A stretch of DNA of 64,000 nucleotides from a virus (IMGVR_UViG_3300037560_000207:64001-128000), one strand, 5' to 3'; positions 1-64,000 are shown, numbered from the stretch's first letter. Notes: generated by a model not told the origin, from the sequence alone. A program made the numbers and translations.

Positions 1-7
1 AGCTCTT

Positions 8-349
8 ATGTCTTGCGGATGCAAAGTTTTCAGAGAACTAGGAGACCTGTCTAGAATAGATTTGATAGCAGATTTTAATGGTAAGATTTATACTATTCAG
101 GTTAAAGGGATAACACCAAAAAACGGTGTATTAAACATCAATCTCGTTAAAAGTGGACCAAATTACAAATACCGCTACGGGATTGGTGATTGTGATTTAT
201 TTGCTATCTGCAACCTTGAAACAAAAGAAGTCGCACTAGTTCCTCTAAAAACCTTGCTAATAAATAGAAAACAAGTCATGCTGAGAATTACTGAGACGAA
301 AAATAATCAAAAATGCGGCATTCGTTCGATACTCAGAAACTACAAGTAA
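8..349 (+). CDS. PD-(D/E)XK endonuclease (probably 5'-truncated by the window edge)
   Basis: SRIDLIAD...IQVKG matches the D...(E/Q)xK nuclease motif; the frame is open to the window start. Confidence 0.7.
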   Translation: MSCGCKVFRELGDLSRIDLIADFNGKIYTIQVKGITPKNGVLNINLVKSGPNYKYRYGIGDCDLFAICNLETKEVALVPLKTLLINRKQVMLRITETKNNQKCGIRSILRNYK

Positions 350-400
350 AACGTCTGGGAATCGTGTAGACTATATTACACTTTTTTAAGGAAAGTCAAA

Positions 401-562
401 ATGCCAGAGTATGTGTATGTTATTAGTTTAGTATTGGGGGCTGTGTTTGTGTGTTGTCAGGTAATATCTACCGTTGTCGCATATCGAACATGCAAATGCA
501 CCTGTAAGATGATTAACCTCCAACTGGAGGAAATGAAGAAAGCCGAGGACAATAGATTCTGA
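401..562 (+). CDS. small membrane protein (53 aa, not in ORF track)
   Basis: Read manually: MPEYVYVISLVLGAVFVCCQVISTVVAY...; AAGGA upstream; one hydrophobic segment. Confidence 0.5.
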   Translation: MPEYVYVISLVLGAVFVCCQVISTVVAYRTCKCTCKMINLQLEEMKKAEDNRF

Positions 563-681
563 TTTGTTACAACCGAGGCGGGTTGCATGTGAACATGCTC
601 TGTCTTTCTTCTCAAGAGTTGGTTCGTGTCCCCGGTAAAACGGGTTCAATCACCAACCTTATCTTTTCTGGAGTAAAACAG

Positions 682-780
682 ATGGACGAAGTAACAAGGT
701 GCCCCATATGCAACGTTATCTGTCAACCAACAGACAAAGGAGAGGTCTGTCCTATCTGTGGGATGGTAGTGGAGGAATAA
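682..780 (+). CDS. tiny zinc-ribbon protein (32 aa)
   Basis: GGAG RBS before ATG682; CPICN...CPICG. Confidence 0.55.
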   Translation: MDEVTRCPICNVICQPTDKGEVCPICGMVVEE

Positions 781-781
781 A

Positions 782-1039
782 ATGGAAGGTTCTCATGATA
801 TAGCGGCCAGGTTAGCTGTTTCTTGGACTATTGGTAACCAGGACTTTGTAGCACAGGAGCTAGCTGAATTAAGCGCAGTAAAATCTGCTGCTGTTGCTAT
901 TCGGATAGTTCTAACCCTTATGGACAACCCAAACGTATCAATTGACCTTGCAATGTTCACAAGTCGTCTCGAAGGAGAGGCTCACCAAGAAGATACACAG
1001 AAGGTTAAAGCAAGATTCGAAAAAAGGGAGAAATCATGA
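782..1039 (+). CDS. hypothetical protein
   Basis: ORF closely packed between neighbours; GGAGG upstream. Confidence 0.55.
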   Translation: MEGSHDIAARLAVSWTIGNQDFVAQELAELSAVKSAAVAIRIVLTLMDNPNVSIDLAMFTSRLEGEAHQEDTQKVKARFEKREKS

Positions 1040-1209
1040 TCTTTTATATTGGTATTATGTTGGTGGCTTTGGGTATTTGTCACGCAATTGGTTTGGGGGT
1101 AAAAGTTAAAAGCATTGAGTGTCCAACCCCAGATGAAGAATTCGCTATAATAGGCAGGATTGCATCTGTTATACTAATAGCTGCCGCAGGTATCTACTTA
1201 ATCTGCTAG
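1036..1209 (+). CDS. small two-TM membrane protein (not in ORF track)
   Basis: ATGA overlap with the upstream stop; two hydrophobic stretches. Confidence 0.5.
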   Translation: MIFYIGIMLVALGICHAIGLGVKVKSIECPTPDEEFAIIGRIASVILIAAAGIYLIC

Positions 1210-1247
1210 TTGAGCAGTGCTTCTTTATTTTGAAGAGGATAAAAACC

Positions 1248-1778
1248 ATGGAAAAGAAACCTTGTGCTTGCTGTAAAGATGGAATACCAGGCCACGAAGG
1301 GAAAGGCATAGGGTATGGATACAACCGCCTCGAAGGCGCGGCTTTGGCATGGGCTAAGGATAATCAATTTGCCCAGTCTGAACACTGTATCTCAGTCGTA
1401 GGAGGTAAACGATTCAAAGGACCAAGGTGGCTTAGTGACAAGTGCGGCAATGGCCGTATGGGGTTCTCCACTCGTCGTAGAAATCAAGATGAAGTTCGAA
1501 TGGAAGTAGGGCTAGACGGACAATTCAAGAGTAAACGGCGTACAATAGTTGGTAAAAGATCGTCGAGAGCCACGACAATTCGTCATACACGGAGGATTGA
1601 TGGTAGTCGATGTGGTTTGGTTTCCACTGTGGCGATACTTGATGCTCAGCGAGACCCAAGAGTAGTAAGGGCTCAAAAGAAGCTGGCACGGATCAAACGG
1701 AAATCCCGGCATCGTTTGCTTCGACGAGAAAGGGTTACGAGAGCTACTATGATTTCTGAATTAAGAAAGGTGGCATAG
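1248..1778 (+). CDS. Arg/Lys-rich hypothetical protein
   Basis: GAGG RBS before ATG1248; very basic C-terminal half. Confidence 0.55.
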   Translation: MEKKPCACCKDGIPGHEGKGIGYGYNRLEGAALAWAKDNQFAQSEHCISVVGGKRFKGPRWLSDKCGNGRMGFSTRRRNQDEVRMEVGLDGQFKSKRRTIVGKRSSRATTIRHTRRIDGSRCGLVSTVAILDAQRDPRVVRAQKKLARIKRKSRHRLLRRERVTRATMISELRKVA

Positions 1779-1783
1779 CTTTA

Positions 1784-2017
1784 ATGAATTTTCACTCAAC
1801 TTGTCTATGTAGATTGATAAATATGACAGAAAAAGGAGGACCACCCAGATATGACATCATGTCCGAAAATGAACATGTCGGCTCTTTAAGATTCTGTAAC
1901 ACTCTTGATGAATGGATGATACATCTATCCTCACACGTCAGTGCTACTTACGGATTTATGTCCAAAGTATGGATGTGTTTACTTGATGAGTTGACAGAGG
2001 CTAGGAGTCTGGTATGA
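1784..2017 (+). CDS. hypothetical protein
   Basis: ORF overlapping the next gene at ATGA. Confidence 0.45.
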   Translation: MNFHSTCLCRLINMTEKGGPPRYDIMSENEHVGSLRFCNTLDEWMIHLSSHVSATYGFMSKVWMCLLDELTEARSLV

Positions 2018-2268
2018 TTATATCAAAAGTCACAGTAGGATTTGTTGTCCAGCAATTTGATACAGATCGTCAAGATTGGGTCTGTCAAGATTTCATTGCT
2101 TCAGATGAATGTGAATATGAAACCGAGAACGGCGACCCAATCGACGTAAAAGATTTTATGTTGGACTGTGTGATATCGGGTAAGGAGCCTTATTTACCAT
2201 ACGATATGGTTCAACCTCAGCCGGAGGGCTTTAAGGAAGATCGTAAAAGTATAAATAACATTCCGTGA
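2014..2268 (+). CDS. hypothetical protein
   Basis: GGAG RBS; ATGA coupling; acidic protein. Confidence 0.55.
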   Translation: MIISKVTVGFVVQQFDTDRQDWVCQDFIASDECEYETENGDPIDVKDFMLDCVISGKEPYLPYDMVQPQPEGFKEDRKSINNIP

Positions 2269-2344
2269 TACCAGACGTTGTGATGTTGAATGTTTAACAG
2301 CATCTGCACTTATTTTGCTGATTGGAGCAATTGAGAAAGAAGTA

Positions 2345-2593
2345 ATGGAAACACATATAAAAAAACCGAGGGTAGAACCTGGGAGTCAAACGTGGAGACT
2401 CACACGCAAGGAGGTATGTGAAATCATCTTTACCTCAATATATGGTCGTAAACCCACACCGGAAGAAATACAGAGACTCAATGTGGATGTTACTGATAAT
2501 TATGATAGGGGTAGAGGTGAATCCAAACCTGAATGGTTGAGTCTGTCGCTTACAGATATTCCTCCAATACTTAATGACGTGGCCCAATCTTAG
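2345..2593 (+). CDS. hypothetical protein
   Basis: ATG2345 preferred over the TTG start given in the track. Confidence 0.45.
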   Translation: METHIKKPRVEPGSQTWRLTRKEVCEIIFTSIYGRKPTPEEIQRLNVDVTDNYDRGRGESKPEWLSLSLTDIPPILNDVAQS

Positions 2594-2655
2594 GCGCTCG
2601 CCAACAAAGGAGTATAAGGTGCATGAAGAATCACCACTAGAAAAGGAATGTAGTA

Positions 2656-3051
2656 ATGAAGAAATGGCCAAAAGGTAATAAACAAGCACAATTTACCGAT
2701 ATAACCAAGCCAATTTGTGAGGCAATCCGATTTGCCTACGACCTCAAGCGCAAGAATCGAGGTCGCAATGTACCTTGGGATGGACTCGATATCGGCGAAA
2801 ATATGAAAGCTTGTTATATGTCCCCGAACGAACGGCTTCAACGTGATAATCTGAAATACGATGAACAAGAGCAAGATCGTGATGCACTCCAGATCATCGT
2901 TGGAATTGCAGTTCAATTGGGTATCGAACAGGAACGCCGAAGGTTGTGGGGTGAATTAGACACAGATCTACTACTTCTTAATTTGCACGCAAAAAACTGT
3001 TACGAGACCGTTAAAGGTCTTATCGAAGACAGTGAAGTATCGAAAAATTAA
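2656..3051 (+). CDS. phage hypothetical protein
   Basis: AAGGA RBS; 131-aa ORF. Confidence 0.6.
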   Translation: MKKWPKGNKQAQFTDITKPICEAIRFAYDLKRKNRGRNVPWDGLDIGENMKACYMSPNERLQRDNLKYDEQEQDRDALQIIVGIAVQLGIEQERRRLWGELDTDLLLLNLHAKNCYETVKGLIEDSEVSKN

Positions 3052-3075
3052 CTAATAATTTTAGAAAGGAATGAA

Positions 3076-3291
3076 ATGGTAATTCTAGTAATCATAGGTT
3101 GGTTGGTGTGCGGAATTTTAACACAGGGACTACTCAGACATAATTACGCACAGTCTATTGTAGGTCCAGTACGTGGAGCAGACAGGCTTATTTTATGGTT
3201 TGCAACACTAGCAGGTCCACTTGGATTATTAACAGCAATTACAGTATGTGCTATTGACTGGACGTGGGGATTAAAGTTTAGAAAGGTATAG
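3076..3291 (+). CDS. two-TM membrane protein
   Basis: AAGGA RBS; two hydrophobic helices. Confidence 0.6.
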   Translation: MVILVIIGWLVCGILTQGLLRHNYAQSIVGPVRGADRLILWFATLAGPLGLLTAITVCAIDWTWGLKFRKV

Positions 3292-3341
3292 AAATGAAGG
3301 TTCGAGGTTGGATTCACATCATAGATTGTGGAAACGTCTTC

Positions 3342-3361
3342 GGCGTAGCTTAAGCTACGCC
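3342..3361. repeat. perfect 20-bp palindrome GGCGTAGCTTAAGCTACGCC
   Basis: Self-complementarity read directly from the sequence. Confidence 0.9.
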
Positions 3362-3435
3362 TTGTTAATGATGAGTGTCGTACACGTATACGACGGGATA
3401 AGCCGATTAGGGTGGGCTTTCGGCATGGGTAAGTA

Positions 3436-3741
3436 ATGGAAACCAAGAAAATGAGCGACTTTTCTAACATAGACGATGCACGAAAATTCAACCAATGGCG
3501 AGATAGAATCAATACGCAAATACCCGAACTAGCTAATAGAGTCTTTTCTCTGCGCCGGAAATTCTATAAAGGATGTGGTTTCCATTACAGTTTAGAAAAA
3601 ACACTCGGTACAGTAACAAAAGGATTAAATAATCATGATGAGCAGTGGGATTTTGCTGATCGTCTCGTTTTTGAAGTTGTCGTGGAAGGGCTCATAGAAC
3701 GAGTTATCGCTGCCGAAAAGAGTATAGTAAGAAGTCCCTGA
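3436..3741 (+). CDS. hypothetical protein
   Basis: 101-aa ORF. Confidence 0.5.
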   Translation: METKKMSDFSNIDDARKFNQWRDRINTQIPELANRVFSLRRKFYKGCGFHYSLEKTLGTVTKGLNNHDEQWDFADRLVFEVVVEGLIERVIAAEKSIVRSP

Positions 3742-3855
3742 CTCACTGATGTCCATAAGCTCGATGGAGTAAGGCATGATGTTTTAGTCGGGGATTTCCT
3801 ACTGTGCTGTTATGTACCATTTATGGTGTTAATCTATTCTTGTCTGGAGAAAAAA

Positions 3856-4137
3856 ATGGGATACTATCTCAATAACGGAAAAGCATCTGGTAAAGTAGAA
3901 TGGCTCGTTAAAGAACACGATGGTAAAATCGTTGATAAAGTCGAAGCGAGCACTGCTTTTAATGATCCATCACTGGCTGTCGTTGTAGTAATGGACAATG
4001 GCTTATTTGATGCGGCTGGTTTCGCATATGACATCGATGAATTTGAATCATTTACATCACCCGATGATATTCGACCAAAAATATTCCTTGTCATGAATAG
4101 AGAATTATGCGAAAAATTGAGTGGGTTCAATTCTTAA
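3856..4137 (+). CDS. phage hypothetical protein
   Basis: GGAG RBS before ATG3856 (MGYYLN...). Confidence 0.6.
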   Translation: MGYYLNNGKASGKVEWLVKEHDGKIVDKVEASTAFNDPSLAVVVVMDNGLFDAAGFAYDIDEFESFTSPDDIRPKIFLVMNRELCEKLSGFNS

Positions 4138-4346
4138 GGAACTAAAATGATTTTGAAGTGTACTTGCAAACATAAGTATCAGGATCGCATGTACGGAACC
4201 ATAATCGGGTTAATAATCCCTACAGAGGCCCTAATAGGGAGATTCTGTAAGAAGGAGCAAACTGCAAAATCATAGCCGGTTCCAATCTAGTTTGGCCTGT
4301 CATTGGGTACAAGATTTAAAAGACACCGGAAAAAAGGAATCAAAAA

Positions 4347-4550
4347 ATGAAGGAATCATCTCAAATAACAATTAGTCTCATGCACGGACAGTTTTGGGCA
4401 ATTCGATGTAGGGACGGTGGGTTAAAACAAGGCGCGGATGGTATACCTCACTTGTTTAAAACTCGTGCCAAAGCTCGTAAATACCAATCAAACTGGGTTC
4501 CCCATACAAAATGGGTAGTAGTTTCAGTATCTATATTAGAAAGACAATAA
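4347..4550 (+). CDS. hypothetical protein
   Basis: AAGGA RBS. Confidence 0.45.
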   Translation: MKESSQITISLMHGQFWAIRCRDGGLKQGADGIPHLFKTRAKARKYQSNWVPHTKWVVVSVSILERQ

Positions 4551-4564
4551 AAAAGGAGATAATT

Positions 4565-4831
4565 ATGTTCATCTTAACGATTTGGGACGCTAGAAGTCCA
4601 AACTACGGGGCCAACTCCTTTGTGGAAGCAAGGGGTACGGAAACAACTGATGTACAGACAGAACGTGATGCAATGCGATTACTCGGATGTGTGATCCGTG
4701 ACGAACAAATCGTCCGTGCGGTTCTCGAAACACCGACAGGCTGCTTAACATGGCAGCGAGACAAAGAAGAAGAGTTCGAATACGACGAGTGTTGTGACCC
4801 AGGTTGTGGAAATTGTGGATATTGCAATTAG
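4565..4831 (+). CDS. hypothetical protein with C-terminal Cys cluster
   Basis: AAGGAG RBS before ATG4565; ends in CCDPGCGNCGYCN. Confidence 0.55.
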   Translation: MFILTIWDARSPNYGANSFVEARGTETTDVQTERDAMRLLGCVIRDEQIVRAVLETPTGCLTWQRDKEEEFEYDECCDPGCGNCGYCN

Positions 4832-5012
4832 TAGTAGCGCGGTCGCTAATCGGAGAATCGAGTGTTTAAAAGAAAAATATACCACCGTTCCACAAGGTTT
4901 TGTGTATTCCCAGCCTTAACATATATGGAACTTGATGGCAAACCTGTCGGACACTGGGAACCAGGAGTTATCTTCAAGCCAACAGAGGTAGCCCTCAACC
5001 TACACAAGCACG

Positions 5013-5252
5013 ATGAGGCATCTTTTAGCATTGTTGGGTGGAAGAACACTCGTACTAGTCATTCTGATAGGTATTGCATTCACAATTGGTGCGCTGTTGT
5101 GGCCGTACACAATCAATAGTTGGTTAATCTATTCAGGTAGGCCACCAGCAATTGAGTGGTGGATGGGTGGATTGATGGGTCTCGTACCAGGCTTGGGGCA
5201 GTCATGCATTTCGGCAGCCTTTATCACATTTATCATCATGTTATTCATTTGA
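5013..5252 (+). CDS. membrane protein
   Basis: Two or three hydrophobic segments. Confidence 0.55.
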   Translation: MRHLLALLGGRTLVLVILIGIAFTIGALLWPYTINSWLIYSGRPPAIEWWMGGLMGLVPGLGQSCISAAFITFIIMLFI

Positions 5253-5348
5253 CCATGTGTTGCGTAAACCAGGATAAAATGTTGGAGGTCCGATTCTCTG
5301 TTGGATCGGTTGAGTCATTCAACGTAACCCCTTTTAAGGAAACTAACT

Positions 5349-5939
5349 GTGAATACAAACAAAAAAGCTTGGATGCTTTGTGGAGTAGTAATTTTTGCTT
5401 TAATAGCAACCGTTTCCCTGGCGGGTCCAGGAATTGTTGGAACGGACCATGATTTCTCATCTAAGGGCTGGTCCTCCAATCAGATTTGTTTACCGTGTCA
5501 CGTACCACATAATGCATTGACACCGGAAGATGGTCCGTTGTGGAATCACGCAGAAAGCACACAAACCTTTATTATGTATCAAACGGATGGACAGCTTGAT
5601 GGACCGAGCAAGCTCTGTCTGAGTTGTCATGATGGTGTTACAGCCGTGGACAGCTTCGGTGGAAACAGTGGGACAGAAGTCATCGCAGGTAATTCCAATA
5701 TCGGCACCGACCTCAGCGATGACCACCCAATTGGAATGGAGTATCCACCCCAAGGTTGGAATACAACTCGGTATAATGATCCACCGACTACGCACGAAGT
5801 TAGGTTGGTTAGGATCAATGATGTGAAAAGAGTTGAGTGTGTGTCATGCCATGACGTACACAATTCGAAAGGAATCGACAAATTTTTGCGGGCTCCCCTA
5901 GACGAGAGCTACCTCTGTCTGCTTTGTCATATCAAGTAA
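5349..5939 (+). CDS. secreted tetraheme c-type cytochrome, OmcE-like
   Basis: Signal peptide (MNTNKKAWMLCGVVIFALIATVSLA/G); four CxxCH motifs (CLPCH, CLSCH, CVSCH, CLLCH); further His in TDHD, VPH, DDHP, DVH; AAGGA RBS. Confidence 0.92.
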   Translation: MNTNKKAWMLCGVVIFALIATVSLAGPGIVGTDHDFSSKGWSSNQICLPCHVPHNALTPEDGPLWNHAESTQTFIMYQTDGQLDGPSKLCLSCHDGVTAVDSFGGNSGTEVIAGNSNIGTDLSDDHPIGMEYPPQGWNTTRYNDPPTTHEVRLVRINDVKRVECVSCHDVHNSKGIDKFLRAPLDESYLCLLCHIK

Positions 5940-6137
5940 TAGCTATGAGTCGGACCTCCAACTTTCTCTTACCGAACGGAGTTAAGCCATGAATACAGTG
6001 CCGTGGTACATAACAGTAAGTGTTGCATTGTTAGCTGGTATCATAGTAGTATGGGTATGTGACTCAGCATGTCAAGCGATAAAGTGGTGGAAACGTTAAA
6101 GTAAATAAGCATAACTTTTTTAGTGAAGAACAGAAAG

Positions 6138-6494
6138 ATGAACGAAACGATCAATCTAGTGATTACCAATCTGACAGATGGACTCAGTCAAGTTGCTGCA
6201 AGTGTAGTTGTTCATGCGGTAGTGCAAGATACTGCTAATCTAGGGTGTATGTACACGATAATTGGCACCGGACTCTTTGTAACTGGTGCCATACTCATCT
6301 GGCATCTGGTTCATTTAATGAACAAAAATCAAGAAGCAAAAAAATTAGAGGACGCAGCGCCAGCTATGGTGGTCGTAGGGATAACTGGTTTCACCTCCCT
6401 TATCGTTGGATTTGGCATAGCAGTAGCTCACATAAGCGACTGGTTCGGACCCACAAAGACGGTGTTCTGGAGACTGTTTTATGCAATCCAATAA
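6138..6494 (+). CDS. membrane protein
   Basis: Two hydrophobic helices; ATG6138. Confidence 0.55.
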   Translation: MNETINLVITNLTDGLSQVAASVVVHAVVQDTANLGCMYTIIGTGLFVTGAILIWHLVHLMNKNQEAKKLEDAAPAMVVVGITGFTSLIVGFGIAVAHISDWFGPTKTVFWRLFYAIQ

Positions 6495-6515
6495 ACTAAC
6501 TGTTGGAGTAAAAAA

Positions 6516-6773
6516 ATGATACAAGTTATTGAAGGAAAACACGCCCCAGAAGCAGTTCGAACAATCAGTCCGGGTGCGCCGTGATTTATTATAGAAGACC
6601 CTGATAAAGGCAGTCTGATGGGGCGCGCGGAAGTCATGCAAGAGATTCGTCGCGACTACTTACAAGCTGAAAATGTCAACTTCACCCGGAGTATTACGCG
6701 AGTTGACGGTAAAATCATCCATGTTGGAGCAAAAGTTGACCCGATGATCACACAGTTAGGATTGTTTGGTTAA
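6516..6773 (+). pseudogene. 85-codon frame interrupted by in-frame TGA at 6582-6584
   Basis: GGAG RBS; MIQVIEGK...PGAP*FIIEDPD... continues in frame to TAA at 6771. Confidence 0.5.
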
Positions 6774-6795
6774 CCAAGGAAAGAAAATCTGATAT

Positions 6796-7422
6796 ATGAG
6801 ACAGGTAGATGTGCCCGAAGGCAAAAGTGGTGATTGGGAAGTTGTTCGTTTCGAAGTAGCTGAAAAAGATGCGGCATTCCACAACCTACGAGAATCATTC
6901 CATAATGGTAGATTTATCAGGCTGGGAACATACACTAGCCTGACACGAAAAGGTTGTGTCATTATGTCTGACACGCAAACCGAAATACTGGACCTTTCTA
7001 AGCCAGTGTCGGTAGCCAGTCAAGCGAATCGATCAGATTCACGCCGTGTACTTATTAACGGATTGGGTCTTGGAGTAGTGTTACAGGCAATCCTGGATAT
7101 TATCACTGTAGAACATGTAACTGTCATCGAAAAATCTGCTGACGTAATTACACTTGTTGGGCCTCATTGGGAAGCCCGGTACGGTGATAGGTTGACAATA
7201 GTACACGCCGATGCGTTCGAGTGGAAACCACCCAAAGGTGAAAGATACTGTGTCGTCTGGCATGATATTTGGGATAATATCACGTCAGATAATCTATCTG
7301 AGATGCATCGGTTACATCGTAAATACGGGCAACGATGTGACTGGCAGAGTAGCTGGTGTAGGAGGAGGTGCGAATTTGCACTATCTCAGTCAAGGAAAAA
7401 TCATGGACATAATCGCCACTAG
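6796..7422 (+). CDS. SAM-dependent methyltransferase / spermidine-synthase-like Rossmann protein
   Basis: VLINGLGLG (motif I), VTVIEKS, IVHADAF, WHDIWD. Confidence 0.75.
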   Translation: MRQVDVPEGKSGDWEVVRFEVAEKDAAFHNLRESFHNGRFIRLGTYTSLTRKGCVIMSDTQTEILDLSKPVSVASQANRSDSRRVLINGLGLGVVLQAILDIITVEHVTVIEKSADVITLVGPHWEARYGDRLTIVHADAFEWKPPKGERYCVVWHDIWDNITSDNLSEMHRLHRKYGQRCDWQSSWCRRRCEFALSQSRKNHGHNRH

Positions 7423-7573
7423 GGAACTCATAAACCTAGTCAAAAAGAAATTTGGGGATGACGCTTACCTTGAGTTGTTCACCGATGGTAGCGGACGTAT
7501 TCTTGTCCAATACTGCCCGGTGATAGAATTCGATGGTCTAGGAGAATTGGCGGAAATTCTCTGTGTAAAATAA
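7403..7573 (+). CDS. hypothetical protein
   Basis: AAGGA RBS before ATG7403. Confidence 0.45.
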   Translation: MDIIATRELINLVKKKFGDDAYLELFTDGSGRILVQYCPVIEFDGLGELAEILCVK

Positions 7574-7584
7574 AAAGGGCTGCA

Positions 7585-7782
7585 ATGGAAGAAAAATGTT
7601 ACGACCAGTTTTTGCAGGAGATGACACTATATGTACGCGCATCGTATGAAAAGGCAACTGGTAAGGTCTTGGGAGAACACTTGACGGCAGCACTAAACGA
7701 TCTGTTAGATGTGTTCTTTCAAACCAAGTTCGAAAGCTCATCACCTGTTACAGAAGAAACAAAAGTATACCGGGTACATTAA
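7585..7782 (+). CDS. hypothetical protein
   Basis: Short ORF in a run of + genes. Confidence 0.4.
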   Translation: MEEKCYDQFLQEMTLYVRASYEKATGKVLGEHLTAALNDLLDVFFQTKFESSSPVTEETKVYRVH

Positions 7783-7829
7783 ACTGTGCGGGGTGGGGTG
7801 GTTTATTATAATTATAAAGGAGGACAACC

Positions 7830-8303
7830 GTGGTATGGAGTTGTTATTTCAGCAACGCTATAAAATTTCCATTGACAACCAGAGATGAAATCTGTGAAGT
7901 GCTGAATAACCCTGAATTTAATGGAATAGATTTCATGGTTGGAACTGGAATAAGTGGTGCGATAGTGCTTGCGCCAGTATCTATTGAATTAAATATACCG
8001 TATGGAATTATACGTAAAAAAATAGATAGAAAAACCCTAGTTCGTCATGGAGGGACTCATTCTAATACTAATATAGAAACATGTATCAAAACTGAGAAAA
8101 TCAACCAGTATGTAATTATCGATGATACAATTGACTCAGGTGATACCGTAAACAGAATTGTCGAATTAATGGACGGAGAATACGAACATTCCAAGTGTAT
8201 CGGTATTATCCTATATCAGCAATGGCCCGGCATGATCAAACACAACGATATTAATGTAACTTGTCTTGGTGAACGCATCCGTAATTTAGCAAAAGAGGAT
8301 TAA
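7830..8303 (+). CDS. type I phosphoribosyltransferase
   Basis: PRPP-binding loop YVIIDDTIDSGDT; AAGGAGG RBS with GTG start. Confidence 0.8.
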   Translation: MVWSCYFSNAIKFPLTTRDEICEVLNNPEFNGIDFMVGTGISGAIVLAPVSIELNIPYGIIRKKIDRKTLVRHGGTHSNTNIETCIKTEKINQYVIIDDTIDSGDTVNRIVELMDGEYEHSKCIGIILYQQWPGMIKHNDINVTCLGERIRNLAKED

Positions 8304-8308
8304 TTAAC

Positions 8309-8935
8309 ATGCCAGGAACATTAGTCAGCATAGATTTAGATTGGCTTAATGGTGCGGAATCTCCAATAGATAAATTACAAAGATTATTACGCCACATCCC
8401 CAGAAAAGTCCCGGCAGTTATAACTATAGAACATCACGAATTTCTGCCACACCTGCGTCGGTGGATTAAATCAAAAGAAGTCCCAATACCACTCAATATC
8501 ATCAATTTCGACGAACACCATGACTTCTACTACGGTCGTCCACCACTCGATCCCAATGGAACGGAAACAGACTGCGGTAATTGGGGTTTTCGTTTACCTA
8601 TCAAGTGGTATCGTAGATTCACTTGGGTCCATAACACTAATACCGAGTTTATCGACTGGGACAGGGCTCAAGAATGGCTTGATAAGCGAAAAATACAATC
8701 CTCTATGCGTAATAAACCTCGTCTATCAGAGTTGCGCACCGAAATTGTTGCTGCTATCTTTTGCGTCTCGCCTGACTATTTGAAAATAGATATGTTCAAC
8801 TGTATCTGTGACGCTATTGATATCGTAGCATGTCATTTTAAAATGGGAAAAGCACCACAAGTAATTCGTAATGGCCAGGGGGTATCTTCAGTAAAAGGGT
8901 GGAGAGTCGCTTCCCGCCCACAGAAAAGGAAATGA
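8309..8935 (+). CDS. UPF0489-like protein (arginase/deacetylase-like metal motifs)
   Basis: LVSIDLDW, IEHHE, INFDEHHDF, CGNWG. Confidence 0.6.
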   Translation: MPGTLVSIDLDWLNGAESPIDKLQRLLRHIPRKVPAVITIEHHEFLPHLRRWIKSKEVPIPLNIINFDEHHDFYYGRPPLDPNGTETDCGNWGFRLPIKWYRRFTWVHNTNTEFIDWDRAQEWLDKRKIQSSMRNKPRLSELRTEIVAAIFCVSPDYLKIDMFNCICDAIDIVACHFKMGKAPQVIRNGQGVSSVKGWRVASRPQKRK

Positions 8936-9310
8936 TATGACCGTATGGTTAATCCATGAGACCGTAAGGTTTTATGATCTGGATGAAATATTCAAGGTAG
9001 TCGGAGTATGCAAGACAAAACAGTTAGCATACGAGTGGATTGAGGAAGCAATGAAAATAAATGATGCACGGGTTTTTACTGTCCAGGGATTGAAGGTTAC
9101 TGAAAGGGTATCTTAGTGATAGTAACGTTATCTCCAAAAGATGAACTCATAGTGCAATTTAACGGTACAGATGGAGAGTTTAGTATCCATTTTGATACCG
9201 ACGAATTTCCCAACGCTATTGTAGTTGAAGAAACTGGTGGATATCCAGATAGTACGGGGCGTCAAGACATTCTTTATAAAGAAGACTTCGATTAAACACC
9301 ATCTAGGGAG

Positions 9311-9529
9311 GTGTGTATGTATCTCAACAGACCTCAATTATGGGAAAAACTCAACTCACTTGTGAACCATTATGGCGGCGATGAGAATTTTATAAAACAT
9401 ATGGACGAGTGGCCAAAAACAGTCAAAGAACTAATTTATAGCTCTGAGAAATTAATGATCCGCTTCAAACTCATTGAGCTAATCCCCGATTTAATTGATG
9501 ATGAAGATGTGATTATTGGGATGGAGTAA
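9311..9529 (+). CDS. hypothetical protein
   Basis: GGAGG RBS; followed by hairpin GACTCGTG-ACCA-CACGAGTC (9530-9549). Confidence 0.5.
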   Translation: MCMYLNRPQLWEKLNSLVNHYGGDENFIKHMDEWPKTVKELIYSSEKLMIRFKLIELIPDLIDDEDVIIGME

Positions 9530-9747
9530 GACTCGTGACCACACGAGTCATAAATAGGAGTAAACCATGAGAAATATTAAAGAGGGAGAGGTTCTAGAAT
9601 TCACCCAAAAAAATGGCAATCGACTTGTAATTCTCATCCACGAAGATTGCGTTCTTGTTAAGGCAGATAATTTGGGAACAGACCTCAAAATAGAACGGAA
9701 AAACAGTTTTTGTGTTGGAGTAATAGCTATAAACAAGGATTAAAATA

Positions 9748-10737
9748 ATGTTCGAGGTACCAGAACACACGTGTGATGTAGTTAAAATTAAGTTAGAATC
9801 TCATCCAAATGCTGATTCACTTAGTTTGGTGCGAATTGACGATTTCCAATGCGCTGTCCGCACCGAAGGTTGGAAGGACGGTGATTTGGCTGTCTATATT
9901 CCTTCCGAAAGTGTAGTGCCAGAAACTGAAGAATTCGCATTTCTGGGTAAACATCGTCGAATTAAGGTTCAAAAGATACGTGGTAAGTATTCTGCTGGTC
10001 TGTTAATTCATGCACCCTCGGGCGATAAGGTCGGCGATGATTGTATGGAACAATTGGGAATTGTTCATTATGAACCACTAGCTAAGGGTGATTTTAGTAC
10101 TGATGGTGAAAATGTAAAACCACCGAGAGTAAGTGAACGTTCAAAAGGTGGTTTGTTTACACCAGTATACGATGTATTGAACTTCCGAAAATATTCTCAT
10201 CTTTTCGAAGATGGTGAAGAGATAATAGTTACCGAGAAGCTCCACGGCACTTCAGCACGATTTGTTTGTATTGATGATACAATATATTGTGGGTCTCGTA
10301 GATTTTGGAAGAAAGAAACTACTGACAATCTATGGTGGAAAGCTCTTAAACAATATATGGTTCTTGAAGCATGGCTGCGACATAATCAGGAATTAATAGT
10401 ATATTCCGAAATTTTTGGCCAAGTTCAGACATTAAAATATGGGGCAACCGGAGGTCAGATTTTCTTTGCCGCTTTCGATATATTAAAAGGTACTCAATGG
10501 CTGGATTTTGATGAAGCACACACCATAGGATCACCACTCCCTTGGGTTCCCTTAGTTTATCGTGGACCTTTTGATAAAGAAAGAATACTTGAGTTTGCGG
10601 AAGGGGACTCAAGCTGGCCCGGTGCGCATCATTATCGTGAAGGTGTTGTTGTAAAGCCAGTACACGAGCGCACTGATCCTAAAATAGGACGAGTTCAATT
10701 GAAAGTAGTTGGGAATCGCTATTTAAGTAAAAGCTAA
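9748..10737 (+). CDS. ATP-dependent RNA ligase, DRB0094/Rnl2-like with N-terminal OB-like module
   Basis: HPNADSL N-terminal motif; motif I TEKLHGT; EIFG; FAAFDI; REGVVVKP; LKVV. Confidence 0.88.
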   Translation: MFEVPEHTCDVVKIKLESHPNADSLSLVRIDDFQCAVRTEGWKDGDLAVYIPSESVVPETEEFAFLGKHRRIKVQKIRGKYSAGLLIHAPSGDKVGDDCMEQLGIVHYEPLAKGDFSTDGENVKPPRVSERSKGGLFTPVYDVLNFRKYSHLFEDGEEIIVTEKLHGTSARFVCIDDTIYCGSRRFWKKETTDNLWWKALKQYMVLEAWLRHNQELIVYSEIFGQVQTLKYGATGGQIFFAAFDILKGTQWLDFDEAHTIGSPLPWVPLVYRGPFDKERILEFAEGDSSWPGAHHYREGVVVKPVHERTDPKIGRVQLKVVGNRYLSKS

Positions 10738-10757
10738 AAGAGTGAGGGAGTCAGATA

Positions 10758-10991
10758 ATGAAGAATGAAACTAGGGAAATTATCATTATCGAAGACTTGC
10801 TTGGGCGGCTCATCGACTGGATAGGAGTAGATCAGGTACTCACGATGATTGTCTCCATATGCCACAAACAAGCAGATGAAATGGCCGCAAAGTCTACGGA
10901 CCCAGCCCTTGAGGCTGCGAGGGTGTGGACTGAGGCTGCCAATCGAGTTGAAACTGTTATTTTGGCAGGTCAGGAATGCGGCGTGGACTAG
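10758..10991 (+). CDS. hypothetical protein
   Basis: GGGAG RBS. Confidence 0.5.
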   Translation: MKNETREIIIIEDLLGRLIDWIGVDQVLTMIVSICHKQADEMAAKSTDPALEAARVWTEAANRVETVILAGQECGVD

Positions 10992-11131
10992 CCTAGTTGC
11001 TTTGTCCCCCTTTCAAAGCATCGGCAAGCCCACCTTTGTGTGTCATCGAAGGGCACTAACCTGGAGCTTTGGGGGTAACGACCTATACAGATGACTTAGC
11101 TCCTCATGTTCCGTGGGTGAAGCGGACCAGA

Positions 11132-11204
11132 GCCCCTGTAGTTTAATGGTAGAATGACAGGCTTTCAACCTGTTGGCGATCCGGTTCGACTCCGGCCAGG
11201 GGTA
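11132..11204 (+). tRNA. tRNA-Glu (anticodon TTC at 11164-11166), CCA not encoded
   Basis: Acceptor GCCCCTG/CAGGGGT; D stem GTTT/GAAT; anticodon stem ACAGG/CCTGT with loop CTTTCAA; T loop TTCGACT; U11-A24 and U13-G22 present. Confidence 0.85.
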
Positions 11205-11232
11205 TTCAATAAAACAGAAAGGAGAAATTTAT

Positions 11233-11400
11233 ATGAAAGTTTGGGTAGTATACGCAGACATGGGATATGATGGATACTCTCATCCACTTGCAGCGTTCTC
11301 TTCCAAAGAAAAAGCAGTAGTATATTGCAATGCAGATCATAAGGATATCGACGAAGATGTCCTCCTTGAATGGGAAGAACTAGAAGTGGATACACAATGA
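11233..11400 (+). CDS. small acidic hypothetical protein
   Basis: AAGGAG RBS before MKVWVVY. Confidence 0.55.
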   Translation: MKVWVVYADMGYDGYSHPLAAFSSKEKAVVYCNADHKDIDEDVLLEWEELEVDTQ

Positions 11401-11663
11401 ACGCATTTGAACGGGCTCGTCACTTTAAAAAATCTGAGATGCTCATTGTCAACCTGAATGAACACTACGTCGAATGCTTCGTATGCGGTGAGTTAACTTT
11501 GCCTAAATATGGAATACCCACATATGAAGATACAATACTTCCCAACGACTGGCCTGGAGAATGGTTTGGCCAAACGGTGTGTGAACGATGTTTCATAGCG
11601 CAGGAACAGATACAAAGACCAACAGAAAAGGAGGAATTGATATGTCTTACATACGATGTTTAA
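11397..11663 (+). CDS. zinc-finger hypothetical protein
   Basis: CFVCG...CERC; ATGA overlap. Confidence 0.55.
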   Translation: MNAFERARHFKKSEMLIVNLNEHYVECFVCGELTLPKYGIPTYEDTILPNDWPGEWFGQTVCERCFIAQEQIQRPTEKEELICLTYDV

Positions 11664-12154
11664 GCAACCCAGAAGCATTATATGTCTATGGTGATGGTGA
11701 AAAAACGTGGTTCTTGTGGCAAGAAGAAATTCCTGCCGACAAAAGTTATATTGCAACTACAAATTATGGTGATGCCGGTTGGAGCGAATTTTTCCATGTG
11801 GAAAATAAATGCCATCATATGATCGGAGTTCCATCTAACGAAGTAGAGGAGTTTTTTCTTAAACTACATGAGTGGGAAAAATTAGATTATAAAGACGTTG
11901 ACATTGACCATCCATTTTCTCACGGCAATATGTCAGTGGTTGAGTGTCATATACTAACTGGAGATGATGAAGGAGAATGGAGAATTAAATTAACCCTCGG
12001 TCCCAATCTTCCTGATCTAATTATGTGGAAAGTCACTTGGGAATACTTAAAAAACAGTTTCTACAATCATATTCCCAATGTACCTTGGTATCGTAAGTGG
12101 ATTCAAAATCTGAAGCGTTCACTATCATGGCAAAGTACTAGGAAATCACTATGA
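11642..12154 (+). CDS. phage hypothetical protein
   Basis: GGAGG RBS before MSYIRCLSNPE. Confidence 0.55.
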   Translation: MSYIRCLSNPEALYVYGDGEKTWFLWQEEIPADKSYIATTNYGDAGWSEFFHVENKCHHMIGVPSNEVEEFFLKLHEWEKLDYKDVDIDHPFSHGNMSVVECHILTGDDEGEWRIKLTLGPNLPDLIMWKVTWEYLKNSFYNHIPNVPWYRKWIQNLKRSLSWQSTRKSL

Positions 12155-12612
12155 ACAAAGAAATCATCCTACAAATAGTTGAGGAATCAAAAGAAATACC
12201 AGACTCATCTCTCAATTTCAACACTTGGTACTGCGAAGAAGATGGTGTAATTACCATGTGTCCCATTGGAAAGCATGTTCTTAATCACCAAGAGTTGATA
12301 AAGAAACTTGATGTCAGTTCAGAAGCTATGTTCCATAAGGGTCATCACAAAAAATGTTGGCACATCTCTCCAGTACGTCTAGCACAATATCTTAACATCT
12401 CTGATACGGCAATCGATTTATTATTCAATAATCCAAACTTAACCAGAGACCAATTCGTCGAATTGGTTAATAAATTTATAACAGGAGAGATAGAAATACG
12501 TGAATGTCAGCAAGAACACTGTGGTTATGTATATGTAACATTTCCAAACGATCCTGCGTGTGTCTGTGATAATTGCAAAGAAGACTTACTGGACATGTGT
12601 GGTATAAAATAG
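12151..12612 (+). CDS. hypothetical protein with C-terminal Zn ribbon
   Basis: CQQEHC...CVCDNC. Confidence 0.55.
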   Translation: MNKEIILQIVEESKEIPDSSLNFNTWYCEEDGVITMCPIGKHVLNHQELIKKLDVSSEAMFHKGHHKKCWHISPVRLAQYLNISDTAIDLLFNNPNLTRDQFVELVNKFITGEIEIRECQQEHCGYVYVTFPNDPACVCDNCKEDLLDMCGIK

Positions 12613-12621
12613 GAAGAAACG

Positions 12622-12837
12622 ATGATAATCTATCAAATGGAAGCAACAGGCCCGCTCTACCTACTCAACGGTGAACATTCCATAATGTCAAGGAAAGTCT
12701 ATACAACAATGCCTAACGCAATAGAAATCCAAGAATTCAAGCAAAAATGCGGTCCAGAAGGAGGAGGAGTTCGTGATCTTGATCCGACGAAAATAACAAT
12801 TAAGATTGTCAAACTTGATCTTATTGACAACTCTTAA
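12622..12837 (+). CDS. hypothetical protein
   Basis: AGGA RBS. Confidence 0.45.
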   Translation: MIIYQMEATGPLYLLNGEHSIMSRKVYTTMPNAIEIQEFKQKCGPEGGGVRDLDPTKITIKIVKLDLIDNS

Positions 12838-12900
12838 GCACTGCAAAATAATCGTGTAGCCCAAACCAATTCGGTCTGTGTAAAATAAGAGGATAAAGTA

Positions 12901-13206
12901 ATGAATACGGTAGAATTAAAAAATGGAACAACACATTTAGCTTCGTTTGTGTCTTCTATTAGGTCTGCGATACAACATTTGTTTTACGACGAGCCAATAG
13001 CGTTCAATGAACTTGTCCAATTATGCCGCAGTCCAGCCCATCCAATTTGGAAATCAAGCACTCGGGTACTTATTGAATATTCTCTCCTTACCAAAACAAC
13101 GACAGGATTTATAGTCCATGACGGCATTCGTGATATCGTCCTCTCAGCCACAGAAGGAAACGGACCAAATCTAAAACTGGTGAGCCCAGTTAGGAAGGGA
13201 ATTTAA
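12901..13206 (+). CDS. phage hypothetical protein
   Basis: GAGGA RBS; 101 aa. Confidence 0.6.
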   Translation: MNTVELKNGTTHLASFVSSIRSAIQHLFYDEPIAFNELVQLCRSPAHPIWKSSTRVLIEYSLLTKTTTGFIVHDGIRDIVLSATEGNGPNLKLVSPVRKGI

Positions 13207-13264
13207 ATGTATCTATGTACATTTTATTGCTCACATCTTTCTCTACAGTAGTTTTAGATGACCT

Positions 13265-13672
13265 ATGAAAAACGAAGATGTAGTAAGTGTAAATGCACCA
13301 CATTCTTTGGACGACACTACATACGCGATCTTGGCTGGCGATGGGTATGTGTCGAATGTGGTCATCGAATTAAACGTGCAGCCAAGTGGGGAATTAGAAA
13401 TGAGTGTAGAAATTGACCTGGCAAAACAGTTAGTTCAACAAATTGGATTTGCAAGATCATCGTTAGCTAACCGATGTACTGCTCTAGCAGAAAATATGCG
13501 CTTACTTGCAAGAAAATTAGACGGAGACATGCCTAATGATAGTCTTTGTATCAATGATCTGGGAGAAATTCAGTCACAGGGAACAATCATTGATGCTGAA
13601 TGTGGGCGGCTGGCAACCAGAATCGATATGTTACAGCTTCTTAAGCAAAACTTAGAAGGAGTCACTGAGTGA
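13265..13672 (+). CDS. hypothetical protein
   Basis: 135-aa ORF. Confidence 0.5.
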   Translation: MKNEDVVSVNAPHSLDDTTYAILAGDGYVSNVVIELNVQPSGELEMSVEIDLAKQLVQQIGFARSSLANRCTALAENMRLLARKLDGDMPNDSLCINDLGEIQSQGTIIDAECGRLATRIDMLQLLKQNLEGVTE

Positions 13673-13673
13673 G

Positions 13674-14054
13674 ATGTTCACAACCATATGGTCTACCACC
13701 GAAGCTATAGAATTTTTAAACAAAAACGCTTTCCGACTAGATCAATGCCCAATTTGTAAAAGAAATAGTGGTTATAAAAAAGAAGCTATTGGTACATATG
13801 GAATGGTCGATGAACTTACGTTGTACCGATATACTCTCCTTGATGGTAGTACGGCAGACGAATTTGTGCAAGATGAAATATGGGATTCAGGACCAATGAT
13901 TTGGCTTGGTCTGAGATGGAAAGACTCCGAGTTCAGATGGGCTGACAAAGAAATCGAGGACAATGACAATGAATTACCGGATTATGGACTGAGTGAAGAA
14001 GGGAATTATTACACTGAGCAAGAAGATTTACGAAGAAGGAACGAAAATAAATGA
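13674..14054 (+). CDS. hypothetical protein
   Basis: AAGGAG RBS; CPIC. Confidence 0.5.
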   Translation: MFTTIWSTTEAIEFLNKNAFRLDQCPICKRNSGYKKEAIGTYGMVDELTLYRYTLLDGSTADEFVQDEIWDSGPMIWLGLRWKDSEFRWADKEIEDNDNELPDYGLSEEGNYYTEQEDLRRRNENK

Positions 14055-14260
14055 TAATCAAAAACTTGAACCGGCCCAGTCTAAAACACAAGTTGTTCGC
14101 GGTATATCACCACCATGAGTATGGATCGACTCAGTGGTTGTTGTGGTCGAAATTCTTGCCAACGGAAGGACAAATCATCGAAGCGCTTGGTATTGACTTT
14201 GAACCTGAGAAGGATGAGTTTATCGATATTGAAGAAATAGTAAGAATTCACACGTTGTAA
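14051..14260 (+). CDS. hypothetical protein
   Basis: ATGA overlap. Confidence 0.5.
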   Translation: MIIKNLNRPSLKHKLFAVYHHHEYGSTQWLLWSKFLPTEGQIIEALGIDFEPEKDEFIDIEEIVRIHTL

Positions 14261-14275
14261 ATGGAGGAATAACCC

Positions 14276-14590
14276 ATGAAAATTAAACTAACCAAAAGAT
14301 GGAAACGAAGACCACACTCTGAATCATCTGATGCAATGTGTGGATATATCCATTTAAAATGTGATTTCCGTATAGTAGGAAATAAAAATCAGGGAGTTAA
14401 TTTAACTAAAAAAGATTTACAATGGGCTGGTTCGGCATCACTAGTACAACACACACGATTTGGACCTATCCAAAAGTCGATAAAGGCGGCTCAGCAAGAC
14501 GCACAAAGATTAGCAGTGGAATTACTACAAGATATCCGGGATGGAACAAAGATACTCATGGATTACTATGAGATGGGGGAGGATGATTAA
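14276..14590 (+). CDS. hypothetical protein
   Basis: GGAGG RBS. Confidence 0.55.
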   Translation: MKIKLTKRWKRRPHSESSDAMCGYIHLKCDFRIVGNKNQGVNLTKKDLQWAGSASLVQHTRFGPIQKSIKAAQQDAQRLAVELLQDIRDGTKILMDYYEMGEDD

Positions 14591-15057
14591 TGTCAGTTAA
14601 AATGGATTATGAACAAGCAGCAGAAGAATTACACGCACTTATAAGAGAATGCGACGCAGACACTTTAGCTGCTATATATGAGCAATCATTTGGTGCAGTT
14701 GAAAGCTGTGAACAATCGTGTGAAGGTGATTATTTTATAGCAACATACCACGAAGGGCTAGAACCGAAACCATTCGAACTCAGTGATTTCGAATTCAGAA
14801 AATTATTTTGGTCTCCATTCGAGCAGTACAAACACCTAATTGGGTGTGAATTCAAACCGGTTTCTGTTGAAACATTAGACCAAGGAGACGGACCATTTCC
14901 GTTATTCAAAATCAAATTTACATATGGTGAAGAAATAATAGATGCCTGGGAAGAAGAAGTAGTCACCCCATCATCTATCTTTGTTAATGACGAGCACCCA
15001 CCAAAAGACGAAGAACTACCAAAAAGAGGATACTGGTATGATTACTTGGGCAGATAA
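14590..15057 (+). CDS. acidic hypothetical protein
   Basis: TAATG overlap; GGAGG RBS. Confidence 0.55.
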   Translation: MSVKMDYEQAAEELHALIRECDADTLAAIYEQSFGAVESCEQSCEGDYFIATYHEGLEPKPFELSDFEFRKLFWSPFEQYKHLIGCEFKPVSVETLDQGDGPFPLFKIKFTYGEEIIDAWEEEVVTPSSIFVNDEHPPKDEELPKRGYWYDYLGR

Positions 15058-15286
15058 AGTTGCTTTTGTTGGTTTGACGGTAAAAGCTGTACCATCTTCT
15101 ATCTCGAAAGGTATTGGTTACCCTTATAGGGTCAAGTTGTGCTATAATCCCGGTCTCTGTTCATTCGGAGATGGACACACCATAGACGAAGCAATTAAAG
15201 ATGCGGCAATATCTATGCCAATTGATTGGACATCCGTAGAACGAAAAATTACTGAACTAGAATGGCAACGGATGTCTCATGTATAA
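15035..15286 (+). CDS. hypothetical protein
   Basis: GAGGA RBS before MITWADK. Confidence 0.45.
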   Translation, partial: GMITWADKVAFVGLTVKAVPSSISKGIGYPYRVKLCYNPGLCSFGDGHTIDEAIKDAAISMPIDWTSVERKITELEWQRMSHV

Positions 15287-15295
15287 AAGTGAACA

Positions 15296-15365
15296 AGAGG
15301 GTGGATGTTCCACCTTTTAATCAGATGTGGTGTGTAGCCACTTTACAAAGGGGTAAATATACCCC
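15296..15365 (+). promoter_or_regulatory. three hairpins upstream of the Ubl gene (the first may be a terminator)
   Basis: GGTGGA-TGT-TCCACC followed by TTTT; GTGGT/GCCAC; GGGGTA-AATA-TACCCC. Confidence 0.45.
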
Positions 15366-15384
15366 AATTTTATTGGAGTTTGTA

Positions 15385-15618
15385 ATGAATGAAGTAACGC
15401 TAGTTTCGAATGATGGTTGTGGCCTTCCTATTAGGATTCCGGTTACTGAAGGGACAACGCTGGAGAAGTTTCTGGAAGTCCATTTCGATGGTGACCCGAA
15501 TGAGTTCACAATTCGAGTAAGGGCAAATGGGACTACAGTAGAATGTCATCGGGATTATGTTTTGTGCGATGGAGATCGCGTTAGCCTCGCGCCAAACAAA
15601 ATCGAGGGGGCCGTGTAA
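15385..15618 (+). CDS. ubiquitin-like beta-grasp protein (ThiS/MoaD superfamily), 77 aa, C-terminus KIEGAV
   Basis: GGAG RBS 6 nt before ATG15385; EGTTLEKFL...FTIRV...DYVLCDGDRVSLAPNKIEG fits the beta-grasp pattern (L.DGD.V.L.P..xG). Confidence 0.82.
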   Translation: MNEVTLVSNDGCGLPIRIPVTEGTTLEKFLEVHFDGDPNEFTIRVRANGTTVECHRDYVLCDGDRVSLAPNKIEGAV

Positions 15619-15711
15619 CTTCGGTTATGGGTTAGCCGTGGATGTATCTTGGTGGTAATATAATGCTATCATCAAAATGCTTCACAACCTTCTCTAATAG
15701 GTAACACTGCA

Positions 15712-15936
15712 ATGAAGTACGAGGTTGATGTCAAAGAAGTTTGGACGCGAACATTCACAATTGAGTCTGATGTTCCACTAACAATCCAAGAACTTCGAGA
15801 AAAAGCTAATGAGCTACTCGAAGAGGGTGAGGAAGAAGAGGTTCTTGATTATTCTAGTACTTGTGAGCCCGAGGAGTGGCCTGCAAGAATTGTTGAGATT
15901 GTAGATGATAGAAGAGTTGTCTCTTCTATGAATTAA
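15712..15936 (+). CDS. small acidic hypothetical protein
   Basis: 74-aa Glu-rich ORF. Confidence 0.55.
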   Translation: MKYEVDVKEVWTRTFTIESDVPLTIQELREKANELLEEGEEEEVLDYSSTCEPEEWPARIVEIVDDRRVVSSMN

Positions 15937-15949
15937 TTTAAAGGAGAAA

Positions 15950-16204
15950 GTGATGAAGAAGGGTCCAGGAACGAACGAAGATCAGGTAAAGGCTCTCCAA
16001 ACAAAGGTTGGAGATGCTGGTGTAAAGAAAGCTGATGTAATCATTAGTCAATACACCCCGGAAGTAATTGCTCTTGCGTACAAGAGGGTACGTATCAACG
16101 CTGCTAAGAATAAACTTCCGAAGAATGTTACCAAAATGCTTGGTAAACTTTCGGATACGGACGCAGCAATTGTCCGTAATAAGCTGACGCAAGTTAAAGC
16201 GTAA
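15950..16204 (+). CDS. small Lys-rich helical protein
   Basis: Strong AAGGAG RBS and its own terminator. Confidence 0.65.
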   Translation: MMKKGPGTNEDQVKALQTKVGDAGVKKADVIISQYTPEVIALAYKRVRINAAKNKLPKNVTKMLGKLSDTDAAIVRNKLTQVKA

Positions 16205-16213
16205 GTAAGATTG

Positions 16214-16248
16214 AGGATTGGGGGCAGACCGCCCCCATTCCTTTTTTT
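16214..16248 (+). terminator. Rho-independent terminator
   Basis: GGGGGC-AGACC-GCCCCC stem with extension, followed by T7. Confidence 0.8.
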
Positions 16249-16336
16249 GTAGTGGAATGAATCTATGAATAGAATTACTTTGCAACCAATGGCATGTATT
16301 GGATGAGATCAAACATTTGTTCTAAGGAAATTAACT

Positions 16337-17614
16337 ATGAAAAAAGAGCGGCATCCATTAATAAATGAAAACAAAAAACTAATCCGCCGTGCTGCATTCA
16401 AATACTATAATTGGATGATGACAGAGTCGAAACATTCTGCCACCCTCTATGGGGATACAGTCCTGAGCCCCCTACGCGGGACCCCTGAAAATTTAGCCGA
16501 GATGAAAAAATGGATCACACGATTTTTAAATGGAATCAGTCCACGTATCCAAGTTGACCCGTGGGATGGAACAGAATGCATTGGCATCTCCAATCCAGAT
16601 GTATATAAAACCATTGCCACAGGTATGATTCCAAACTTGGGAAATGATATCATCGAAGACATTAATATAGCAATAGCCAGGCTCAAAATAACAGTAGAAA
16701 AAACAACAATCACGCCCTTTTCTTTAAAAGAAGCAATAGAAGAAATCATAATCATCACCAAAGCGTGGGAGAAGGTTAGTTTCCGAGATGACATATTATC
16801 AGTACTCGTGACTGGTGTCAGTCTAGAGGACGAAAATGAAACGGTGTCTCTGGGTGACTTTTGGGTGCATTTAGACCTCACCCATCCTTTAGGCTCACCA
16901 AATGTTGAATCGGTTGACAAAATCGAGTCTGAAAATGGATTCTATCATCCTCACGTATCTGGAGACGATGAACTCTGTGGTGGCGACGGCGATTTGCTAA
17001 TGAATGAAGCTCTCTGTCAAGGAAGATTAGAAGATTATTTCAGAATTGCCGAAGCAGTCCTTCGAACCTATAACAGCAATTCCCCACATGAAAATCTTTG
17101 TGAATGGTCTAATCCTAGCCACGAAGGAGACAACTATTGCGATAGGTGTGAAAAGTGGCGAGACGGAGACAGTACTTATTATTGTGAGGGGTGTGATAGA
17201 ACATACTGTGAAAATTGTGACCTGGGTGGTGGCTGTGTGTGCAATGAATGTGGTGAATGGCGATGTGGTGAATGTAGCTCCTCTTGTAAAGCCTGTAGAG
17301 AGACATCATGTTATGGATGCAATGAGAATCACTGCATCTATTGTCTAGATTCATGTATATCTTGTAATAATCATTGTTGCGAGTCATGCACACAATCCTG
17401 TACTAATTGCGGAGATGTAACCTGTAATGATTGTATGGAAACATGTGAATCCTGCGAAGATAATTGCTGTTCCGAATGCATTGATAAAAATTGTAGCGAA
17501 TGTAACAAGAACATCTGCAAAGAATGCCAGATGACTTGCGATCACTGTGGAATAGCTATGTGTGTTTCTTGTCTAGACGAACACAAGTGTCTGTTAGCTG
17601 AAATTCCTAACTAG
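16337..17614 (+). CDS. prokaryotic E2 (UBC-fold) protein with C-terminal tail of 18 CxxC motifs
   Basis: HPHVSGDDELC has the same spacing as canonical E2 HPNxxxxxxxC; tail from YCDRC to CVSC. Confidence 0.72.
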   Translation: MKKERHPLINENKKLIRRAAFKYYNWMMTESKHSATLYGDTVLSPLRGTPENLAEMKKWITRFLNGISPRIQVDPWDGTECIGISNPDVYKTIATGMIPNLGNDIIEDINIAIARLKITVEKTTITPFSLKEAIEEIIIITKAWEKVSFRDDILSVLVTGVSLEDENETVSLGDFWVHLDLTHPLGSPNVESVDKIESENGFYHPHVSGDDELCGGDGDLLMNEALCQGRLEDYFRIAEAVLRTYNSNSPHENLCEWSNPSHEGDNYCDRCEKWRDGDSTYYCEGCDRTYCENCDLGGGCVCNECGEWRCGECSSSCKACRETSCYGCNENHCIYCLDSCISCNNHCCESCTQSCTNCGDVTCNDCMETCESCEDNCCSECIDKNCSECNKNICKECQMTCDHCGIAMCVSCLDEHKCLLAEIPN

Positions 17615-18333
17615 AGTGAACGATAATCGTGGATTTGTTTGATTAGGGATAGAAATTCGTCGGGCATCTGATTTTGTTTCATACGATTGACAGCTTCAGT
17701 AACCCATTCGATATTGTCTATATCGCCTGCAAGTTCTGGAAATCTAGAGCGTGGCATGATATGGTCAACCCAAGCATTATCCCCTAATATAAGGTTGTCA
17801 CCAGTGTAGGAGCACTTATAGTTTTGGCCCTCTAATTTCGCTAATAAAGCATCAGCATATTTTCTAGACCCTAGATTGGATTGGGAAATATGCTTAAGAT
17901 AACACGATTGACATGTGATATGTAGGTTACCACACCTGGTTACTCCAGGTAATTGCGAGAATCGACCACAACGAACACACAAATCCAGTTTATTAAGTCG
18001 ATCAATACGATTTTGATGGAGATTTCTTAACCTTAACCAACATCTATTACACATCTTTCGACCATCCTCTGATGGATTTTTTCCGCAATAAATACATTTA
18101 CCATCATCTAATCTCTTTGAGCGAACTTTACGATCCTTATCTCGAACCCTGATCTTACACTTAGAACAATGCTTGCTGCCCTCAATAGGTTGATCCCCAC
18201 AGCGAGGACATAAACCTTTAGTAAGCCGTTCTTGATATTGTTTTTTTTGTCTAGCTGTCTCTTTGTCTACGCAGACTTTGCATTTTTTTGCTGGTCGTTC
18301 GTGTGGTTGCCCACAAGCACTACATTTTTTCAT
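17611..18333 (-). CDS. HNH endonuclease with N-terminal Zn-finger repeats
   Basis: YKCSYTG...WVDHIMPRS...DNIEWVTEAVNRMK; repeated CxxCG...CxxC units; GGAG RBS on the minus strand. Confidence 0.8.
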   Translation of the reverse strand: MKKCSACGQPHERPAKKCKVCVDKETARQKKQYQERLTKGLCPRCGDQPIEGSKHCSKCKIRVRDKDRKVRSKRLDDGKCIYCGKNPSEDGRKMCNRCWLRLRNLHQNRIDRLNKLDLCVRCGRFSQLPGVTRCGNLHITCQSCYLKHISQSNLGSRKYADALLAKLEGQNYKCSYTGDNLILGDNAWVDHIMPRSRFPELAGDIDNIEWVTEAVNRMKQNQMPDEFLSLIKQIHDYRSL

Positions 18334-18398
18334 TATTTGTCTCCTGGGTTAATATATTTCTCTAATATATTATACACCAAAGAGACCAAACAAAGGGA

Positions 18399-19337
18399 AT
18401 GAAAATGGAAAAAACGGAAGAATTTTTGAAACCAAAAATGACATTCGGTGATACTTTAAGATTTACAGCCTATGCTTATGCCAAACTTTTATACATTAGA
18501 GATTGTGGGAACACAGAAGTTGCTGGATATGGTGTTACCGCAACCGAAGACCCGTTGTTAGTCACAGATTTCGTTCTTACAAAGCAAGAATGCACCGGAG
18601 TTACATTCGATTTAGACCTAGAAGACGGAGCGGAATATATGGAACGAATGATGGATGCTGGATTAATGCCCTGGATGTATGCTAATCTTCTCATTCATTC
18701 CCACCCCGGCAATTCACCCAACCCAAGCAGCACCGATGAGATCAATTTCCAAAAAGCATTCTCTCATCCAGATTGGGCAATTATGCTAATCATAGCCAAA
18801 GACGACTCTATGTATTGTCGTCTAAAGCTTAATACAGGCCCTGGCGTCGAAAAATTATTGAATGTCCAGGTTGATTTTAGTCAAGATTTCCAGGCTTCCG
18901 ATCGCAAAACATGGAAAATAGAATATGACTCCAAAGTCACCAAACAGATAATCCAGATAAAGGGAACAGCAGGTGTCTTTCCAAAACCAGACGATCCACT
19001 CTGGTGGAATAGAGATGATGAAAAGTGGGTCGGATTCCACCACGTACAACAATCAGAGACTGACCTTGAGGATTTAGAGTGTTACTGGAGCGCTGATGGT
19101 GATGTCCAATATTGGGATGATTACGATGATACGTGGTATACATATGAGCCCAATGCTCAAAAATGGTATATAGAAGACCCAAAGGACAATAATGGGAAAA
19201 TGATGGAAATAAAAACACCTAAAAAGCCATGGACAAATAAAGTTGTAGCATGGGCTATAAAATATGCCAATGAACGTGATTCTATATTAAATGATCAATG
19301 CCCAGAAGAAGAAGTAGAAGTAAAGGAATTAATATGA
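18399..19337 (+). CDS. JAB/MPN+ metalloprotease (deubiquitinase-like) with acidic, Trp-rich C-terminal extension
   Basis: N-terminal Glu (NTEVAG) and HSHPGNSPNPSSTD, matching HxH...S..D. Confidence 0.82.
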   Translation: MKMEKTEEFLKPKMTFGDTLRFTAYAYAKLLYIRDCGNTEVAGYGVTATEDPLLVTDFVLTKQECTGVTFDLDLEDGAEYMERMMDAGLMPWMYANLLIHSHPGNSPNPSSTDEINFQKAFSHPDWAIMLIIAKDDSMYCRLKLNTGPGVEKLLNVQVDFSQDFQASDRKTWKIEYDSKVTKQIIQIKGTAGVFPKPDDPLWWNRDDEKWVGFHHVQQSETDLEDLECYWSADGDVQYWDDYDDTWYTYEPNAQKWYIEDPKDNNGKMMEIKTPKKPWTNKVVAWAIKYANERDSILNDQCPEEEVEVKELI

Positions 19338-19990
19338 TAAATATCGCGGATCGAAACATCAGACAACAAGAACTTGTTCCCCCAGAAAAACTCGCTACAA
19401 CGCGAGCAACAGTTGTGGGGGTAGGAGCTATCGGTCGCCAGGTGGCTCTTCAATTAGCGGCAATTGGCGTACCCCAAATTCAATTGATAGATCACGATAC
19501 GGTCAAAGTAGAGAACCTGGCAGCACAAAGCTTCTACGAAAATGATCTAGATATTTCCAAAGTCTATGCAGTAGCCGATATTTGTCGAGCAATTAACTCA
19601 GAAATCCAAGTAGTCACTGCAAATCGTAAATTTCAATCAATCCAGTTTAGTGGCGGTGTATGTTTTTGCTGCGTGGACGGGATAGAAACTCGACGCAGAA
19701 TCTTTAATGCAGTCAATCAACGTGCTAGTCTGTTTCTGGACGCCAGAATGGCGGCTGAATACCTTCGAATACTTACCGTATGGGATGATATATCTAAGCA
19801 ATATTTTCCAACAACGCTATTTCCCTCTTCAGAAGCATACAGAGGCTCTTGCACCGCAAAATCTACGATCTATTGCGCAAACATCGCAGCGGGAATGATG
19901 GTAGCACAATTTGCTAAGTGGCTACGCGGATGTGATCTTGATAAAGATATTGATATGAATCTTCTAACGAATGAAATGGGAGTGAAGTGA
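19334..19990 (+). CDS. E1-like ThiF/MoeB family adenylyltransferase
   Basis: RNIRQ; VVGVGAIG; IDHDTVKVENL; CVDGIETRR; LDAR; candidate catalytic Cys in GSCTAK; ATGA-coupled to the JAB gene. Confidence 0.88.
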   Translation: MINIADRNIRQQELVPPEKLATTRATVVGVGAIGRQVALQLAAIGVPQIQLIDHDTVKVENLAAQSFYENDLDISKVYAVADICRAINSEIQVVTANRKFQSIQFSGGVCFCCVDGIETRRRIFNAVNQRASLFLDARMAAEYLRILTVWDDISKQYFPTTLFPSSEAYRGSCTAKSTIYCANIAAGMMVAQFAKWLRGCDLDKDIDMNLLTNEMGVK

Positions 19991-20400
19991 TAGGTCCACA
20001 ATTATTAGATGTTCTTAAATTTCGAAAACGTTGCGATCCCATAAGAGATAACTCATGGAGTCTTGATTATCCAATAACACAAAACAATATTAAAATAGCA
20101 ATTGCTAACAATAATCTCCTTCCTCCTAAATCGAATGACATTGTACCATATTCCATTAATCCATTAATCCATGCTGCACGTATAGCATGGTTTATTATTC
20201 ATGGTTGGAATGACCCGATAAACATAGATGTAGGCGTACCATCATTAGGATGTTATCCAAAATGGCCACTAAAAGATGGTAATCATAGGTTCGCCGCAGC
20301 CATTATTCGGGATGACCATTTTATCCTTGCTAATATGTCTGGCGCAGTTAATGAAATCCAGAAATTTTTATGGGAAACAGTAGAAATAGGAATGAAATAG
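19987..20400 (+). CDS. ParB/Srx-like domain protein
   Basis: PINID...LKDGNHRFAAAI; GTGA overlap with the E1 stop. Confidence 0.55.
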   Translation: MIGPQLLDVLKFRKRCDPIRDNSWSLDYPITQNNIKIAIANNNLLPPKSNDIVPYSINPLIHAARIAWFIIHGWNDPINIDVGVPSLGCYPKWPLKDGNHRFAAAIIRDDHFILANMSGAVNEIQKFLWETVEIGMK

Positions 20401-20402
20401 AT

Positions 20403-20849
20403 ATGAGCAATTTACCTACGGACGATTGTTTTGTATTTGTAGTCAAAACAAATTCATATGCCGGTAATTTTGAACGCCAAATGTGTAGTTATATTACCGG
20501 TGAATATGGTGAATGTGAAGTTGGTGACAAAGAAGCTGAAATATTTAAAGCTGAATGTCCCAATAATTATAGGTTTAAAGATTCGGTTATTTCCTTTCCT
20601 GACGAACATGGCTGTTGGCGTCCAGCAACTATGTGGGGTCATAAATGTAATGATGTAGCAATCTTTTTTGAAACTAAACCCACTGAGACACAACTTACTT
20701 TAATGAGAAATCGTGCTAGGAAATTTGCTATAATGACCAATCCATCTGATGGAAAGCATAAACATATCACCATCCATGGTTTTGAATTAAGAAAATATTG
20801 TATTAAACGTATTGATACAGAAATCACTGTGTGGAAAAAGAATGAGTAA
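20403..20849 (+). CDS. phage hypothetical protein
   Basis: MSNLPTD...YAGNFERQMCSYITG. Confidence 0.55.
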   Translation: MSNLPTDDCFVFVVKTNSYAGNFERQMCSYITGEYGECEVGDKEAEIFKAECPNNYRFKDSVISFPDEHGCWRPATMWGHKCNDVAIFFETKPTETQLTLMRNRARKFAIMTNPSDGKHKHITIHGFELRKYCIKRIDTEITVWKKNE

Positions 20850-20958
20850 GTTCTATAATAACGCATGAATGTGGATGGCGATCAGAACTGTCATCTTTGT
20901 ATGGAAACCGCCCAACGTGGGAGGTAGTTTTAGGAATCCTTTATATGAGGAGTAAGAA

Positions 20959-21187
20959 AATGTTAGGAATTAAGAAGAAAGCACAAGGAATCAAACTTAT
21001 TGAAGAGGTGGCGGGTCGTTTTACTACTATGATCGAAGAATTGGAAAGAGGAGCGGACGATTGCCAACATGAATGTGCGGGTATTCAAACTCAAATCCAA
21101 ATGCTCAATCAACGCGATACCGAACTTTGTAGTTCTATCACACAAGCACAAAAACTTGCGTCTAATTTGCGCAACCTTATCGGTTAA
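20959..21187 (+). CDS. coiled-coil hypothetical protein
   Basis: GAGGAG RBS before MLGIKKK; heptad pattern. Confidence 0.55.
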
Positions 21188-21229
21188 TCATAAATCACAC
21201 AATAACTTTTGTTAATAAAGTAAAAATTA

Positions 21230-21470
21230 ATGGCAAACGGTCAAACCAAAGTCATAGTGGCTCAAAGAGGTATTGGATTCTGTGGTGTCTTATTTATTAT
21301 CCTCCTTCTTCTGAAGGTCGGTGTTGTTGAAACGACAGTCATGGGATGGTCTTGGATTTGGATCACTATGGAGTCCACTAGCTATATTTGTTAGTATCTT
21401 CCTACTCATCGTAGGGGGAGGACTCCTTGTGCTGGGGATCGGTTACCTCATTGACCTAATCAGGAAATAA
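21230..21470 (+). pseudogene. small membrane-protein gene with an apparent 1-nt frameshift near 21365
   Basis: GIGFCGVLFIILLLLKV...WSWIW continues as LWSPLAIFVSIFLLIV... in the +1 frame; span is 241 nt. Confidence 0.5.
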
Positions 21471-21587
21471 ATCGATGCTAATTGTTATAGCTATAAAAGT
21501 AGCCAGTATCGTAGTGGCTATCTTGATATCTTGGTGGATAATCAACAAAATAGACTCTTTTCTCATAAGACGAAAGATGAATAGATA

Positions 21588-21824
21588 TTGGCACAGACGC
21601 CAAAAGAGAGGATCAAAATGATTCAAAAGAGTAGCACTGTCATCCTGCGAACCGTCAATGCAATTTATTCGCCATGTAAAATTGTTGCTTTGAATGATGA
21701 AAGCATTACTGTCAAATTTTTTGCGGGGATGAAAAAAGATCGCAAGACAGGAAAAATGTATGAGGATCATCAAATTGAAACAATTCCTCGTAATAAGATT
21801 ACTAGTTTACAGGAAAGAACCTAA
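21588..21824 (+). CDS. hypothetical protein
   Basis: 78-aa ORF. Confidence 0.5.
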   Translation: MAQTPKERIKMIQKSSTVILRTVNAIYSPCKIVALNDESITVKFFAGMKKDRKTGKMYEDHQIETIPRNKITSLQERT

Positions 21825-21826
21825 AT

Positions 21827-22141
21827 ATGACTGATAAACGATATCGGGTGAATTTTCAATGTCCCAACCCTGACTGCGATTCTATAACAGTCGAAGAAGT
21901 GATGGTTGAGGTTTCTCAATTTTCTCCGATCACCGATATTATTCCCTGTGTTGTCAATAAACAACTCTGCTATGCAGTGGATTATGGCAATTGCTCGTAT
22001 GGGGGTGGTATAGTTTTACATTATGCCTGTCCATCCTGTGGATATATTTTACATGATTCTCACGAATATAGTATACCAATTTCAGAAGATACTGAGTTGT
22101 TTGAATGGCTTAAGCGGCACAATATGTTGGAGGAAGTATAA
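21827..22141 (+). CDS. zinc-ribbon protein
   Basis: CPNPDC...CPSCG. Confidence 0.6.
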   Translation: MTDKRYRVNFQCPNPDCDSITVEEVMVEVSQFSPITDIIPCVVNKQLCYAVDYGNCSYGGGIVLHYACPSCGYILHDSHEYSIPISEDTELFEWLKRHNMLEEV

Positions 22142-22375
22142 ATGGGAAGAATTCCTGAACACGAATACATTAAACAGCACGGGTATCGAGCGGTAACATT
22201 TCAGTTGATTGAACTTTACCACACCCCAAGCGAAGTCGAGGTGTTCAACACATGGTTCGCAGGTCAAACTTGGCCTATCTTAGAGGATGGCACATATGCT
22301 GTCTATGTAGATGATTACGAACGGTGGTTGTCGGAAGGAAGATTGGATCATCAACTCTCCCATAATTGGGATTAA
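22142..22375 (+). CDS. hypothetical protein
   Basis: GGAGG RBS. Confidence 0.55.
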   Translation: MGRIPEHEYIKQHGYRAVTFQLIELYHTPSEVEVFNTWFAGQTWPILEDGTYAVYVDDYERWLSEGRLDHQLSHNWD

Positions 22376-22657
22376 GGAGAAGAATGATAGCGTATCTAAT
22401 CACATATCAGACTCGTCGTAGGATCAAATTGACACTTCCCTCGGGAGATTGGAAAGATAAAGAAAAGACTGTTCTTGCTGATGAAGATGCAAGGGAGGCT
22501 ATAAATGAAATCGTAGACTCTCTTCAGGGCTATAGTTTTCGTTTAAAAGGTGTAAAAGCAGTGGGACAGGTAGATATGATAGCTAAAACAAATCCCACAG
22601 ACCAGGAATGTTAAAGTAACACTGAGATGCCCACCAGATTACCCTGGCCAGTGCTCT

Positions 22658-22894
22658 TCATTCAGCTTTGGATATTTTATTATCACCAATTTTAATGTCC
22701 TTAGTGAGTGAATCAACAATTGTGTCAATAAGGGTAGATTGGATTTCCACCCTAGCCGGTTCCTCGCTTATTTGTTTGGCCCTAATACCAGCATATATTT
22801 CCCAAGAACCTTCATTCGCAGTAACCAGAGCACAGCCCGTAGTCCCAGCCAGCAAACACATAGCTAACCATAATTTTACAAAGTTTTTTCTCAT
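22658..22894 (-). CDS. lipoprotein
   Basis: GAGGAGG RBS before ATG22894; MRKNFVKLWLAMCLLAGTTG-C lipobox. Confidence 0.65.
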   Translation of the reverse strand: MRKNFVKLWLAMCLLAGTTGCALVTANEGSWEIYAGIRAKQISEEPARVEIQSTLIDTIVDSLTKDIKIGDNKISKAE

Positions 22895-23343
22895 AATAAC
22901 TTCCTCCTCTTGTTTAATTATACACCAAAGGAGCAAGAATGGAATTCGATGTCATAGTAAAGCACCCCAATTTTGGTATAGGGAAAATATCGGAAATAAC
23001 TTTCGATAATACAAACGAACCACTCATCTCAGTCCAATGGGGTAGTGGACGACGTGGATGCTACTTGGTCGAGGAACTAGAATTTTTAGTAATAGGAGAA
23101 TAAGAGTGGCTGAAGAATATGCTGCATTCTATGGGGATGAAACCGGCATAATTATTCTAGCAAACAATATTGAAGATGCTGAAAAATATGCTGCTAAAAT
23201 AGCATCTCCGTTAAAAAGGGTGGTATTGCGAAAAGGAATGAGTTGGTTTGATGAACTTTATGCAGACACCACAGAAATACATGATATCACTGGAGATAAG
23301 TTAAAAATCGTAGACTTGAAATCACTGATGTAAAAGTTTTGCC

Positions 23344-23372
23344 GAACAAATAGAGGGGTCCGACGTATAATA
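23344..23372 (+). promoter_or_regulatory. promoter motif GAACAAA-N13-CGTATAATA
   Basis: Intergenic; same spacing as the copies at 25795, 27768 and 60277. Confidence 0.7.
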
Positions 23373-23429
23373 AGGTAACAGCCAAAGCTGTTCCCGAAAC
23401 TTTTTGTTTTGTTAGAAAGGAAATATAAC

Positions 23430-23627
23430 ATGATTGCAGTTTTTGAAGATAACCATGAAATTATTGTTGTCGGACTAAATGCCGATGGTAGTCCAATGGA
23501 TTCGGATGGAACATTGTTTGGTCCCGAATCTGGACGAGACATAAATATGTTTGAACGACTCGATGTTAATGTTGATGAAGGAGAAATCATACGTATAGAA
23601 TCATCATCAAGAGTACGAGTACGATAG
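23430..23627 (+). CDS. hypothetical protein
   Basis: AAGGA RBS before MIAVFEDN. Confidence 0.5.
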   Translation: MIAVFEDNHEIIVVGLNADGSPMDSDGTLFGPESGRDINMFERLDVNVDEGEIIRIESSSRVRVR

Positions 23628-23691
23628 AAATAAAAAATTGGCTACGTATGGTCAATTAGTTATTGGGTTTTGAAAAATAGGAGCAACCAAA

Positions 23692-23988
23692 ATGTCACAA
23701 ACACACGACAGAATTGAAAAGAATGAGGATCAGAGTGACCAAGCGTTTGAAATCATCGAAATCAACCTTGCAACCGGTGGAACAACGATTCTAATTCAAA
23801 AAGGAATCATCGGTGCATTATCTCATCAATTGAAGAACACAAGTAATCATAGGAAGGGTAGTTCAATTTTGAGGAAATTAGGGTACGTGTTATCTAACTG
23901 TGGGGACATCCAATATGGCGGAGAAATAAAAGAAACTGATTTAGACCCCGACCTGGTGACTAGTGAAGTAAACGAAGAAGATGAATAA
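23692..23988 (+). CDS. hypothetical protein
   Basis: AGGAG RBS. Confidence 0.55.
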   Translation: MSQTHDRIEKNEDQSDQAFEIIEINLATGGTTILIQKGIIGALSHQLKNTSNHRKGSSILRKLGYVLSNCGDIQYGGEIKETDLDPDLVTSEVNEEDE

Positions 23989-24627
23989 GTGTTATCTTTA
24001 TTCGAACAACGATTTGGGAAACTGATAGCCATTTGGCCACAGGGAAAGAGTAAGCATAGAAAGATTCTATGGCTATGTCAATGTGATTGTGGCAATGAAG
24101 TAATTATAGGAGGTAGCTCACTTAAAAGTGGCCATACTAGAAGTTGTGGATGTCTGAAAATAGAAAAAATAAAACAACGATCAACCAAACATGGATATGG
24201 AAAATCTCATGTTTATCGAATATGGGCTAATATGATTCAAAGATGCACTAATCCAAATCGCAGTCAATATCAATATTACGGAGGTCGTAATATCAAAGTT
24301 TGTAAACGGTGGTCAAAGTTTAAAAACTTTCTAAAAGATATGGGTGAGGTGCCCCCTGGGCACCAAATTGATCGAATAAACAATAATGGTAATTATTGTA
24401 AATCCAATTGTCGTTGGGTAACTTCAAAACAACAACAAAGAAATAAACAAAACAACAGACCAATAACCTATAATGGTAGAACGCAACTTTTGATTGAATG
24501 GGCAGAAGAAACAGGTATTGATAGGGAAACTATTGCTGCGAGATTGAAAAGAGGTTGGTCTATCGAAAAAGCATTAATAACACCAATACAAAAACATAAA
24601 GTATACAAACTAAAAGATCGTGTCTAA
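23989..24627 (+). CDS. HNH homing endonuclease (family copy 1)
   Basis: RFGKL...WLCQCDCG...SCGC...RCTNP...YGGR.I.VC..W...IDRINN..NYC..NCRW. Confidence 0.85.
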   Translation: MLSLFEQRFGKLIAIWPQGKSKHRKILWLCQCDCGNEVIIGGSSLKSGHTRSCGCLKIEKIKQRSTKHGYGKSHVYRIWANMIQRCTNPNRSQYQYYGGRNIKVCKRWSKFKNFLKDMGEVPPGHQIDRINNNGNYCKSNCRWVTSKQQQRNKQNNRPITYNGRTQLLIEWAEETGIDRETIAARLKRGWSIEKALITPIQKHKVYKLKDRV

Positions 24628-24665
24628 TTTTATTTATTTTTGTCTTTAATAATAGAGGAAAAACA

Positions 24666-25165
24666 ATGGCAGCATTAACAACACAAGAACAACGAGTAAT
24701 CAAAAATCATTTCGAAGGGCGTGTCAACAGAAGCCGACGACAGTCAATGGTGGATTTCCTTACCAAGCACTTCCGTTATCATACTATGAATGCGTGCAAT
24801 CGAAGCACTAGCTATGCACATAACATCAAATTAACATATTTACAAGGTGTTCTCCCAAATGACATTACCAACATCAGTAGCGAAACAGCGTGGGCTATGC
24901 TTGATTGCACAGAGTGGCACGTCCACATGAATGGTCTTATGCATGATAAGGTGGTATCAGAAGTGGCAGATTATTCTGTCAACTAGGTTTACCTATTGAT
25001 CAAGGTGAAGATTTTCATGGCTGGGATATGGATGAACTTAAGAATCGTGTTATTATCGTCCAGGATTTCGATATGCTTGCAGCCGATATAATTATGGATT
25101 TCTGTGCATTTTGCAGGTCTTATGATGTAGTTGAAACTGTTAAAATACTACAGGAAAAAGAATAA
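24666..25165 (+). pseudogene. phage gene (HFRYHTMN...STSYA type) with an apparent -1 frameshift at 24950-24983
   Basis: Frame A stops at 24986; frame B is open 24950-25165 without a suitable start and ends in TAATG overlapping the next gene. Confidence 0.45.
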
Positions 25166-25419
25166 TGGCAAAAGAATTTCTAAACGTAGGCTTCGCTGTT
25201 TTCAATATAAAGACAGAAGAAAAACATAAGGCAGACACTGGTTTTATCACACGATTTGGTCAGGAAATTTTTGACAAAGAAATTTTACCAATTCACAAGT
25301 CTGGCATCATGTCTATTTTCCACAATCCACCAAATCAATGGACCGCATGGTATATAGAAATTGTTGCATTTTTAGTCAATAATCGAATATACAACAGGAC
25401 TAAAAATGGATCAATGTGA
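25165..25419 (+). CDS. hypothetical protein
   Basis: TAATG coupling. Confidence 0.5.
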   Translation: MAKEFLNVGFAVFNIKTEEKHKADTGFITRFGQEIFDKEILPIHKSGIMSIFHNPPNQWTAWYIEIVAFLVNNRIYNRTKNGSM

Positions 25420-25612
25420 TTTTCCCAAATGTAGAAACCTCACAGAATTAGTATATATTGGACGCAATGTCTGTAATAAACATTGGGAACAAATCTGTGA
25501 AACAGATAGCAAGACACAAAAGAGATTATTAAGAATGATCCGCCTAGTCAGAAATGATGGTGGTGCAGTAGTTCCGATAAGGAGGAGGAGAAACAATGGA
25601 AACGAAGATTGA
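25406..25612 (+). CDS. zinc-finger hypothetical protein
   Basis: CDFPKC...CNKH. Confidence 0.5.
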   Translation: MDQCDFPKCRNLTELVYIGRNVCNKHWEQICETDSKTQKRLLRMIRLVRNDGGAVVPIRRRRNNGNED

Positions 25613-25794
25613 TTGGAAAAAGGTATGGATCAAGTTCGACGAATGGATAAGTACGAAAGGAAAGTCCACTAGATGTAAAACTTGCGATCACTCTGAAAGT
25701 AACTTTCCAGATTGGGAAGAACAGCAAAGAAAAATTCAACAGCTTGTTAATGCCCAGGTCCGAGAACTATAAAAAGAAAATCTAGGATTTTGTC

Positions 25795-25823
25795 GAACAA
25801 ACTTTCTTATCGTACGTATAATA
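25795..25823 (+). promoter_or_regulatory. promoter motif GAACAAA-N13-CGTATAATA upstream of ligA
   Basis: Exact consensus, 18 nt before the ligA ATG. Confidence 0.72.
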
Positions 25824-25841
25824 ATACGAGAGAAAGAATAT

Positions 25842-27713
25842 ATGGAAACAAAACAACTCGAAGAAGCAAGTGAAGCTTATTATGCTGGCAATCCAATTAT
25901 AACAGATGTCGAATTTGACTCCGCTATTACTCAGCTACAAAAAAACGATCCTGATCATCCATTTTTAAAGAGAATAGGTGCGCCTGTTCCGGGTACATTA
26001 AAAGCCAAACATAAGATTCCAATGGGAAGTTTGGATAATGCTAACAACGAACAAGAATTTCGAGCATGGATTCCAGACAAGACATATATACATCTTTCCC
26101 ATAAAATGGACGGTTCTTCATTGGAATTTGTTTACCAGGATGGTTCATTTGTTCAAGCCATTACTCGTGGAGATGGTAAGGTCGGGGAAGATGTTACCAA
26201 GAATGTTCTACGGTCTGGCAACATTCCATTGTCTATTCATCCATCTATTGTATCGGTAAGATGTGAATGTTTAATACATAAGGATGATTGGATGAAGCAT
26301 TTTAGTGGAGATGCTAATCCACGAAATTCTGCTGCTGGAACACTTCGTCGCCATGACGGCCATAATGCAAAGTATCTCAGATTCTATACGTTCGATGCGA
26401 TGTTCAATATCGGTGATGACGCATTGTCTCATCTGGAATATGAAGATGAGGTCATGTCTATGCTTACAGAATGGTTTCTAACACCAGATTGTACTTTTTC
26501 AAATGATCTAAATAGTATGATCGCATGGTGCCAAGAAACAGAAAATAATCGAGAGACTTTTCCTTACGAAATAGACGGAGTTGTGGCTAAGATAGATGAT
26601 CGCACCAGGTCACAAAAAATGGGGGATCGGGATGGTCGTCCAAAAGGTCAAATAGCTATTAAGTTCAACCCTCGTGGCAGTGAGACTATTTTAAGGAAAG
26701 TAGTATGGCAAGTTGGTCACACTGGTGCTTTAACTCCGGTTGGTGAGGTTGATCCAGTAGGAGTAGGTGGCACTCTTATACAACGTGTTACATTATGTAA
26801 TTTAGACGAAATCGAAAGGTTGGGCATAGCTATCGGAGATACGGTCGAGGTTATTAGAGCGGGTGATGTCATTCCAAAACTATCTAAATGTATTAGGAAA
26901 GATAAAAGGAGACAGACTATATGTAGACCATTCCAGTGTCCAGAGTGTTATGGCGACATTGAAAAGAATGGTGCAAAACTCTTTTGTATAAATGATGAGT
27001 GCCCAGGTAAATCTTTTGCTCGCGTCATGACATGGATAAAGAAACGTAATATCCTGAATATCGGAGAAGGTATCGTTAAGGCTGCTGGTGTAGAACATAT
27101 TCTTCGACTATACGACAAAGGTCTCGACGAGTGGGCTAATGTCAAAGTCGGGAATGGTGTATTAGGGCAAAAACGTGCGCAAAAAATAATAGATGCTCTG
27201 GAGAATTCTAGATCGGTTTCTTTGTCTGAATTTTTGGGCTCCATAGGGATCAAAAGTGTGGGTAGGTCTCTTTGTAGTGTTCTTTGTGAGGGACTAGGGC
27301 TGGAGACGATCAATGATGTGTTTACAGTCCATCCAAAGCAGATAGAATCACTTGAAGGATTCGGATACACAAGAGCATGTGATTTTTGTAGTTGGTTATT
27401 GGACCATGATGAAGAAGTATTAGATATAGCCCATCTGATGAATTTTGAGAATCAGCCAGACACCAAAGGTGAAGGTAGGGTTTTCAATGGTGAGACAATA
27501 TGTTTTACCGGTAAGTCTCCAAAGCCACGTCCAGAAATGAATAGTTTGGCAAAAGCTGCTGGGGCATCAGTTGTTAGTTCTGTAGGTAGTAGTACAACGA
27601 TTTTGGTTATAGCTGATATAAATAGTATATCATCAAAAGCTATTAAGGCTCGTGAACTTGGGATTAAATTGATGTCGCCAGAAGATTTTTTATCTAATGT
27701 TAGTGGCAATTGA
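25842..27713 (+). CDS. ligA: NAD-dependent DNA ligase
   Basis: HKIPMGSL; motif I KMDG; TRGDG; NPRNSAAG; EIDGVV.K; OB domain GHTG.LTPV; Zn finger CPEC...C...C; HhH repeats; C-terminal BRCT (FTG). Confidence 0.95.
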   Translation: METKQLEEASEAYYAGNPIITDVEFDSAITQLQKNDPDHPFLKRIGAPVPGTLKAKHKIPMGSLDNANNEQEFRAWIPDKTYIHLSHKMDGSSLEFVYQDGSFVQAITRGDGKVGEDVTKNVLRSGNIPLSIHPSIVSVRCECLIHKDDWMKHFSGDANPRNSAAGTLRRHDGHNAKYLRFYTFDAMFNIGDDALSHLEYEDEVMSMLTEWFLTPDCTFSNDLNSMIAWCQETENNRETFPYEIDGVVAKIDDRTRSQKMGDRDGRPKGQIAIKFNPRGSETILRKVVWQVGHTGALTPVGEVDPVGVGGTLIQRVTLCNLDEIERLGIAIGDTVEVIRAGDVIPKLSKCIRKDKRRQTICRPFQCPECYGDIEKNGAKLFCINDECPGKSFARVMTWIKKRNILNIGEGIVKAAGVEHILRLYDKGLDEWANVKVGNGVLGQKRAQKIIDALENSRSVSLSEFLGSIGIKSVGRSLCSVLCEGLGLETINDVFTVHPKQIESLEGFGYTRACDFCSWLLDHDEEVLDIAHLMNFENQPDTKGEGRVFNGETICFTGKSPKPRPEMNSLAKAAGASVVSSVGSSTTILVIADINSISSKAIKARELGIKLMSPEDFLSNVSGN

Positions 27714-27767
27714 TTTTATCATTAATCACTTTAAGAGATTAATTCCTTCGGTTTTTTATTTTCTGTC

Positions 27768-27796
27768 GAACAAATATATCTAATGGGCGTATAATA
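27768..27796 (+). promoter_or_regulatory. promoter motif GAACAAA-N13-CGTATAATA
   Basis: Exact consensus, 7 nt before ATG27804 (possible leaderless transcript). Confidence 0.72.
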
Positions 27797-27803
27797 TAGT
27801 AGC

Positions 27804-28019
27804 ATGACCCAGAAAGAAATTATATCGAGGCTGAAGAAAATCCTTAATAAATCGGATGTTGAATCTGATGGATTAATTAATAGGAAGCAGTCGTCCAAAC
27901 ATGATGGTGAAGTTGAAGTCTTATTAGATCACATTTCACTACTGATAGCCGATCTTCGTTTTAACGCTAAAGTAGATAGACGAGAATTATTTCAGGTGAG
28001 AGCGGTTTTAGAGGAATAG
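27804..28019 (+). CDS. hypothetical protein
   Basis: Directly downstream of the promoter motif. Confidence 0.55.
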   Translation: MTQKEIISRLKKILNKSDVESDGLINRKQSSKHDGEVEVLLDHISLLIADLRFNAKVDRRELFQVRAVLEE

Positions 28020-28096
28020 AGAAAAGGAATTGATAGAAGATGAATAACAACATAGATTCTTTTTTTATAATCAACTTGGGTTAAGGGGATAAGAAC

Positions 28097-28321
28097 GTGA
28101 ACCATGATTATACTGGTTTGATATTAACTCAAGATAAAAATAAACCCTACCAATATAGAATAGAATTGTGGATTGGAGGAGTCAAATCAGAAACAAACAG
28201 AACTTTTAATACCTCCCATCAAGCGTTGAAAGAAGTTGTTAGAATAATGGATGGCCTCAAGTTACCACTTGAGTCTTTAAGTATCAACATAGTAGATGTT
28301 TCAGTACTGAAGACATCGTAA
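28097..28321 (+). CDS. hypothetical protein
   Basis: GTG start, GGGGA RBS. Confidence 0.45.
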   Translation: MNHDYTGLILTQDKNKPYQYRIELWIGGVKSETNRTFNTSHQALKEVVRIMDGLKLPLESLSINIVDVSVLKTS

Positions 28322-28354
28322 GTATCATGAATTCCAAAAAAAGAAGGATAATAA

Positions 28355-29902
28355 ATGGAAAATTTCAAAACAAACATCTCTGACTATATTTGTTCTGGTC
28401 ATGCATTATTGCATATTGATACATTTGAGAAAGACAGAGCTATTGCTGAAATAGCCGAAATAGCTAAAACTATTGATAGGAAAATTATAATTTGGAGCGT
28501 TAGTCAAGGTTGGGTTGACGAAAAAGGTGCACCAGTTTGTAAGGTTAAAGCAGAAGATTCAATTGAAGATCAGCTAAAAGCTATTATCGATTTCGGAGAA
28601 GGTATCATATGTATTCTTCAAGATTTCGGTGTATATCTAAAATATGAAACATATCCTAACTACGACGTTACAATAAGTTTGTTAAATGATCTTCGTAAAA
28701 TTATGGCATCGGTTCGTCAATCTATTATCTTTGTAGGCCCTGGCTTCGAAATACCACTCTCTTTAACACATGATATAGCACAAATAGATTTTAGTTTACC
28801 AGACGAAAAAGCAATAGAAGAAAGAATAAGGTTCATCTGTAAAGATGTTTCGAAAAGTGATGGGGATAAATTTAAACTTAACGAGGCAATACTCCCTGAA
28901 ATAATCTTCGCTTGCAAAGGAATGACCTCAAGTGAAGTTGCCGATCGTGTAGCGTTAAGCCTAAGAAAACATAAAGATTTAAATAAAGATGCAATCAAAA
29001 CTTTAGTAAGAGAAAAAGCTTCAGTAATCAATTCATCTGGTCTTTTACAATATATTGAACCACGCACAAAGGGGCTGTCAGATGTGGGAGGCTACGAAGT
29101 TCTTAAAAATCATGTGAAACTCGATAAACCATGCTTCACCCAAGAAGCTAAGGAATTTGGAATAGAATTTCCTCGCGGAATTTTAGAAGTAGGTGTCCCG
29201 GGTTGTGGGAAAACATTAATGTCTGAAGCAATAGCGGCTGATTTTAACTTGCCATTAATTGCATTCGACGTGGGAAGTATAATGGGTTCTCTTGTTGGTC
29301 AATCCGAAGCCAATATGAGACAAGCTATTAAAATTATTGAAAGTGTTGCTCCATGTGTCCTCCAGGTAGACGAAATTGAAAAAGCATTTGGAGGCAATAA
29401 TGATCTTGACGGTGGCACTTCTAAAAGAACCTTCTCTAGTTTCCTTAAATGGATGAGTGACAGAGAATCTGCTGTTTATATTGTTGCGACCGCCAATGAT
29501 GTTAGTAGTCTTCCGGTTGAGCTTCTACGGTCTGGGAGATTTGACGCGCTGTTCGGTTTTGATCTACCTAACGAAGATGAAAGGCAACAAATATTTGATA
29601 TCCACATAACTAAAAGGGGTAGGAGTAGTAAATCTTTTAATACTAAGAAATTGTCCCAAAAGGCAATTAATTTTGTAGGAGCTGATATAGAACAGGCCGT
29701 TAAAATGGCACTCAAAATCGCATTTGCTCAGAAGAAACAATTAAAACAATCCCATATTGAACTAGCCATCGAAAAAATCGTTCCCTTAAGTAAGGTAGAA
29801 CCTGAAAAAATTAAAGCAATTCAAGAATGGTGCCAAAAACATACACGGATGGCAAATCCCCAAGAAAAAACTGAAACAACCAGAAAAGTTTCTCTTGATT
29901 AG
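28355..29902 (+). CDS. Ycf46-type AAA+ ATPase (degenerate N-terminal AAA plus one intact AAA)
   Basis: Walker A GVPGCGKT; Walker B VLQVDEIEK; VATAN; LLRSGRFD; N-terminal FEKDRA...LQDF. Confidence 0.88.
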   Translation: MENFKTNISDYICSGHALLHIDTFEKDRAIAEIAEIAKTIDRKIIIWSVSQGWVDEKGAPVCKVKAEDSIEDQLKAIIDFGEGIICILQDFGVYLKYETYPNYDVTISLLNDLRKIMASVRQSIIFVGPGFEIPLSLTHDIAQIDFSLPDEKAIEERIRFICKDVSKSDGDKFKLNEAILPEIIFACKGMTSSEVADRVALSLRKHKDLNKDAIKTLVREKASVINSSGLLQYIEPRTKGLSDVGGYEVLKNHVKLDKPCFTQEAKEFGIEFPRGILEVGVPGCGKTLMSEAIAADFNLPLIAFDVGSIMGSLVGQSEANMRQAIKIIESVAPCVLQVDEIEKAFGGNNDLDGGTSKRTFSSFLKWMSDRESAVYIVATANDVSSLPVELLRSGRFDALFGFDLPNEDERQQIFDIHITKRGRSSKSFNTKKLSQKAINFVGADIEQAVKMALKIAFAQKKQLKQSHIELAIEKIVPLSKVEPEKIKAIQEWCQKHTRMANPQEKTETTRKVSLD

Positions 29903-29910
29903 AGGGTCTT

Positions 29911-30522
29911 ATGTCGGGATTTATTAATTTAATAGGGAAAAGATTTGGTAAATTGATTGTTATTCGAAGAATGAATAATAATAAAAGCAATAAAATAACA
30001 TGGCTATGTAAATGTGATTGTGGTAATAAAAAAATAATTTGTGGTGGGGACTTAAAAAACGGACGCACTCAAAGTTGTAGATGCCTACTTATAACACATA
30101 GTCTTAGCGACCATAACTTATATCCTATATGGAACCAAATGATACAAAGATGTACAAATATTAATGATAAATATTATAATATTTATGGTGGCCGAGGAAT
30201 CAATGTTTGTAAGAAATGGAGAGAATTCCCGAGTTTTCTTAGAGATATGGGAAGTGGGTGGAAACCCGGATTGACTCTTGAACGAACTAATAATAAACTA
30301 GGATATTTCAAAGATAATTGCGAATGGGCAACTCAGAAACAACAACAGAGAAATAGGCGAGACAATCATTTGGAAACTTATAATACTAAAACACAATGCC
30401 TAGCAGCCTGGGAGGAAGAAACCGGTATTAACCAAAGTACTATTCGATATAGACTCAAGGTTGGTTGGTCAATAGAAAAAGCCTTAACAACACCAGTTCA
30501 AAAAAGGAGAAAAAAGAAATGA
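29911..30522 (+). CDS. HNH homing endonuclease (copy 2)
   Basis: Same motif set as copy 1. Confidence 0.85.
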   Translation: MSGFINLIGKRFGKLIVIRRMNNNKSNKITWLCKCDCGNKKIICGGDLKNGRTQSCRCLLITHSLSDHNLYPIWNQMIQRCTNINDKYYNIYGGRGINVCKKWREFPSFLRDMGSGWKPGLTLERTNNKLGYFKDNCEWATQKQQQRNRRDNHLETYNTKTQCLAAWEEETGINQSTIRYRLKVGWSIEKALTTPVQKRRKKK

Positions 30523-31529
30523 CTACAACAGTAAAAGAAAAACCAAAAGTAAAAGACGACACAATAAATTTATTTGATGTCGGCGCGCTAGTAAATCTTA
30601 AAATTACCACATGGAGTGCGCGCAAAATGATTACCCGCGCAGATTTAGTCAGGGTTGGATACGATCCAGATAGTCTCCCGGAAGAAATCTGTAATCTTGG
30701 TCGCAAATTACTGGTACCCAAATCGGAAATTCAAAGTCTAACTCAAATCGAACAAAGAGCAAGAAAAGCTCTTGAAAGATTCTCAGTACCATTTGGAATA
30801 GCCTCAGCGCACTTCATTCCTATAAAATTATTGCCCACCGTAGAACAACAGCTAAAAGAACTTAAGAAAGAGTTTTTTACTAGAATTGATAGTTTCATTA
30901 CTCGTTTTAGTGACCTGATTCAAGCGGTCAAAACCTCGCATCCAGATTTCTGGGAAAAATGCTTAAAAAATCACTATCCACCCAACCCCAAAGCTTTACG
31001 GAGTTACTTCCAATTTAATTGGTATATATTCAAAATCTCAGGCATGGATTCTATAAAAGAAACCACTATTGATGAAGTTGTTTCCAAACAAAAGGTCCAA
31101 GATGAGCGAACACAAGAACTGCGAAATCAAATGCAAGTTGAGGTAGGTGGATTTGTTGAAGAATACGTATGCACAATGAGAAATGAAACCATACGATTTT
31201 GTAACCTTATGGAAGCTCGCATCAATGGAAAAGCTTTTGGTGATGAAAACGAAGCTAAAAGGCTTACACCAAAATCCATCGCTTGTTTCCGAAGCTATCT
31301 TGATAGGTTTAGACAAATGAATATATTCGGGGACAATGAAGTTGAAAAAATGCTCTCCGAATTCCGGGATACATTCTTAGACTCTAATATAGCTCCAAAA
31401 GATTTCGAGTCGGCTACTATCAAAAATAGCGTAACACAAGCACTAGAGGCTATTAGAAACAAAGCAGCGTTAGAAGGCTCAAGTAGCAGTAGGTTTATAG
31501 GTGAACTTAAGAGAAGGATAATTTTGTAA
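30519..31529 (+). CDS. DUF3150-like helical protein
   Basis: AAGGAG RBS; VNLKITTWSARK...LGRKLLVP...LERFSVPF...FIP; mostly helical. Confidence 0.5.
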   Translation: MTTTVKEKPKVKDDTINLFDVGALVNLKITTWSARKMITRADLVRVGYDPDSLPEEICNLGRKLLVPKSEIQSLTQIEQRARKALERFSVPFGIASAHFIPIKLLPTVEQQLKELKKEFFTRIDSFITRFSDLIQAVKTSHPDFWEKCLKNHYPPNPKALRSYFQFNWYIFKISGMDSIKETTIDEVVSKQKVQDERTQELRNQMQVEVGGFVEEYVCTMRNETIRFCNLMEARINGKAFGDENEAKRLTPKSIACFRSYLDRFRQMNIFGDNEVEKMLSEFRDTFLDSNIAPKDFESATIKNSVTQALEAIRNKAALEGSSSSRFIGELKRRIIL

Positions 31530-31542
31530 AGGAAATGATGGT

Positions 31543-31884
31543 ATGGTAACGAACGATCTAAACAATGCAATAAGATCACTGCAACAATGTAATAATCGCG
31601 TACATATTCTTTATCTCCAGATGAATGAACTATTAAATGATATCGATGACCATCTCAATAATCCCGACGATTATTGCGAAGAATGTGGTGAACTGTATGA
31701 CGATTGTGTCTGTGAAGAAGATGATTATATGGATGACGATTGCTTTGAATGTGGTGGTGATCCTGAGATTTGTGGTTGCTGGGATGATAATGATAATCCA
31801 GGGTGCAATGGTTATGGAACTGAGGTGGTAACTCCACCTCTGAATGCGTTTGCAAGGGCAAGAATATTAAATGAAAATTATTAA
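31543..31884 (+). CDS. acidic Cys-rich protein
   Basis: CEECG...CVC...CFECG...CGC set in Asp-rich sequence. Confidence 0.55.
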   Translation: MVTNDLNNAIRSLQQCNNRVHILYLQMNELLNDIDDHLNNPDDYCEECGELYDDCVCEEDDYMDDDCFECGGDPEICGCWDDNDNPGCNGYGTEVVTPPLNAFARARILNENY

Positions 31885-32083
31885 ATACGATAAAAGTCCT
31901 GTGGGTAGAAAGACTGTCGTCCAAATAACCCGTAGCGAAGCAATAACATAATAGCAGCACTTTCTGATAACTTATATCGAAATCAACCACCAAGCAAAGC
32001 CTATTCTCCATGCGTTGGTAAACCAACACTTACCGAAAATGGAGAATTTTTTGATATCGAAGTCGTTGATAAGGAGTAAATCC

Positions 32084-32275
32084 ATGGAAGAACCACTGCC
32101 GTGCCCGTTTTGCGGTGAAGATGTTGCACCGAATGAACATAAATTCATTGATGGTCACATTCATTATTATCTCACATGTTGGAATGATGATTGTGAAGTA
32201 AACCCCGAAATAAAGAGACCATCGCATAGTAAAGAAGAAATCATTTGTAAATGGAACAAAAGAAAGGAGAATTAA
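32084..32275 (+). CDS. Lar-family (restriction alleviation-like) zinc-ribbon protein
   Basis: AAGGAG RBS; LPCPFCG...C...C...WNKR. Confidence 0.6.
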   Translation: MEEPLPCPFCGEDVAPNEHKFIDGHIHYYLTCWNDDCEVNPEIKRPSHSKEEIICKWNKRKEN

Positions 32276-32276
32276 A

Positions 32277-32519
32277 ATGAATCGCGTCCGTATTTGTGGC
32301 GAAATCATTAATCAATATGAACGAGTTATCGTAGTATCAGATGAAGAATTACAACAATTACGCAGTAATCTAAATCATGTAAAAAACAAAGGAGATCAAT
32401 CTATTGATGATTTCTTAGGAGAAAGTTATGGAGATCAACCTTTCGATTGGCAATGTATTGAGTGGTCAGCGGAATTAATCAATGACAAGGGCCTAGTAAT
32501 CGAGTCTCTAGATACTTAA
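32277..32519 (+). CDS. hypothetical protein
   Basis: AAGGAG RBS. Confidence 0.55.
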   Translation: MNRVRICGEIINQYERVIVVSDEELQQLRSNLNHVKNKGDQSIDDFLGESYGDQPFDWQCIEWSAELINDKGLVIESLDT

Positions 32520-32529
32520 GGAGATAACA

Positions 32530-32943
32530 ATGTCAAGATATTGCGTAGTAAAGACGATTTTTATGGACGAAGACGCTCTCGTCGATGCACTCGTAGAGAC
32601 TGGTAATTGGACGACAGAACAAATCGAAGTCCATACTGATGCTCAACATCTCAGGGGATATCAAAATGATATAAGACCAGAAATAGCCCATATTATTATA
32701 CGCAAAAAAACTGTCGGAACATCATCCAATGATATCGGTTTCATCAGAAAAGAAGATGGTACCTACGAGGCAATTATATCGGCATATGACTCTAGTAAGT
32801 ATGGGTCTAAATTCATGGGTAAACTAAAAGGTAACTACGCATTCCATAAACTCCGTCGAGAACAAGAAGGTCGTGGTCGACAAGTTTTTCGCACACGATG
32901 TCCAAATGGACGTCAAAGGGTTGAGATTGTTGGATACAGATAA
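32530..32943 (+). CDS. DUF1257 (Ycf35-like) protein
   Basis: MSRY..VKT.F.D..ALV.AL...LRGY...DIGF....G.Y..I...YD. Confidence 0.7.
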   Translation: MSRYCVVKTIFMDEDALVDALVETGNWTTEQIEVHTDAQHLRGYQNDIRPEIAHIIIRKKTVGTSSNDIGFIRKEDGTYEAIISAYDSSKYGSKFMGKLKGNYAFHKLRREQEGRGRQVFRTRCPNGRQRVEIVGYR

Positions 32944-32954
32944 AGGAAAGTGTA

Positions 32955-33158
32955 ATGGCCAATACAATAGCAAAAGCTTATGGAAATGATTCGACAAGGA
33001 CAAAAGAAACCCATAGATTAGGGGGCCAATCAGCTACCGGAGAAGCAAATACCTGGAGAACATTTTCCAGAACACATGTAAATAAAGACGGTAGCGGATA
33101 CTTTCAACTAGAAAGAGATGGAAAAATCATCCACTCCCATGGGTGGGGGCCTGAATGA
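32955..33158 (+). CDS. phage hypothetical protein
   Basis: AAGGA RBS. Confidence 0.55.
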   Translation: MANTIAKAYGNDSTRTKETHRLGGQSATGEANTWRTFSRTHVNKDGSGYFQLERDGKIIHSHGWGPE

Positions 33159-33171
33159 GTAGATAAAAATT

Positions 33172-33597
33172 ATGTCAATTACGTTGTCAAGTTTCTTTAA
33201 ACATAGCCCGAATGGTAGTCTATCATTTATTGATGAAACTGGAGCCCCAATACGTGCAATATTCTGTTTCACAGGAAAAGCACCGATGTCTCGTAGTAAA
33301 ATGGAAGCACTTGCCATAAAAGCTGGTGCATCGATAACAAAATCAATAACTAATAAAACAACTATATTAGTAGCAGCTAATCAATGTAATCAATCTACCA
33401 AAATTAAAAAAGCCATCTCGATGGGAATTAATCTTATAAGTCCAAAAGAATTCTTTCAAATGTGTGAGCATACAATGAAACTTAGAACAATAGTAACAAA
33501 TGCTGTAGAAAAGGCTAAGTCACAACAGACATATACTAAATCAAAAACAAAACCAATTAAAAAGAAACATTCGTTTACTCGACGAATAGAATTGTAA
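33172..33597 (+). CDS. stand-alone BRCT-domain protein
   Basis: FCFTGKAPMSRSKMEALAIKAGASI..SI...TTILV closely parallels the ligA BRCT (ICFTGKSPKPRPEM..LAKAAGASV..SV...TTILV). Confidence 0.78.
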   Translation: MSITLSSFFKHSPNGSLSFIDETGAPIRAIFCFTGKAPMSRSKMEALAIKAGASITKSITNKTTILVAANQCNQSTKIKKAISMGINLISPKEFFQMCEHTMKLRTIVTNAVEKAKSQQTYTKSKTKPIKKKHSFTRRIEL

Positions 33598-33608
33598 AGG
33601 AAATATAT

Positions 33609-33791
33609 ATGGTAAAAGAAGTTGAATTGCCAAACGACAAAAATATAAAAAATATATGTGACGACCTGATGAGGGACATCGCCAGGCTTCCATTAAAGGA
33701 CAATCCTGAACTTCAAAAGAAGGTTCGGGAGGCGTGGGAAGGAAAATATAAAAGAAGGGATAAAGATGCAAAAATTGCAATTAGAAATTAG
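33609..33791 (+). CDS. hypothetical protein
   Basis: AAGGA RBS. Confidence 0.45.
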   Translation: MVKEVELPNDKNIKNICDDLMRDIARLPLKDNPELQKKVREAWEGKYKRRDKDAKIAIRN

Positions 33792-34035
33792 ACGAATAAG
33801 TATCCTAACAGGCAGAGGAACAGATCAAATAAGCTTTTGTGTTCCAAACGATCAAGCATTGGATAAAGTGTTGGGCAATACAGAAGCCCGTCAGCTTTTT
33901 CCAGAACTCAGTTTTGATTTAAAAATCACTAAAGGTAAAGGTAAAGACTTACTAGCAGCACTCGGACTAACAGCCGACGAAATTATATCACTCGAACCCG
34001 TAAAATATGAATTTGGAAAACACAGATATGATTAA
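33766..34035 (+). CDS. hypothetical protein
   Basis: 89-aa ORF. Confidence 0.5.
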   Translation: MQKLQLEIRRISILTGRGTDQISFCVPNDQALDKVLGNTEARQLFPELSFDLKITKGKGKDLLAALGLTADEIISLEPVKYEFGKHRYD

Positions 34036-35530
34036 AACACTTGATAATAAAATAATCAACGATTTTTCAAAATTAAAACGAACTTACCGTGTATTAAAAA
34101 TATGCGATTCCTGTAGTACAGAAAGTAAACCACAATGGAGACACGCAAAAGCTTCCAGGGAAAAATGGAACAAAGATTTATGCGGTCCATGTACACGAAG
34201 TAAAAATCATGAAAGAATTAAAACTAGATATGGCCGTAAAATAAAAGCCGGAATACCAGGCAATTATGTGTTTCTATGGGATGAAAGACGTAAGAAATAT
34301 GTTGGAGAACATCAACTTATCTGGGAAGAAAGAACTGGCTTCAAAGTAGCAGGTACTGATATTAAAATCCACCATATTAATGGCCAAAAAGATAACAACT
34401 TGCCAGAAAATTTATGCGCTGTTTTCGGACATGCTGACCACAGAAAATTACATGCAAGATTAGAAAAAATAGCTTTTGAACTCGTTAAAAGAGGTGTCAT
34501 CTATTTCAACCATGACACTTGCGAATATTTTATCAATCCATCAGTAAAGATGTCTACTGCTCCAATATCTCTTGGATTCGAAGATATAGCTATTCTTCAA
34601 AAAAAGGCAATAGTCCGGTCACGAACCGACGTAAATATCACATCCGAAATAATGAGGAATATTGTATTAAATATTCCACTAATTGCTGCCAATATGAGTA
34701 CAGTAACTAATGTTGAATTTTGTATTTTACTTGAAAAATTAGGTGGCATGGGGGTATTACATAGAGCTTCTTCTAATGATTTATTAGAACAATGGACCAG
34801 CCAAATAGCACAATACAACAAGCTAGTAGCTGTTTCAATAGGTATTGGTGCTTCACAATTAGACCTAGCTAAAAAATTAATTCGTGCCAATGCCAACATT
34901 ATCTTTATAGATGTTGCCCACGGATATTGTGATCCTGTAATTGATTTAGGTCGTAAAATCAAAAAATTCGCACCAGATGTACATATTGTGGTTGGAAATA
35001 CCATACATCCTGGCTTATTTGCAGAAAGTGCAGATTTTGCATCAGCAGTCAAAGTTGGAATTGCTCAGGGATTTGCTTGTGAAACTAAAAATACAGCAGG
35101 AGTAACAGAAAAACAATTTTCAGCTATTCAAAAATGTATTATGGCATCCAAAATTTATGGGCTCCCAATGATCAGTGACGGGGGGATCAGAGAACCAGCC
35201 GATTTTGTAAAAGCAATTGCTGCTGGAGCGTCAAGTGTCATGGCAGGTAAAATCTTTGCCTCATGTCCAGAAAGTGCTGCCCAATTAAGTGAAAATGGGG
35301 AAAAAATATATGCAGGAATGGCAAGCCGATTTGTACAAGAACAATGGCATGGCCACGTAAAAAATGACACCCCAGAAGGTGGAATAAGATATCTCCCATT
35401 AGGAGAATCTGCGGAAAATTTACTTAAAAGGTATGCTGGATCATTAAGGTCTGGCATATCTTATGCTGGTTGTTCTAATATTCAGAATTTTCAAGACAAT
35501 GTAGATTTTGTAATAATTGGAAAAGTTTAG
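34028..35530 (+). CDS. HNH domain fused in frame to an IMPDH/GMP-reductase family enzyme lacking CBS domains
   Basis: EHQLIWE...IHHING.KDNN.PENL (HNH); then LGFEDI...SR...PLIAANMSTV, GVLHR, IDVAHG, VGIAQGFAC (catalytic Cys), ISDGGI, YAGMAS, LRSGISY. Confidence 0.82.
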   Translation: MIKTLDNKIINDFSKLKRTYRVLKICDSCSTESKPQWRHAKASREKWNKDLCGPCTRSKNHERIKTRYGRKIKAGIPGNYVFLWDERRKKYVGEHQLIWEERTGFKVAGTDIKIHHINGQKDNNLPENLCAVFGHADHRKLHARLEKIAFELVKRGVIYFNHDTCEYFINPSVKMSTAPISLGFEDIAILQKKAIVRSRTDVNITSEIMRNIVLNIPLIAANMSTVTNVEFCILLEKLGGMGVLHRASSNDLLEQWTSQIAQYNKLVAVSIGIGASQLDLAKKLIRANANIIFIDVAHGYCDPVIDLGRKIKKFAPDVHIVVGNTIHPGLFAESADFASAVKVGIAQGFACETKNTAGVTEKQFSAIQKCIMASKIYGLPMISDGGIREPADFVKAIAAGASSVMAGKIFASCPESAAQLSENGEKIYAGMASRFVQEQWHGHVKNDTPEGGIRYLPLGESAENLLKRYAGSLRSGISYAGCSNIQNFQDNVDFVIIGKV

Positions 35531-35537
35531 GCACAAA

Positions 35538-35789
35538 ATGAAAATCATATTAGAAATCGATGAAGTAGGAGATGTACACGGATTATACACAGATAAAGTC
35601 AACTTGTTTTCTATCGGGAGGATTGAGAACGTCAAAAAAGCGTCTAACGTAGAATTTAATGAACAGTCCCAAACTTGGATGGTGCTTTCTTTAGATAGCA
35701 AAGTCTTATATCAAAATCAAAACAGAGAAGTAGCAATACAAAAAGAGATCGAACTTTTTTCTCCAGGAGGAAAATTCTATGACAGGTAA
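35538..35789 (+). CDS. conserved hypothetical protein of the DUF1257/DUF2997 neighbourhood
   Basis: I.ID..G.V.GLY...V.L..IG......ASNVEF.....W.V pattern (recalled). Confidence 0.5.
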   Translation: MKIILEIDEVGDVHGLYTDKVNLFSIGRIENVKKASNVEFNEQSQTWMVLSLDSKVLYQNQNREVAIQKEIELFSPGGKFYDR

Positions 35790-36009
35790 ATGCCCAAAAT
35801 GTGGCTATAAACAATATAAGAAAAGAGATGATCCCAGATGTCCTAGATGTAAATTATCACATGGTCCACACGGATGGTATTACTGTCAATCCTGTATGGA
35901 CAAAGGCGCACCCATGGTTCTTGGTCGTCGTGTCGATTATTACCGTAAAAAATATGGTAAAAATTGGTGGAGAGTATTGGTTAAAAAACAGAGGAGTAAA
36001 GTCGTATGA
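35779..36009 (+). CDS. zinc-finger protein
   Basis: CPKCG, CPRC, CQSC; GGAGG RBS. Confidence 0.55.
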   Translation: MTGKCPKCGYKQYKKRDDPRCPRCKLSHGPHGWYYCQSCMDKGAPMVLGRRVDYYRKKYGKNWWRVLVKKQRSKVV

Positions 36010-36196
36010 GAAAAGTACATTATCAAGTCGTATTAGACGTATTCACCAGTGAGGATGATAACGTTAGTAGTGGAACCGAAATACTGGGAGAGGCTGATTT
36101 TTGGCCAAATATATGGAATAGTGATGATGTTGATATATTGGATGTGATGACAAAAAGTGTCAGAATCACTGACTCACGCTAAGGAGATTTATAGTC

Positions 36197-36391
36197 ATGG
36201 CTACCAAAAAAGAGTATATAGAAGCTGCGGTTGAACGAATTAGGGATTGGTGTAAGTCAACCGATTGTAAAATCCCAGATATTGCCTATATGTCAATCCA
36301 TCAAGAACTTAGAACAATGTTTGAAGCAGGTATACTTTTTGTTGAAAATAAAGAGCAACATACATTCGAACCGTTCGATCTATTTCCTTAA
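36197..36391 (+). CDS. hypothetical protein
   Basis: AAGGAG RBS. Confidence 0.5.
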   Translation: MATKKEYIEAAVERIRDWCKSTDCKIPDIAYMSIHQELRTMFEAGILFVENKEQHTFEPFDLFP

Positions 36392-36401
36392 GAAAGAAAA
36401 G

Positions 36402-36674
36402 ATGAATATTGTCAAAAAAATCGCTGATTTATGTAAAAAATCCAAAACCACAAAGAAAACCCCGCAATTTGCTTTTTGTGAATCAATATATGCTAGTAGT
36501 ATAAGTCCGTGGCATATCAGAGAATTAACATATCGGGGACTTAAACTAAGTGGCGGAGCCGATACAAAATCTCTCTGTGATCGAGAAATGAGTTGGGATT
36601 TGGATGTAGAAATTACACCGCATCATTTAACCCATTGTTGTAATAAATGCGCACAAAAATTTAAGGAGATTTAA
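36402..36674 (+). CDS. hypothetical protein with Cys/His cluster
   Basis: HI...LC...CCNKC. Confidence 0.45.
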   Translation: MNIVKKIADLCKKSKTTKKTPQFAFCESIYASSISPWHIRELTYRGLKLSGGADTKSLCDREMSWDLDVEITPHHLTHCCNKCAQKFKEI

Positions 36675-37031
36675 ATGCCACTATACAAATGCGAAGTAAC
36701 TTTTGATATTGTCGTAGACGCAAGAGATAAAAAAGATGCTGTCAAATTAGCTGATGATAATATCCACGAAGAAATTAATAATACAGGAGAACAACCTATA
36801 AAAATAACAATAAAACAAATTACAAATATCCGTGATCTACCACATAATTGGCTAGAAGCAACTCCATGGAATAAACAAGAACATAGTCACACATGTTCAG
36901 ATATACTAGCATCAAAACAATTTAAACTACTCATATGTTGTAAATGCAAAAGTAAAATAGATTTAGTATCCGTCGCTAATCAAGTAGTATGTAAAAAATG
37001 TGCAATCAAAGAAATTAGAGGTAAAAAATGA
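36675..37031 (+). CDS. hypothetical protein with C-terminal Zn ribbon
   Basis: AAGGAG RBS; CCKC...CKKC. Confidence 0.55.
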   Translation: MPLYKCEVTFDIVVDARDKKDAVKLADDNIHEEINNTGEQPIKITIKQITNIRDLPHNWLEATPWNKQEHSHTCSDILASKQFKLLICCKCKSKIDLVSVANQVVCKKCAIKEIRGKK

Positions 37032-37252
37032 TAAAAAGAGATAAAATTTACATCATAAACATCAACGACCTTAGTGAGGTAAAATCTTTTTCAATTAAAG
37101 AAAATACCGCCGAAATGATAGCAGACTATTTTCTTGATAAAAAAATTGATTTACATCTCATTTGTCGTCCAGGTTATCGTTCTATTACTTTAAAATCATG
37201 GCTTCATACAAATATGATAAAAGAAATCCAAGAATGGTTAGAGGAGGAATAG
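37028..37252 (+). CDS. hypothetical protein
   Basis: ATGA overlap. Confidence 0.45.
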   Translation: MIKRDKIYIININDLSEVKSFSIKENTAEMIADYFLDKKIDLHLICRPGYRSITLKSWLHTNMIKEIQEWLEEE

Positions 37253-37254
37253 TC

Positions 37255-37458
37255 ATGCGTGGACAAAAGAAAATTGTAGTCGAGATTGATGAAGAAGGAA
37301 ATTGTTCCATAGATGGGCAAGGGTTCCAAGGCCCAGAATGTAGTCATTTTATAGGTGAAGTAGAAGAAGCTCTTGGGCAAAAAGTTTCTCAAAAAAACAA
37401 GCCGGAGTTTCGACAGCGTCGTGTAGTTAGTAAAAGAAATCTTCAGAGGAGTAGATAA
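37255..37458 (+). CDS. DUF2997 protein
   Basis: GAGGAGG RBS; I.VEID..G......QGF.GP.C......EEALG......KPEF. Confidence 0.75.
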   Translation: MRGQKKIVVEIDEEGNCSIDGQGFQGPECSHFIGEVEEALGQKVSQKNKPEFRQRRVVSKRNLQRSR

Positions 37459-37682
37459 TGAAACGAGCAAAAACTAAAGCGTCAGGGTATATCGTATTAT
37501 GGAAAGGGAACCTATTAACAAAATCAGGACATAAAGGGATTGAAGAAATGGTTGTTGTATGTGAGTCAGATGCTGTAGGTATGCATCCCACAAAACGTGC
37601 AGCCAATAACGCAATTGAACATGATAGGGATGGTACACCTTGGCACAGGGATGATTATACCGTTGTTCCCCTGACCCAATAA
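37458..37682 (+). CDS. hypothetical protein
   Basis: GAGGAG RBS; TAATG-type overlap. Confidence 0.45.
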   Translation: MKRAKTKASGYIVLWKGNLLTKSGHKGIEEMVVVCESDAVGMHPTKRAANNAIEHDRDGTPWHRDDYTVVPLTQ

Positions 37683-37915
37683 CCAAAGGAACAAATGTGA
37701 AAAAGAAAAGATCACGAATAGGTAATATTAGAATTAGTGGTAGCAAAGATCGTATATGGGGATGGCGTATTGATGTAACAAGTCCACTAACCACTATTAA
37801 ACCAGAGCAAGGTGTTTACTCTAGTAAAGCATCTGCTCTTCGAGCAGCTAGATATGCAGCAAAATGCTTTGGGATCACAGATGTAATTATTACTTACCAT
37901 GTGGGGATATAAATA

Positions 37916-38137
37916 ATGGCGTGTAATGGTATACAACAATGCGGATTTTGTCATAGGTATATGTGGTGCTCAAACTTAGATTTAATATCAGCTTATAAGG
38001 AATTAGTAACAGCCCTTGAAGGATTATGTGAAGCAAGGCGCAATAAGGGGGATGGTGGTAACCCAGAAGGTAACATACATCCATGGTTGGAATTGGTATC
38101 ATCTACTAAAAGAAAAATAAATGAACTTAAAAGATAG
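37916..38137 (+). CDS. hypothetical protein
   Basis: CGFC...C motif. Confidence 0.4.
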   Translation: MACNGIQQCGFCHRYMWCSNLDLISAYKELVTALEGLCEARRNKGDGGNPEGNIHPWLELVSSTKRKINELKR

Positions 38138-38152
38138 CTATGGAGATATGGA

Positions 38153-38344
38153 ATGGCTAATCTATTAAATAAGTCAGCGACAAAAAAATTCATCTTGGCT
38201 AAGTTCAAAAGCCTCCGTCCCGGTATGCCAATAACAAGAATATCAATAGAGGCACTCGAAAGATTGGAAGCAGATTTACGAGCAAAGATTATCTTTGAAG
38301 TAAGAAGGCACCCATCTATTGGAAAAACTTTTCGCATTGATTAA
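38153..38344 (+). CDS. candidate histone-fold protein (63 aa, short or absent alpha3)
   Basis: alpha1 NKSATKKFILAK; L1 TRIS; long alpha2 IEALERLEADLRAKIIFEVRRH; L2 GKTF. Confidence 0.5.
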   Translation: MANLLNKSATKKFILAKFKSLRPGMPITRISIEALERLEADLRAKIIFEVRRHPSIGKTFRID

Positions 38345-38960
38345 TTTAACAAATAAAATATTTGGAAGATTAAGAATAATTTGCCGTACATCAAATAATA
38401 AATGGGGCTCACCAAGATGGTTATGTAAATGTAGTTGTGGTAATGAAACAATTACTGAGGGTTCTAGTTTAAAAAACGGAAGCACTAAAAGTTGTGGATG
38501 TTTGAAAAAAGAAGGCAATAATTATAAACATGGCAACAATACAACAAATAAAAGAACACAAATTTATAGAGCTTGGGCTGCCATGTTAAATAGATGTAAC
38601 AACACTAAATATGAAAGATATCATCAATGGGGTAAAAGAGGAATAAAAGTTTGTAATAGGTGGTATAAATTCGAAAATTTTCTAGAAGATATGGGCAATC
38701 CTCCTACAAAATATCATTCTCTTGATAGAATTAATAATGATGGTAATTACTGTAAATCAAACTGTCGTTGGGCGACCCCAAAAGAACAGGGTCGCAATAA
38801 AAGAAACAATAGACTTATATCATTCAACGACAAAACACAATGTCTATCTGCATGGGCAGAAGAATACAAAATAAAATCGAGCATAATAGCGGATAGACTA
38901 AAACATAATTGGCCTATTAAAAAAGCTTTAATAACTCCTCCTAAAAAATGGAAAATTTAA
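38319..38960 (+). CDS. HNH homing endonuclease (copy 3)
   Basis: Same motif set. Confidence 0.85.
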   Translation: MEKLFALINLTNKIFGRLRIICRTSNNKWGSPRWLCKCSCGNETITEGSSLKNGSTKSCGCLKKEGNNYKHGNNTTNKRTQIYRAWAAMLNRCNNTKYERYHQWGKRGIKVCNRWYKFENFLEDMGNPPTKYHSLDRINNDGNYCKSNCRWATPKEQGRNKRNNRLISFNDKTQCLSAWAEEYKIKSSIIADRLKHNWPIKKALITPPKKWKI

Positions 38961-39313
38961 TGACTATTCCAGAAGCATCGATAAAGGCAGCCAAGTATTC
39001 CAATGTCAAACGAGCCAAAGTATCAGCTATTGCATTCTCACATTCAGGAGAAATAATAGCAACAGCACACAATAGGCGTATTCTTGGACAAGTTGGTATA
39101 TTTACACAACACGCTGAAACAAACCTAATACACAAATTAAACAAATTAAAGGCATTCAATCGTTTTAAAGACATTACGATTCTTGTGCTTAGAATCAGTT
39201 CATACGGAATAACAATGGCAAAACCATGCTCCAAGTGTCAAAACCTATTAAGACAATATCCAGTTAATGTATCATATTCTGGGTGGGATGGGCAAATTTA
39301 TTCTGGATTGTAG
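38948..39313 (+). CDS. zinc-dependent deaminase-fold protein
   Basis: AHN; HAE; AKPCSKC. Confidence 0.75.
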   Translation: MENLMTIPEASIKAAKYSNVKRAKVSAIAFSHSGEIIATAHNRRILGQVGIFTQHAETNLIHKLNKLKAFNRFKDITILVLRISSYGITMAKPCSKCQNLLRQYPVNVSYSGWDGQIYSGL

Positions 39314-39330
39314 AACTTTGAACGTTGGCG
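39294..39330 (+). repeat. left copy of a degenerate 37-nt direct repeat
   Basis: AAATTTATTCTGGATTGTAGAACTTTGAACGTTGGCG; 30/37 identical to 39939-39975. Confidence 0.7.
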
Positions 39331-39891
39331 GTAAGCAATAAGAAGAGTAAGAAAGGTAGTCACAGGAAAAAAGTAATGGCAAAAAAGCCCCAGCCGAGAG
39401 ATAAAAAGCCGGCAAAGCGAAGGGCAATAAGAACGGTCTCGGTTGACAAGTTCGGCAAGGATCACTGGGCTCTGCTCGGCTACATTGAGACTTGTTGCGT
39501 AGAACCAAGGGAAAACAAAGTCAATCACGACAATATGAGAACAAACCCGAACCGCAATCTGGAGCTTGGATTCCACAAGAGCCGACTCGGTACCGAAATG
39601 AAATGGAAGGACGAATACAGCACCCGCCTTAGAACTTTCCCTTGGAAGAGTACGAGCAAAACAGAGAAGGCGAAACACCGGGTGGCGGGGCATGACGACT
39701 GGGATTGTCTGAAAGACCTAGAGCGGGCAGGGCTCGCCCGTCTGATCTCCTATGTCAACGGCTTCGTCCAGATAACCGATGCCGGGCTTGCGATAGCTGC
39801 CGAGATGAGGGCTCACAAGGCTAAAGGCGGATATTTCTCGAACTTCACGCCGAAAATGATCCCCAACCCAGCAAACTGCGACGGCGAATGA
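39325..39891 (+). CDS. phage hypothetical protein (FGKDHW...HDDWDC), high GC
   Basis: 188-aa ORF; spot count 36/60 G+C at 39721-39780. Confidence 0.65.
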   Translation: MAVSNKKSKKGSHRKKVMAKKPQPRDKKPAKRRAIRTVSVDKFGKDHWALLGYIETCCVEPRENKVNHDNMRTNPNRNLELGFHKSRLGTEMKWKDEYSTRLRTFPWKSTSKTEKAKHRVAGHDDWDCLKDLERAGLARLISYVNGFVQITDAGLAIAAEMRAHKAKGGYFSNFTPKMIPNPANCDGE

Positions 39892-39938
39892 ATTCTAAAA
39901 CCAACATCAATTTCAAGTACGAAGCCTGCGGAATGGAT

Positions 39939-39975
39939 AAATCCATTCTGGGTTGTAGGACTTGGCGCGTTGGCG
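39939..39975 (+). repeat. right copy of a degenerate 37-nt direct repeat
   Basis: AAATCCATTCTGGGTTGTAGGACTTGGCGCGTTGGCG. Confidence 0.7.
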
Positions 39976-40801
39976 AGTTAAACAAAAATTAACCGCTAAT
40001 TTACTGTGTGTGTATTTTGAACGGAGTTATGTAGTGGAGGAAAAATTAACAAATAAAAAATGGATTCATAAAATTGTCGTAAATGGATTACGTGAAACCA
40101 TACGTATTCATGGCCCAATAGGTAAAAAACTTATTGGTAGTGCCGCAAAAAGAATTATCGGTATGTTATCTACCAAGGAGAGAAAAGGATGAAAGTATAC
40201 GTTGTAACACAAAAGAAGATGGTGGATGTAATCGAGTTCGTGGTGTGTTTGCCACTAAAATTAAAGCAGATGAATATGTAGGACCACAAGATACAAGAGA
40301 AACTATCAAATGTGACGGTTGCGGTCAACAAAAATCAAACCCAGCATATGATGAACTTGAAGCCTGGAAACAAGAATTATCTATAAAAGAGTGGTACGTT
40401 CAATAATGAAGAAACTAAAACACACTGTAACTGCTTGTGAACATTGTGGTAAACGAAGACGTAAAAAAGGAGATGATTCGGAATATTGTCCAGCGATGGG
40501 TGGACTAGTTCTTTTAGCCAGGGTGGGAACATATATATCTGGTGGTCATTCATGGATTAGAACAACAAAGAGAATACGATAAAATGAAAAAGCAAAAAAC
40601 AGTTAAAGCTTGGGTTTATCTTGATAAACTAAATCCAATCCGTTGGAAATGGTTTTGTTTTCCGTTTCTTAATGTAAAAATGGAAGGGTCAACAAAAACA
40701 CCTATGGGCGCTAAATATGCGGCAAAAAGAACTATTGAACGAATTAATTGTAAAGCTGAAATTAAAATTTTATGGCCTAAATTCTCTCTGGAGAAATCAC
40801 A

Positions 40802-41365
40802 ATGCAATTAATACACTATCCTAATCCTATTTTACTTCAACCATGTAAAACTATTTATGGATCAACAAGAGATCAAACAGGAGATCAGACCCCAAAAAAT
40901 AGATCACAACTTGCCACCGCTATGTGGAAAATTATGGATGACCATAATGGTATAGGCTTAGCTGCACCACAAGTTGGTTTGAATATCCGTATGTTTGTAT
41001 GGAAGAAAAATGGTTGTAATCTAGCTATTTGGAACCCGGTATTCACATGGCTTAGTGGCGAAGCCAATTCTATAGAAGGATGTCTATCATTGCCTGGAAT
41101 ACAAGTAACAATAAAAAGAGCTACTCAAGCAACCCTAAGTGGAACCGATTATAGAGGATGGTCCACAAAAAATAAACCAATATACGCCCGAGGTATTGGA
41201 GAAGGAATTACAATTGTATCAGATTTAGATTCCCTCGAAGAAACTCGAATCTGGCAACATGAAATTGATCATCTAAATGGTCAATTAATCATAGACAATA
41301 TGAGTCGTGAAGATACAATTACTAACAGAGACGCTTTGAGAACGCTGTTAAAAAATGCTATATAA
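40802..41365 (+). CDS. def: peptide deformylase
   Basis: GIGLAAPQVG; EGCLS; QHEIDHLNG. Confidence 0.95.
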   Translation: MQLIHYPNPILLQPCKTIYGSTRDQTGDQTPKNRSQLATAMWKIMDDHNGIGLAAPQVGLNIRMFVWKKNGCNLAIWNPVFTWLSGEANSIEGCLSLPGIQVTIKRATQATLSGTDYRGWSTKNKPIYARGIGEGITIVSDLDSLEETRIWQHEIDHLNGQLIIDNMSREDTITNRDALRTLLKNAI

Positions 41366-42116
41366 CACAGAAAATATAGAATCTATCCGGGTAGCTAATC
41401 AAGCAGTCAAAGAAGCACTTGATGGCGTTGAAAGTCTCATAGCCCCAGGTATAACAACTATGAGAATCAATGTAACGATCGAAAAAATCCTTCGACGTAT
41501 TGGCGCAGAATTCCTTTTCGTTGGGCAACGTATATTAAATACATTAACACCATTCCCAACCGCCGCTTGTGTCAGTGTTAACGAAGAAGTTGTACATGGC
41601 GTCCCAAATGATTACTCATTAATAGAAGGAGATATCGTTAGTATAGATTGTGGAACAAAGATTGCTGGATGGTGTGGTGACTCCGCAAGAACATGGGCTG
41701 TCGGTCATATTAATAAACCTTCACAAAAATTAATCAAGGCAACACGCAAAGCGCTCGATATCGCTATAGCCAAAATACGTCCAGGCTTACCATGGAATCA
41801 AATAGCGATGTTAATTCAAGCTCAAGCCAAACAATCTGGCTTTGATATTGTGCGAGATTTCTGTGGACACGGTATCGGACGTAAGCTACATGAATTACCA
41901 AGCGTCCCAAACCATACTAATAATTTCATGCTAGACTTTATTTTAGAACCAGGACTTGTAATAGCGATCGAACCAATATTTACCACTGGAACGTACCATG
42001 TCATACAAAAGACACCCGGAGAATGGCCTGTCGTAACGAGGGATGGAAAACGATCAGCCCATTTTGAACACACAATAGCTGTAACAAGCAATGGCGTAGA
42101 TGTGCTTTCTGGTTAG
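41355..42116 (+). CDS. map: methionine aminopeptidase type I
   Basis: CVSVNEEVVHG; SIDCG; GDSART; GHGIG..LHE; AIEP; HFEHT. Confidence 0.95.
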   Translation: MLYNTENIESIRVANQAVKEALDGVESLIAPGITTMRINVTIEKILRRIGAEFLFVGQRILNTLTPFPTAACVSVNEEVVHGVPNDYSLIEGDIVSIDCGTKIAGWCGDSARTWAVGHINKPSQKLIKATRKALDIAIAKIRPGLPWNQIAMLIQAQAKQSGFDIVRDFCGHGIGRKLHELPSVPNHTNNFMLDFILEPGLVIAIEPIFTTGTYHVIQKTPGEWPVVTRDGKRSAHFEHTIAVTSNGVDVLSG

Positions 42117-42481
42117 GTTTCATTATGATGTTCGGAATGGACACGTTTCAAAAATGACACAAAGAAAAAATTACTACATTAAAAAACAAAGATAGAATGT
42201 CAGAAAAAACAAAAAAAAGATTTTTCAAAATTTTCTTGGAGCGCTTTTGACGTTTTTGCACTCTCTATACTAATAGTTTCTGATCTTTTTCAAACCGATA
42301 CATCAACGAGACAGAATACCAAATTAGAGTAATGGTTAAAATGTATTGTAATTATCGATATGTATCACTATCGCAACATCCTATAAATTTCTTTGTCTTG
42401 CTTAGACCAATAGTTTATTCACTATTAGAAGGATGGTAATCAATCCAAAAAACAAAAATCCAATATGCGCGGAGATCAAAA

Positions 42482-42721
42482 ATGGAATGTTTAGTCTGCC
42501 ACCAAAAAATAAAGTCTGGGGAACAAATATTTTTTGGAAGTCAAATGAGATGTTGTGGCTTCGGAGAATACGATTGTAGCTATTCGGGGGCCTTAGACGA
42601 ATTGGTGGGTGCGTTACACCTCTCTTGCCTTAAGAGTCCAATAGCGGTTATTCCTGAGCCTGCTGAGGAATCGGAATTGGTGGTTCAGAGGTCAAATGCA
42701 TTGGGTATGTTTGATTTATAA
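42482..42721 (+). CDS. small Zn-binding protein
   Basis: CLVC...H..C; GGAG RBS. Confidence 0.5.
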   Translation: MECLVCHQKIKSGEQIFFGSQMRCCGFGEYDCSYSGALDELVGALHLSCLKSPIAVIPEPAEESELVVQRSNALGMFDL

Positions 42722-42739
42722 TTTTAAAGCTATACTTGA

Positions 42740-43405
42740 TTGGTAGAATTTATGTCGAAATTTATTGATTTGACGAGACAAAAGTTTGGGAGACTTGAAG
42801 TATTAAAACGGGTTGAAAACAATAAACAGAATAAGCCTCAATGGTTATGTCAATGTAATTGTGGAAATAAATCAATCGTTTCTGGTGGTAATCTTAAAAA
42901 TGGTAGTGTAAGAAGTTGTGGATGTTTACAAAAAGAAAAAGTTATAATCAATAATATTAATAAAACAATACACAGCCATTGTCGAAATAGAAAATCAACT
43001 GGATTTTATAATTCGTGGCATCAAATAATTCAAAGGTGTACTAATCCTAATAACGAAGCTTATCATAATTACGGTGGTCGAGGGATTATTGTTTGTAAAC
43101 GATGGTTAAAATTTGAGAATTTTCTTAAAGATATGATAAAAAGATGGAAACCTGGATTACAAATTGAACGGAGAAATAATAATAAAGGATATTATAAAAA
43201 GAATTGCAAATGGGCTACCAGGAAACAGCAAGCTAGAAATAGACGAGACAATCTTTATGTTTCTTATAATGGAGAAAATAGACTTTTTGTAGAATTATAC
43301 GAAGAACATAACATGCCTCGTAAAATTGTGCATAATAGATTTTATAATTATGGATGGACCATAAGAAGAGCTTTAACAACACCGGTAAAAAAGCGGAGTA
43401 AATAA
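42740..43405 (+). CDS. HNH homing endonuclease (copy 4)
   Basis: Same motif set. Confidence 0.85.
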   Translation: MVEFMSKFIDLTRQKFGRLEVLKRVENNKQNKPQWLCQCNCGNKSIVSGGNLKNGSVRSCGCLQKEKVIINNINKTIHSHCRNRKSTGFYNSWHQIIQRCTNPNNEAYHNYGGRGIIVCKRWLKFENFLKDMIKRWKPGLQIERRNNNKGYYKKNCKWATRKQQARNRRDNLYVSYNGENRLFVELYEEHNMPRKIVHNRFYNYGWTIRRALTTPVKKRSK

Positions 43406-44860
43406 ATGGTTGAAATTGGCATAAAAGACAAGGTCGCAGCCATATTTCATGAGCGAGGAACTATCGTTGATAAGAGTATGTCTAAATGGAATGATCAATG
43501 GAAAAAATTGCCCTCTTTTGTAATCGATTATTTAATCGCAGAAATGGTTAGTCCTACGGACCCAGTTCCTGGACTGGAACGCATCAGTCGGTTGTTGAAC
43601 GACCATTTTATGGAGTCAGATCAAAAGGAATTAATTAAAAGTAAAATTAGGGAACAAGGAAAATACAGTCTTATTGGTCGTATACGCTGTAGATATGATG
43701 AAGGTAAGGACGAGTATTGGGTTGATATATCTTGTTTGGGTAATCAATATATCAGAATTGACCCATATATTATCGCCGAATATGGAGAAATTCTATTGAC
43801 TACAGGTTGCTGGGGAACATTTACTATTATATATGATACATCTTATGTTATGCGCAAGAAATTGTATCCTTTTCTCATTATTGAATTTCGACCGATCCAA
43901 ATTACCGGAATAAATCTCGATACCTGGATTAAACGTCGAGCACAATTCAATGACGACGAATGGCTTAATCTGATGGTAACTAGCATTGGTTTTGATCCAA
44001 ATTGTCTTGCTCAAGAAGAAAAATTGTTATTGATGATTAGGCTTGTGCCATTAATCGAAGCTAATGTTAATTTTATTGAATTAGGCCCCCCGGAAACAGG
44101 CAAGACTTACACCTATCAATCTCTCAGCTCCCATGGATTCGTAATTTCTGGAGGCCAGACTACTGTAGCATCGTTATTCTATGACAAATTACGGCGACAA
44201 CTTGGTCTAGTCGGATATAAAGATGTGGTTCTTTTCGATGAATTTGCTGGTGGACGTACTGGTAATAAATGGTCAGGTCAAGGTGCCTTAATAGATACGT
44301 TGAAGGACTTCATGAATTCTGGTCGCTTTGGTCGTGGGACAGCAGAATTCGCTTCAGACTGTTCAATTATGTTTGCGGGTAATATCGACTGTGATAGACA
44401 AAAAAAGACGGTGTCTGCTCGGTATCGCAATTTGTTTGCCCCACTGCCTCAAGTTATTTGTCAAGATAGAGCATTTCTGGATCGTATTCATGGATTTATT
44501 CCAGGATGGAAAATTCCTCAGATACGAGAATCCCAGTTTGCTAAAAGTCACGGATTTATGGCCGATTATTTAAGTGAGATTATGCATCGCATGAGGGATC
44601 GGAATTATGCACCGGTGATTCTAAACAATGTAGATTTTGGGTCAATGGCTCAGCGTAATCAACGATCGCTTGTTCGAATCGGCTCTGGTTTATTGAAATT
44701 GATGTTTCCTCACAAAACATCAGAAACAATTACATTTGAGGAATTGAAAACGGTACTTGATGTTGCGGTTGATTTAAGGGAGAGAGTAATTCAACAATTG
44801 GCGGTAATTCTACCAACAGAATTTAGTGGTGTTAAATTATCTTATAATATAAAGGAATAA
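43406..44860 (+). CDS. brxL: BrxL-like AAA+ protein lacking the C-terminal Lon protease domain
   Basis: LPSFVIDYL; EW..L...SIG; RLVPL.E.N.N..ELGP..TGKT; GG.TT.A.LFY; GLV...D.V.FDE; AF.DR.HG..PGW.IP; G...DY.SE. Confidence 0.82.
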   Translation: MVEIGIKDKVAAIFHERGTIVDKSMSKWNDQWKKLPSFVIDYLIAEMVSPTDPVPGLERISRLLNDHFMESDQKELIKSKIREQGKYSLIGRIRCRYDEGKDEYWVDISCLGNQYIRIDPYIIAEYGEILLTTGCWGTFTIIYDTSYVMRKKLYPFLIIEFRPIQITGINLDTWIKRRAQFNDDEWLNLMVTSIGFDPNCLAQEEKLLLMIRLVPLIEANVNFIELGPPETGKTYTYQSLSSHGFVISGGQTTVASLFYDKLRRQLGLVGYKDVVLFDEFAGGRTGNKWSGQGALIDTLKDFMNSGRFGRGTAEFASDCSIMFAGNIDCDRQKKTVSARYRNLFAPLPQVICQDRAFLDRIHGFIPGWKIPQIRESQFAKSHGFMADYLSEIMHRMRDRNYAPVILNNVDFGSMAQRNQRSLVRIGSGLLKLMFPHKTSETITFEELKTVLDVAVDLRERVIQQLAVILPTEFSGVKLSYNIKE

Positions 44861-44866
44861 ATGTAA

Positions 44867-45121
44867 ATGGGAAATAAATATCCAGAATGTGAAAAAATGG
44901 CAGCAATCGCAGATAAGTCACAAATTATTAATGACTTCATAGAATGGTTTATGAATAAAAAAGATATTTTTGTTTGCAAATTCGACGAAGGAAGTAATGG
45001 ATATTATGTATGGGGTTATAGTATGGAAAAAATATTAGCAGAGTTTTTTGATATAGACTTATATAAAATTGAAAAGGAAAGGCGTCAGATGCTTGATGAA
45101 ATAAGGGGGAAAAATGAGTAG
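44867..45121 (+). CDS. phage hypothetical protein
   Basis: YPECEKM...IE.ERRQML. Confidence 0.55.
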   Translation: MGNKYPECEKMAAIADKSQIINDFIEWFMNKKDIFVCKFDEGSNGYYVWGYSMEKILAEFFDIDLYKIEKERRQMLDEIRGKNE

Positions 45122-45431
45122 TAAAGATACATTTATAAATAATGTAGCTCAAACAATTGAATTTAGGAAACAAATTCCTGCATCAATATTGAAGGGATCA
45201 ATTTTTAGGCATTATGGTGAATCTCCTGATCCAGCAGGATTATGTGATGGTGGCGATTATATACAAGAAATACAAATACGAGTTGAGAATAAAAATGGAG
45301 ATATCTTTTTGTCCATCAGTCCAATGGAGGGAGGCGAATGGTGGTCAGGTACAATTAGTTGGGGAGAATTTTTCAATCTTTTGATGGAAATGATAAAGAG
45401 TAGTGATAAATTCAAGTATTATAAACGGTAA
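45114..45431 (+). CDS. hypothetical protein
   Basis: AGGGGG RBS; overlap with the previous gene. Confidence 0.5.
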   Translation: MSSKDTFINNVAQTIEFRKQIPASILKGSIFRHYGESPDPAGLCDGGDYIQEIQIRVENKNGDIFLSISPMEGGEWWSGTISWGEFFNLLMEMIKSSDKFKYYKR

Positions 45432-45450
45432 TTTTATTGGAGAATGAAAA

Positions 45451-45699
45451 ATGGAACGAACGGTTAAATGTCCTATTTGCGGTAAGCCTTATGTGACCTA
45501 TTCACATTATGTAGGAGATCAATCGGCATGTCTAGACTGTAGGCAAGAAGCTGGTTCTGTAGGTAATGGAAAAACCATCAGATGCCCAATTTGTGGAAAA
45601 TCATATGAGTTTTTCTCACATTATGCTAGAGATCAATCAGCTTGCCCAGAATGTCGTGGAAAAGCAAGGGGTAAGTTAAAATGGAAATATATAAGTTAA
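45451..45699 (+). CDS. protein made of two tandem zinc-ribbon repeats
   Basis: CPICGKPY..YSHY.GDQSAC..CR.EA / CPICGKSY..FSHY.RDQSAC..CR.KA. Confidence 0.7.
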   Translation: MERTVKCPICGKPYVTYSHYVGDQSACLDCRQEAGSVGNGKTIRCPICGKSYEFFSHYARDQSACPECRGKARGKLKWKYIS

Positions 45700-45719
45700 T
45701 CAAACAAGAGGGAAATTAA

Positions 45720-46091
45720 ATGAGTCTAGCGTCGTGGAAAAGAGAATTTTATAGAACACCGGCAAATAAAGTATCAAAAAAATATGCACTTCAACATTCA
45801 TTAAAGAAATGGGTTGGACTTTTGCCTAAGAATAGAGTAAAACATAATGTTAAACTTAAAAATGATATTCTATACGATAAAGAAAATAGTGGTTTTGTTT
45901 ATATGTTAAGTATTGATTCATCCTCATGTTCATTGTGTGAATGTCGTGGTGGTTATTGTTATGAATGTCCATTGCGATCATGCCATGCTGCATATTTTTC
46001 AATGTATAGGAGTAATCGAGTAATGCCGATGATAAGTCTTATTAAAAGAGCTATGAAAAGGAATAGAATCATAAACCAAACTAAAGGGTGA
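45720..46091 (+). CDS. Cys-rich hypothetical protein
   Basis: CSLC...CYECPL..C. Confidence 0.55.
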   Translation: MSLASWKREFYRTPANKVSKKYALQHSLKKWVGLLPKNRVKHNVKLKNDILYDKENSGFVYMLSIDSSSCSLCECRGGYCYECPLRSCHAAYFSMYRSNRVMPMISLIKRAMKRNRIINQTKG

Positions 46092-46095
46092 ATAT

Positions 46096-46734
46096 ATGCC
46101 TAGTAAAATAAACTTAATTGGTAAACAATTTGGAAGACTTCTAGTTGTAAAAAAAGCTGGTATTGCTAAAACCAATCAAGTTCTTTGGTTATGTTTGTGT
46201 AATTGCGGGAAAACAACAACCGTTTATGGTGGAAACCTTTCAACCGGCCATACAAAAAGCTGTGGGTGTCTTGATATAGAGAAAAAAATACAAAGAGCAA
46301 CTAAACATGGCTATGAAGGGTCTAGAATTTATATAACATGGAATTCTATGATTCAACGATGCACTAATCCAAAAAGAAAAAATTATCCAAATTATGGTGG
46401 TCGTGGAATTAGAGTCTGTGAAAGATGGTTAAAATTTGAAAATTTTCTTGCAGATATGGGAGAACAACCATTAAATCGTCAGATAGATAGAATAAACAAT
46501 AACGAAGGATACTATCTAGAGAATTGTCGCTGGGCCACAAGAATACAACAAGCTAGGAATAAACAAAATAGTTGTATGGAAACTTATAAGGGAAAAACCC
46601 AATGTATGTCTGCGTGGGCAGAAGAATATAATATTTCATATCATGTTTTACGCGATAGAATAGGTAAATTAGGTTGGTCAATAGGAAAAGCTTTAATCAC
46701 CCCAATAAGAAAACTTAAAAGGAAAAGGAAATGA
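46096..46734 (+). CDS. HNH homing endonuclease (copy 5)
   Basis: Same motif set. Confidence 0.85.
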   Translation: MPSKINLIGKQFGRLLVVKKAGIAKTNQVLWLCLCNCGKTTTVYGGNLSTGHTKSCGCLDIEKKIQRATKHGYEGSRIYITWNSMIQRCTNPKRKNYPNYGGRGIRVCERWLKFENFLADMGEQPLNRQIDRINNNEGYYLENCRWATRIQQARNKQNSCMETYKGKTQCMSAWAEEYNISYHVLRDRIGKLGWSIGKALITPIRKLKRKRK

Positions 46735-47558
46735 GTGGATTTGTAACAGAACCAGAAGTTGTTCTCGTAGGAAAACCAGTAATTGAAATCGATGGAGTCA
46801 TGAAATTTCTCAATGACCATGGATATATCTGGCCGGAATTGACGGATAAGATTGAGTCAATGATTTCACTCGGGGATGATGATAGTGAATGGCTTGTAGA
46901 GATGGCTGGAAGGATGTGCTATCAATCATGGGCAAAACAAGGCGAAGCATCAAAGGGCAGGACTCACGAAGAGCATGTTAAACATCTAATAGAAGTAGGT
47001 CACGGTGCGGCAATAGAACACGCTAACTTTAATTTTATTATCTGGAATGTATCTCGTAGTCTGACCCACGAATTGGTTCGTCATCGGATTGCATCATATT
47101 CTCAGTTAAGCCAACGTTATGTGAATTCGTCTAACGTAGTTTTCGTCGTTCCTCCAGCTATTCAGGAATTAGCAAAAATTGATCCCGAGGCTTATCAGAC
47201 ATGGATGGATCATTGTGAGCAGTCTCTTCAACTTTACGAAGAACTTACCACCAAATTATCGGACCTGTATGAGGATATTGAAAGTAAATTGGAAAGGCGC
47301 AAAAAAGCTCGTCAGGCAGCAAGGTCTATACTTCCAAATGCTACAGAAACTAAAATATTTTTGACTATGAATTCTAGAGCCCTTCGTCATCTTATCGAAC
47401 TTCGAGCAAGTTCAGCCGCAGATGTTGAGATAAGAAAATTAGCTGTTAAGGTGTGTCGTATCTTACAAGATAAAGCTCCACTGTTTGCTCATGGGCTTGG
47501 TATCGTCAAGCTTCCAGATGGAACGGAAAGTGTTGATTCAATTTATCGCCGTGTGTAA
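46731..47558 (+). CDS. thyX: FAD-dependent thymidylate synthase
   Basis: GH...EH; SRSLTHELVRHRIASYSQLSQRY (ThyX signature); ARSILPNATET; N.RAL.H...LR. Confidence 0.95.
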   Translation: MSGFVTEPEVVLVGKPVIEIDGVMKFLNDHGYIWPELTDKIESMISLGDDDSEWLVEMAGRMCYQSWAKQGEASKGRTHEEHVKHLIEVGHGAAIEHANFNFIIWNVSRSLTHELVRHRIASYSQLSQRYVNSSNVVFVVPPAIQELAKIDPEAYQTWMDHCEQSLQLYEELTTKLSDLYEDIESKLERRKKARQAARSILPNATETKIFLTMNSRALRHLIELRASSAADVEIRKLAVKVCRILQDKAPLFAHGLGIVKLPDGTESVDSIYRRV

Positions 47559-47575
47559 AAAAAAGAAAACTTAGG

Positions 47576-47604
47576 AAACAGAAATTAAGGTTGGACGTAT
47601 AATA
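47576..47604 (+). promoter_or_regulatory. weaker copy of the promoter motif (AAACAGA-N13-CGTATAATA)
   Basis: Same spacing; lies upstream of the recombinase-clpP-sigma genes. Confidence 0.5.
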
Positions 47605-47619
47605 AATGGAAGGGTTATT

Positions 47620-48537
47620 ATGCCAATATCAGTTATAGATGAGTTTGAGATATATCTTCGTACCGAATGCGGTCTATCTCCCAATACAATTTTCGCATAC
47701 CTTAATGATGTTAAAGAATTTTTAGATTATGTTGGAAAAGAAACATTCACCGCCCAATTAGTAGAAGACTTTATAAATTATCTAGGGTCAGAAAGACGGC
47801 TTGAAGGACAACTTAAAGATATAAGTATTCGACGACATTATATGGCAATTAGATGTTTTTGTCATTATTTTATTAGTTTGAATCGTCTCGATCCAAAGAT
47901 TTTAGGTATGCTTAACTCGGTTCGTGTAGAAAGGAAAACCCATGATGTCTTGGAACCTCAAGATGTGGATGCTCTCATATCAATTATTAAAAGTCGTACA
48001 CCCCTATCTAGAACCACTAACATTCGCCGGGATGTCGCTATTGTATTAATATTATATTCTAGCGGTCTTCGAGTATCAGAATTATGTGGTCTAAACATGG
48101 GAGATATCAGTCTGGCTGAAAAGGAAATACGAGTAAAGGGTAAAGGTAATTGTGACAGAGTAGTACCTACCACATCAAAATGTATTGAAGCAATTAAGTC
48201 ATATCTTTGTTTAGATCGTCTAGCTCAATTAAATCCAGAATCTAATACTAATGCTATATTTATCAAATCTAACGGAAAACGGATTACACGTCGAGCCATT
48301 ACTGATATGCTCACATCATTATCTTGTCGAGCAGGTATAAAACATACCAATGCTCATATGTTGCGAAGAAGTTGTGCTACACTACTCATGAGACGTGGCA
48401 TGGATTTAGAATTAGTACAAGCTTTGCTGGGTCATCAAAATTTATCAACAACACAAGCCTATTTAACTGTCGGTCATGATTGGCTTATGAAGATTCATAG
48501 AGAATGTCATCCTTTTGGAGAAAAGAATGAAGATTAG
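47620..48537 (+). CDS. XerC/XerD-like tyrosine recombinase
   Basis: LSPNT..AY..D; SGLRVSEL; GKG..DR.VP; HMLR; LLGH; TTQAY. Confidence 0.9.
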   Translation: MPISVIDEFEIYLRTECGLSPNTIFAYLNDVKEFLDYVGKETFTAQLVEDFINYLGSERRLEGQLKDISIRRHYMAIRCFCHYFISLNRLDPKILGMLNSVRVERKTHDVLEPQDVDALISIIKSRTPLSRTTNIRRDVAIVLILYSSGLRVSELCGLNMGDISLAEKEIRVKGKGNCDRVVPTTSKCIEAIKSYLCLDRLAQLNPESNTNAIFIKSNGKRITRRAITDMLTSLSCRAGIKHTNAHMLRRSCATLLMRRGMDLELVQALLGHQNLSTTQAYLTVGHDWLMKIHRECHPFGEKNED

Positions 48538-49168
48538 TAAGAAAAAGCAACAAGACTCTACAGACCCTCAAGTAAAACCCGAATCTTGTGTTTCCATTCC
48601 AACAGATGACATAATCGAAAATTTTCTTTTACGAACACGTCGTTTATTATTAGTTGGTGAGATTAATGAAGTGTCATCAACTTATGTTTGTAATTATTTG
48701 CAGGGATTCTCATTAATAAATGAGCCAGTATATATGTATATAAATAGTCATGGGGGATGCTTAGCTTCAGGATATGCTATTGTAGATCAAATGTTAGCAT
48801 GTGGCTGTCCTGTTTACACCATTGTTCGTGGACAAGCACATTCGATGGGTGCAATAATTGCTGCGTTTGGTACAAAGGGACATAGATATGCTACTCCAAA
48901 TTCATCTATTATGCTGCATTCAATTACTATTCAAAATCCACCAAGCTCTATTGAACATCACATAGAAGCGATAACTTACATACAAAATGATTATCGAAAG
49001 AAAATAACCGATATGGCCAAAAGATTAAAATTAAATACTAAACAATTGATGGAACTAATGAATGAAACTAAATGGATGTCACCCAAACAAGCAACAGAAA
49101 TTGGTTTAATTGATAAGATTTGGACACCACGTATGGAACAAACGGTTAATAAAGGTCTCTCAAAATGA
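48515..49168 (+). CDS. clpP: ClpP-like peptidase
   Basis: YINSHGG; AHSMGA (catalytic Ser); IMLH (His); ETKWMS where ClpP usually has RDxxLS. Confidence 0.85.
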   Translation: MEKRMKISKKKQQDSTDPQVKPESCVSIPTDDIIENFLLRTRRLLLVGEINEVSSTYVCNYLQGFSLINEPVYMYINSHGGCLASGYAIVDQMLACGCPVYTIVRGQAHSMGAIIAAFGTKGHRYATPNSSIMLHSITIQNPPSSIEHHIEAITYIQNDYRKKITDMAKRLKLNTKQLMELMNETKWMSPKQATEIGLIDKIWTPRMEQTVNKGLSK

Positions 49169-49677
49169 TGAAACGGAAACGTCGTGTTACTCAAGCATAT
49201 TTTAAACTTGCTTATCATCAATATACACCCTTGATACAACAACTCGCATTTCGAATGGGTATCAATAAAACACAGGTGGAAGAATTAAAGGTCCAAGCCG
49301 CAGAAGAACTGCTTAAATGTATGATTTGCTATAATCCTAGTAATTTATTCATAACATTTTTCTATGGTAGATTAATTGATATTTTTAGACACATGAAGGA
49401 CACAGAAAAAAGAGCTAGACGAATACAAACTATGTCACTGGATTCTATGACAAACGTGGCTGGACCTGATTACGATATGGATTCCCATATGATGGTAGAA
49501 GAAGTTTTGGAATATCTTGACAAAGATGAACGAAGTGTTATTACAGAACTTTTCTTTAACGGAAAAACGATGAGAGAAATATCTAACGAACGTGAAGTTG
49601 TTACCTCAACTGTTTATCGTATAAAGATTAGGGCAATAAATAAAATAAGACAGAAATGTCAAATGGGGTGGGAATAA
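49165..49677 (+). CDS. sigma-70-family factor (regions 2 and 4)
   Basis: Y.PLI..LA; L..LD..ER.VI...FF.GKTMREI......V..I..RA..K.R HTH. Confidence 0.72.
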   Translation: MMKRKRRVTQAYFKLAYHQYTPLIQQLAFRMGINKTQVEELKVQAAEELLKCMICYNPSNLFITFFYGRLIDIFRHMKDTEKRARRIQTMSLDSMTNVAGPDYDMDSHMMVEEVLEYLDKDERSVITELFFNGKTMREISNEREVVTSTVYRIKIRAINKIRQKCQMGWE

Positions 49678-49680
49678 ATT

Positions 49681-50010
49681 ATGGCAAACGAAAGGGGTCG
49701 TAACAAAAAGAAAAGAGAACAAAAGAAAATTAAACGACTAGAGCGTTTACTTAGCCTCAATTTATGTGCTTGTGGCGGTGGGCATCAGCTACAATGTCGT
49801 GGGGCGTGTAAAGAAGCTCACACTAATTCTAAGACCAAAGAAGTTGAATGTAAAGAAATGTATCAAATTGATCGTTCGGCGGTAAAATTGGGTGGTCCTC
49901 GCCGACCAAAGCGTACCTGGAAATATGGCCGTCAAAAAGATGGCGACGAAAAAAGAGAAGCTAAAGATAGGCGGAGAGAGAAACGGGAAAGAGATCAATT
50001 ACAACGGTAG
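49681..50010 (+). CDS. basic hypothetical protein
   Basis: Lys/Arg-rich; CACG...C...C. Confidence 0.5.
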   Translation: MANERGRNKKKREQKKIKRLERLLSLNLCACGGGHQLQCRGACKEAHTNSKTKEVECKEMYQIDRSAVKLGGPRRPKRTWKYGRQKDGDEKREAKDRRREKRERDQLQR

Positions 50011-50070
50011 TCTAGGTGTATAAGTTCTTAACGAGTTTTGTTAATTTCAAGAAAGTAGGAGGATGAAAAA

Positions 50071-50520
50071 ATGAAGAGATGGTGTATTCTTTGGGTATTA
50101 TTGGCAGCGACAGCATTACCTGTAACGGGTTGCTCCTTGTTAAGTGGTGGCGATAATTGGAATAATAATATTCCACAATTAAAAGCTGATATTTTTATGT
50201 TCTCGAAGTTGGCTACGAGAATTGCTTTATTCGAAGCAGATATGTCAACAGGGGATGTAAAAGTTGTTGAAGATTATTTAGTGGCAATACGAGACCTATT
50301 GGTTGTACCTGGTCAGCCGGACTTTACAGGTGCTAGGGCATTAGTAAGTATCAAGCTTCCCCCAAAGTATCAAATTTACGGTTTAACTATTATAGATGTG
50401 CTGGAAAGATACTTACAGACAGTTAATCTTAATATTACCGGAAATCAGGAGGCAGTAATTAGTCTCGTCTCTTCCGGTATTGATGGTGCGATTGAAGCCG
50501 TTCAAGAATTTGCTGATTGA
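50071..50520 (+). CDS. lipoprotein
   Basis: AGGAGG RBS; LPVTG-C lipobox. Confidence 0.7.
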   Translation: MKRWCILWVLLAATALPVTGCSLLSGGDNWNNNIPQLKADIFMFSKLATRIALFEADMSTGDVKVVEDYLVAIRDLLVVPGQPDFTGARALVSIKLPPKYQIYGLTIIDVLERYLQTVNLNITGNQEAVISLVSSGIDGAIEAVQEFAD

Positions 50521-50590
50521 ATAATGCGAAAATATATTAATAAACAAATCGATAAGCTTACGGTTAAGCCGGATTAGGTCGCTGGATTCT

Positions 50591-51472
50591 ATGGGGTATA
50601 GACAGAATACTAAATTTTCGCTCTGGGGTATTATCTATTATATCCTAATTTTTATGTTTGCATATCAAGCAAGCAGTAGTGGTGAAAATCCATCACGAGA
50701 AATCATACCAATGGATAATTATGTTGATCCAACATATTGTCCAGAAACAGTAATAACAGAGTCGATAGATGAAATCGAACTTCGCCAAAAGGAAATGCTA
50801 GACACGGTAGTTCTCATTCAAACTAGTCGGGGAAATGGTTCTGCCACAATTATTTATCGTTTCGAAACTGATATAGAAGGAATATTTGAATATTTTGTCA
50901 TAACTAATGAACATTTAACTCGCTTACGATTTGTTACATATTTACAAGACGTGAGTTCTCTTACTGGAAGAATTAAGACCCAGACTGTTGACATGGGTTG
51001 CGAGATCATTACTTTTGATCATACCAATAAGGATTGGAATCAATACAGTGCTAATGTAATAGCAGAAGATGTTCAGTACGATTTAGCTATTTTATCATTT
51101 CTATCTAACCAAGAATTAGCTGTGGCTCAAATAGCTGATGAAGATATGTTGGAACAAGTTCGTGTTTTTGACGAAATAGTCTCAATTGGTTGCCAACTAG
51201 GTGGAGTACCAATACCTACGACTGGCATTATATTTCAAATAATAATAGGAGATAATGGCGAAAAAAGATGGATAATTTATGGTAATACGGCACAAATCAG
51301 TCCAGGATCAAGCGGTGGGGCTTTATATAAAAAGTACGGTGACCACTACTACCTGATCGGGATACCCTTCAGTGTGTTGGTTTACCATGATCAATTGATC
51401 TCCCATTTGGCCTACGCCATTTCCATTGCGACCGCGAGGGATTTTATTAACCAAAATTTGGCGGTTGAATAA
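50591..51472 (+). CDS. exported trypsin-like serine protease
   Basis: N-terminal hydrophobic segment; TNEH, DLA, SPGSSGG triad motifs. Confidence 0.82.
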   Translation: MGYRQNTKFSLWGIIYYILIFMFAYQASSSGENPSREIIPMDNYVDPTYCPETVITESIDEIELRQKEMLDTVVLIQTSRGNGSATIIYRFETDIEGIFEYFVITNEHLTRLRFVTYLQDVSSLTGRIKTQTVDMGCEIITFDHTNKDWNQYSANVIAEDVQYDLAILSFLSNQELAVAQIADEDMLEQVRVFDEIVSIGCQLGGVPIPTTGIIFQIIIGDNGEKRWIIYGNTAQISPGSSGGALYKKYGDHYYLIGIPFSVLVYHDQLISHLAYAISIATARDFINQNLAVE

Positions 51473-51473
51473 A

Positions 51474-52128
51474 ATGCGAAAATTAATTGATTTAATTGGA
51501 CAGAAATTTGGACAGTTATTTGTTATTAGAAGGGTAGATAATGACAAGCACGGAAACCATCAATGGTTATGTCAATGTGAATGTAAAAATGAAGTAATTG
51601 TTCGTGGCAGTAATTTCAAAAACGGGAAGACCAAAAGTTGTGGTTGTCTGCGAAAAAAAAATTACTCAAAATACGGGTAGTAGAAATATAAAACATGGCC
51701 GTAGTCAAAATGATAAAACTTATAAATCATGGCAAGGTATAAAAGATAGATGTACCAATCAAAATCATAAACGATATAAAGATTACGGTGGTCGAGGGAT
51801 TATTGTTTGTAAAGACTGGTTAAATTTTTCTAACTTTTTAAGAGATAATGGCGAATGTCCCTCTGGGTGTACGATTGAACGGATAAGAAATTTGGAAGGA
51901 TATTATCCTGGGAATTGTTATTGGGCTACTTGGGAAGAACAAGCAAGAAATAGACGAAGTAATCATTTAGAAACATTTAATGGGAAAACTCAATGTTTAG
52001 CGGGTTGGTCAGAAGAAACAGGAATTCCTAATCATATTATTTGTCAAAGATTAAGACATGGTTGGCCACCAGAGAGAGCTTTAACCGAACCGGTAAGAAA
52101 ATATAGGAAAATAAAAGTTGGAATTTAA
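51474..52128 (+). pseudogene. HNH homing endonuclease (copy 6) frameshifted at an A9 run (51653-51661)
   Basis: The N-terminal half (MRKLIDL...SCGCLR) and the C-terminal half (KHG...RCTN...YGGRG) are in different frames; A8 would restore the frame. Confidence 0.8.
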
Positions 52129-52783
52129 AGTGGACAAAATCATTCAAGGTATGCAAACAGCTAATAAACCAAGCGATTACTGGCTATCTTCGGATATTCA
52201 TTTTCCAGAACTAGAAGATAGTAAATCGGTTATACACCGAAATAATCAATCTGTTTGGGTCCATACTATGCAAGTTATTGATTTATTAATACTAAAAAAT
52301 CCTGTTACTTTATTAGCAAGTCTTTTCCACGACCTTGGTAAGTGTTATGTCGAAAATACTGGTAATCCATCAATGCCTAGATTTCCTTGTCATGCTATCG
52401 AATCAGCAAATATTGCAAAGATGAAGTTAACAGAATGGCAAGCTTCATCATATCTTATCGATAGAGTTAATAGGATTATTTTAACCCATATGTATGATAT
52501 AGTTCGGCCAATCCGAGAAAAAACAATACGTAGATTTATTGTTAATATCGGATTGGACAATATAGAGAATTGGTTTGCGCTTCGGCGCGCCGATTCAGCA
52601 TCCTATTCTAACCATGGTCAATACAAGCGATATATAATCGATCCATTTTATAAATCTGTACGACATTATCTAGACAGATTACCTTCCAAAGATAATTCAT
52701 TACAATCTCCATCAGAATCAAATGTTGCTATTGTGGGAAAAGATCATGAGATTAATGATATATCTTTGTTGATGGAAGGCTAA
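52118..52783 (+). CDS. HD-domain phosphohydrolase, similar to the HD part of CCA-adding enzymes
   Basis: VWVHT...LASLFHDLGK...HA.ESA...H...LRRAD. Confidence 0.75.
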   Translation: MEFKVDKIIQGMQTANKPSDYWLSSDIHFPELEDSKSVIHRNNQSVWVHTMQVIDLLILKNPVTLLASLFHDLGKCYVENTGNPSMPRFPCHAIESANIAKMKLTEWQASSYLIDRVNRIILTHMYDIVRPIREKTIRRFIVNIGLDNIENWFALRRADSASYSNHGQYKRYIIDPFYKSVRHYLDRLPSKDNSLQSPSESNVAIVGKDHEINDISLLMEG

Positions 52784-52788
52784 TAAAT

Positions 52789-53424
52789 ATGGGAGCACAT
52801 CTAATTGATTTAGTAGGAAAAAAATTTGGACGACTTATAGTTTTAGAACGGATTGATGATATTAATGGTAAACCGACAAGATGGTTGTGTAGATGTAATT
52901 GCAATAAAAAAATAACGGTTTTAGGTTATAATCTTAAAAATGGTAATACAAAAAGTTGTGGATGCTTAAAAATAAGACATGGTCATCGCACTATTACAAT
53001 AACATCTCCTACTTATCAATCGTGGCGTGATATGATTCAGCGATGTACAAATCTAAAATATAAACAATATCATTATTATGGTGGTCGTGGAATTACTGTT
53101 TGTAAGAAATGGAGAAATTCTTTTGAAATCTTTTTAGAAGATATGGGGGAGACACCTAAAGGATGTCAGATTGATAGAATTAACAATGATGGTAATTATT
53201 GCAAAGAAAATTGTCGTTGGATCACTCCTAAAAAACAAGCGAGAAATAGACGGAATAATCTTTACAAAACATATAAAGGGAAAACTCAACTTGTAATTGA
53301 ATGGGCAGAAGAATATAATATTCCATATGGAGTTTTGTCAATAAGATTATATAAACTTGGTTGGTCTATGGAAAAAGCATTAATTACTTCGGTCAAACAA
53401 TATAAAAAAGGAGAATTATTATGA
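52789..53424 (+). CDS. HNH homing endonuclease (copy 7)
   Basis: Same motif set; ATGA overlap with the RNR gene. Confidence 0.85.
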   Translation: MGAHLIDLVGKKFGRLIVLERIDDINGKPTRWLCRCNCNKKITVLGYNLKNGNTKSCGCLKIRHGHRTITITSPTYQSWRDMIQRCTNLKYKQYHYYGGRGITVCKKWRNSFEIFLEDMGETPKGCQIDRINNDGNYCKENCRWITPKKQARNRRNNLYKTYKGKTQLVIEWAEEYNIPYGVLSIRLYKLGWSMEKALITSVKQYKKGELL

Positions 53425-56348
53425 CAATGCCTTTATACGAACCAACCAGTTTTGCTTTACAAATATTCAAAGATAGATATGCAATTCATCAGGAAGAATC
53501 ATTTGCACAAGCATGTGAACGAGTTTCTAGGGTAATTGCTGATGCCGAAACAGGTACTAAAAGAGATGAATATTTTCAACGATTTTTGGATATTTTAGTA
53601 ACCAATCGATTTTCTCCAGGTGGTAGAATTTGGCGTGGAGCAGGTCGTCCACGAGGACAATTACTTAATTGTTTTTGTATTCCAGCAGAGGATAGTAGAG
53701 AAGGGTGGGGAGATGTACTTAGATCAGTTACTATTATATCCGGTACTGGAGGTGGGGTCGGAATCAATTTTTCTAAAATCCGTCCAAGAGGTACTTCTAT
53801 CCGTGGTACGGGAGGTGAGGCTACCGGCGCGGTTAGTCTTATGCGAGCAGTCAACGCTGTCTGTAATGAATTACGTGAAGGTGGTGGAAGGCGATCAGCT
53901 TTGATGTTCTGTTTAAAATATGATCATCCAGATTTAATAGAATTCTTGGAAGCCAAATTGGATGATAAAGAACTTAATAACGCTAATATCTCTGTCCTTA
54001 TTGATAATGATTTCTTAAAATTATTGGATGAGGATGGAGAAATTATTTTTAAATGGCAAGGAGAAAAACGTGGAAGAATTGCAATTAAAAGGGTTTGGGA
54101 TAAGATTATTCAAAATGCATGGAGAAATGGTGATCCAGGATTTTTGAACATTGGTTTAATGAATGAACAGAATACTATATCATATACAAAAGACGGCGAG
54201 ATATCATCAACAAATCCGTGTTTTACAAAAGAAATGAGACTTCATACAAGTCGTGGTATATTATCTTTACAAGAATTATTTGAGTCTGGTTGTTTTAATC
54301 GAGTAGTAACTGACAATAGATGTATAAATACAATATTGGATGGGGTAAAGATTCGTAATGCAAGCTCTGTCAAATTAACAGGATATCAACAACAAATTTA
54401 CAGAGTTATTACTTCTCATGGGAGTATAATAAGATGCACGAAATATCATGAGTTTATAACTCCAAGGGGTCGTAGACCATTATTTGCACTTAATCCTGGT
54501 GATTGGATAAATACACAACAAAAAGAAGGTTGTTGGGGAAATATTGGCGATTATGATGATGGATTAATTATTGGGTCTTTCGTCGGTGACGGTACCTTAT
54601 CATATGGAACAACCGATTTACCAAGTATGTGTCTTGATTATTGGAACGAAGAAGACTTATGTAATCATATGTTAAGATTAGTTAATAAAAAAGTAGCAAT
54701 TTATGAAAATAATAATGATTGTAGGAAATATGGTCCTTTATCTATTATAAAATGCCTCAAATATGCAAAATTACGGATTTCCTCGGCTAGATTAACGAAA
54801 TATTTTGAGCAGAAATTTCAAATACATGTTGAAACCCTTAAAACCAAATTACCAGAAGCTGTCTGGAAGGGATCAAGAGATATGGTTAGAGGATATCTAG
54901 CTGGTATATTTCAGGCTGATGGTTCTGTTCAGTTAAAGGATCGTGGGACAAAGGGTTCTCTTTGTGTTCGTTTATCTCAAAGTAATGAACAATTACTCAG
55001 AGAAATTCAAATATTATTGAGCAATTTTGGGATTATGTCATCTATACACAAAAGACGAAATGCTGATTATAGAAATTTACCAGATGGACAAGGTGGATTA
55101 AAACCATATTGGTGTAAAACTCAATATGAATTAATAATAAATAGACCAAATGCAGTTGTTTTTGAAAATTTAATAGGTTTTTCTGGTAACAAACAAAAAC
55201 AATTATCTGATGCTTTGGACAAGAGGGGCAGAGAATGTCAAAAGAAGGAAAGATTTATTGTACAAATTAAATCTATTAATCAAGACGGGATAGAAAATGT
55301 CTATTGTTTGAACGAACCAGAAACTCATTCATTGATAGTCAATGGATTGGTTGTAGGAAATTGTGGAGAAATCCCGCTTGAGGATTATGGATGTTGTTGT
55401 TTAGGTGCAATTAATTTATATACTCATGTTTCAAACGGTGAAATTGATTGGGATTTGCTCGAAGAAACGGTTTCTATAGGTGTTAGATTTTTGGATAATG
55501 TATTAGATCAAAACAATTATCCACTTCCTATTATCCAAGAAACGTCTCAAAAACACCGTCGTATTGGTTTAGGAGTCATGGGACTTCATGATATGCTACT
55601 TGAGCTTGATCTTAAATACTCCAGTAAAGAAGCTAGAGATTTTGTTAACAAGGTGATGAATTGCATAAAGAAACAAGCTTATCATTCTAGTATAAGAATT
55701 GCGATAGAAAAAGGGTCGTTCCACGCTTTTGATGTAAATCAGCATACTAAGACTGGTTTTGTTAAAAAGTGTTTGACACGAAATCATCATCGTCTAATTA
55801 AAGAACATGGTCTTCGTAATTGTGCCATACTTTGTATCGCCCCGACTGGGACTACATCTATTGTAGCTGGTTGTTCATCTGGTATTGAGCCATTGTTTCA
55901 ACCTGTCTACGAAAGACGTTTTAATAAACATAAAGATATGCATGATGATGAAAAAAGAGATAAAGCTACAGAAATAATAGTTCATCCATTATTAAAGAAA
56001 TTTTTAGAAGATCGTCGATCTACAAAACATTTTCAGGGTGCTCATGATATCTCACCAGAAGATCATTTAGCTATGCAAGCGGTTTGTCAAAGACACATAG
56101 ACAATTCTATTTCAAAGACAGTTAATTGCCCTGTTGATTATCCTGTAGAAGAATTATCTGAAATAATAAAAAAATATATCAGTGAACTCAAAGGGATTAC
56201 TATTTACAGAGATACTAGTAAAGGAAAATCACCACTTGTTCCGCTTCCCTTATCAGAAGCAAAAAAGTATTTGGATCAAATGAAAGAGGAAGCTGCTGTG
56301 GATGATTGTCCAAGTGGTGTATGTGATATTTCGAAAGGTGGTAATTAA
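53421..56348 (+). CDS. nrdJ: class II (B12-dependent) ribonucleotide reductase with intein
   Basis: SPGGRI; LLNCF; GGGVG; RRSA; NP|CGE active-site motif split by the intein; APTGT; SKTVN; C-terminal CPSGVC; no small subunit nearby. Confidence 0.88.
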   Translation: MTMPLYEPTSFALQIFKDRYAIHQEESFAQACERVSRVIADAETGTKRDEYFQRFLDILVTNRFSPGGRIWRGAGRPRGQLLNCFCIPAEDSREGWGDVLRSVTIISGTGGGVGINFSKIRPRGTSIRGTGGEATGAVSLMRAVNAVCNELREGGGRRSALMFCLKYDHPDLIEFLEAKLDDKELNNANISVLIDNDFLKLLDEDGEIIFKWQGEKRGRIAIKRVWDKIIQNAWRNGDPGFLNIGLMNEQNTISYTKDGEISSTNPCFTKEMRLHTSRGILSLQELFESGCFNRVVTDNRCINTILDGVKIRNASSVKLTGYQQQIYRVITSHGSIIRCTKYHEFITPRGRRPLFALNPGDWINTQQKEGCWGNIGDYDDGLIIGSFVGDGTLSYGTTDLPSMCLDYWNEEDLCNHMLRLVNKKVAIYENNNDCRKYGPLSIIKCLKYAKLRISSARLTKYFEQKFQIHVETLKTKLPEAVWKGSRDMVRGYLAGIFQADGSVQLKDRGTKGSLCVRLSQSNEQLLREIQILLSNFGIMSSIHKRRNADYRNLPDGQGGLKPYWCKTQYELIINRPNAVVFENLIGFSGNKQKQLSDALDKRGRECQKKERFIVQIKSINQDGIENVYCLNEPETHSLIVNGLVVGNCGEIPLEDYGCCCLGAINLYTHVSNGEIDWDLLEETVSIGVRFLDNVLDQNNYPLPIIQETSQKHRRIGLGVMGLHDMLLELDLKYSSKEARDFVNKVMNCIKKQAYHSSIRIAIEKGSFHAFDVNQHTKTGFVKKCLTRNHHRLIKEHGLRNCAILCIAPTGTTSIVAGCSSGIEPLFQPVYERRFNKHKDMHDDEKRDKATEIIVHPLLKKFLEDRRSTKHFQGAHDISPEDHLAMQAVCQRHIDNSISKTVNCPVDYPVEELSEIIKKYISELKGITIYRDTSKGKSPLVPLPLSEAKKYLDQMKEEAAVDDCPSGVCDISKGGN
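54219..55361 (+). mobile_element. LAGLIDADG intein (381 aa) inserted between NP and CGE
   Basis: Begins CFTKEMRL; block B CT..HEF; LIIGSFVGDG and YLAGIFQADG; ends ...LVVGN followed by C+1. Confidence 0.92.
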
Positions 56349-57541
56349 TGGCAAAAGAAAAATCGCAATTAGATGAGCAAATGCAAGAAGTCATTAGAAT
56401 GATTAGAGTACATAATCGAAACGGAGGCACCGGCGTACTTAGGGAAGAAGTGGCAGAAGGATTAGATGTAACTGTCTGGAAGGCAAGAAAACTTATTACT
56501 CAAGCTGAAACTATTTTAGCAGGTGCGCCAAAAGTCGGAATTGATCCAAGTGACCCACTTTTCCGATCAGAAGTCGCTAGACATATAAAGCAAGCAACTA
56601 CAGCGGTAAAAGTTGCGGAAAAAATGCATTCAACAGAAGAAGATGTATTTGCTGTTATTGATGATATGGAAGAGCGCGGGTATATCATTAATCGCAGAGG
56701 TCATACTATCCAACTTGATAAAATATCTTTTAAGGAAAGTAATACGATATGTTTTCCTCATCATTTTTATGATAAACCAATGCAATTCGGTATTGTATCC
56801 GATATGCATATGTGTAATAAACATTCACGTTTAGATGTTCTAGAAATGGCATATGATGAATTTGCCAGACGTAAAATTAAAACAGTTTTATGTCCAGGAA
56901 ATTATACTGATGGTGAATTCAAATTTAATAAACATGAACTTTTAGCTCATGGAATTGCGGATCAAGCCTTATATTGTATTGATCATTGGCCACAAAGGAA
57001 AGGAATTGTAACATATTATATTGATGGTTGTTGTCACGAAGGCTGGTGGCAAATGAGAGAAGGAATTGAGTTTGGTCGTTACCTTATGCTTGAAGCTCAA
57101 AGTCATGGAAGAAATGATCTTCAATATCTTGGGCATTTAGAAGCAGATATTTTATTAAAAGCATCCACCGGTGATTGTACTCTTAAATTAATGCATCCTG
57201 GTGGGGGCAGCCCCTATGCAATTTCTTACCCGTCTCAGAAAATAGTAGAGAGTTTGCAAGGGGGAATGAAGCCGGCAATTTTACTTTGCGGACATCACCA
57301 TAAAATGGATTATTGTTATCCTCGCAATACCCATGTATTACAATGTGCAACTACTTGCGATCAAACTTCTTTTATGCGGAAAAATAAATTAGAAGCCCAT
57401 CTCGGGTTTTTGATTTGCACTTTTCAACAAGATATCAATGGTGGAATTACACGCTTTGTTCCTGAATGGTTTCCATTTTTTGATAAAAAATATTATGAAA
57501 CGCGGGATGATATTCAAGAACAAATGGTAATTAATGACTGA
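56348..57541 (+). CDS. calcineurin-like metallophosphoesterase with N-terminal HTH regions
   Basis: IVSDMH; PGNYTDG; GCCHEG; MHPGGG; CGHHH. Confidence 0.75.
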   Translation: MAKEKSQLDEQMQEVIRMIRVHNRNGGTGVLREEVAEGLDVTVWKARKLITQAETILAGAPKVGIDPSDPLFRSEVARHIKQATTAVKVAEKMHSTEEDVFAVIDDMEERGYIINRRGHTIQLDKISFKESNTICFPHHFYDKPMQFGIVSDMHMCNKHSRLDVLEMAYDEFARRKIKTVLCPGNYTDGEFKFNKHELLAHGIADQALYCIDHWPQRKGIVTYYIDGCCHEGWWQMREGIEFGRYLMLEAQSHGRNDLQYLGHLEADILLKASTGDCTLKLMHPGGGSPYAISYPSQKIVESLQGGMKPAILLCGHHHKMDYCYPRNTHVLQCATTCDQTSFMRKNKLEAHLGFLICTFQQDINGGITRFVPEWFPFFDKKYYETRDDIQEQMVIND

Positions 57542-57932
57542 AAGGATTAAAATGATTGGTAAATCTGTTTGTGTAGATTTGGATGGAGTATTATTATATT
57601 ATAATAATTGGAAAGGAATGGACGGTCGGCTTGGTAAGCCCAGACCTGGTGCCAAACAATTCCTAACAAAAATAAGAAAATTTGCCAGAGTTATAATTTT
57701 TACTGCTAGATTAGCAGAAGAACATCAATCTCTTGGTGATAGAACTTTTTATCGAATTAAATCATGGTTAGAATATAATGACCTTCCCTATGATGAAATT
57801 TATATAGGTCGAGGCAAACCAATTGCTGAAGCTTTTGTGGATGATAGGGCTATATCTATTCCTAAGAATCCAGTAGAATCAGATTTTGATGAAGCTTTGA
57901 TTAAAGTGAAACGATTTGTTGAAAATGTTTAG
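57534..57932 (+). CDS. HAD-superfamily phosphatase
   Basis: VCVDLDGVL; FTAR; GKP.AEAFVDDRA. Confidence 0.8.
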   Translation: MTERIKMIGKSVCVDLDGVLLYYNNWKGMDGRLGKPRPGAKQFLTKIRKFARVIIFTARLAEEHQSLGDRTFYRIKSWLEYNDLPYDEIYIGRGKPIAEAFVDDRAISIPKNPVESDFDEALIKVKRFVENV

Positions 57933-57943
57933 GGGAATATAAA

Positions 57944-58399
57944 ATGTTAACTCTTATGTGCGGACTCCCTGGGTCTGGTAAATCTACTTATTTAAAAAAT
58001 AGAATCTTACCTAGAGAAACAATAATTTTATGTTCCGATGACTTTCGATTAGTTCTCACCGGAAGATCATTTCATGAACCAGCGGAAGATTCTGTATGGT
58101 CACATGTAAAAATTGCAGCTAGAGTTTTATTAAAACAGAATTATCATGTAATTATTGATTGCACAAATTTAACTGTAGAAAGAAGGAAAAATTGGATAAA
58201 CCTTGCTGATGAAATCGGGGTTCATACATGTTGTTTGTGGCAGAATGTTCCCATATCGATTGCTATAGAAAGAAATAAAAATCGTTCAGAAGAAAAGGTA
58301 GTCCCTTCTGAAGCGATGAAACGAATGATAGATAATTTTGTTCCACCAATGAAAGAAGAAGGTTTCCTTTATATTAGAGAAAGAAAAATAAATGAGTAA
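57944..58399 (+). CDS. P-loop kinase (polynucleotide-kinase-like, AAA_33)
   Basis: GLPGSGKST; SDD.R; IIDCTN; RN..R. Confidence 0.8.
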   Translation: MLTLMCGLPGSGKSTYLKNRILPRETIILCSDDFRLVLTGRSFHEPAEDSVWSHVKIAARVLLKQNYHVIIDCTNLTVERRKNWINLADEIGVHTCCLWQNVPISIAIERNKNRSEEKVVPSEAMKRMIDNFVPPMKEEGFLYIRERKINE

Positions 58400-59345
58400 A
58401 ATTATTCAATCACATGCCTGGAGTGAATCAAGGGTCAAGACTCTCCGCGAATGTATGTGGAAATATCATCTTCAATATAATGTCGCTTGGGAAGGTTGGT
58501 TAGGTAGTGCTCCTCAAGAAAAGAGGAGGGCATATATGTTGAAGAACATGACTAATCTTCCTATGTGGATAGGCAATATTGTTCATAATATAATTGAAGA
58601 AATAATTACTGTTGGTCGCAATACTGGAGAATGGGCAACTTTAGAAGAGTCTCAGCACAATGCTATTCAAGCATTAAGAAAAGGTTGGAAACAATCTGTC
58701 GATAAAAGATGGCAGATTAGCCCTAAACAAAATATCAATCTTGCGGAACATTTTTATCAAGAAGAGATTGAACCAGATCGTTTAGCATCTTATAAACAAA
58801 AGGTTCTTAAATCACTCAAAGCATTCTATGAAATGCCTCTATTTAAGGTTTTACAGAATCTCAAAAAAGATGCATGGCTTACTCTTGAAGATTTTCAGAA
58901 GTTCCAATTAAATACAGGAGAAGAAGTTGCACTCAAAATCGACGTAGGATTTCGGTATAATAATAAAGTTTATCTTCTGGATTGGAAAACAGGTCAAGTA
59001 AGCGATAGCGTAATCGATCAACTAATAACATATAGTATGTATGCCCTGAAACAAGGATGGATAAAAAAGCCTGATGAAATAATCATCATACCAGTATATT
59101 TAGCGGCATATGCAGAGCTTGGGGAACAAGCAACACCACATCTTGAAGTTACAATGCACCATATAAATCGGCAAGCTGGAATTATAAAAAATGAATATCC
59201 GTTGTTAATTCAAGCTTTTCAACACAAAGATGATCCTTCATACTTTGAACATACCGATAACGAAAATGCTTGTAAAAGATGTTTCTTCAGAAATATGTGT
59301 AAAGGTGCAAAGACGGAAATAGAAAAAGGGGAAACACCATTTTAG
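58392..59345 (+). CDS. PD-(D/E)XK exonuclease (Cas4/AddB-like)
   Basis: WSES.......C; G...H; KID...LLDWKTG; C-terminal CKRC.F...C. Confidence 0.8.
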   Translation: MSKIIQSHAWSESRVKTLRECMWKYHLQYNVAWEGWLGSAPQEKRRAYMLKNMTNLPMWIGNIVHNIIEEIITVGRNTGEWATLEESQHNAIQALRKGWKQSVDKRWQISPKQNINLAEHFYQEEIEPDRLASYKQKVLKSLKAFYEMPLFKVLQNLKKDAWLTLEDFQKFQLNTGEEVALKIDVGFRYNNKVYLLDWKTGQVSDSVIDQLITYSMYALKQGWIKKPDEIIIIPVYLAAYAELGEQATPHLEVTMHHINRQAGIIKNEYPLLIQAFQHKDDPSYFEHTDNENACKRCFFRNMCKGAKTEIEKGETPF

Positions 59346-59353
59346 AAGCAACT

Positions 59354-59776
59354 TTGTATTTCGATGGAGGAATACGTAAAGGCTTAATGGCTTATGGTTG
59401 GTTATTGGTAGATTTAGAAGATGAAACAGAAGTAATTGCATCTGGCAATAGAACTTGTGGAACAGGAACTTCTAATATAGCAGAATATAGAGCCCTTATT
59501 GCTGGACTCAGAGGAAGTATAAAAGCTGGAATTGATATCATTCATATTATTGGAGATAGTCAATTGATTATCAAACAAGTAACCAGAGTATTTAAGGTAA
59601 AAAAACCAGAACTCAAAAAGCATCGAGATCGTGTACTTGAATTACTACAGCAATTTGAAATTTTTTCAATCAAATGGGTTCCAAGGCGAGAAAATAAACG
59701 AGCCGATGCTCTTGTTAATGAAGTATTTGAAAGGAAGAATAAAAAATGTTCCGAGCAGCAAAAGCAGCAATCGTAA
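59354..59776 (+). CDS. rnhA: ribonuclease HI
   Basis: FDGG; TSNIAEYRAL; GDSQL; WVPR..N.RAD.L. Confidence 0.9.
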   Translation: MYFDGGIRKGLMAYGWLLVDLEDETEVIASGNRTCGTGTSNIAEYRALIAGLRGSIKAGIDIIHIIGDSQLIIKQVTRVFKVKKPELKKHRDRVLELLQQFEIFSIKWVPRRENKRADALVNEVFERKNKKCSEQQKQQS

Positions 59777-60288
59777 CCATATTCTTTTGTGTCGTGCTAC
59801 AAGGTTGTGTAGCACCTGGAGCAATTAAAGCTGAGATTCAAGGCGTTCGCAATGATATGGGTCAACTTGAAAAAATAGTGGATCAAAAAGCTGATAATTC
59901 CGTAGTTGCTGAAAAGATAGATGAAGTTAATAATAATATCGAACAGGTTGCCCAGATTGCCGAAGAATTATCTCTCTGGCGTACAAACGTGAAAGCGAAA
60001 ACAATTAATTACGGGGGTGGAGGATGGATTGTACTTGGCACTGGTATTATAGTTTTAATTTTTGTGGGAGCTGGTTTTTTGTTCATTAGAGCGTTTATTA
60101 AACGTGGTAATTCTCTAAGTCTTTTAACTTGTGCCATTCAAAAAGTTGGAAAATATTCACCAGCATCCGTAACTAATATAAAAGCACAATTAAAGAAAGA
60201 AATACAAGAGGGACAATTTAAAGAAAAAGACAGGCAAAATTTGGGAAAATTTGCTAAAAAAATTGGAACTTTTACGGAACAAAAATAA
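59746..60288 (+). CDS. lipoprotein with coiled coil and a C-proximal TM helix
   Basis: VLQG-C lipobox; heptad region; WIVLGTGIIVLIFVGAGFLFI. Confidence 0.65.
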   Translation: MFRAAKAAIVTIFFCVVLQGCVAPGAIKAEIQGVRNDMGQLEKIVDQKADNSVVAEKIDEVNNNIEQVAQIAEELSLWRTNVKAKTINYGGGGWIVLGTGIIVLIFVGAGFLFIRAFIKRGNSLSLLTCAIQKVGKYSPASVTNIKAQLKKEIQEGQFKEKDRQNLGKFAKKIGTFTEQK

Positions 60289-60305
60289 GCTTTGAAGGTA
60301 TAATA
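60277..60305 (+). promoter_or_regulatory. promoter motif GAACAAA-N13-GGTATAATA
   Basis: Same spacing as the other copies. Confidence 0.65.
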
Positions 60306-60383
60306 GGTAGGAGATACAGTTATGTTTGAAAAACTATTGTGTATCTATCTAGAAAGAGACAAATAGCTTTCAAGGAGATTTAA

Positions 60384-60689
60384 ATGCCCCATTATGATTA
60401 CCTGTGCAAAGCTTGTGGTTACGAATTCGAAGCATTCCATGCAATGTCAGCGGAATCATTTATAGATTGTCCAAAATGCCATGAACCAAAACTTATTAAG
60501 TTAATTGGCATGGGATTAACACCTATTATTCGTAATACCAAAACTCCGTGTCATGGGGGTAGACAACTTGGAGATCGGTTAGGTAGGGGTAAAAATAAAA
60601 GTGAAAAACCATTTTGGAGAAATGGTTTAATTGATAAAAAAATACTGAAAAATCCAGATAAATATATCAAAAAAGGAAGGGTAGATTGA
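60384..60689 (+). CDS. FmdB-family zinc-ribbon protein
   Basis: MP.YDY.C..CG..FE.......CPKC. Confidence 0.75.
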   Translation: MPHYDYLCKACGYEFEAFHAMSAESFIDCPKCHEPKLIKLIGMGLTPIIRNTKTPCHGGRQLGDRLGRGKNKSEKPFWRNGLIDKKILKNPDKYIKKGRVD

Positions 60690-61027
60690 TGGATAAAACA
60701 GAATTACGAGTGAATCGAATAGACAGCGATGACAAATCGCTCAAAGGTTTACAAAACAATGGTCTTGTGAATTTTGAGTGTGCTGATTGTGGTAAACTTT
60801 TATTAGTATTACAATTAGTAGCTACGGTCGTAAAAGAATTTAACAAATCTGAAGTTCTAACACGAGTAGCGGTCAAATGTGGTTTATGCGGGGGTCGCTC
60901 CTACGTACAACAAATCCCAGGACAATTTTTTCCAGGGGCACCTAATGATCAAATGGTATTTGATATTTCAGATGATGATATTAATACTCCAGAAGTCGAT
61001 GTTCTATTCAAGGCGTGGAGCAAATGA
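60686..61027 (+). CDS. zinc-binding hypothetical protein
   Basis: CADCG...CGLCG. Confidence 0.55.
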   Translation: MMDKTELRVNRIDSDDKSLKGLQNNGLVNFECADCGKLLLVLQLVATVVKEFNKSEVLTRVAVKCGLCGGRSYVQQIPGQFFPGAPNDQMVFDISDDDINTPEVDVLFKAWSK

Positions 61028-61335
61028 AAATAATTGTTGTTGATATAAATGGAACACCCCATGAAATATCCGAGGGAAAAAAATCGAGCTTTGATATTTT
61101 AGCAAAATGGTCTGGTAATAGATATCTTGTTCTTACCTCCAATGATGGTGATTTATTTAATCCTTTGGTCATGAATGGTGGTATACGTAAACGAGATAGG
61201 GAACGTGGTGGAATGTTTTGGAAATTAAGAACATGTAGTCAAGAGTGTTATCAACAATATACCATTTTTCTGCGAAGCAGACATCAAACACCATATCTCT
61301 TGGCGCAAAGGAGATTTCGAAATGACTTTCGATAA
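61024..61335 (+). CDS. hypothetical protein
   Basis: GGAG RBS before MKIIVVD. Confidence 0.55.
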   Translation: MKIIVVDINGTPHEISEGKKSSFDILAKWSGNRYLVLTSNDGDLFNPLVMNGGIRKRDRERGGMFWKLRTCSQECYQQYTIFLRSRHQTPYLLAQRRFRNDFR

Positions 61336-61699
61336 ATTCAAAAAAGATTTTATTACTTTTTTAGAAAACTCAACCGTTAATTTGGGACGCAAGACAGCAA
61401 AAACACGGAATGAGTTTATTAAAACTGCAATAGCGAAGTTTGATGCTTTTGCATCTAGTCGTATTAAACCGAGAGAGGTTTTTGTGGTTGATGAAAAGAA
61501 AAAAGAAGAAAAGGTAAGTAACCCAATGGATGATCGTGTTGTTCGTATTAAACCGAAGGATCGTAATAAAGCATTGGATGTCGGCAAAGGTGTTCATGCT
61601 ATGAGTGGTAGCGAATCAATGCGAGCAGATGAACAATTAGATCGTAGTCCTTTTGGGGCTAAAACGGCAAAGAAAGTAGGGGAGCAAAAAGATGAGTGA
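61322..61699 (+). CDS. hypothetical protein
   Basis: AAGGAG RBS. Confidence 0.55.
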   Translation: MTFDKFKKDFITFLENSTVNLGRKTAKTRNEFIKTAIAKFDAFASSRIKPREVFVVDEKKKEEKVSNPMDDRVVRIKPKDRNKALDVGKGVHAMSGSESMRADEQLDRSPFGAKTAKKVGEQKDE

Positions 61700-62117
61700 A
61701 ACTGTGAATGATTTAACTTTAGCATTTAATGTTACAGATAAGACACCACCAGTACGGTTTTTGGCAGCATTATCCGATGGTAGAACCGTTATTCACGATA
61801 TTCAATCTGGCAAAAGACATACTTGGGCTCGATTGGCCGAATGGTTAAAGAGTAATCCTGATGTTTCAATTACTGGTCTACGGCTTCAAGGACCAAAGGG
61901 CATTGATATTAAAACGCCTGCGAATCAAAAGGGGTATTTTTTCGGTCAAAAGCAACATGCCATTTGGGGTGGTCCACAACATAATTATATTGGAATCGGA
62001 TATTATGATGGACAAAAAATTAATGTGATTTGGCATAAGCAACCGCTATTTGATCATTCATTCACCGAAGAAAGAACAGTAGCGAACGCAGGTTTCTTTT
62101 TGATTCAAAATACTTAA
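61692..62117 (+). CDS. hypothetical protein
   Basis: GGGAG RBS; overlap with the previous gene. Confidence 0.55.
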   Translation: MSETVNDLTLAFNVTDKTPPVRFLAALSDGRTVIHDIQSGKRHTWARLAEWLKSNPDVSITGLRLQGPKGIDIKTPANQKGYFFGQKQHAIWGGPQHNYIGIGYYDGQKINVIWHKQPLFDHSFTEERTVANAGFFLIQNT

Positions 62118-62596
62118 TGGCAAAACATCAATTACAAAGTGAAACATATCCATATGCATCTCCAACTACTCCGGGGCTATATGTTACATTTCGTGCTTAT
62201 ATTATAGAACTCATTTGCTTGAATATAAACCCAAAGCTTGGTCCTCGTTTTTGGGCAGACCCGAAGAAATGGGGACCAAAATTTCGGCAAGAAGTGAAAG
62301 GTGTATATAACGTAGCACAACAACTGGACATAACCGATACTTTAATACAAACAGCTTTAGTCCAAATTATTAAAAATCATAATATCAAATCACTAACCTA
62401 TAAAACTGTTGCACAAAGAGTAGTTAGAAGTGTTAAAAAAAGAAAAGCTGATTTAGAAGAACAGCGAATTAGATTCGGTAGAAAACAACTTCCACAAGCA
62501 ATCGATGTGAAGAAAAATTCCACTTTTGTTGATGCAGAAGAGAAAAGCGCATTGGGAAAAATAAGGGAAGTAGAAAATGGCCAAAAGAAAGTCTAA
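62117..62596 (+). CDS. hypothetical protein
   Basis: TAATG overlap. Confidence 0.55.
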   Translation: MAKHQLQSETYPYASPTTPGLYVTFRAYIIELICLNINPKLGPRFWADPKKWGPKFRQEVKGVYNVAQQLDITDTLIQTALVQIIKNHNIKSLTYKTVAQRVVRSVKKRKADLEEQRIRFGRKQLPQAIDVKKNSTFVDAEEKSALGKIREVENGQKKV

Positions 62597-63632
62597 AATA
62601 GAAAATGAATCCTTTGAAAAATTCCTTGTTCGAATATATGGTGAAGGAATTATTGCTACCGCCGACAAAGCTCTTGCTCCACGAGAGAGAAACATTCTAA
62701 ACACACCATTATCTTTAGATATTGCATTGGGGGGAGGAATTCCTTTTGGCACAATATGCCTTATTACAGGCAAAGCCAAGACTGGGAAGACGACCGTTTG
62801 TCTTGAATTACTCAAAAATGCCCAACTATTAGATTGTCCAACCTTTTACATTAACATTGAGAAAAGATGTACTCATGCTTTATTGACTACTATTCAGGGA
62901 TTAGATTGCACTAAGCTTCAAGTCATTCCTAATCAAATTGATAAGCCACTTACAGCAGAAGATTATCTTAATATCATAGAACGTATTGCTAAAACTCAAA
63001 AGAGGGCTGTTGTTGTAATAGATAGCATAGCTGCATTATCTACTATAACAGAGCAAGAAAATCAGATTGGATCAAATAAGGATATGGCTGGTCCAGCCAA
63101 ACTTCTAGCAGCATTTTTCCGACGTGCGCAACAGATTGTAGATTCTCAAGATGTAATCTTAATCTTCATTTCGCAGATGATGACTAGCCGGGAACCGCGT
63201 GGACCAAAATATATCGAAAAGGGTGGAGTAGCGATACAATATGCTTGTTCAGTCTGGCTGAAATGCACTTGGATTCAACAGTGGGACCGAAATCCTGAAA
63301 CGAATGCACCAGATGGTCACGACATGCACATAACTATCCAATCCTCTGCACTAGGAAGGCCATTCCTTCCCTGTGTTTTACCTCTTCGATATGGTATCGG
63401 AATTGATACAGTAAGAGATGTTGTAACTATAGCAGAAAATTTAGGACTAATTGAAAAAGCTGGCGCATGGTATAGTATCCCGATGTTTACCAATGAAAAT
63501 AATCCACCAAAATTTCAAGGGCTTACTAGATTATCTAATTTTCTCAGAGAAAATCCTGATAAACTAAAACAATTAGAAGTTGAAATAAGGAACATTGTGT
63601 TACCCCAGGAGACAAAAAATGTTGAGAACTAG
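62577..63632 (+). CDS. recA: RecA/UvsX-like recombinase
   Basis: SLDIALGGGIP; GKAKTGKTT; INIE; VVIDSIAAL; FISQ; GG.A..YA. Confidence 0.88.
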   Translation: MAKRKSKIENESFEKFLVRIYGEGIIATADKALAPRERNILNTPLSLDIALGGGIPFGTICLITGKAKTGKTTVCLELLKNAQLLDCPTFYINIEKRCTHALLTTIQGLDCTKLQVIPNQIDKPLTAEDYLNIIERIAKTQKRAVVVIDSIAALSTITEQENQIGSNKDMAGPAKLLAAFFRRAQQIVDSQDVILIFISQMMTSREPRGPKYIEKGGVAIQYACSVWLKCTWIQQWDRNPETNAPDGHDMHITIQSSALGRPFLPCVLPLRYGIGIDTVRDVVTIAENLGLIEKAGAWYSIPMFTNENNPPKFQGLTRLSNFLRENPDKLKQLEVEIRNIVLPQETKNVEN

Positions 63633-64000
63633 AATATGTTGGGATGACTATTTTATGATACAAGCTCTTTGGGTTAAAGTACGCAGCCCGGATGGTAGTA
63701 CACAATGTGGTTGTGTCATAGTAGATAAACGCGGTCGTTTAATTGGTCAAGGATATAATGGATATCCAAGAAACATAGATGATAATAAAATGCCTCAAAC
63801 ACGACCGGAAAAATATCCACCCATATTACATTCTGAGGAAAATGCAATATTGAATTCTACTGGAGATTTAGAAGGTGCTACTATATATGTTACAGGACCA
63901 CCATGTATTCATTGTTGGGCTCATATTATTCAAAAGGGAATAAAACGAGTTGTATACGGACCAGTTACGACATCACCAAGCGGATTATATGCAAATGCAC
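63619..64000 (+). CDS. dCMP deaminase (runs off the window; not in ORF track)
   Basis: Manual translation MLRTRICWDDYFM...RSPD..TQCGCVIV...GYNG...HSEENAI...PCIHC. Confidence 0.88.
   Translation, partial: MLRTRICWDDYFMIQALWVKVRSPDGSTQCGCVIVDKRGRLIGQGYNGYPRNIDDNKMPQTRPEKYPPILHSEENAILNSTGDLEGATIYVTGPPCIHCWAHIIQKGIKRVVYGPVTTSPSGLYANA

Follow-up and report, generated by a model that had tools for sequence, protein, structure and literature searches.

The locus and its gene product

The window analysed here is a stretch of 64,000 nucleotides of viral DNA and spans bases 64,001-128,000 of the 181,360-bp record IMGVR_UViG_3300037560_000207 in IMG/VR. Close to its left end lies a gene for a tetrahaem c-type cytochrome of the OmcE family, which is preceded by a Shine-Dalgarno-like motif, bracketed by an inverted repeat and embedded in a long run of short genes on the same strand (Table 1). 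Its nearest neighbours encode small hydrophobic or membrane proteins, and phage-type genes, among them those for a methyltransferase, an RNA ligase and a DNA ligase, flank it on both sides. Scans for promoters and terminators around the cytochrome gene returned nothing above chance.

Table 1. Positions of the features discussed in the text, counted from the first letter of the window unless the genome is named
Feature	Position	Strand	Remarks
Upstream neighbour, 79-aa hydrophobic protein	5013..5252	+	no known family
Left arm of 19-nt inverted repeat	5278..5296	.	pairs with 5947..5965
AAGGA, Shine-Dalgarno-like	5336..5340	+	8 nt upstream of GTG; read from sequence
OmcE-family tetrahaem c-type cytochrome gene	5349..5939	+	196 aa, GTG start, TAA stop
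Sec-type signal peptide, residues 1-26	5349..5426	+	cleavage likely after SLA; inspection of translation
His34 (TDHD)	5448..5450	+	distal haem ligand candidate near mature N-terminus
Haem motif 1, C47-L-P-C50-H51, then distal His54 (VPH)	5487..5510	+	
Haem motif 2, C90-L-S-C93-H94	5616..5630	+	
His126 (DDHP)	5724..5726	+	distal haem ligand
Haem motif 3, C164-V-S-C167-H168, then distal His171 (DVH)	5838..5861	+	
Haem motif 4, C190-L-L-C193-H194	5916..5930	+	
Right arm of 19-nt inverted repeat	5947..5965	.	8 nt past stop codon
Downstream neighbour, 36-aa single-pass membrane peptide	5989..6099	+	no family match
Downstream neighbour, 123-aa membrane protein	6123..6494	+	no known family
Paralogues of ~205 aa	window 23989-24627, 29911-30522, 38319-38960, 42740-43405, 46096-46734, 52789-53424		
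Paralogues of ~205 aa, further copies	genome 27841-28458, 144498-145133		

An earlier note on this DNA had described a protein with a signal peptide, four CxxCH motifs and four additional histidines in the contexts TDHD, VPH, DDHP and DVH, encoded among genes for small membrane proteins, and all parts of this description held on closer analysis. The three neighbouring genes are real open reading frames. The signal peptide, with two lysines in the n-region, a hydrophobic core and SLA followed by G at the likely cleavage site, was recognized by eye and not with a dedicated predictor; a helix at residues 6-24 of the AF2 model falls within this region, and equivalent N-termini are present in homologues of the phage cytochrome.

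The eight cysteines, the four proximal histidines, H126 and H171 are invariant across 141 homologues; H34 and H54 each occur in 90% or more of these. H34, H54, H126 and H171 each align with a histidine of the OmcE proteins from Geobacter sulfurreducens and Desulfuromonas soudanensis (PDB entries 7TFS and 9YUQ), and all four haems would be bis-His ligated. The eight cysteines together with the four proximal and four distal histidines are all retained at about 45% divergence from the nearest homologue. Eight conserved regions of OmcE, consisting of the CxxCH motifs and the extra histidines, have been named previously (PMC13712944). H67 (WNH), absent from the list in the earlier note, is a fifth conserved extra histidine of the phage protein, at a position where OmcE has an arginine. 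Domain databases are less specific: Pfam recognizes only the generic modules Paired_CXXCH_1 and Cytochrome_C7, NCBIfam assigns a doubled-CXXCH domain, and PHROGs yielded no family for the phage cytochrome.

The arms of the inverted repeat are complementary at 17 of 19 positions with an exact core of 13 nt, and no second copy of the repeat exists in the 181-kb genome. When the flanks were shuffled 2,000 times, a single shuffle equalled it, and in the predicted RNA fold the repeat closes the whole cytochrome mRNA (z -4.1). No target-site duplication was seen at the repeat, and the other viral loci described below, like four cellular loci, showed no inverted repeats flanking their cytochrome genes. 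The repeat could act as a processing stem of the RNase III type, protect the mRNA ends or represent the ends of a cassette, and its role remains unexplained.

The gene resides in a complete phage genome

A direct terminal repeat of 127 bp closes the record, which CheckV rated 100% complete. The phage genome has genes for the portal protein and the large terminase subunit. Replication genes of the phage type are found in the window, which encodes a UvsX-like recombinase and a ribonucleotide reductase as well as an NAD-dependent DNA ligase and an RNA ligase. A contig of 35 kb from Logan, which was generated with a different assembler and has a depth of 76, covers window positions 2500-9500 with zero differences; this contig is possibly derived from the same sample as the IMG/VR record. 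The cytochrome gene has a GC content of 0.46 and a GC3 of 0.43, which fits its phage neighbours (GC 0.41-0.46), and lies about 15 points below its homologues from Phycisphaerae (GC 0.60-0.63). The composition of the gene has been ameliorated to that of the phage, in which it has resided for a long time. Within the phage genome, GC content is itself uneven: a block of some 30 kb, made up of short genes of early or accessory type (genome 50-80 kb, corresponding to window 1 to ~16000 plus the preceding 14 kb), has a GC content of 0.41-0.43, the rest of the phage has 0.35, and the cytochrome gene is located inside the block of higher GC.

The earlier note had considered misassembled host DNA as a possible flaw in its interpretation. 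Because the GC content is phage-like and a second assembler produced an identical contig, misassembly is very unlikely and the capture was not recent. An artefact of this kind, or a recently captured passenger gene that stays idle during infection, would be in line with the finding that only one sequencing run holds the stretch, a marine sediment metagenome that is possibly the source sample, and with the lack of the gene in three close relatives of the phage. Besides the composition and the second assembly, this explanation has against it that the record is closed by terminal repeats, that the frame is uninterrupted and no ligand has been lost, and that lone capture of such a gene recurs in unrelated phages, and we consider it barely tenable. 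No RNA run with the stretch was detected in the search of sequencing runs, which says nothing on expression.

The three relatives belong to 25 IMG/VR contigs that encode a large terminase subunit 59-84% identical to that of this phage. Three of the 25 are 96-100% complete and none of these three contains the cytochrome gene, which makes it an accessory gene in this phage clade, as its assignment to a phage accessory region in the earlier note had implied. A search for conserved synteny via the neighbouring methyltransferase gene retrieved 16 IMG/VR contigs, all of them unrelated viral contigs with no neighbourhood in common.

It had also been noted that the window is devoid of genes for cytochrome c maturation. 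PF01578 (CcsA/CcmC-type) and PF05140 (ResB-type) are absent from the whole phage genome as well, with control genomes giving positive results, and maturation of the cytochrome would therefore depend on the host.

Membership in the OmcE family

In a comparison with all PDB sequences, the phage cytochrome matched 7TFS with an E-value of 2.7e-21 (residues 11-196) and 9YUQ with an E-value of 7e-18 (residues 16-196). These two were the only significant solved relatives, both matches extend over the full length, and both entries are OmcE filaments analyzed by cryo-EM. The second one is the OmcE of D. soudanensis WTL, which forms bundled, anti-parallel nanowires (PMC13712944). An AF2 model computed from 141 homologues reached a mean pLDDT of 88, and Foldseek returned 7TFS as the sole significant match to this model (E 9e-10, TM 0.63). 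VIA-align likewise placed 7TFS first, with a Z-score of 14.3 and an rmsd of 2.5 Å over 156 residues at 36% identity, and the runners-up followed far behind (OmcS nanowire, Z 4.4; MtrA, Z 3.6). With 4,357 clusters at E<=0.001, of which 2,139 also pass E<=1e-10, the family is large. A chance match is excluded by the full-length alignment to 7TFS at E 2.7e-21 in combination with the size of the family, which exceeds 2,000 clusters at E<1e-10, and the phage protein is a true member of the OmcE family, as the earlier note had proposed. Like OmcE of G. sulfurreducens (GSU0618), it is a putatively secreted tetrahaem c-type cytochrome of about 200 residues with the same order of motifs and histidines, but it is shorter (196 versus 232 aa) and several of the OmcE loops are missing.

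Whether the phage protein polymerizes is a separate matter. In both published OmcE structures, the interfacial haem is ligated by a histidine of the adjacent subunit (PMC9473688, PMC12954529). In the phage protein, the ligand supplied to the neighbouring subunit's haem may be His34, a residue near the mature N-terminus; this assignment is a guess. Prediction of a complex of two copies of residues 27-196 with four haems yielded a score of 0.01 and left half of the sites empty, which argues neither for nor against polymerization. Filament formation is thus far extrapolated from two proteins of the Desulfuromonadia with about 31-36% identity, and no filament has been seen for any member of the OmcE family from Planctomycetota. 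OmcE-like tetrahaem cytochromes are widespread, and cluster context has been used to select those that are likely to form nanowires (PMC13712944). The physiological role of cytochrome filaments is a matter of debate (PMC11077965).

Gene clusters around the cellular relatives

We examined the cellular context in about 50 of 79 loci with homologues in GTDB genomes. In nearly all of these ~50 loci, the tetrahaem gene is followed, about 0.7 kb downstream, by a gene for an NHL propeller and then by a gene for a 5-haem cytochrome. The next gene encodes a protein of ~690 aa without Pfam match; it is followed by genes for another NHL propeller and for an MtrC-like cytochrome with 11 haems, and a 13-haem cytochrome is often encoded near the tetrahaem gene. 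The ~690-aa protein is predicted to form a barrel of about 30 strands (pLDDT 89) and has its best TM-score to MtrB of the Mtr complex. The loci of the cellular relatives represent the OmcE cluster as defined for the family (PMC13712944), and the nearest kin of the phage protein are therefore OmcE-type cluster subunits. This finding also speaks against the possibility, raised in the earlier note, that the closest homologues might be non-polymerizing periplasmic cytochromes: the closest cellular ones are no orphan periplasmic proteins.

OmcE-type clusters were found in metagenome-assembled genomes (MAGs) of Phycisphaerae, Calditrichota, Bacteroidota, Ignavibacteriota and Beta- and Gammaproteobacteria (loci L016-L094). 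Cluster-embedded homologues were previously described in five phyla, with Planctomycetota not among these and without mention of viral copies (PMC13712944), and several of the cluster-bearing phyla observed here are not in that list. No report of OmcE clusters in Phycisphaerae was found in the literature searched. In the genome of one member of the Phycisphaeraceae, two tandem tetrahaem OmcE-like genes head the cluster (L024:9791-11244).

Genes for the barrel, the NHL propellers or the partner cytochromes are present neither near the phage gene nor anywhere in the 181-kb genome. The sole match to a cluster protein in the phage genome is the cytochrome gene itself, which resembles a module of the 11-haem protein (33% identity). 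Since the cluster is absent from the phage and present for nearly all cellular relatives, the phage gene is a detached member. The closest relatives, stand-alone subunits from Phycisphaerae (e.g. L029, L017 and L016), have all ligands in common with the phage protein, and their genes have about 61% GC and are located between genes for the 13-haem cytochrome and an NHL propeller, whereas the phage gene is solitary and has a GC content of 46%. The same lack of adjoining barrel, propeller and partner cytochrome genes distinguishes the phage gene from that of G. sulfurreducens OmcE, and filament formation by the phage protein is only inferred.

OmcE-like tetrahaem modules also occur within larger cytochromes, such as the 11-haem MtrC-like protein of the cluster, to one of which (L029:15853-17649) the phage protein is 33% identical over 189 aa. 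The OmcE fold is therefore not restricted to filaments. Among larger proteins with such modules (P0122, P0123, P0180), one of 1,400 aa carries up to five of them, and these multi-module cytochromes could be covalently linked, 'pre-assembled' wires.

These observations bear on the question whether the phage protein might be a soluble carrier in the periplasm or at the cell surface, loaded with haem but not polymerizing, that would act as a shuttle or sink and feed a porin-cytochrome conduit or buffer electrons. The absence of genes for the barrel and the propellers, which are a mark of homologues that form nanowires, the exclusively generic Pfam modules and the presence of OmcE-like modules in larger cytochromes not known to form filaments would all be compatible with such a carrier. 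However, the two relatives with solved structures form filaments, the nearest homologues in cells belong to OmcE clusters as stand-alone subunits and are not periplasmic cytochromes of the c7 or c3 type, and His34 near the N-terminus is kept and aligned with a histidine of both solved OmcE subunits, so that we judge a non-polymerizing carrier to be unlikely.

Origin of the phage copy and captures by other viruses

The best homologues of the phage cytochrome are proteins of ~213 aa from MAGs of Planctomycetota/Phycisphaerae with 50-64% identity. Maximum-likelihood analysis of 47 proteins placed the phage cytochrome within the Planctomycetota clade (SH-aLRT 96) as sister (95) to a tight Phycisphaerae group. 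Its branch has a length of 0.64, compared with about 0.16 for its cellular sisters. The phage copy has a short N-terminus as found in L024 and L019 of Phycisphaerae, and the sister group has an insertion at this site. The search for a donor lineage by phylogeny, which the earlier note had suggested, thus led to Phycisphaerae within the Planctomycetota, from which the phage gene is derived according to its position in the tree. The host is likely to be a Phycisphaerae bacterium of the sediment, an inference that rests solely on the gene tree.

A scan of IMG/VR revealed seven more loci that represent five other viral lineages, on contigs of 11.7, 166, 303, 494 and 536 kb. At all of them a lone cytochrome gene with intact ligands is situated in a phage-like gene array without cluster genes. 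A generic terminase profile matches the 303-kb and 536-kb records. When the large terminase subunit of this phage was compared with the other viral records that carry the cytochrome, nothing matched; those phages are therefore not relatives of this phage. In the tree, L012 is placed in another Phycisphaerae subclade, L010 with betaproteobacteria, and L011 and L015 near Pseudomonadota. An arrangement with the copies of this phage, L009 and L012 in a single clade was rejected (AU p 0.00015). From the scattered positions and this rejection it follows that at least three independent captures took place.

L009 is a fragment of a related phage with 45-60% identity between the common genes. Its cytochrome gene adjoins the ribonucleotide reductase gene and so differs in position from that of this phage. 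A single capture common to this phage and L009 was not rejected (AU p 0.44), and the differing N-terminal forms and genomic positions hint at two capture events.

No homologue was detected by tblastn among the phages of INPHARED, and the literature searched contained no report of a phage-borne OmcE-type gene. New in this window are the Phycisphaerae-derived copy in a complete genome, its amelioration, its presence and absence among relatives, and the bracketing repeat.

Further features of the phage genome

The large subunit of the ribonucleotide reductase (window 53421-56348, 975 aa) is split by an intein with a LAGLIDADG homing-endonuclease domain at approximately residues 282-647. The homologue in L009 has 590 aa and aligns in two pieces around the intein. 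About ten scattered paralogues of a ~205-aa protein without Pfam match (Table 1) are 40-49% identical to one protein of L009 and may constitute a self-spreading gene family. A protein of 507 aa (window 34007-35530) combines an N-terminal HNH endonuclease region with a C-terminal region of a dehydrogenase-like family (phrog_9582).

Possible function during infection

We favor the interpretation that the gene encodes a phage-borne nanowire subunit of the OmcE type, acquired from Phycisphaerae, that feeds the wire of the host during infection, and we regard it as about as likely as not. In this scenario, the phage would express the cytochrome gene in the infected sediment bacterium, the Sec pathway of the host would export the protein, and the cytochrome c maturation system of the host would attach the four haems. 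The protein would then be passed to the OmcE-type apparatus of the host, consisting of the large outer-membrane barrel, two NHL beta-propellers and the partner multihaem cytochromes, and would polymerize head-to-tail, alone or mixed with the host subunit, into an extracellular haem wire. Electron disposal, and hence energy supply, could in this way be maintained while the phage replicates. Export, haem loading, use of the host cluster, polymerization, expression during infection and the benefit to the phage are all inferred, and the function given in the earlier note, a boost to extracellular electron transfer or an altered cell surface, is likewise an inference.

A filament needs thousands of subunits per pore, which would explain why phages capture only the subunit gene. 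The phage would carry only the component that is needed in bulk, as is the case with psbA of cyanophages, an auxiliary metabolic gene for electron transport of the host. A multihaem cytochrome of the NapC/NirT family is carried by amoC-phages (bioRxiv 10.64898/2026.06.18.733297). In both cases, as in the phage analyzed here, a large phage carries a single host-derived component of electron transport that groups with the homologues of the predicted host. Unlike these, the OmcE-type protein would be the building block of an extracellular polymer and not a membrane or periplasmic enzyme subunit.

Alternatively, the subunit might enter or cap the wire of the host and thereby alter a receptor or an adhesive structure, with respiration being of secondary importance. 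Such remodelling of the surface could prevent superinfection or keep new virions from adhering to debris. The long branch of the phage copy (0.64 versus ~0.16), which implies that the surface of the protein has diverged, and the location of the gene among small membrane-protein genes in an accessory region would fit this explanation, and recognition of filaments by phages has been raised as a selective force (PMC13712944). Adsorption to cytochrome wires is, however, without evidence for this or any other phage, and the residues for electron transfer are strictly kept in six independent viral copies, which fits selection for redox function and not for a plug. An effect primarily on the cell surface is therefore quite improbable in our estimation, and the supply of subunits to the host wire remains our preferred reading.

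In a broader interpretation, large phages of several bacterial phyla would repeatedly have taken only the polymerizing subunit and would thereby control the long-range extracellular electron transfer of their hosts in sediments and aquifers. We consider this generalization possible but rather doubtful at present.

Implications

Cytochrome nanowires are thought to wire anaerobes to minerals and to each other, and have been seen in few cultured species. Marine-sediment Phycisphaerae are likely nanowire builders, in a phylum that was not listed for this machinery in the literature searched. With its 196 aa, the phage protein offers a compact natural variant on which expression and filaments could be studied. 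An intact subunit gene that occurs alone and was captured independently by unrelated phages suggests a value for the energy supply or the cell surface of the host, and would place extracellular electron transfer among the processes that are reprogrammed by viruses. If the broader interpretation given above is true, infection would directly alter mineral respiration and possibly the exchange of electrons between cells, and the captures would constitute independent evolutionary evidence that the filament subunit limits the energy supply of the host.
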